Shown piece by piece: positions 1 to 18,439 of a stretch of DNA of 18,439 bases. Source of the stretch: Candidatus Micrarchaeota archaeon (lineage in GTDB: Archaea > Micrarchaeota > Micrarchaeia > Anstonellales > Bilamarchaeaceae); the NCBI GenBank assembly GCA_040754495.1, contig JBFMCO010000016.1, positions 1 through 18,439 on the forward strand. Reading direction: 5' to 3'. Each line of letters begins with the position of its first letter. The first letter of the stretch is position 1. Both the position numbers and the translations under genes were made by a program. The notes beneath the pieces are model-generated. The model was not told the DNA's origin. It did no database searches and saw nothing but the letters and a program-made list of their open reading frames with translations.

Positions 1-1989
1 AGGGAGGCCACGCCGAGGCCGACAGTCTCCGTGGAATGGCTCGACCAGCAGCTGCGGGATTCGAGGCGGGATGACCGGCGCGCGAGGGCCGCGGCCACCA
101 CGCTGCACGCTAACAGCAGGTATGTCGAGCAGTTCCTCGACCCCGGGGCGCAGAGGGGCCTCGAGAGGACGGACAACCAGAAGAACACGACAATCGCTGT
201 CTTCAACGCGCTCTACCAGATTCCGGCTTTCAGGCTCTACCTTTCGTCCGTCGCGGCGCAGCAGCAGGCGCTGCCGGAGGCCCAGAGGTCGTTCCCAGAG
301 TTCCTTGCCCTGCAGACGTTCCTGGCCGAGCCGGGCCGGGGCGAGACGCTCAGCAGCGGGGCCGAGGATGCCATAATCAGGGGCGCGGACATGTACATCC
401 GCTACTTCCTCTTCAGCTTCGTCGCCGGCAACGCGGATTACGCGCGCTTCCGCGAGGAGCTGAACCAGCTCCCGACCGGAAGATGGAGGGTGGAGAACGT
501 ACAGGGCGCCATGACGTTCCAGCCGCAGGGCGGGCGGGCGCCGAGCGAGGCGGACAGGATAGCTCTCATGAGGCTTTACCTGACTGGCACGATGGACGCC
601 GACACAATCACCGTCGCTTCCCTTTACCTGAGGAGGTGGACGCTCGAGCATCCGGAGCGCGGGCGCGGAAGGAGGCAGGACCAGATAGACGCGTGGCAGG
701 CTCCGGAGATAATAACCCCGACCGAAGTCGCGGCCCAGGCTGTAGTGCCCCGCGTCGGCGTCATCGGGGACTCGCTCACCGCGGGGGGCAGGTACGCGAC
801 AACGCTGAGGACTTACCTGCGCGAGGGCAACCCGGATGCGGCGGTCGACCATTACGGCGTGGTGGGCGAATCGCTGCGCGCGATATCCGGAAGGTTCGAG
901 CGCGACATCCTCAGCCACGCCCCGGCTTACAACGCTGTCGTGATACAGGGCGGCATCAACGGAATAACCGGCACTTCGGTCATCGAGGCCGAGCGCTATT
1001 TCACGCAGATGATAAGCGCCGCGAGGGCAAGGGGCATGAAGGTCATTCTCCTCACCCTTCACCCATGGGCCGGCGCCTCCAGCTCGGACGCTACGGCGCA
1101 GAGCAGGACGGCAGAGATTAACACCTGGCTGCGCTCGCAGGCCCAGGCAGACGGGAGCGTCGTCGTGGTGGACGTCTCCTCCCTCGGCGAGGGCAACCCG
1201 CCGAGGCTCAGGCAGATATACGACAGCGGAGACCACCTGCACCCGAATGCGGACGGCAGGGACCTCATAGCGAGGCTGATATCGCAGGCCGCCTTCGGCC
1301 GCCAGCCCACTGCGACGCAGGCGCGCAGCGAGCTGCAGGATTATGCTGACCGGAACTGGAGGAACCTCTCGACCGAGCTCTCGAATGCCGCGAGGCAGGG
1401 AAGGCCTGAGGCCATAATCACCCTCTCGCGCAACCTGCCGCAGGGGCAGGCGTCGCTCGAAGCGGCGCTCACGGCGCTCAACCGCGATGACATCGCGAGG
1501 GCGTACGACCGCGTCTTCAACGACTACTTCCACCGGGACAGGGACTTCCTTGACTTCTGCCGCACGAGGACCGAATACCAGAGCATAGCGCTGGAATCGG
1601 TCACCATGAGCGCCCAGCGCACGCCTGCCGAGAGGAGGGCCGTCGTGCGCGCGATGCAGGAGTTCATCAACTACCAGGCGGGCCGCTCCGGCGACGAATA
1701 TTACACAAGGCTCAGGGACGACCTCAGGCTCCTTTACCGGGACGGCCTGAGGCTGACCGGCGACAGCCAGCAGAGCCTGCACATAGACGGCATGGAGGAC
1801 GTCCGCACGCTCGCGGCCATCGGCGTCTACAGCTGGAGGAAGGCCAACCGCAGCGCCCAGGTCGGCGCATGGGGCCAGTCGCTCGGCATCGGCACGCAGC
1901 GCACGGAGGCTCAGCCTGCGCAGCCAGCCCAGCCGACACAGCCTGAGCCGCGGCCGGGCGAGCAGAGGAGGCGCGTCATACACCCGTAG
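1..1989 (+). CDS. SGNH/GDSL-family hydrolase domain protein with flanking peptidoglycan-binding-like motifs (5'-truncated by the window edge)
   Basis: Frame is open from base 1 (REATPRPTVSVEWL...), so the GTG at 31 is probably internal. SGNH blocks are visible: I GDSLT (766-774), II YGVVG, III QGGING, V DHLHPN (1231-1242). Stop TAG at 1987-1989. Confidence 0.85.
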   Translation, partial: REATPRPTVSVEWLDQQLRDSRRDDRRARAAATTLHANSRYVEQFLDPGAQRGLERTDNQKNTTIAVFNALYQIPAFRLYLSSVAAQQQALPEAQRSFPEFLALQTFLAEPGRGETLSSGAEDAIIRGADMYIRYFLFSFVAGNADYARFREELNQLPTGRWRVENVQGAMTFQPQGGRAPSEADRIALMRLYLTGTMDADTITVASLYLRRWTLEHPERGRGRRQDQIDAWQAPEIITPTEVAAQAVVPRVGVIGDSLTAGGRYATTLRTYLREGNPDAAVDHYGVVGESLRAISGRFERDILSHAPAYNAVVIQGGINGITGTSVIEAERYFTQMISAARARGMKVILLTLHPWAGASSSDATAQSRTAEINTWLRSQAQADGSVVVVDVSSLGEGNPPRLRQIYDSGDHLHPNADGRDLIARLISQAAFGRQPTATQARSELQDYADRNWRNLSTELSNAARQGRPEAIITLSRNLPQGQASLEAALTALNRDDIARAYDRVFNDYFHRDRDFLDFCRTRTEYQSIALESVTMSAQRTPAERRAVVRAMQEFINYQAGRSGDEYYTRLRDDLRLLYRDGLRLTGDSQQSLHIDGMEDVRTLAAIGVYSWRKANRSAQVGAWGQSLGIGTQRTEAQPAQPAQPTQPEPRPGEQRRRVIHP

Positions 1990-1998
1990 CCGCAAACG

Positions 1999-2033
1999 GC
2001 TCCCGGCCTCCGGCAGGCGGTTCCGGGTTTCCG
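1999..2033 (+). repeat. Degenerate heptamer array (5 units) downstream of the SGNH gene
   Basis: gctcccg-gcctccg-gcaggcg-gttccgg-gtttccg, 7-nt period, starting 10 nt after the stop codon. Confidence 0.55.
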
Positions 2034-2134
2034 ATTGGAGCGCGTAGCGCTCCAATGGACCAGCGAACGGTTCGCCGTTGTCATGAACGTCGCTACGTTC
2101 ATGAGCATGCTCGTGGTCGGTTCGCCGACCACGA
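2034..2134 (+). other. Cluster of perfect inverted repeats; candidate structured RNA or cruciform element
   Basis: 10-bp stems at 2034-2056 (loop GTA), 2081-2104 (loop CGCT) and 2111-2134 (loop TTCG), plus a 5-bp stem at 2066-2079 (loop TTCG). Confidence 0.6.
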
Positions 2135-2378
2135 CATCGCCCGGTCGTGTTTTGGGTTCTGCGTTTTCCCAGCGGTTTTCCCCCTTTTTATGCATTTTTA
2201 CTTTCCGGAATGCCAGGCCTTCCGATTTTTCCAAAGGTAGTCCGGAATTTCAGGTATTTTCAACAGTTTTTACATACACGAAAATCCGCTTTGTGTGACA
2301 ATCCTTTTTATTCCTTTCCCGGCATATTATTGACGTTAAGCACAGCTCAGCTAAACACAGGCATCCACCGGAATCGGG

Positions 2379-2406
2379 CCCAAAACCGAAAACCGGAAAC
2401 AGGGAA
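2379..2406. repeat. Heptamer array (4 units)
   Basis: cccaaaa-ccgaaaa-ccggaaa-cagggaa. Confidence 0.65.
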
Positions 2407-2411
2407 CGCTC

Positions 2412-5400
2412 ATGGCCGGACCGAGACTCAGCAGGGAGGACGGGAATGCAGAGGGAGGCCGACCGCTCGCGGAGGAGAGGCGCAGGAAGTTCCGCAAATT
2501 CTTTTTGTCCGATTTCACAGCCGCCTCGCTTGCCGGGGTACTGACGTTCTTCAGCGGAAGCAATTTAAACAATCTCGGACCTAATGTTGCTATGTCACAA
2601 CCGGGCCAACCGAGGCAGCGCGGAAGGGCGACAGTAGAGGCGGAGGAGGTCAGGAACCTGGAGCAGTACGCGGTCGATGCGGCCGCTGCCTACCGCCAGT
2701 ACATAACCGGTGCAGACCCTGCCCAGCGCGAGCGCTTCTGGAGCATATACAACAGGTCTTTCGGCGGCGCGACGCTCCATGACAACACCGTCTTCATGAG
2801 CAAGCTGTTCACCGAGCTCGACCGCGTCGGCCAGGACCCCGGCGTCCGCCCGCTGCTTGAGGCGTTCACATCCGACCGGGGCAGGCTCTTCGGTTTCCTC
2901 TGGTCCAACCCGGTGCATTTCACCGACTTTATAGACACCATATTCAACATCAGGAGCGCTCTCGAGAGGGGCGCGGCGACCGATGCGGCCGTAGCGAGGC
3001 TCGCACAGCAATACCGGGACCTCGGCAGCAGGCCGGTCCGGGCAGACACCCAGCTCGCCCGCGTCCGGACCTCGGTGCAGGGCGGCATGGGCATAGAGGA
3101 CGCTGCGCGCGCCGAGCTCGAGCGGACTGGCCGCGAGGATGCGACGGCAAGATACGGGGAGAACCTGACGAGGGAGGTCGGGGCCCTCATGCCCCGCGAG
3201 CAGGCCCGCAGGTGCGCCTCGGCCCTGCGCGATTTCATGCTCACCGGAAACGACGCGAAGAGGCAGGAGTTCAGGCGCATCTTCGACGCCAACACCTCCT
3301 CGGCCTTCATGGACGCATTCACGGTGGAATTCCGCACGAGGATTTACCAGGACACCGCATCCGGCCTCGCCGCGGTAGCGCAGGCCTACAACACCAGGCA
3401 CAGCGGGACAGAGCCGAGCGAATTCGCCACTATGGTGGCCAACCTCTACCGCGCGGCCCAGACCGGCACCCCGGAGGAAATCGAGCGGATGAGGACGGCG
3501 GAAGGGACGAACGTCGTGGACCCGCTCCTCGCGATAGTGGCAAGGGGCATGGCCGGGCGGGCCATCACGCTGCTGCGCGACGTGCTCGAGACCGGGAGCG
3601 GCTCATCGCGCGACGCGTTCGTGCAGATACTGAACGGCCATCTGGCGGTCGTGGTGAACAACGCCGTGCAGATGCCGACAGTCGAGAACAACGACGTTTT
3701 CTGGAATGAATTCACAAGGCGCTATTCGCAGGAAATCGCGCAGAACAGCACGCTTGCGACCCTTGTCCGCGGATTCGGCAGGAACATACTCCCCATAGCG
3801 ATAAGGGACATATACACCGAGCTCTCGAGGGCGACCCCGGACACTGCGAGGCTGAATTCCGACTATGGCCCGGACCTGGTCAGGCTGGTGCAGTCGAACA
3901 TGGCGAGCCTCACGTGGATGATCCGGAGCGAGACCGAGCTCAACAACGAGATTCGGCGGAGGGCCGACGCGCAGGATGGCACCGCGGTCGCGCTCCGCGG
4001 AGTCCGCATGACCGTTCCGAGGGGACGGGCTCTCTCAGACAGCTTTGTGACGCTCGTGGGACTCCGCACGAGGAGGGCGGCCATAGAATCGCCCGACGTG
4101 CTCCAGATACTCGAGCAGAATTACGACCAGCTCTCCTGGCTCTCAGGCTCCGCGGCCGACGTCCAGAGGGAGCTGGACAGGAGGGCGCGCGCAAGGCCTC
4201 CGGACGCGGTCGCGGTCCAGCTCCGCGCGCGCTTCCCGCAGAACGCGGGCCAGTCGCTCTCGCGGGCATACGGAGAGCTTCGCGCGGTCAGGGAAGGGCG
4301 GGCGCAGCTCGTGCAGAGATACGGCGAGGAATTCGTGTCCGTCGTAGAGCGCAACCTCGACAACCTTTACTGGGTGGTGCGGCCGGTGACGCAAATCGAG
4401 AGCGAGATGCAGTCCAGGCGCGACGAGGCGTTCCCCATCGCTGTCTATTCCACGGTAGGCTTCTCGCTAGGCGCGCTGGCAAACGGCATGCGCGACATAC
4501 TCGGCGAACTCGCAAGGAGCAGCCCGGACCGGGCGAGGCTCGAGAGGCGCTACGGCACGGAGCTTGTGCAGTTCGTGGAGCAGAACCGGAGCGCCCTCGG
4601 ATGGGTCACGAGCCAGGACCTGGGCACGGTCATGGACAGACTCCAGCAGCCCTCATCTGATGCCGTGACAAGGCAGCTCCAGACGAGATGGCTCTACAGC
4701 TACACGCCGGTGCAGCTCGTTTCCGCGATACAGAGGGCAAGAAGCGCAACAAGCAGGGGCGGGATAGCGCTTGCCGACGCAAGGGACGCGTACGGCGAGA
4801 CTGCGTTCATGTCTGCGGTGGCCACGCGACAGGCTGTCGCGACGCCCTCGCGCGGCCCGGAAGCCGTCGAGGCTAGAAGGGCCGAGATAGAGTCCAGAAG
4901 GCGGCAGTTCGAAAGGGACCTTGAGTCGCTCGAAGGCCAGATGAGGTATTCAATCCTTGAGCCGGCGCGCGTGGCGCTGCGCGAGCACATCCGCACATGG
5001 AGGGCCGAGAACGAGGCCATCCGCCTTGCCGCGCGCTCGTCGCAGGACCCGGCTGAGCTCGACGCCCTCGTCCAGAGGCAGATAGCCTTAAACAGCGTCA
5101 TGCTGTCGCCCGCAGACCTGAGGAAGTCGGTCGAGATGTCTTTTGCCATGATCCACCTGGCCGAGACCGGGGCGGACATGGGCCGCGGCCCGCTCATCGA
5201 AGGCGTCACATTCAGCGACATGGACATAGGCACACTGCGCAGGCTCCTCGAATGGTACAACGGCCTCGGAAGGACCGGCAAGCAGCAGGTCGTGGGGGAC
5301 ATAGTGGCCGCGGTCATGGGCCGCGCGGACCCCCAGCTCCACCGCTTCATAAGCAGGATGGACGAGCCGAATTTCTTCTCTTCGCTTGTCCGGGCCTACG

Positions 5401-8400
5401 GCGCGGCGCGGACGCGCGATGCCGGGGCGAGGCAGACCATGATCTCAATCTACGGCGAGGACTTCATGAGGGCCGTGGACGAGCAGGCACCGCACCTGCG
5501 CGTCCTTGAAAGCCCGACCGTGACGTACCGGGACCTCGAGCGCGGCGAGAACGCGCTTTTCGCGGCAATAGTCGCAAGGGTCACGCGCGCCATCACGAAC
5601 CCGAGCGGCACCGAGACGCGCGAGACCATGATAAGGCTCTTCGGGGACAGGTTCGTCCAGGTGGTGGAGGCAAACCGCCAGGCCCTTGCGCCGATGGCAT
5701 CTGCCACTGCCGACCTTGCGACGTTCCAGGGGCTGCCGGAGGCAGTGAGGCAGGCGATTACGCAGGCTTATCCGGAAGCGTACAACAAGAGCGTGAGGAG
5801 CATCATGCGCCTCTACCGCAGGCAGGACCAGTTCATGTTCATGGCCATGGTTTCGGTCTATTCAGTCATGAGAGCGAGGCCTGACCGCGGCGCTCCTGCA
5901 GAGCGCGTGCGCGAGTTCGATGCGCGCACCCAGGAGCTTTACCAGGCTTACGGGGAGCAGTTCGTGAGGCTGATTTCCGAGAACATGTCCCAGCTCGGGC
6001 TTCTCGAGAGCCCGACCGTGACTTCACGCGAGCTGAGCAGGGTCTCGGCAGACCTGCTTGAGAGGCTCAACCAGGCATACGAGACCGGGCCGGGCGCAGG
6101 CCGGGCCAACTTCATGCTGAACTTCACGAGGCTGGCAGAGAGGCTGCCGAGGGTTTACACGCAGCTGCGCAGCTCCCTGCTCTTCTCGAACGCCACCGAC
6201 CAGATGTCGGTCAACTTCGCGAACGTCGTGCAGCTCTACCGCCAGGAGTTCGGCTCGGACAACTACCTCTTCAACCAGTATCTCAACATAGATCTCCTGA
6301 GCAGGAGCCTCACGCGGCTTGCAAGGAGATACAACGTCGAGCTGCCGCCCTGGGCGGCAGACGGCTTGGACAGCCCGGAGGAGCTCTCGAGGTTCCTCGG
6401 GACAGAGGCCGGAAGGCGGCTGATAAGCGAGGGCAGGAGGTTCTACGAGGGCATAGAGACGCAATACCTGACCAACAGGGCAGAGCTTCCAGCCGATTCC
6501 GCGCTAAGGACGACAGGCGATTTCAGCGACTCGAATGTTGCCAGCCTTCGCAACGAGCTCTCCATACTGGACGCGCTCTACCTCGGCGTCGCGATGGAGA
6601 GGATAGGCGGCACGGATTCCGCGTTCTCACGGAGCGCCGCGACGGCGGTCATGAATTCCCTCCTCGTGATTTCGCACAGGGACCCGTATCTTGTCGGCCC
6701 CTACCTGCTGCAGGTTCTGCCGGCGATACTGTCAGTCGCGCAGGACGAGCGCACGCTGGTCGCCGGCATCGAGGCGTTCAACCAGATATTCACGCAGAGA
6801 TACGAGTCGGGCACGAGGGACATCGCCTACACCACTGCGCTGAACCGGCGCTATTTCCTCGAGGTGTTCGCCCGCATAGGGGAGCGCCTGCCGGAGGTGG
6901 TGAGCACCTACGACCACAGCAGGCTGGAAGACGAGCTGCGCCTCACTCCCGAGCCGAGGACCGACGAAGGGTATCTCAGCCCGCTTCTCTACAGGTACAG
7001 GCCCGGGTTCTGGCAGGGCGAGGGCCTTGAGCCCCTGCCGACGATGTACGGCCAGTACGGGGCGCCCATCAGGCTGCTGCCGCGGCCGTTCATGCCCACA
7101 AACCCGTTCCTTCCGGTGCCCGGAGGATTCAGGCTGGACTCCGGAGCGGCTGACTTATACAGCAGCATGTACGACCAGCTCAGGCCGCCAGCCGACAGGA
7201 TGTTCCGCCAGCGCGTGCCACCGAGGTTCAGGATAGGCGCGCTCGGGGCATCCACCATAATCCGGAGGATAAACCAGCTTTTCGGGCCCATGCCGGTTGA
7301 CTACAACGATTACTGGCTGAGCGGCACCGGTGAGGCCGGCGCGTTCTACGCGCACGAGGAGCGCGGCGCGACCACGCGTGACAGGGGAGGCGCGGCCGCG
7401 ACAGGGGCCGGAAGGACGATATCCGGAGGAGTCGCGGGCCAGGCAAGATACACAAGGGACGTCACCGAGACGACCTCGGGCGCCGCAGGCGGGGAGCAAA
7501 GGGCGACCACGCAGACCTCGGACATAGTGGACGTGCGCGGGACGGCCGTGAGGCTGCCTGCACCGATGTCAGGACCCGTGCCGCTGCCCCTCTTCGGCGT
7601 CATCCCATGGGACATGTTCGGCATGGGCGAGGGCGTGGGGATACACCGGGCGAGGCAGGAGTTCCATCACGAGAGCGCGGGGACCGAGGAGAGGGTCACC
7701 CCGCCCGGAGGGCCGACGACCGTCACCGAGACGCCGAGAAGCGGAAGGACACGTGGGCTCCTGGACACCTACCAGAGGATAGCGCGCGAATCCCAGACGG
7801 ACATGCTCCTCTTCGTCCAGGGCGAGCACGTCCCGGAGCTGCGCGGCGCTGCTCCGGCAGGCGGCGGCGAGGCCCCGGTGGCGCAGAGAGGGCAGGACAG
7901 GCTGAAAAGCAGGCTTTACTTCGTAACAAGGGAAGGGGACATCTACCAGCTCGCCTACGGGCTTGACACCCTGTCCCAGCTCTCGAACTACCTTTACGCG
8001 GGCGCGAACACCCAGCAGTGGCTGGCTTCGGTGCGCTCCGTCGGCAGGCAGATGCTGACAGGCGACGCGGCGGCCGGCGGCTTCGACGGCATGGCCGTCG
8101 GGTTCACGCTCCCGCGCAGCGGCGGGGACACGTTCTCGGCTCTCGCCTTCGGCCAGCTTGTGCGCAACATGCGCACGATGGACCCGGTGCATGCTGAGCA
8201 GGCCCTGGGCATGGCTGTCACGAATCTTCTCAACGACCGCCGCCAGCGCGACATATATGCGGCATTCTTCCGCGGCGCCGAGACCGTCACGGTCGACCAG
8301 GCGGACAGGACAAGAATCAGGGACCCGCGCTTCGCTGAAGGGACCGGCGAGGTCATGTGGAGGCGCGTGCGCATAGACCCGATGGCCTACCAGGCCGAAG

Positions 8401-10898
8401 TCCGCGCGGTCGGAGGATATCCGCTCACGGTAGGGGCGAGGGGAAGGGTGGAATGGAGGCCCAGCAGGTACCAGACCAACGCCCTCGGAATCACGGCGGC
8501 ATACAGCAACATAGACCTCCTGCGGGAGTTCAGGGCGGCCGATGCGCAGGCCGACCAGATGTACGGGAACATAAACACCATGCTCGTGAACCTCTACCAC
8601 TGGTCAGAGGACGAGGCCAGGGACACCGGTTACCTCATCTCGGGCAGCTATCTTTATGCACGCATGGAGGACTGGACCGTCAGGAACCCGGACGGCACCT
8701 ACACCACCACGCGGGCCGGCCCGGAGGGGACGCCTTCGGAGCACTTCGCGTCAGCCATGTTCATGTACTGGGCCCAGCGGCACGGCGTGCTGATGGGAGC
8801 GCAGAGGGTTCCGGGCTGGAGCAGGATTTACGAGAGGATAGACCGCGCCATGAGGGATATCCAGATGAACCCGGCCAACGAGGCCACCATCCTGCAGAAC
8901 CTTTCAACATCGCTCCGCGAGGACCTGAGGAGGGACATCTGGAGGTTCGCGCTCGCTTACGGATACGACGGCGAGCGCGTGAGGGTATACACGGTCGCGG
9001 GCGGCCAGTGGACCGGCGACGAGACCGCTTACGGCAACCTGTACGGGCTGTTCCTCTTCGGAAGGCCCACGCGGGGCTTTGTGGACATACTCGGACATGC
9101 ATACGGCTACTCGCCGCTCACAATCAGCGAGGACACGTCGGCGACAGGAGGGTTCCAGGTCCGGAGAGGCAGGTATTCGCCGTACGTGGACCTTTATACC
9201 GGATTCGGAGTGGTGGACTGGCCGAGCGTCAGCCTGAACAGGTACCAGAGGGAGGTCACGGTAACGCCGAGGCCGGACCTGCCCGGGGCGGTGCGCGACG
9301 TCTACCGCGAGTTCGGCGGCACGCGCAACCGCGCGAGGCTGGTGCGCCTGTATGGTGAGACGCTTGTCAGGATAATGGAGGAAAGCAGGGACAGCATGAA
9401 CTGGATGGTAAGGCCGGCAGCCGAAGTCCGGAGCGAACTCCAGACCCGCCTCGAGGCCGAGGACCCGGTCGTGATGTCCATGATGAACCTCCGCAGGGGC
9501 GTCGAAGGCGGCCGCCAGGCTGTGCGCGAATCCGATGCCCAGGCGGTAAGGGACATCTATCTCGAGCTCCGCAAGGCCAACCCGGACAGGGAGCGGCTCG
9601 AGCGCGAGTACTCGAGGGACCTCATAGACCTCGTGGAGCGCAACAGCGTGGACCTTGAATGGATAATGCTCCCGCCTGCGCGCATGAGCGCCGAATTCAC
9701 GCGCAGGGCCCAGCGCCAGGGCACTGTCGAGGCCAGGATTGCGAACGAGGTGCAGCTCACCGCGATTTCGACGCAGGACCAGCTCACGGGCCCGGAGCTG
9801 AAAAGGCTGTTCGAGCAGAACATGATTGACGTGATTGTCGGCGCGACCAACGCGGAATCGCGCGCAGGCCTCAGCGCAGACAGGTACGACGTGCTCCTCG
9901 GCAGCCACCTATCCAGCCCGGAGGGGCAGAGGGCGAGGAGCGGCACGTACTACGTGCTGCACAGCCCAGTTGCGGAGAGGGCAGAGGCACGCGGCTCGCT
10001 CGTCATCGGGGACGAAACCGACCTCGACGAGTGGATGAGGAACGGCCACGAAATCGGCCGGGGCATCAGCCGCGTCGAAATCGGCCGCGAGGGAAGCGAC
10101 TACAAGCTCACCTTCTCCGGAGACAGGAGGCTCCGTGCCTTCACCGCCGAGAGGGTGGTCGGCGGCATCTCGATACCGCTGCGCGGCTCGGATTACGACA
10201 ACTACGTGCCGGGCGGCAACTGGACCGTCGGCGGCCTGATGCACATCCTGCAGGACCACAGGATGGACCTCCTCGGCGGAGCCTTGTACGGAACGCGCCA
10301 GTTCGGGAACGAGCGCTGGGACCAATGGACCGTGACGCTCTCCGGGCGCCTCCAGGGCACGAACACCGCCACCGTCAGCGAGAACTGGTACGGCTACGTG
10401 TTCTTCAATTCAACCAACAAGCAGATCGTGTTCGCGAGCAACGACGTTTTCAACAACTCGGATGAGATGCGCACGGTCTGCCAGACGATTGGCGGCGCCC
10501 AGTGCACCAACCTCAGCGAGCTTTCGCGCATGACCGGAGGCGCCGGAATCACCTGGGCGAGGGCGGACGTCATCACCGGCGACAGGCTGAACCTGCACCT
10601 GTTCTTCGAGGGCGGCGCAGAGACGTACAGGAGGTTCTCGCAGCCGGCCGAGGGCCAGACGCCTGACCGGGACCGCCAGTTCGTCTTCAGGGCCGGGGCG
10701 GGGCTGGAATACATCCGGCAGAGCCAGCAGAGCGTTGTGCCGACCATCTACTCGCTCCAGCTCGGGGCGCAGAGCGGCACGTGGCCCCTGCTCCCGGGCG
10801 AAGTAACGAGGCCCGAGATGCTCAACCCGTGGGCGACCTCCATAGAGTCAGGCGTGCCTGGCTGGTCGCTCATGCTCTATGGCAGGGTACAGTGGTAG
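2412..10898 (+). CDS. Giant hypothetical protein (2828 aa from ATG 2412; 2768 aa from ATG 2592): helical repeat region, Pro-rich linker, C-terminal amphipathic beta-strand (beta-barrel-like) region
   Basis: 8.5-kb uninterrupted ORF with strong G/C third-position bias, internal protein repeats and a terminal aromatic residue (RVQW-stop). The start is ambiguous between 2412 and 2592. Confidence 0.92.
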   Translation: MAGPRLSREDGNAEGGRPLAEERRRKFRKFFLSDFTAASLAGVLTFFSGSNLNNLGPNVAMSQPGQPRQRGRATVEAEEVRNLEQYAVDAAAAYRQYITGADPAQRERFWSIYNRSFGGATLHDNTVFMSKLFTELDRVGQDPGVRPLLEAFTSDRGRLFGFLWSNPVHFTDFIDTIFNIRSALERGAATDAAVARLAQQYRDLGSRPVRADTQLARVRTSVQGGMGIEDAARAELERTGREDATARYGENLTREVGALMPREQARRCASALRDFMLTGNDAKRQEFRRIFDANTSSAFMDAFTVEFRTRIYQDTASGLAAVAQAYNTRHSGTEPSEFATMVANLYRAAQTGTPEEIERMRTAEGTNVVDPLLAIVARGMAGRAITLLRDVLETGSGSSRDAFVQILNGHLAVVVNNAVQMPTVENNDVFWNEFTRRYSQEIAQNSTLATLVRGFGRNILPIAIRDIYTELSRATPDTARLNSDYGPDLVRLVQSNMASLTWMIRSETELNNEIRRRADAQDGTAVALRGVRMTVPRGRALSDSFVTLVGLRTRRAAIESPDVLQILEQNYDQLSWLSGSAADVQRELDRRARARPPDAVAVQLRARFPQNAGQSLSRAYGELRAVREGRAQLVQRYGEEFVSVVERNLDNLYWVVRPVTQIESEMQSRRDEAFPIAVYSTVGFSLGALANGMRDILGELARSSPDRARLERRYGTELVQFVEQNRSALGWVTSQDLGTVMDRLQQPSSDAVTRQLQTRWLYSYTPVQLVSAIQRARSATSRGGIALADARDAYGETAFMSAVATRQAVATPSRGPEAVEARRAEIESRRRQFERDLESLEGQMRYSILEPARVALREHIRTWRAENEAIRLAARSSQDPAELDALVQRQIALNSVMLSPADLRKSVEMSFAMIHLAETGADMGRGPLIEGVTFSDMDIGTLRRLLEWYNGLGRTGKQQVVGDIVAAVMGRADPQLHRFISRMDEPNFFSSLVRAYGAARTRDAGARQTMISIYGEDFMRAVDEQAPHLRVLESPTVTYRDLERGENALFAAIVARVTRAITNPSGTETRETMIRLFGDRFVQVVEANRQALAPMASATADLATFQGLPEAVRQAITQAYPEAYNKSVRSIMRLYRRQDQFMFMAMVSVYSVMRARPDRGAPAERVREFDARTQELYQAYGEQFVRLISENMSQLGLLESPTVTSRELSRVSADLLERLNQAYETGPGAGRANFMLNFTRLAERLPRVYTQLRSSLLFSNATDQMSVNFANVVQLYRQEFGSDNYLFNQYLNIDLLSRSLTRLARRYNVELPPWAADGLDSPEELSRFLGTEAGRRLISEGRRFYEGIETQYLTNRAELPADSALRTTGDFSDSNVASLRNELSILDALYLGVAMERIGGTDSAFSRSAATAVMNSLLVISHRDPYLVGPYLLQVLPAILSVAQDERTLVAGIEAFNQIFTQRYESGTRDIAYTTALNRRYFLEVFARIGERLPEVVSTYDHSRLEDELRLTPEPRTDEGYLSPLLYRYRPGFWQGEGLEPLPTMYGQYGAPIRLLPRPFMPTNPFLPVPGGFRLDSGAADLYSSMYDQLRPPADRMFRQRVPPRFRIGALGASTIIRRINQLFGPMPVDYNDYWLSGTGEAGAFYAHEERGATTRDRGGAAATGAGRTISGGVAGQARYTRDVTETTSGAAGGEQRATTQTSDIVDVRGTAVRLPAPMSGPVPLPLFGVIPWDMFGMGEGVGIHRARQEFHHESAGTEERVTPPGGPTTVTETPRSGRTRGLLDTYQRIARESQTDMLLFVQGEHVPELRGAAPAGGGEAPVAQRGQDRLKSRLYFVTREGDIYQLAYGLDTLSQLSNYLYAGANTQQWLASVRSVGRQMLTGDAAAGGFDGMAVGFTLPRSGGDTFSALAFGQLVRNMRTMDPVHAEQALGMAVTNLLNDRRQRDIYAAFFRGAETVTVDQADRTRIRDPRFAEGTGEVMWRRVRIDPMAYQAEVRAVGGYPLTVGARGRVEWRPSRYQTNALGITAAYSNIDLLREFRAADAQADQMYGNINTMLVNLYHWSEDEARDTGYLISGSYLYARMEDWTVRNPDGTYTTTRAGPEGTPSEHFASAMFMYWAQRHGVLMGAQRVPGWSRIYERIDRAMRDIQMNPANEATILQNLSTSLREDLRRDIWRFALAYGYDGERVRVYTVAGGQWTGDETAYGNLYGLFLFGRPTRGFVDILGHAYGYSPLTISEDTSATGGFQVRRGRYSPYVDLYTGFGVVDWPSVSLNRYQREVTVTPRPDLPGAVRDVYREFGGTRNRARLVRLYGETLVRIMEESRDSMNWMVRPAAEVRSELQTRLEAEDPVVMSMMNLRRGVEGGRQAVRESDAQAVRDIYLELRKANPDRERLEREYSRDLIDLVERNSVDLEWIMLPPARMSAEFTRRAQRQGTVEARIANEVQLTAISTQDQLTGPELKRLFEQNMIDVIVGATNAESRAGLSADRYDVLLGSHLSSPEGQRARSGTYYVLHSPVAERAEARGSLVIGDETDLDEWMRNGHEIGRGISRVEIGREGSDYKLTFSGDRRLRAFTAERVVGGISIPLRGSDYDNYVPGGNWTVGGLMHILQDHRMDLLGGALYGTRQFGNERWDQWTVTLSGRLQGTNTATVSENWYGYVFFNSTNKQIVFASNDVFNNSDEMRTVCQTIGGAQCTNLSELSRMTGGAGITWARADVITGDRLNLHLFFEGGAETYRRFSQPAEGQTPDRDRQFVFRAGAGLEYIRQSQQSVVPTIYSLQLGAQSGTWPLLPGEVTRPEMLNPWATSIESGVPGWSLMLYGRVQW
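2554..2570 (+). promoter_or_regulatory. Putative BRE+TATA promoter for the giant gene (leaderless start at ATG 2592)
   Basis: gcggaagcaaTTTAAAC. The TATA starts 28 nt upstream of ATG 2592, and the element closely resembles gcggaacgaTTTAAAA, which has the same spacing before ATG 12180. Confidence 0.55.
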
Positions 10899-10912
10899 CG
10901 CCTAAAAGGCGC
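10898..10912 (+). terminator. Small hairpin directly after the giant gene stop codon (possible terminator component)
   Basis: gcgcct-aaa-aggcgc, 6-bp stem. No U-tract follows immediately. Confidence 0.25.
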
Positions 10913-10945
10913 CCAAAACGGGGAGTAAACGTGTGCGGCTAGCTG

Positions 10946-11030
10946 GCGGGTTTCCGGTTTCCAGTCTTCAGTTTCCGGTTTTGGCACTAGACAAAATAGG
11001 CAAAACGCAAAACCCGGAACTCAAAACCGC
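10946..11030. repeat. Composite imperfect palindrome: two inverted heptamer arrays between convergent genes
   Basis: gtttccg-gtttcca-gtcttca-gtttccg-gttttgg (10950-10984) faces gcaaaac-gcaaaac-ccggaac-tcaaaac (11000-11027). The element is bounded by GCGG...CCGC. Confidence 0.7.
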
Positions 11031-11440
11031 TATTTGTTTCCCTTTACTACCTTGGCCTCGGTGGCGATTAGCGGCGGCATGAAAGGCGGCAGCAGGTTGA
11101 ACGGCCGGACCAGGAATATGCTGTTCATGCCGGCGTTCGCGTTTATCATGTTGATGGCGGTCGCGCCGAATTCCATCGACATGGACTTCTTTTTCTTGAA
11201 ATCGGCCAGCATCCTCTTGATGTTGTCCGGCGTGTCCCTGCAGTACGCCTCGCCCATGATTTTGACGCTGCCCACGTCGGGCTTGTAATCCACGGTGTAG
11301 CTCCATTCCATCAGCACTGCTTCAGGGGTCTTCTGCGTGATTTTCTCGATGTTGACGTTGACCTCGACGCCTGAAGGAACGCCATCCTTCTGCTTCTTCA
11401 CTTCCCCGCCCCTGAAAGTAAGCCCCATAACTTCGAGCAT
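11030..11440 (-). CDS. Conserved archaeal hypothetical protein, SecB-like family by pattern
   Basis: 136 aa, Lys-rich. Four beta-strand-like segments (incl. YTVDYKPDVGSVKIMGEAY) are followed by helices and a C-terminal FNLLPPFMPP. This resembles small SecB-like proteins I recall from DPANN/Euryarchaeota; not verified by search. Confidence 0.75.
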   Translation of the reverse strand: MLEVMGLTFRGGEVKKQKDGVPSGVEVNVNIEKITQKTPEAVLMEWSYTVDYKPDVGSVKIMGEAYCRDTPDNIKRMLADFKKKKSMSMEFGATAINMINANAGMNSIFLVRPFNLLPPFMPPLIATEAKVVKGNK

Positions 11441-11471
11441 AGGTATCCCGGAGACTACACCCTTGCTTGGA

Positions 11472-11478
11472 ATAAAAA
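11472..11478 (-). promoter_or_regulatory. Putative TATA box for the SecB-like gene
   Basis: TTTTTAT on the minus strand, starting 38 nt upstream of ATG 11440. Confidence 0.35.
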
Positions 11479-11479
11479 C

Positions 11480-12022
11480 CTATCGGCTGACTACTTTCTT
11501 CCCCTTCTCGCTCGGGAGAATCCGCACCCTGCCCCCGAAATCGCGCTCTGCGAGTTCGCCCCCGTCCATGAGCCGGTCCAGCGCGATTGCAAGAGCGGCC
11601 ACCTCGCTGTGCGGCTGCGTCGTCACGGAAACGTTGAAATCAGCCAGGCGGTAAATCTCCCCGGGAACCTGCTCGGAACCCACGACAATCAGAACCCGCC
11701 CCTGCGCCTTTATTGCAGGCAGGGCATCCTGCACCGGGATGCCGTACATTGTCAGGTGGACGATTGCATAGCCGTCCCTTTTCCTCGCTTTGATGTACGA
11801 TACTGCGCTCTTCTCGTACGAGACCGAAAACTGGGAACCGGAAACGGTCTTTCCGCCCCAGTTCTCGCAGATGCGCCTCACGCTCTCCTCCAGGCCGGAG
11901 TCGTGCTGGCCTGTATAGACAACTGACTCCGCGCCGAAAGCCCTGGCTACGAGAGCCACGTGCGTGGAGATGCGCTCGTCCCGGGGTAATCTGTGTCCAA
12001 GTCTTAGAACAATAATATCCAT
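11480..12022 (-). CDS. trm56: tRNA (cytidine(56)-2'-O)-methyltransferase aTrm56 (SPOUT family)
   Basis: Family motifs VLRLGHRLPRDERISTHVALVARAFGA, VHLTMYG, VGSEQVP and ADFNVSVTTQPHSEVAALA. Start reassigned to ATG 12022 (MDIIVLRL), giving 180 aa. Confidence 0.95.
   Translation of the reverse strand: MDIIVLRLGHRLPRDERISTHVALVARAFGAESVVYTGQHDSGLEESVRRICENWGGKTVSGSQFSVSYEKSAVSYIKARKRDGYAIVHLTMYGIPVQDALPAIKAQGRVLIVVGSEQVPGEIYRLADFNVSVTTQPHSEVAALAIALDRLMDGGELAERDFGGRVRILPSEKGKKVVSR
11825..11845 (-). repeat. Three heptamer units (21 nt) embedded in frame in trm56
   Basis: + strand cgaaaac-tgggaac-cggaaac. These equal codons 60-66 (VSGSQFS), and the same units occur at 18148-18182. Confidence 0.7.
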
Positions 12023-12040
12023 ACAAATCACGCGGAAGGC

Positions 12041-12097
12041 GGCCCTATTGTCCGGCGTTCCGGACAATGGGGCCCCGCGTTCGGGACACTGAACGCG
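12041..12097. other. Two adjacent hairpins in the trm56 / phosphohexomutase divergent intergenic region
   Basis: 15-bp stem at 12041-12074 (loop CGTT) and 9-bp stem at 12076-12097 (loop GACA). Each has one G-T pair on the + strand. Confidence 0.6.
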
Positions 12098-12142
12098 AGG
12101 TGGGCGAGGCGCAGGACAACGATTTGCATGCACAGCTTAGCC

Positions 12143-12158
12143 GCGGAACGATTTAAAA
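12143..12158 (+). promoter_or_regulatory. Putative BRE+TATA promoter of the phosphohexomutase gene
   Basis: gcggaacgaTTTAAAA, TATA 28 nt upstream of ATG 12180. It also reads TTTTAAAT on the minus strand, so it may be bidirectional. Confidence 0.6.
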
Positions 12159-12179
12159 GCGTGGAGCAGATTTTCATGC

Positions 12180-13520
12180 ATGGCCAGATACTTCGGCACT
12201 AACGGCGTCCGTGGCAAATTCGACGAGCTGACGCCGGAACTCACGCTCAGGCTTTCACAGGCCATCGGCCAGCACCTTGGCCCGGGGAAGGTCGTCCTCG
12301 CACGGGACTGCAGGCTGACGGGGGAGGTGCTGCGTTCGGCGGCCGCAGCCGGCCTTGCCGCAGCAGGCTGCGGGGTAGTGGACATAGGCGTCGCAAGCTC
12401 CCCCACGGCGGAGTTCATGGTCAAAAAACTCAAGGCCGCAGGCTGCGTAATCGTCAGCGCCTCGCACAACCCCCCGGAATGGAACGCGCTCAAGGTCGTG
12501 GATGGGAGAGGCGTTTCAATCTCGCGGGAGAGGGGGGAGGAGATTGAGAAACTCCTCGACAAGCCTAAGCTCGTGCAATGGGACAAGGTCGGCAGGATTA
12601 TCCCTTACGAAACAGCAACGGACGAGCACATCGAGGCAATCGCAAGGCATGTCAATGCCGGGCGCATCAGGCAAAAAAAGCCGAAGCTCGTGCTCGACTG
12701 CGGCAACGGGACCGCATGCCTCATCGCCCCGAAGCTCATGAAATGCCTCGGGTGTGAAATCCTGACGCTGAATTCGCATCCTGATGGCAGGTTCCCGGGA
12801 AGGCCGTCCGAGCCGAGCGAGGCGAACGTGAAGGAGCTTATTGCGCTCGTGAAGTCGGGCGGGGCGGACGCCGGAATCGCCTGGGACGGCGACGGGGACC
12901 GCGTGATTTTTGTCGACGAGAAAGGGAGGTATGTCATCGGGGACATGGTGGTCGCGCTTTCGCTCCTGTGGGGCTCCCACGGGAAGAAACCGGGCGGGGA
13001 CGTAGTGACTACGGTCGCGACCAGCAAGGCCGTGGAGGATGTCGCCAAGAAGCTCGGCGCGAAGGTGAGGTATACCGCAATCGGGGCGCCATATCTGAGC
13101 GAGGAGATGCTCAAAGGAAAGGCGTTCATGGGCGGGGAGGAGGTCGGAGGCGTCATCTGGCCGGAAATCTCGCTCGCAAAGGATGGCTTCCTGACCGCGG
13201 CCAAGCTGGCGGAGGCGCTCTGCGAGAAACCGCTTTCTAAGTGGCTGGAAGGGGTGCCTGCATATTTCAACGTGAAGGCGAAGGTGGATGCCGGACCGAA
13301 GGAGAAGGAGGAGATGGTCGCGCGTGCCCTTGACCACGCGAAGAAGAAAAAGCTGCCGCACGTGACGGTGGATGGAGTGCGCATCAGCATGGACGACTCT
13401 TGGGTGATTGTGCGCGCTTCAGGGACCGAGGATTATGTGCGTATTTTCGCAGAGGCAAGAACCGAGGCAGAGGCGAAGAAGCTCGCGAAAGAGTACGAAG
13501 GGATAGCTAAGGGGAGCTGA
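12180..13520 (+). CDS. Phosphohexomutase superfamily protein (phosphomannomutase/phosphoglucomutase or phosphoglucosamine mutase)
   Basis: FGTNGVRG N-terminus, catalytic SASHNP, metal-binding DGDGDR, GGEEVGG loop and C-terminal RASGTE. Substrate specificity cannot be determined here. Confidence 0.93.
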   Translation: MARYFGTNGVRGKFDELTPELTLRLSQAIGQHLGPGKVVLARDCRLTGEVLRSAAAAGLAAAGCGVVDIGVASSPTAEFMVKKLKAAGCVIVSASHNPPEWNALKVVDGRGVSISRERGEEIEKLLDKPKLVQWDKVGRIIPYETATDEHIEAIARHVNAGRIRQKKPKLVLDCGNGTACLIAPKLMKCLGCEILTLNSHPDGRFPGRPSEPSEANVKELIALVKSGGADAGIAWDGDGDRVIFVDEKGRYVIGDMVVALSLLWGSHGKKPGGDVVTTVATSKAVEDVAKKLGAKVRYTAIGAPYLSEEMLKGKAFMGGEEVGGVIWPEISLAKDGFLTAAKLAEALCEKPLSKWLEGVPAYFNVKAKVDAGPKEKEEMVARALDHAKKKKLPHVTVDGVRISMDDSWVIVRASGTEDYVRIFAEARTEAEAKKLAKEYEGIAKGS

Positions 13521-13522
13521 AC

Positions 13523-14194
13523 TCAGGCGACCGCCTTGAGGAAATCGGCAACCGCTACGCCCATGGGCGCATCCGGGTTGATGTCGGCGTATATCCCGCG
13601 CCGCCCTGTGATGGACGGCATGTCGGCAACGCGCATTATAGGGCGGACGCCTGCGCCCCTTATCCTGAGGAGGAAACGGATGCCATCTTCTGGAATCGCC
13701 GCGGGATTTGTTGCCGGCGGGAATGGCAGTGGCATGCGCGTCTTTTTTTCAGGCAGGCCGCAACCGCCCGAGAATGGGACGATGGACGGTAGCAGGATGA
13801 TGGATTGCGGGATGACTGCAGGCGCGGTGCCGGAAAGGTCGAATGCGCCGGGGATGATGAAAAGCCCGGCCCCCGGAGCCGCCAGCAGGTCCGCTGCAAC
13901 GTGCTTAATCGCTTCGCTCCAGGGCAGACTCCAGCCGGTGCCATCATCCACGATGTCCAGGCCCCGCCGGAAGGCGCGCCCCACCGCTGGGTAGGCAAGC
14001 AGCTCGTCTGCCCAGAGCGGGAACGCATCGGGGATGCCCTTCCATCTTTCGCTTCCGACAAGATAGTCGTCGAGAAGGGGGTTCGGCGGGAGCTTCTTCC
14101 CGCGCTCTTCGGCGAGCTGCCTTGCGCCAAGGTATGGAGCCTGCAGTCCGAGGGGGCTTATTACGCCGTCCGCCGCTGCCTTCTGGTATTCCAT
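13523..14194 (-). CDS. Hypothetical protein
   Basis: ORF fills the gap between the PMM and prs stops. ATG 14194 (MEYQK) is preferred over TTG 14224, which lies in an AT-rich promoter-like stretch. No recognisable catalytic motif. Confidence 0.75.
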   Translation of the reverse strand: MEYQKAAADGVISPLGLQAPYLGARQLAEERGKKLPPNPLLDDYLVGSERWKGIPDAFPLWADELLAYPAVGRAFRRGLDIVDDGTGWSLPWSEAIKHVAADLLAAPGAGLFIIPGAFDLSGTAPAVIPQSIILLPSIVPFSGGCGLPEKKTRMPLPFPPATNPAAIPEDGIRFLLRIRGAGVRPIMRVADMPSITGRRGIYADINPDAPMGVAVADFLKAVA

Positions 14195-14236
14195 CTTCCC
14201 ACGATAATAGATAGAAAACGACAATTTTTAACACAA

Positions 14237-15076
14237 TCAGCCCTTCAGCAGCGGGACGATGTCCACTTCTGCGACAGGATTCTGGATGGAGTTCGTCGTG
14301 AAAACCGAATCGGCAGCCTTCTGCAGCTTCGCAAGCGAATCGTTCAGGAAGAAGCCGTGGGTAGCAGCGCACAGCACCTTCTTCGCCCCGCCCTTCTTCA
14401 CGTTCTCCACGGCTTTCAGCATCGTCCCGCCGGTCGAAATCATGTCGTCTATTATGAGCACGTTCTTGCCCGAGACGTCGAATTCCCGCTCCACCTTCTG
14501 CACGGAGCGGTAGGCCTCCTCGCCCTGGTCGTAGCCGCCGCGGACCTTGCTCATGCTCTTTCCGCCGAACTCCGAGACGAGGTAGTTCGCGCCCTGGTCG
14601 GGCGATATGACCTCGAGGTGCTCGAGGCCGAGCTTCTTGCGGGCATGTTCCACGAGCAGGCGGTTCGCGCTGACGTTATGGATTTTCAGGCCCGCGTATT
14701 CCGCGTCCCCCTCTTTCTTGAGGAAATGGCAGTCCACTGTCATGACTTTCACAGCGCCGAAATCCGCAAGGAGCTTGCAGAGGACCTGGGCAGAGAGCGC
14801 CTCGCCCATCAGGAACGTCTTGTCCTGGCGTGCGTAAGGGAGATAAGGCGAAACGAGCGTGACCCTGGCCCCGACGCGCTTGAGGGTGTGGAGCATCTGC
14901 GCGGCGTTGAATATCGCCGAGTTCTGCTTGGGATAGAGCCGGTGGAAGAGGACTACGTCCTCGCCCTGGCAGGAGGAGATGTCGTTGATGCGCATGTAGC
15001 TGTCGCCGTCCGGGAAAAGCTTTATCTCGATATTCGGCTCGGCGACCTCGGTGAAATTCGGCGAAATCAGATGCAT
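14237..15076 (-). CDS. prs: Ribose-phosphate pyrophosphokinase (PRPP synthetase)
   Basis: Motifs FPDGD, PYLPYARQDK, ISPDQGA, PRPP-binding VLIIDDMISTGGT and ATHG. Confidence 0.95.
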   Translation of the reverse strand: MHLISPNFTEVAEPNIEIKLFPDGDSYMRINDISSCQGEDVVLFHRLYPKQNSAIFNAAQMLHTLKRVGARVTLVSPYLPYARQDKTFLMGEALSAQVLCKLLADFGAVKVMTVDCHFLKKEGDAEYAGLKIHNVSANRLLVEHARKKLGLEHLEVISPDQGANYLVSEFGGKSMSKVRGGYDQGEEAYRSVQKVEREFDVSGKNVLIIDDMISTGGTMLKAVENVKKGGAKKVLCAATHGFFLNDSLAKLQKAADSVFTTNSIQNPVAEVDIVPLLKG

Positions 15077-15096
15077 GATTGGGATGGGCGGCTACA

Positions 15097-15129
15097 ATAT
15101 AAAATCCTGACGGAAACGCTGGTTTAAAA
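15097..15129. promoter_or_regulatory. Divergent promoter pair (prs / HEXXH gene)
   Basis: TTTTATAT on the minus strand (15104-15097), 28 nt upstream of prs ATG 15076. TTTAAAA on the + strand (15123-15129), 31 nt upstream of ATG 15154. Confidence 0.55.
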
Positions 15130-15153
15130 TCATATTGATACAGAATTTATAAC

Positions 15154-16044
15154 ATGAAGGGCGAGCCATACCTGGACCGCATCCGGCCAAAGACACTGCT
15201 CCGGCCGCCGCGCGAGCTGGACGAGCTCCGGCGCCCGTGGTTCAGCAACGGCACCGACCCGAAGGTCGAATCATGGGTGAGGCACGGCTCGCGCCCTGCT
15301 CCGACCGGATTGGGTTCGCACGGAACCGGGGTCGTAAGCTGGATGAGCGGGGGCGGAGGCACGGTGATGACTGAGGAGGCCACGCCGGAGCAGTTTGCCT
15401 CGCTAAAAACGCATATGGAGGAGGAGTACTTCCGCGAAGGCGGACCGGCCGCGGAAGCTCATGCCAAGCTCACATCATTTCTCGGGACAAGGTCCGTAAC
15501 GCTGTCCCTCGAACACCAGCATACAACGAGGCCGCCGGAAACGCTCAGCCCTGAGGTGTACGCGCTCACTCTCAAAATACTGGAGGCGCTGCCTGAATGG
15601 CATCTTGGCCATTCCAATTTCACAACGCTTTGGATTGGAGGATGGGGAAACGGCGCCGCGAAGTATTCCGAGTATTCGGAGCCGGCTGTCCACATGTTCG
15701 AATGCGCAATCAGCGGGCCGAAAAGGAATTATATTGCCCTCCTCCTCCATGAGGTCGGCCACTCTTTCCACCACATGCTCGGCGCTCCAGACCGAAAGAG
15801 GCTTGAGGGCTTGTCCCTCGTGGCCCGGCCGCTAATCGGGATAGATTACCTTGGCGGGAGCAGCGAGCGGCTGGGATACCAGGACTCCGCCAGCGAGTTC
15901 ATAGCCGAGAACTACCTGAATTTCGTGGCCCGCGGACCGGAGCTTGAGATGGCCGCGGCTTCCCTCAGCGGCCGGCGGAGGGAGGCATGGACAGAAGTCC
16001 TCGACATATACGTGAGGAATTTCGGCATGATGATGTACATCTAG
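15154..16044 (+). CDS. Putative zinc metallopeptidase (HEXXH zincin-like) hypothetical protein
   Basis: IALLLHEVGHSFH motif with downstream SEFIAENY as a candidate third-ligand helix. It has its own TATA box and no signal peptide is evident. Confidence 0.7.
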   Translation: MKGEPYLDRIRPKTLLRPPRELDELRRPWFSNGTDPKVESWVRHGSRPAPTGLGSHGTGVVSWMSGGGGTVMTEEATPEQFASLKTHMEEEYFREGGPAAEAHAKLTSFLGTRSVTLSLEHQHTTRPPETLSPEVYALTLKILEALPEWHLGHSNFTTLWIGGWGNGAAKYSEYSEPAVHMFECAISGPKRNYIALLLHEVGHSFHHMLGAPDRKRLEGLSLVARPLIGIDYLGGSSERLGYQDSASEFIAENYLNFVARGPELEMAAASLSGRRREAWTEVLDIYVRNFGMMMYI

Positions 16045-16058
16045 CGCCAAACCAAAAA

Positions 16059-16065
16059 TTTTTAT
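16059..16065 (+). promoter_or_regulatory. Putative TATA box for the DJ-1/PfpI-ferredoxin-GGR cluster
   Basis: A-rich BRE-like caaaccaaaaa followed by TTTTTAT, 29 nt upstream of ATG 16088. Confidence 0.5.
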
Positions 16066-16087
16066 GCCTTCGACAGCATAGGACATT

Positions 16088-16606
16088 ATGGCAAAGGTTC
16101 TCATGATAATCGCCCAGAGCGGCTTCCGCGACGAGGAGCTCCTTGTCCCGAAGGAGGTCCTAGAGCGGGCGGGCCACCAGGTGAAGGTAGCGAGCCTGAC
16201 CAGGCAGAAGGCGAGCGGGAGCAAAGGCGCCATCGTGCAGCCGGACCTCGCGGTCTATGAAGCCAACCCGGATTTCTTCGACTGCGTGGTGGTCGTGGGA
16301 GGCCCGGGCTCCCCGGCGCTTGCCGAGAGCGACGAGGTGAGGGAGCTCCTTCTTGGCGCGAGCGCGAAGGGGAAGGTTCTCGGGGCGATATGCCTCGGGC
16401 CAATGGCGCTGGCCAGAGCAGGCGTCCTTGCCGGAAAGTCCGCGACCATATACCCGGACAGGAAGGCGATAGCAGTATTGAAGGAGAGCGCCGCGCAGTA
16501 TCGGGCCGAGGCAGTCGTGACGGACGGGAAGGTGGTGACGGCCGATGGCCCCTCCAGCGCAACGGCATTCGGGAACAAACTTGCCGAGATTCTCAGGGTG
16601 AAATGA
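16088..16606 (+). CDS. DJ-1/PfpI (ThiJ) family protein
   Basis: KVLMIIAQSGFRDEE, VVVVGGPG, nucleophile elbow GAICLGP and VVTADGP. Confidence 0.92.
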   Translation: MAKVLMIIAQSGFRDEELLVPKEVLERAGHQVKVASLTRQKASGSKGAIVQPDLAVYEANPDFFDCVVVVGGPGSPALAESDEVRELLLGASAKGKVLGAICLGPMALARAGVLAGKSATIYPDRKAIAVLKESAAQYRAEAVVTDGKVVTADGPSSATAFGNKLAEILRVK

Positions 16607-16824
16607 TGATAACGATAAAGCACGACGGATGCATACTCTGCGTAGGCTGCTCCTCGGTCTGCCCGACGAACGCCATAGAGGTCGTCGGGACCCGGATGGA
16701 GCATTTTGCCGATAAATGCATAGACTGCGGGCTCTGCGTGAGGGCGTGCCCGGCCAACGTCATCCAGATGTACAAGGGCGTGAAGAAGGCCAGGGACCTT
16801 CCGCCGGATGCGGAGTACGGATAA
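16603..16824 (+). CDS. 2x[4Fe-4S] dicluster ferredoxin
   Basis: CILCVGCSSVCP and CIDCGLCVRACP. ATG 16603 overlaps the upstream TGA (ATGA). Confidence 0.92.
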   Translation: MMITIKHDGCILCVGCSSVCPTNAIEVVGTRMEHFADKCIDCGLCVRACPANVIQMYKGVKKARDLPPDAEYG

Positions 16825-16852
16825 ACAGGACCGGAAACCCGAAACGGGAAAC
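16825..16852. repeat. Heptamer array (3-4 units) between ferredoxin and GGR
   Basis: acaggac-cggaaac-ccgaaac-gggaaac. Confidence 0.65.
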
Positions 16853-16870
16853 CACTGGAGTGGAACAGTA

Positions 16871-18091
16871 ATGGAATACGACCATGATGTCATCGTCATC
16901 GGCGGGGGGCCTGCCGGCGCGACGTTCGCCAGGATTGCCGCAGCCAATGGCATGGACGTGCTTGTGATAGACAAGCGGAAGGAGATAGGCGTGCCTGTCC
17001 GCTGCGGCGAGGGCCTCGGCGTCGGCGAGCTGATAAGGCAGGACCTCGAGATGCCGCGCCAGTGCTATTCCATTCCCGTGGACGGGGCGAAAATCGTCGC
17101 GCCGAGCGGGAAGGCTATAGTCTGGAAGGATGAGGGCACGAGAGGGTGGGTGCTGGAGAGGAAGTTCTTCGACAAATGGCTCTGCGAGCTTGCCGTCGAG
17201 AAGGGAGCGCAGGTGCGCACCTACACGAGGGCACTTGGGGTGCTCAAGGACGAAAAGGGAAGGCCGGACGGCCTGCGCATGAGCCACGGCGGTCGGGAGC
17301 CTTACGAGCTCCGTGCGCCGCTCATCGTTTCGGCCGAGGGGATGGAATCCCTGATGGCGAGGCAGATGGGTTTCAAGACCGTGCACGCGCTCTATGACGT
17401 GGACACGTGCTACGAGTACGAGATGAAGCCGTATCGTCACGAGAGCCTCATCGAGCTTTATTTCGGGAACGCCATCGCCCCGAGGGGATACGTTTGGATA
17501 TTCCCGAAGGCCGACAAGAAGGCGAACGTGGGCATAGGAATCGGCGGCCAGGTTGCGAGCGGCGAGAAGCTAGGTGGAATCAGGGGGGCTGCCCCGAAGC
17601 CCCTGCTTGACGAGTTCATCAGGACGAACAAGCAGCTCAAGGATGCAAGCACGCTCCTGGATTTCGGCGGCATCATCTCGGTCGGCGCGCCGCTGAACGA
17701 ATTCGTGAAGGACAACTGCATGGTGATAGGCACCGCGGCCAAGCAGGTCGACCCAATACACGGCGGCGGAATCGGCCTCGCGATGGAGGCCGGCGTGCTG
17801 GCCGCAGAGGTCGCAGCGAAGGCGCACGGGAAGAAGGACTACAGCAGGGGCGCTCTCCTCGAATACGAGAAGACATGGCGCGAGAACCCGGGGCCGACGC
17901 TGCAAAAGCGGCTCATGCTCCGCAAGGTCCTCGAGAAGGTCTCGGACGACGACCTGAACCACATATTCAACTGTATCGGTGAGCGGGACCTGAAGGGCAT
18001 CATGGACGGCAATTTCGCCCCCGCAGTCGCCAAGGTCCTTGCAGGAAGGCCGCAGCTGCTGGCCATCCTCAGGGGACTGCTGCCGGGGTGA
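16871..18091 (+). CDS. Geranylgeranyl reductase family flavoprotein (digeranylgeranylglycerophospholipid reductase-like)
   Basis: DVIVIGGGPAG dinucleotide-binding motif, PVRCGEG, GYVWIFP and QVDPIHGGGI; adjacent ferredoxin. Start reassigned to ATG 16871 (MEYDHDV). Confidence 0.92.
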   Translation: MEYDHDVIVIGGGPAGATFARIAAANGMDVLVIDKRKEIGVPVRCGEGLGVGELIRQDLEMPRQCYSIPVDGAKIVAPSGKAIVWKDEGTRGWVLERKFFDKWLCELAVEKGAQVRTYTRALGVLKDEKGRPDGLRMSHGGREPYELRAPLIVSAEGMESLMARQMGFKTVHALYDVDTCYEYEMKPYRHESLIELYFGNAIAPRGYVWIFPKADKKANVGIGIGGQVASGEKLGGIRGAAPKPLLDEFIRTNKQLKDASTLLDFGGIISVGAPLNEFVKDNCMVIGTAAKQVDPIHGGGIGLAMEAGVLAAEVAAKAHGKKDYSRGALLEYEKTWRENPGPTLQKRLMLRKVLEKVSDDDLNHIFNCIGERDLKGIMDGNFAPAVAKVLAGRPQLLAILRGLLPG

Positions 18092-18185
18092 GCGGGATTC
18101 CGGCATCCAGTGCCGGGTTTCCGGTTTTGTGTTTCGCGTTCCGTGTCCCGAAACTGGGAACCGGAAACTGGGAACCGAAAACCGC
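18092..18185. repeat. Composite imperfect palindrome: two inverted heptamer arrays between convergent genes
   Basis: gattccg-gcatcca-gtgccgg-gtttccg-gttttgt-gtttcgc-gttccgt (18096-18144) faces ccgaaac-tgggaac-cggaaac-tgggaac-cgaaaac (18148-18182). The element is bounded by GCGG...CCGC. Confidence 0.72.
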
Positions 18186-18196
18186 CCTTGCGGCCC

Positions 18197-18439
18197 CTAA
18201 CCTCCCCTAGAGAAATCCAAATCCTGCGGGGGCGGCGGAAGCTTCGTGGTCAGCATCAGCCTCTGGTCATCCGAGTTATAGGCTATCGTCACGGGAAGCT
18301 GGTTCCTCCCGCGCTCGAACTGGGAAACGAGCTGGCCGGACATGTCCCTGACGGCAGCCGGCATCATTCCAGCGAGCTGGCTCACGTCTATCGAGGTTGA
18401 GCGGTTGCGGGGATTGTTGAGCTCGACAAGCGCATTCAC
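18197..18439 (-). CDS. 3' end of a hypothetical protein (start probably outside the window)
   Basis: Open minus-strand frame from the window edge to TAG at 18199-18197, followed by a heptamer array like other gene ends here. No motif recognised. Confidence 0.55.
   Translation of the reverse strand: MNALVELNNPRNRSTSIDVSQLAGMMPAAVRDMSGQLVSQFERGRNQLPVTIAYNSDDQRLMLTTKLPPPPQDLDFSRGG

Follow-up and report, generated by a model that had tools for sequence, protein, structure and literature searches.

A lysine-poor gene block of Micrarchaeota encodes an SGNH esterase-domain protein and a giant protein with a predicted export signal and a predicted porin-like region

Introduction

DPANN archaea that depend on a host need to attach to other cells and draw material from them, and to our knowledge almost no machinery for doing so is known. 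Could two neighbouring genes at the start of a Micrarchaeota (DPANN) contig belong to such machinery? The window analysed here is the whole stretch of 18,439 nucleotides from the start of contig C16. A sequence-only reading of its left part had proposed that a gene with an esterase catalytic set and a giant gene beside it form an attachment or penetration module, the giant protein acting as a pore or tether. We asked what the two genes encode, in what company they are found and what they could do. The organism was correctly recognised by that reading as a DPANN archaeon: the window encodes aTrm56 and a geranylgeranyl reductase (GGR), and every named homologue of the two proteins comes from Micrarchaeota.

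Results

Two genes at the right end of a five-gene block

The two genes are adjacent and co-oriented, as had been described:

1..1989, plus strand: SGNH esterase protein (gene 1), the middle protein of the block described below; 662 aa present, 5'-truncated; defined by its ORF and homologues
1990..2411, plus strand: intergenic spacer of 423 nt, defined by reading the sequence
2412..10898, plus strand: giant A (gene 2); 2,828 aa, predicted exported, member of a Micrarchaeota-restricted family

The frame of gene 1 extends from the first base of the window to 1989, and because the window begins at the contig start the gene lacks its 5' end; full-length relatives measure 780-890 aa. Since 29 near-full-length homologues were found for gene 2 and about 23 for gene 1, both are genuine genes rather than chance ORFs. 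A 685-aa ORF on the opposite strand (1-2055, minus) overlies gene 1, and it was taken as a high-GC shadow ORF because both the Pfam domain and every homologue belong to the plus-strand frame. BLAST found no similarity between the esterase protein and giant A. The spacer contains a block of hairpins (2034-2146), which matched no Rfam family, followed by T-rich runs (about 2149-2200) and an AT-rich, TATA-like stretch (about 2300-2335). These terminator-like and promoter-like features suggest that giant A is transcribed separately from gene 1, probably from its own promoter.

Comparison with other genomes showed that the two genes are the last two, at the right end, of a five-gene block. Its order is a protein of ~1,370 aa, a lysine-rich helper of ~100 aa, giant B, the SGNH esterase protein and giant A, and it occupies about 27 kb of a 1.6-Mb genome. 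Thus, the pair that had been proposed as a module is indeed linked, but it is only the right-hand part of a larger unit. In this assembly the block is split between contigs C49 and C16, and giant B of the window genome (G000) runs off the end of C49. Giant B measures about 2,800-3,400 aa, with two to three central transmembrane helices and no signal peptide. Neither giant B nor the 1,376-aa protein of the window genome, which is 38% identical to its G157 counterpart, matched any family in Pfam, NCBIfam or PHROGs; the helper of the window genome had no match in Pfam, and the Atlas features of giant B were uninformative (at most 0.80).

Two genera, with at least six genomes between them, share the gene order of the block, and its chromosomal site is conserved. 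Giant B, esterase protein and giant A keep their order in G157, G050 and G118, with the esterase gene directly upstream of giant A. In G144 the order survives an inversion, the two genes being 3.4 kb apart, and G169 has a 22-26%-identical version of the arrangement giant B - middle protein - giant A. The second genus is represented by G134, in which the helper, giant B, a 737-aa Lipase_GDSL_2 protein (E 2.9e-12) and a giant-A-like protein follow each other; this esterase protein is very diverged, yet it holds the same position, and the giant-A-like gene leaves no room for a signal peptide. The helper ORF is directly upstream of giant B in G157, G109, G169, G050 and G134. In nine further esterase/giant pairs the members lie on equal-sized contigs. 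Most of the compared genomes belong to one genus and are thus not independent of each other.

The block is flanked by trm56, PGM and GGR in G180, G050, G118, G144 and G109. We counted these shared flanks for vertical inheritance, and an origin from a mobile element or virus was rejected as six genomes share one trm56/PGM/GGR neighbourhood. Viral cargo was likewise rejected: no tRNA was found in the window, and PHROGs returned only lipase-type matches, all to the SGNH domain. The distribution is patchy, with matches in 14 of the 201 genomes of the phylum and 7 of the 11 of the genus, and none in several genomes that are 90-94% complete. In G109, whole cassettes have been replaced at the same chromosomal site. 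Several other genera have short, core-only relatives of giant A, which carry a signal peptide and an aromatic C-terminus and have no other block genes nearby. No relatives of the block were found outside Micrarchaeota, and our search of the literature on Micrarchaeota giant proteins and archaeal beta-barrels found no description of the giant-A family.

Lysine is lost in lock-step from three of the five proteins

The almost lysine-free, Arg/Ala-rich composition noticed in the two genes was borne out. Gene 1 encodes 0.5% K, 11.6% R and 12.4% A, and giant A 0.4% K, 11.4% R and 10.2% A, with only 0.1% Cys, which would suit an exported protein; the flanking trm56, PGM, PRPP synthetase, DJ-1 and GGR genes encode 3.7-9.4% K. 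Across genomes, lysine is lost in lock-step and only from the last three proteins of the block. Giant B, the esterase protein and giant A jointly contain 0.0-0.7% lysine in G000, G157, G169 and G134, and all three contain 4.7-10% in G050, G118 and G144, so that closely related species show the purge in full or not at all. Lysine is retained by the helper (16.5% K in G134) and by the 1,370-aa protein (4.3-4.9% K). We rejected mutational bias as the cause, because the purge is present in G169, a genome of 39-42% GC, and absent from two genomes of 58-59% GC. At lysine columns the main replacement is Arg (53%). Identity between genomes is 32-43% for giant A and 30-42% for the esterase protein, compared with 68-78% for PGM and 64-66% for GGR; judged from these sequences, the block evolves much faster than its housekeeping neighbours.

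The middle protein carries an intact SGNH domain

Three parts can be distinguished in the esterase protein:

1..735, plus strand: N-flank domain (aa 1-245), kept in middle-gene variants that have no SGNH domain
757..1278, plus strand: SGNH/GDSL hydrolase domain (aa 253-426) with intact catalytic set Ser258 (GDS), Asn320, Asp411, His414
1288..1986, plus strand: C-flank domain, then a Pro/Gln-rich linker and the conserved C-terminal peptide QRRRVIHP, from the consensus of 22 homologues' C-termini

PF13472 (Lipase_GDSL_2) matches aa 254-420 with E 8.9e-20 and 72.4 bits, over a cut-off of 32.9, and is also present in the counterparts of G157, G050 and G134. Ser258 lies in the GDS motif of block I, Asn320 in block III, and Asp411 and His414 form the DxxH of block V. 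Among 22 sequences of the protein, G256, S258, D411 and H414 are invariant, and D257, G318 and N320 nearly so. The intact catalytic set that the sequence-only reading had seen is therefore confirmed; by score and motifs the domain is a member of the SGNH family, and esterase activity is predicted.

The same reading had also seen wall-binding-like motifs, and these did not hold up. No wall-binding or peptidoglycan-binding family (e.g. PG_binding_1) was found in the flanks at Pfam E <= 1, nor in the precomputed Pfam annotation of the listed homologues. A profile of the 22 sequences matched solved SGNH hydrolases (4ppy, 4iyj, 9kr0) in the PDB, with all matches confined to profile positions 372-568, the SGNH part. 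The N-flank, which had no Pfam or PDB sequence match, was aligned by hhalign to the middle protein of G169 (probability 65%, E 6e-5) and by BLAST to a 336-aa protein of G109; these are the two variants in which the SGNH domain is missing from the middle gene. Both flanking domains were found only within the block. Homologues of the protein, all from Micrarchaeota, are 44-66% identical, and the full-length relatives start with MAxVxLxGNxLVV and have no signal peptide. Since giant B also has none, export of these two proteins is assumed only from the lysine pattern.

Giant A has a conserved export signal and a long helical region

Giant A belongs to no Pfam, NCBIfam or PHROGs family. Its profile found only 67 relatives among 1.84 billion proteins, all the named ones from Micrarchaeota, and gave chance-level matches to PDB sequences (E >= 0.13). 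Pfam, PDB profile and fold searches assigned it to no known cytoplasmic family, and it carries a signal peptide. The helical/beta split of the earlier reading is seen in AlphaFold2 models, which place the boundary near aa 1500-1640 and show an interruption of the beta part:

2412..2597, plus strand: Sec-type signal peptide (aa 1-62) with basic n-region RRRKFRKF, a hydrophobic core, then NLNNLGPNVAMS/QP (the slash marks the predicted cleavage point)
2598..6900, plus strand: all-alpha region (aa 63 to about 1495); the AlphaFold2 model covers aa 440-1639
6901..7328, plus strand: Pro-rich linker (about aa 1497-1639), with pLDDT <50 at model residues 1060-1171
7329..9278, plus strand: beta region part 1 (aa 1640-2289), long antiparallel strands in the model
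9279..9851, plus strand: helical insert inside the beta region (aa 2290-2480), with two further copies of a ~70-aa repeat and pLDDT 80-90
9852..10895, plus strand: beta region part 2 (aa 2481-2828), whose last strand is amphipathic and ends in an aromatic residue (GWSLMLYGRVQW)

In giant-A relatives of 40-65% identity the basic - hydrophobic - NINNLGxNxAMA/QP pattern is kept, and where the annotated start is MAQP it can be read upstream. The conserved AMA/QP pattern is that of a cleavable signal peptide, cleavage being predicted from sequence.

The model of aa 440-1639 (mean pLDDT 80.1) contains only helix up to about aa 1495, followed by the poorly modelled linker, which ranks with the best-conserved stretches of the family and has many nearly invariant columns. 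Giant A contains 7-8 copies of a ~70-aa helical repeat (AIRDIYxEL..PD..RL...YG..LV..VE.N...L.W), located by its motif, self-BLAST at E 0.01 listing no internal repeat pairs. Five or six copies are in the all-alpha region, at about aa 460, 612, 689, 989, 1052 and probably 1171. No specific fold was retrieved for this region: the best Foldseek E was 0.13, and vinculin, TAL-effector and dynein rows appeared only at E > 0.1. With VIA we obtained only a generic three-helix bundle at aa 814-915, with Z up to 9.7, which is below the meaningful level for helical folds.

The beta region is predicted to be porin-like

Residues 1640-2828 were modelled as mostly long antiparallel strands with a single helical insert at about 2290-2480, with a mean pLDDT of 63.5 and a pTM of 0.37. 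The core in part 1 is common to relatives of 1,385-1,770 aa from other genera, and these short relatives do not have the insert. Among 48,161 PDB chains, 48 of the 50 best structural matches are bacterial or organellar outer-membrane barrels. They include CdiB (Z 12.1, rmsd 13.7 A), Cir (Z 11.9), OmpG (Z 11.5) and NanC (Z 9.4 at rmsd 5.0 A); CdiB does not stand above the other barrels, as many reach Z 10-12 with rmsd above 13 A. Alignments over the whole range have rmsd 10-15 A. The best local barrel matches come from aa 2121-2650, with KdgM (Z 10.1, rmsd 4.8 A, 137/171 aligned) and NanC (Z 9.3, rmsd 4.8 A), and OmpF gave a local match with rmsd 4.3 A over 151 aligned residues. Language-model features pointed to outer-membrane protein families at 0.85-0.88, which we used as a lead only, and weak Foldseek rows named the lipid-transfer and beta-sheet giants LPD-3 and ApoB100.

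The last residue is W or F in nearly all complete homologues. The family pattern is GWxxMLYGxxxW, and short relatives end in YAGWKW, YIGGSF, TYTTTF or YFKLTF. Clear alternation of polar and hydrophobic faces is seen at aa 2177-2186, 2563-2576, 2724-2769 and 2818-2827 and is absent from others. Both faces are polar in the first hairpins, aa 1654-1791, and elsewhere the hydrophobic face reaches a hydrophobic fraction of only about 0.55-0.8. By Pfam, NCBIfam and the profile search of 1.84 billion proteins, giant A is in no known outer-membrane protein family. In the window genome, which is 80% complete, neither PF03797 nor PF13505 (autotransporter, OMP_b-brl) was found, and nor was Omp85/BamA (PF01103), for which control genomes gave matches. 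Taken at the moderate confidence of the model, the beta region is predicted to be porin-like.

Discussion

Several features of this block are unexpected in an archaeon: an exported protein predicted to be like bacterial outer-membrane pores with no known insertion machinery, an esterase with a fixed place between two giant genes, and an all-or-none removal of lysine that separates the likely exported proteins from the cytoplasmic helpers. We think that the block may be a cell-surface or trans-envelope device for contact with another cell, in which giant A is the exported, porin-like component and the esterase protein its partner; we put the chances of this reading at about even. Made with a Sec signal peptide, giant A would leave the cytoplasm. 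Its long helical part would probably be a stalk or scaffold, and its rear ~1,190 aa, with porin-like antiparallel sheets and an aromatic end, could lie within or alongside a lipid layer beyond the cytoplasmic membrane. As its conserved partner, the esterase protein would remove acyl groups, most likely acetyl, from a surface polymer or lipid. Giant B, membrane-anchored, would join both in the device, and all three proteins would act where lysine is a liability. Roles in attachment or penetration, or as a pore or tether, are what we infer from this arrangement.

It is tempting to go further and propose that giant A closes into a true outer-membrane-type barrel inserted in a second membrane, which could be the outer membrane of the archaeon itself or the membrane of a partner cell, although we think this rather improbable. 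Giant A would then be the outer part of a trans-envelope device, giant B the inner part and the esterase its enzymatic head, all three purged of lysine against a lysine-directed attack such as tagging, cross-linking or proteolysis. One possibility would be that the insertion machinery of a Gram-negative partner recognises the aromatic C-terminus of giant A. Should the barrel be real, it would bear on whether there are genuine archaeal outer membranes or whether host membranes are pierced. The block also supplies concrete proteins to localise in co-cultures or enrichments.

The beta region of giant A could instead be a large soluble or surface-exposed structure (an adhesin, a fibre or a lipid-binding groove), the barrel matches reflecting only long antiparallel hairpins. 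The moderate model confidence, the high rmsd of whole-range matches, the hairpins that are polar on both faces, the modest hydrophobic fraction elsewhere, the rows to LPD-3 and ApoB100 and the failure to find insertion machinery in the window genome would all fit. However, independent searches gave outer-membrane barrels almost exclusively, the local matches to KdgM and OmpF are acceptable, and the amphipathic last strand and its terminal W/F are conserved across the family, so that we consider a soluble structure somewhat unlikely, if still a serious candidate. Even a porin-like giant A need not touch another cell. As a helical stalk with a barrel, it could serve the outer layer of the archaeon itself as a structural pore or tether, comparable to OmpM/SlpA of diderm bacteria, in a block that maintains its own envelope. 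For ARMAN-type cells, a group that includes Micrarchaeota, a passage in Klingl 2014 (PMC4243693, citing Comolli 2009) reports an inner and an outer membrane around a periplasm, and the core-only relatives, with their signal peptide and aromatic end and no partner genes, are what a general envelope component would show. The conserved chromosomal site also speaks for this role. A core envelope part, on the other hand, would not be expected to be so patchily distributed, to diverge so fast or to be replaced as whole cassettes as in G109; nor do the all-or-none purge between close species and the missing insertion machinery fit it well, and we hold this role to be unlikely.

A delivery system would explain other features. 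Giant A would be a translocon in a foreign or outer membrane, with giant B and the esterase protein as cargo or effectors handed over with the small chaperone-like helper, on the model of two-partner secretion or of the translocator/chaperone pairs of injection systems. The lysine-rich helper is always directly upstream of giant B, the purge is restricted to the three would-be exported proteins, as in the lysine deserts of cell-entering toxins (PMC13696103), an esterase could well serve as an effector, sequence divergence is rapid, and the best structural match is to CdiB/TpsB. That match is not distinct from other barrels, however. No POTRA, TPS or other secretion-system family was found (Pfam for the two giants and the esterase protein; NCBIfam), giant B with its transmembrane helices looks anchored rather than secreted, and no toxin or immunity genes were seen; delivery thus seems to us improbable. 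Finally, the esterase gene and giant A could be neighbours through close kinship only, with no functional link, as the syntenic genomes are mostly of one genus, the two genes probably have separate promoters and the SGNH domain is dispensable in two variants. Against this, the two genes stay linked at 30-43% identity, despite the inversion in G144, and also in a second genus, whose SGNH protein has diverged independently. The domains on either side of SGNH in the esterase protein were found nowhere but in the block, and the lysine content of the two giants and the esterase protein switches jointly. Adjacency by descent only is therefore very unlikely.

The contact device that we favour would differ from the systems it resembles. 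Like type Va autotransporters (NalP 1uyo, BrkA 3qq2, AIDA-I 4mee, EspP) and outer-membrane barrels such as CdiB/TpsB 6wil, KdgM 4pr7 and NanC 2wjr, giant A starts with an N-terminal Sec signal peptide. As in autotransporters and large barrels, a huge non-barrel part is followed by a C-terminal antiparallel beta region, whose last strand is amphipathic and has W/F at its end, and the structural matches have Z 9-12. In contrast to them, giant A is in no outer-membrane family by sequence, and its host is an archaeon in which Omp85/BamA was not detected. Its passenger is all-helical rather than a beta-helix, and its beta region of about 1,190 aa, in which the barrel is a prediction of the model, is broken by a 190-aa helical insert. 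From two-partner secretion the block differs in that Pfam found no POTRA, ShlB-type barrel or TPS family in the two giants or the esterase protein.

The OmpM and SlpA-type tethers of diderm Firmicutes and Deinococcus link envelope layers through a long helical stalk and a large C-terminal barrel. Giant A is predicted to share this stalk-plus-barrel architecture, but it has no SLH domain, and no sequence or fold match to these tethers was retrieved. The SPEARE proteins of Nanohaloarchaeota are giant surface proteins of host-dependent DPANN archaea that have been proposed to mediate contact. Giant A is likewise very large, lineage-specific and presumably surface-exposed, but Pfam detected no protease, nuclease or adhesion domain in it, its homology is confined to Micrarchaeota, and it sits in a fixed multi-gene block with an esterase and carries a porin-like region.

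With SGNH/GDSL esterases (4ppy, 4iyj, 9kr0, 7tog; acetyl-xylan esterases 4oap; PAF acetylhydrolase 1es9), gene 1 shares the catalytic domain with all conserved blocks. It differs from them in that this domain lies between two unique flanks of ~250 aa, with Pro-rich linkers and a C-terminal RRRVIxP peptide, and in that the block esterase is lysine-free, without a signal peptide and always encoded between two giant genes. Lysine deserts have been discussed in a review for toxins that enter other cells (PMC13696103), and they also concern other proteins that face lysine-directed tagging. The block shares with them a near-total, selected loss of lysine, with Arg instead, in proteins that are likely to leave the cytoplasm, and the pattern could be a sequence-only marker for the exported or host-exposed proteome of these archaea. 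In contrast to the toxin deserts, the purge spans whole proteins of 800-3,400 aa, and it does so in an archaeon.

The gene pair in the window

The genome of the window (G000) amounts to 1.63 Mb in 72 contigs and is 80% complete; the window opens contig C16. It carries two large ORFs, followed on the 3' side by the archaeal housekeeping genes for aTrm56, phosphoglucomutase (PGM), PRPP synthetase, DJ-1/PfpI and geranylgeranyl reductase (GGR).

Window 1-1989, + strand: gene 1 (SGNH esterase protein), ORF open at the contig start
Window 2412-10898, + strand: gene 2 (giant A), ORF of 2,828 aa

The sequence-only reading had described this pair as Arg/Ala-rich and nearly free of Lys compared with its flanks. 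Composition bears this out: Lys is 0.5% in gene 1 (Arg 11.6%, Ala 12.4%) and 0.4% in gene 2 (Arg 11.4%, Ala 10.2%), versus 3.7-9.4% in the five housekeeping genes. The DPANN origin was also rightly recognized, since all named homologues of both proteins belong to Candidatus Micrarchaeota. A 685-aa open frame antisense to gene 1 (window 1-2055, minus strand; Arg 14.9%, Lys 1.0%) most likely represents a shadow ORF cast by the GC-rich coding strand. The 423-nt spacer between the genes contains several perfect hairpins (2034-2146), then T-rich runs and an AT-rich TATA-like stretch (2149-2335), and matched no Rfam family. Its sequence resembles a terminator plus a promoter, which may allow giant A to be transcribed independently.

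A five-gene block at a fixed chromosomal site

The synteny that would be expected of a two-gene module was found in the compared genomes, which are mostly of one genus: the esterase gene lies immediately 5' of giant A in G157, G050 and G118. A second, unrelated giant of ~2,830-2,900 aa (giant B) precedes the esterase gene in G157 and G050, and also in G118, where the contig breaks off within it. In G144, giant A lies 3.4 kb away in inverted orientation, and G169 has a version of the block with 22-26% identity. Nine more esterase/giant-A pairs came from metagenomes, with partners on contigs of equal size. In G000, giant B begins on contig C49 and runs past its end, so the block is divided by the assembly between C49 and C16. 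Two further genes stand next to ftsY, 5' of giant B:

G000 contig C49 (L066) 1260-5390: 1,376-aa protein with normal Lys, between ftsY and the helper
G000 contig C49 (L066) 5582-5890: helper ORF, 102 aa, Lys-rich, directly 5' of giant B

The first, a protein of ~1,370 aa, shows 38% identity between its G000 and G157 versions; in G157 its C-terminal ~140 aa resemble the giant B C-terminus (34% identity). The helper, of ~100 aa, occupies the same position in five genomes (G157, G109, G169, G050 and G134; 37-50% identity). Giant B lacks a signal peptide, and near its middle it carries 2-3 strongly hydrophobic helices.

That an SGNH enzyme belongs between the giants is best supported by G134, a genome of another genus. 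Its order is helper, giant B (3,384 aa), a 737-aa protein and a giant-A-like protein; the 737-aa protein contains Lipase_GDSL_2 (E 2.9e-12), and BLAST gave no link between it and gene 1. The giant-A-like gene leaves no room for a signal peptide. On the 3' side of the block, G134 contig C12 (L067 34-5772) encodes a protein of 1,912 aa and 0.5% Lys that carries a signal peptide and whose C-terminus (CVFEWEF) is aromatic. The two halves of giant A may be separate genes in this genus.

Other genomes vary the scheme. The middle gene of G169 is without the SGNH domain and keeps only the N-flank (hhalign probability 65%). In G109 (contig C10, L063/L064) the middle protein is 336 aa long, without SGNH domain or any Pfam family, and giant A is replaced by two proteins of ~1,700 aa whose N-termini resemble that of giant A; this cassette, which also includes a 1,819-aa giant-B-like protein, sits at the same chromosomal site, with GGR on one side and trm56/PGM on the other. 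G157 has two giant B genes in tandem (contig C2; L050 8665-17361 and L065 1-8328), with an overall identity of 50% that rises to 87% in the final ~720 aa, which suggests that the C-terminal part was recently duplicated or underwent gene conversion. In G118 (contig C46, L051 10365-18952) a single TAA codon splits giant A into ORFs of 1,890 and 973 aa, which may reflect pseudogenization, an error in sequencing or a genuine split.

The trm56/PGM/GGR neighbourhood is shared by G180, G050, G118, G144 and G109, and no tRNA, integrase or viral signal was found. The block is chromosomal and vertically inherited. It diverges much faster than its neighbour genes: identity is 32-43% for giant A and 30-42% for the esterase protein, versus 68-78% for PGM and 64-66% for GGR.

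The esterase protein

Lipase_GDSL_2 (Pfam) was detected at aa 254-420 of the gene 1 protein with 72.4 bits (cut-off 32.9). As read from the sequence alone, the catalytic set is intact: all of 22 aligned relatives have the GDS serine (S258) and the DxxH pair (D411, H414), and the block III asparagine (N320) is nearly invariant. Searched against solved structures, the family profile matched SGNH hydrolases over the SGNH domain only; the ~250-aa flanks on either side matched nothing and are known only from the block context. The 'wall-binding-like motifs' also claimed for this protein are unsupported, as no peptidoglycan-binding family was found even at E <= 1. Full-length relatives (780-890 aa) start with MAxVxLxGNxLVV, lack a signal peptide, and finish with a Pro-rich linker followed by a conserved RRRVIxP peptide.

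Architecture of giant A

Giant A had no match in Pfam, NCBIfam or PDB sequences. Its N-terminus, a basic stretch, a hydrophobic core and NINNLGxNxAMA|QP, is kept in relatives of 40-65% identity, and the whole pattern also occurs in frame 5' of database entries annotated from MAQP; we read it as a Sec-type signal peptide with a putative cleavage site of the AxA type. A ~70-aa motif (AIRDIYxEL..PD..RL...YG..LV..VE.N...L.W) recurs in 7 copies by pattern, with probably an eighth near aa 1171. AlphaFold2, using an alignment of 27 homologues, modelled aa 440-1639 as all-helical (pLDDT 80.1), for which fold searches gave generic helical bundles only. The Pro-rich linker at the end of this modelled range is highly conserved yet poorly modelled.

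The model of aa 1640-2828 (moderate quality; pLDDT 63.5, pTM 0.37) consists of long antiparallel strands, broken at about aa 2290-2480 by a confident helical insert that corresponds to two of the ~70-aa repeat copies. When the model was compared exhaustively with 48,161 PDB chains, it matched almost exclusively outer-membrane barrels: CdiB (Z 12.1), Cir (11.9), OmpG (11.5), autotransporter beta-domains (Z about 10) and NanC (Z 9.4, rmsd 5.0 A). In a second comparison, KdgM aligned over 137/171 residues (Z 10.1, rmsd 4.8 A). Foldseek agreed weakly, and language-model features pointed to outer-membrane protein families at 0.85-0.88, a lead only. The family C-terminus is an amphipathic strand whose last residue is W or F.

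A beta-core profile run against 1.84 billion representative proteins retrieved only 67 relatives, those with names all from Micrarchaeota. Shorter relatives in other genera (1,385-1,770 aa), with signal peptides and aromatic C-termini, share aa ~1400-2828 without the helical insert, so the beta core is the oldest part of giant A. Matches to giant A are patchy (14/201 genomes of the phylum, 7/11 of the genus).

Joint loss of lysine

In G000, G157, G169 and G134, giant A, giant B and the esterase protein all contain 0.0-0.7% Lys; in G050, G118 and G144 all three have 4.7-10%. Their two companions are spared: the ~1,370-aa protein keeps 4.3-4.9%, and the G134 helper has 16.5% beside proteins of 0.0-0.1%. 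Columns with Lys in normal members are mostly Arg (53%) in purged ones, and a few lysines stay. Mutational bias is ruled out, because the purge is present in G169, where housekeeping genes have 39-42% GC, and absent from G050 and G118, at 58-59% GC. Selected lysine deserts have been reviewed as a concept (PMC13696103). We take the joint purge as evidence that, in compartment or fate, the three proteins go together and differ from their two cytoplasmic companions.

G000 is also rich in further giant ORFs, 2,500-6,800 aa long (contigs C42, C57, C15, C67 and C22). Those on C42 (6,147 aa, 0.31% Lys), C57 (3,928 aa, 0.53% Lys), C15 and C67 are nearly Lys-free or Lys-poor, and a 6,841-aa ORF on C22 has a ~550-aa region in common with giant B.

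Possible role of the block

The best supported reading of this wholly computational analysis is that genes 1 and 2 form the distal end of a fast-evolving block, specific to the lineage, which serves to build something outside the cytoplasm. Giant A would be exported, with the helical part as stalk or scaffold and the esterase as its conserved partner; the rear of giant A may lie in or against a lipid layer. The predicted beta region could be inserted in the archaeon's own outer layer, a candidate site given that two membranes have been reported for ARMAN cells (PMC4243693), or in a partner cell. The block could alternatively be purely structural, within the envelope, or a delivery system.

A rival view of the beta region itself is a non-membrane beta structure. 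The PDB matches to outer-membrane barrels have an rmsd of 10-15 A when aligned over the whole range; strand faces are amphipathic in part only, the first hairpins being polar on both sides; and no Omp85, autotransporter or OMP_b-brl family was detectable in the 80% complete G000. That the esterase and giant A genes are neighbours merely by descent is disfavoured, as the block also occurs in a second genus (G134) and the Lys switch is made jointly.

Follow-up and report, generated by a model that had tools for sequence, protein, structure and literature searches.

A giant, putatively exported Micrarchaeota protein with a predicted porin-like C-terminal beta-strand module

We report here that a stretch of 18,439 nucleotides from a Candidatus Micrarchaeota archaeon (contig JBFMCO010000016.1 of assembly GCA_040754495.1; this whole stretch is referred to as the window) encodes a protein of 2828 amino acids, P0001, whose C-terminal part, according to a high-confidence prediction, folds as a porin-like meander of long antiparallel strands. 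Transmembrane beta-barrels are regarded as a hallmark of diderm bacteria and of the organelles that descend from them, and their insertion is tied to Omp85; we know of no outer-membrane-type beta-barrel protein made by archaea. It is the modelled fold of the last ~600 residues, together with its structural matches, that goes beyond chance. We tentatively propose, at somewhat less than even chances, that P0001 is an exported giant envelope protein of a single family of the Micrarchaeota, which are tiny symbiotic archaea, and that in this protein the C-terminal module may form a lipid-embedded barrel or a barrel wall.

The giant gene and its neighbours are arranged in the window as follows:

2412..10898, + strand: giant gene P0001, a single open reading frame of 2828 aa
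1..1989, + strand: upstream gene, its 5' end cut by the contig end
11030..11440, - strand: small conserved gene of 136 aa, which adjoins the giant gene in both genomes

The P0001 gene is real and archaeal, and it is not a chimera. The same contig carries genes for aTrm56, a geranylgeranyl reductase and PGM, which are archaeal marker neighbours according to Pfam, and aTrm56 and the geranylgeranyl reductase recur with the same gene order on a 302-kb Micrarchaeota contig. The concern raised in the initial annotation, that the contig might be chimeric and the gene bacterial, was dispelled by these markers and the shared synteny. Fold resemblance alone would speak for a bacterial outer-membrane protein that was recently transferred or that lies on a chimeric contig, but a profile search of 1.84 billion representatives returned 42 matches, all of which belong to the P0001 family and the named ones all to Micrarchaeota. 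A bacterial gene is therefore ruled out by the archaeal markers, the synteny and the Micrarchaeota-only named homologues, and we give this origin next to no weight. Among the 30 full-length homologues (30-72% identity), those with a source name are likewise labelled Micrarchaeota. Nor does base composition clearly point to foreign DNA: the GC content is 64.9% in the giant gene and 54.5-64.2% in its neighbours in the window. P0001 contains 0.4% lysine and 11.4% arginine, and by composition count lysine is depleted relative to the adjoining genes; the product of the upstream gene is lysine-poor as well (0.5%).

A literature search found no description of the P0001 family. At E <= 0.01, P0001 had no match in Pfam, and none of the 31 family members matched PF13505, PF03797, PF00593 or PF01103 at E <= 1. 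A six-frame search of the genome for Pfam families of outer-membrane proteins (OMPs) found none, and PDB profile searches with both halves of P0001 gave no meaningful match. As there is no sequence-family link to bacterial OMPs, the likeness to their fold is most simply explained by convergence. The C-terminal domain was present in only 6 of the 151 genomes sampled from the phylum and in 3 of the 7 sampled from the genus, indicating that P0001 is not a core part of the envelope.

Along the giant gene, all on the + strand, we distinguish the following features:

2493..2555, + strand: hydrophobic segment, residues ~28-48, after an Arg/Lys cluster; putative Sec-type signal or signal-anchor
3798..6080, + strand: helical region, residues 463-1223, with ~8 copies of a ~70-aa repeat (self-built HMM)
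7314..8510, + strand: beta region I, residues 1635-2033, with ~19 long predicted strands (AF2)
8568..8927, + strand: helical subdomain, residues 2053-2172, between the beta regions (AF2, low to moderate pLDDT)
8934..9263, + strand: eight amphipathic strands, residues 2175-2284 (AF2 and face analysis)
9291..9752, + strand: a further pair of 70-aa helical repeats, residues 2294-2353 and 2378-2447, lying within an inter-strand connection
9885..10046, + strand: small alpha/beta domain, residues 2492-2545, before the last sheet (AF2 secondary structure)
10059..10895, + strand: barrel-like module with the best support, residues 2550-2828, made up of twelve long antiparallel strands
10860..10895, + strand: final strand, conserved, with Trp as its last residue (most relatives have Trp or Phe)

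Residues ~28-48 are among the three most hydrophobic 19-residue windows in P0001. Most full-length homologues have a hydrophobic N-terminal segment as well (best 17-residue window 0.8-2.0 on the Kyte-Doolittle scale), which generally follows basic residues and precedes a conserved Asn-rich motif. From its sequence, we infer that P0001 is exported. The copies of the 70-aa repeat start at residues 463, 560, 616, 693, 791, 993, 1067 and 1158 according to the self-built HMM. The repeat region had neither a Pfam match nor a look-alike in the ESM Atlas, and ESM Atlas feature searches with residues 1750-2290 and 440-1240 gave no usable match. The two additional copies within the C-terminal third were recognised with HMM E-values of 1e-12 and 5e-28, and residues 2294-2447 are helical in the AF2 model with a pLDDT of around 90.

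An AF2 model of residues 2231-2828, based on the 31-sequence alignment, has a pLDDT of 85.7 and contains 4 + 12 long antiparallel strands, with values mostly between 80 and 96 for residues 2550-2828; the pTM values of the AF2 models are 0.55 and 0.35. When the 2231-2828 model was compared with 48,161 PDB chains using VIA-align, the 50 best matches were all membrane beta-barrels of bacteria or mitochondria (Z 13.1 to 9.6), at a stated background of Z 7-8 for the best match and Z 4-5 at rank 50. Matches with Z 11-13 include FhuA, HasR, CymA, maltoporin, FhaC and BamA. The best superpositions place 181-203 residues on 16-18-strand porins at 3.0-3.4 Å; these low-rmsd alignments span only 10-14 strands, and barrels of 14 strands are almost fully covered but with an rmsd of ~6 Å. 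Foldseek TM-scores are only about 0.25. In the ESM Atlas, the closest neighbours are clusters of TonB-dependent receptors and of ShlB/FhaC, over 240-307 aligned residues. Matches to the model mostly begin within its first 30 residues (2231-2260), which suggests that the alignments may take in strands 2236-2284 along with the C-terminal sheet. Co-folding of residues 1630-2045, 2170-2290 and 2485-2828 as three segments gave an ipSAE of 0.38 as compared to 0.05 for the best control, which counts as weak support on the scale of the method. Its calibration used 80 solved complexes, of which 58 reached this mark, and 110 mismatched pairs, of which 2 did; scores of no more than 0.60 were seen for only 7 of the 80 and for both mismatches that passed. 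Runs agreed in at least 88% of contacts, and the partner pLDDT was at least 51. In the AF2 prediction, the C-terminal module is a meander of long next-neighbour antiparallel strands with the curvature of a barrel wall, and residues 2175-2828 as a whole are predicted to provide ~20 amphipathic strands, which curve like the wall of a porin or TonB receptor with 14-22 strands. A conserved pair of cysteines, 2690 and 2698, sits in a long loop of the 2550-2828 module.

The topology of the model is also barrel-like. According to the DSSP list of the AF2 model, one side of the sheet has inter-strand connections of 7, 3, 3, 5 and 8 residues, and the opposite side has connections of 2, 14, 1, 29, 11 and 29. 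The first side thus carries short turns throughout, together with the C-terminus, and the second carries the long loops. Eight ten-residue hydrophobic windows lie in the last 12 strands; seven of them adjoin short turns, and the eighth is about four residues away. Across 31 homologues, the hydrophobic face of the ten such windows in residues 2175-2828 is charged in 0.4% of cells and shows 62% identity as compared to 76% for the polar face (Mann-Whitney p = 0.0015, within the P0001 family), and the window at residue 2177 has a nearly invariant aromatic, hydrophobic face. Within this family, residues 2175-2828 thus combine an uncharged belt of ~10 residues with aromatic edges and a less conserved putative lipid face, and the same asymmetry of conservation has been described for transmembrane barrels (Jimenez-Morales & Liang 2011, PMC3206045). 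Averages over the faces of whole strands gave only a trend (p = 0.08), with faces mis-assigned on long strands, and the ten 10-residue windows were used instead.

The initial annotation had taken alternating polarity as a barrel signature, a property that by itself does not rise above chance. Counting windows in which one alternate face is hydrophobic and uncharged (amphipathic windows), we obtained 1.5-2.9 per 100 aa for seven OMPs of E. coli and 0.3-3.9 for 20 of its soluble proteins, as compared to 2.9 in residues 2550-2828; we rejected the window count as a discriminator, as OMPs overlap with fimbrial subunits, MalE and other soluble proteins. The peptides quoted as strand-like are indeed present in the translation, at residues 1634, 1670, 2004, 2072, 2177, 2206, 2618, 2639, 2707, 2757 and 2779, and P0001 ends with the 12 residues given for it, including the terminal Trp. 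Where the C-terminus is complete, most family members have Trp or Phe as the last residue, and this extends to distant members of 1750-2100 aa; the alternating hydrophobic residues are kept in most family members. Relative to what we take to be the canonical beta-signal motif, the conserved Gly is one position off, and we found no BamA/BamD-type receptor for such a signal here.

The evidence for beta region I is of a different kind. Nucleotide 7300 does correspond to residue 1630 of the open reading frame at 2412-10898, and strands do follow from there; their run is, however, not continuous, but is broken by helices at residues 2053-2172 and 2290-2480 and by the alpha/beta domain at 2492-2545. 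The length of beta region I varies among the homologues, and the AF2 model of residues 1600-2260 has a mean pLDDT of 59.7, with only residues 1639-1714 and 1749-1829 above ~77. Strands 1635-1790 are rich in Gly, Thr, Ala and Arg and polar on both faces, and residues 1635-2033 as a whole are likewise polar on both faces and show no uncharged hydrophobic belt; residues 1630-2045 contain 0.96 amphipathic windows per 100 aa. The 1600-2260 model matches OMP barrels at Z 8-11 with high rmsd, among them the autotransporter beta domains of EspP, NalP, BrkA and Hbp (Z 9.5-10.6). With its polar faces, low pLDDT, few amphipathic windows and the helical inserts that follow, this region does not bear out the idea of one very large barrel starting at ~1630.

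The predicted wall curvature of the C-terminal module is similar to that of TonB-dependent transporters (FhuA, HasR, BtuB, FecA) and porins (CymA, maltoporin, Omp32, OmpG), to which it aligns at Z 11-13 over 180-236 residues. It shares with OMP barrels the short turns and long loops, an uncharged variable band edged by Trp, Tyr and Phe, and the C-terminal aromatic residue. Unlike OMP barrels, P0001 has no match to a sequence family and its archaeal host has no detected Omp85, and its module is a predicted, barrel-like one that forms the tail of a 2828-residue protein and is broken by helical repeats. Type Va autotransporters have a 12-strand barrel with the linker helix of the passenger inside, and a beta-helical passenger that is exported through or with the barrel. 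P0001 resembles them in having a signal, a long N-terminal part and a C-terminal barrel-like module; in contrast to them, it has no PF03797 domain and no beta-helical passenger, its N-terminal part consists of helical repeats, it has at least 16-20 amphipathic strands, and the rmsd is about 13 Å. P0001 thus lacks the features that define type Va membership. By strand parity in the AF2 model, the helical insert and the C-terminus are placed on the short-turn (cis) side, which suggests that the soluble parts are not translocated through the barrel, and the passenger-plus-barrel layout that had been assumed is probably wrong. SlpA of Deinococcus radiodurans and OmpM-like proteins have an inner SLH or wall-binding anchor, a long coiled-coil stalk and a large C-terminal barrel. 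In P0001, a putative anchor at the N-terminus is likewise followed by a very long helical stretch and then by a large beta module, and strand parity puts the non-barrel parts on the short-turn side; its layout is probably closer to such tether-type OMPs than to autotransporters. It differs from them in that the anchor is a hydrophobic segment with no SLH domain in Pfam and the helical part a novel 70-aa repeat, and SlpA and OmpM were absent from the lists of the top 50 structural matches.

How could such a protein be accommodated in an archaeal envelope? Omp85 (PF01103) was detected in neither the organism's own genome (80% complete) nor five carrier genomes (89-93% complete), whereas the same search found it in seven diderm genomes; assembly by Omp85/BamA thus has no detected counterpart in these six carriers. 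For one cultivated Micrarchaeon examined, an S-layer over a single membrane, and not two membranes, has been described (bioRxiv 10.1101/2021.04.28.441871), which makes an outer membrane of the archaeon's own doubtful. The abundant S-layer protein of Ca. Micrarchaeum harzensis, SLP_Mh, has 101 kDa (bioRxiv 10.1101/2021.04.28.441871) as compared to about 310 kDa estimated for P0001 from its 2828 residues, a comparison of size alone. By sequence and prediction, the basic N-terminus is followed by the hydrophobic signal or anchor and about 1,550 residues of helical repeats, which in our working model would hold the barrel module away from the cell. Long antiparallel strands abound in the predicted C-terminal third, where two helical repeats and a small domain break up the last ~650 residues. 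The C-terminal module might either be a lipid-embedded barrel in itself or a wall that is completed by other strands or copies; its short-turn side, with the helical insert and the C-terminus, would point towards the producer cell. It would be placed in a second lipid layer, either an outer layer of the archaeal envelope or the host cell membrane, and might act as an anchor, possibly also as a channel, at the contact site. Folding would have to proceed independently of Omp85/BamA, either by spontaneous insertion or through assisting gene products, perhaps those of neighbouring genes.

The most far-reaching form of this model would be that archaea independently evolved a true transmembrane beta-barrel, with a membrane anchor, a stalk of ~1,500 residues and a barrel of ~20 strands or more in a second bilayer, assembled without Omp85; we regard this as unlikely. 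If the second bilayer were the archaeon's own outer layer, the disputed two-membrane reading of ARMAN cells would be revived, and if it were the host cell membrane, the barrel might be a conduit of symbiosis. A sizeable share of the probability, although well short of half, goes to a surface module outside any membrane, in which a curved sheet forms part of a canopy, an adhesin or an S-layer-associated lattice atop the helical stalk. What covers the uncharged face of the sheet would then be not lipid but other subunits of an oligomer, the helical repeats inserted in P0001 or a second giant protein from the cluster. This would agree with the S-layer over one membrane in cultivated Micrarchaeota, with carrier genomes in which no barrel-assembly machinery was found, with a patchy, accessory distribution as is typical of surface or host-range proteins, with several other lysine-poor giant ORFs as potential partners and with a count of amphipathic windows that cannot tell OMPs from soluble beta proteins. 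A hydrophobic face on an amphipathic sheet would equally suit contacts between proteins or the binding of lipid. Against a surface module, no soluble fold is among the 50 best of 48,161 chains, a variable hydrophobic face with a conserved polar face is the reverse of a normal buried core, and the hydrophobic windows form a band of ~10 residues beside the short turns and do not run along whole strands.

An open amphipathic sheet that binds or transfers lipids between host and metabolically reduced symbiont, comparable to the apoB belt, the groove of bridge-like proteins or a trap as in PopA, seems improbable to us. PopA of Bdellovibrio is a lipid-trapping, porin-like protein with a possible distant archaeal relative in Altiarchaeales (PMC12228718); the cell that makes use of it attacks other cells, and it has no sequence relation to P0001. 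Its alignment with the C-terminal model (Z 10.9-11.8, 192-196 residues at 3.3-3.4 Å) speaks for a lipid sheet, as do the weak matches of ApoB-100 (Z 9.3), lipopolysaccharide-binding protein and vitellogenin to the 1600-2260 model and an SGNH/GDSL hydrolase domain encoded next to the giant gene. But PopA does no better than ordinary porins, the supporting matches rank below ordinary barrels with high rmsd, and ApoB-100 and the lipopolysaccharide-binding protein match a poor model. In addition, AsmA-TamB or other bridge-like lipid-transfer chains (TamB, VPS13 and ATG2 types) are absent from the top-50 lists, and alternating short turns and long loops are typical of closed barrels. That the prediction is an artefact, a Gly- and beta-rich sequence forced into a barrel-like meander while the real fold is different, we consider very unlikely. 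The alignment of only 31 sequences, the pTM values, the poor 1600-2260 model and the Foldseek scores could be taken in its favour; the pLDDT of 80-96 in the strands of the C-terminal model argues against it, and the turn and loop lengths, the face-specific conservation and the terminal aromatic residue independently agree with the model.

If the C-terminal module of our proposed envelope protein really lies in lipid, this would mean a convergent invention of the beta-barrel fold as well as BAM-independent assembly in vivo. P0001 would then be a concrete candidate, at the molecular level, for the means by which DPANN symbionts touch or breach their hosts, or for the disputed second envelope layer of Micrarchaeota. 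With about 350-650 residues, the predicted porin-like module has a directly testable size.

The genes flanking P0001 are conserved in a relative (L001). The upstream gene (1..1989) has as its orthologue there a gene of 521 aa located before the giant one (L001:7817-9382), with 36-42% identity on either side of an insertion, and the inserted part of its product is the SGNH/GDSL hydrolase domain (PF13472, E 9e-20, residues 254-420). The upstream giant of the relative has no terminal beta module and is unrelated to P0002. The 136-aa product shows 66% identity to that of a 134-aa gene at the same position in L001. Several further lysine-poor giant ORFs are encoded in the genome. Two small ORFs that lie between the genes in L001 are missing from the window, and one of these has a copy on contig C29.

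The best-supported statement that our models allow is that residues 2175-2828 of the giant protein P0001 are predicted to form a porin-like, amphipathic sheet with about 20 strands, carried by an archaeal, presumably exported protein without a sequence link to bacterial outer-membrane beta-barrel proteins (OMPs). AF2 was run twice, each time on a 31-sequence alignment, for residues 2231-2828 and 1600-2260. The model of residues 2231-2828 (mean pLDDT 85.7, pTM 0.55) consists of four strands (2236-2284), a helical insert, a small domain and, from residue 2550 to the end, twelve further strands, each 9-18 residues long. Foldseek searches with this model were led by OprC, FecA, Omp32, OmpG, FhaC and BamA with TM-scores of about 0.25, and VIA-align over the same list gave Z-scores of 11-13 with 181-236 residues aligned. 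VIA-align was also run exhaustively, without Foldseek preselection, on 48,161 PDB representatives; all of the top 50 matches were membrane barrels of bacteria or mitochondria (Z-scores of 13.1 for CymA, 12.7 for HasR and 9.6 at rank 50), while the usual background stated for this program is 7-8 for the best match and 4-5 at rank 50. Superpositions were tightest on porins of 16-18 strands (181-203 residues at 3.0-3.4 A); 12-14-strand barrels gave fuller coverage, yet at 6-8 A. TonB-dependent receptors and ShlB/FhaC were the closest ESM Atlas clusters (TM 0.32-0.37 by query, 240-307 residues aligned). The model of residues 1600-2260 is poor (pLDDT 59.7); only 1639-1714 and 1749-1829 form long hairpins that are modelled with confidence. 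It again matched barrels, with Z-scores of 8-11.3 and mostly at rmsd values over 10 A; its other matches include ApoB-100, teneurin and SprA.

The initial annotation had described a run of strands from about residue 1630, and its observation is partly confirmed and its interpretation partly supported. The peptides it listed and the C-terminal strand with the final Trp are present, but the run is not continuous: in the AF2 models, the strands are interrupted by helices at 2053-2172, by two extra copies of a helical repeat of about 70 residues (2294-2447), of which about eight copies are found between residues 463 and 1223, and by a small alpha/beta domain (2492-2545). Alternating polarity judged by eye, which had been taken as part of a barrel signature, is not a diagnostic feature. 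When non-overlapping ten-residue windows with one alternate face uncharged and mostly hydrophobic were counted per 100 residues, FhuA, BamA, OmpF, OmpA, an usher, LamB and BtuB scored 1.5-2.9, a range overlapped by that of twenty soluble E. coli proteins (0.3-3.9). For the giant protein, the score is 2.9 over residues 2550-2828 and only 0.96 over residues 1630-2045, and the strands at 1635-1790 have two polar faces.

The layout of the last sheet, as modelled, resembles that of OMPs, in which short turns on one side are opposed to long loops on the other and the hydrophobic windows and the C-terminus lie on the short-turn side. According to the AF2 strand list, the connections on one side are 7, 3, 3, 5 and 8 residues long, and those on the opposite side 2, 14, 1, 29, 11 and 29 residues. 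The last 12 strands contain eight ten-residue hydrophobic windows, of which seven adjoin short turns and the eighth (at 2757) lies about four residues off its turn; the C-terminus is on the short-turn side. A terminal Trp or Phe is found in most of the family, even in distant members of 1750-2100 residues. A conserved cysteine pair, Cys 2690 and Cys 2698 (window 10479-10505), eight residues apart, lies in a 29-residue loop and accounts for two of the three cysteines in the protein; it may form a disulfide bond or bind a metal on the side of the long loops. By strand parity, the helical insert and the small domain would also be placed on the short-turn side, which argues against an autotransporter-like exported passenger and favours a tether-like arrangement of anchor, stalk and distal barrel.

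Conservation of the two faces was compared over ten windows and 31 homologues. On the hydrophobic face, 0.4% of cells are charged, identity is 62% and Leu, Val, Ile, Phe, Ala and Met interchange freely, whereas the polar face, on which Arg, Glu, His, Thr and Gly are conserved, has 76% identity (Mann-Whitney test, p = 0.0015). For the buried core of a soluble sandwich, the opposite pattern would be expected. The asymmetry found here has also been described for transmembrane barrels (Jimenez-Morales and Liang, PMC3206045).

A word-indexed search recovered 30 full-length relatives (2170-3080 aa, 30-72% identity), the few named ones being Candidatus Micrarchaeota or Bilamarchaeum. When 1.84 billion representative proteins were scored with a profile built from the C-terminal 344 residues, 42 matches resulted, every one a giant-protein C-terminus or a fragment of one, and the named members are Micrarchaeota without exception. 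Across the phylum, 6 of 151 sampled genomes carry the module, all within one family (5 of 27 in the family sample, besides the genome studied here, which has one copy). Within its own genus the gene is patchy (three of seven sampled genomes), and two of four genomes of a second genus carry it. On this sampling, the giant gene is accessory and lineage-restricted.

We tentatively propose that the sheet is a lipid-embedded barrel, located in a second lipid layer or in a host membrane. Several points speak against such a barrel. Neither the family members nor this genome matched any OMP Pfam family. Omp85, the machinery for which a genome search had been suggested, was found neither in this genome (80% complete) nor in five carrier genomes that are 89-93% complete, and the same search found it in seven diderm bacteria. 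The only Micrarchaeon with an envelope examined in culture has an S-layer over a single membrane, which corrects an earlier two-membrane reading (10.1101/2021.04.28.441871). The patchy occurrence of the gene adds to these points. With such an envelope, a sheet in a protein lattice or otherwise outside the membrane has to be considered; set against the face conservation, we regard it as only a little less probable than the lipid-embedded barrel. A sheet that binds or transfers lipid seems unlikely, with ApoB-100 matched by the poorer model and membrane barrels filling the top 50 of the better one. We give very little credence to a prediction artefact, the modest pTM being set beside the high pLDDT of the C-terminal model and sequence features that agree with it.

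The gene itself is a single ORF from 2412 to 10898 (2828 residues), in which nucleotide 7300, the start of the region first described, corresponds to residue 1630. A basic stretch and hydrophobic segment at residues ~28-48, kept in most full-length relatives, may serve export or N-terminal anchoring. The helical repeat region has no relative in Pfam or the ESM Atlas. The most conserved stretches of the family are residues 1400-1630 (window 6609-7301) and 1851-1950 (column identity 0.66-0.71); the former contains a hydrophobic Pro-containing segment (1425-1443) and a Pro-rich linker directly ahead of the beta region. The neighbouring features are as follows.

1-1989, plus strand: partner gene, truncated at the 5' side by the end of the contig; SGNH/GDSL hydrolase domain at residues 254-420 of the partial protein (Pfam)
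11030-11440, minus strand: small lysine-rich 136-aa gene, sharing 66% identity with its positional counterpart in L001, a 302-kb Micrarchaeota contig
13805-15127 and 15154-16044, plus strand: two putative ORFs of 440 and 296 aa, no Pfam match
Downstream of the giant gene: aTrm56 (archaeal tRNA 2'-O-methyltransferase), phosphoglucomutase (PGM), DJ-1 protein and geranylgeranyl reductase (Pfam)

The window is an entire contig (C16) of a 1.63-Mb genome. In L001, the small gene, Trm56 and PGM likewise lie downstream of the giant homologue P0020, and this order, together with the archaeal downstream genes, shows that the contig is archaeal and non-chimeric, in agreement with the host assigned initially. 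The 136-aa gene, whose L001 counterpart has no Pfam match on record, is a conserved neighbour of the giant gene. The partner gene is an orthologue of the 521-residue gene preceding the giant in L001, which lacks the SGNH/GDSL domain; its insertion here is a lineage-specific gain beside the giant gene. Giant and partner proteins contain 0.4-0.5% lysine and about 11.5% arginine, against 2.5-11% lysine in neighbouring genes at broadly similar GC (54.5-64.2%). Lysine is equally scarce in at least five more giant ORFs of the genome (1746-6147 aa; contigs C42, C57, C15, C67 and C49), and these giants and the partner are presumably exported. Between the partner and giant genes, L001 has a pair of small ORFs of 74 and 88 aa (9428-9928) that are missing from the window; a 52%-identical copy of the 88-aa ORF is present on another contig of the genome (C29), and the two may constitute a mobile two-gene cassette.
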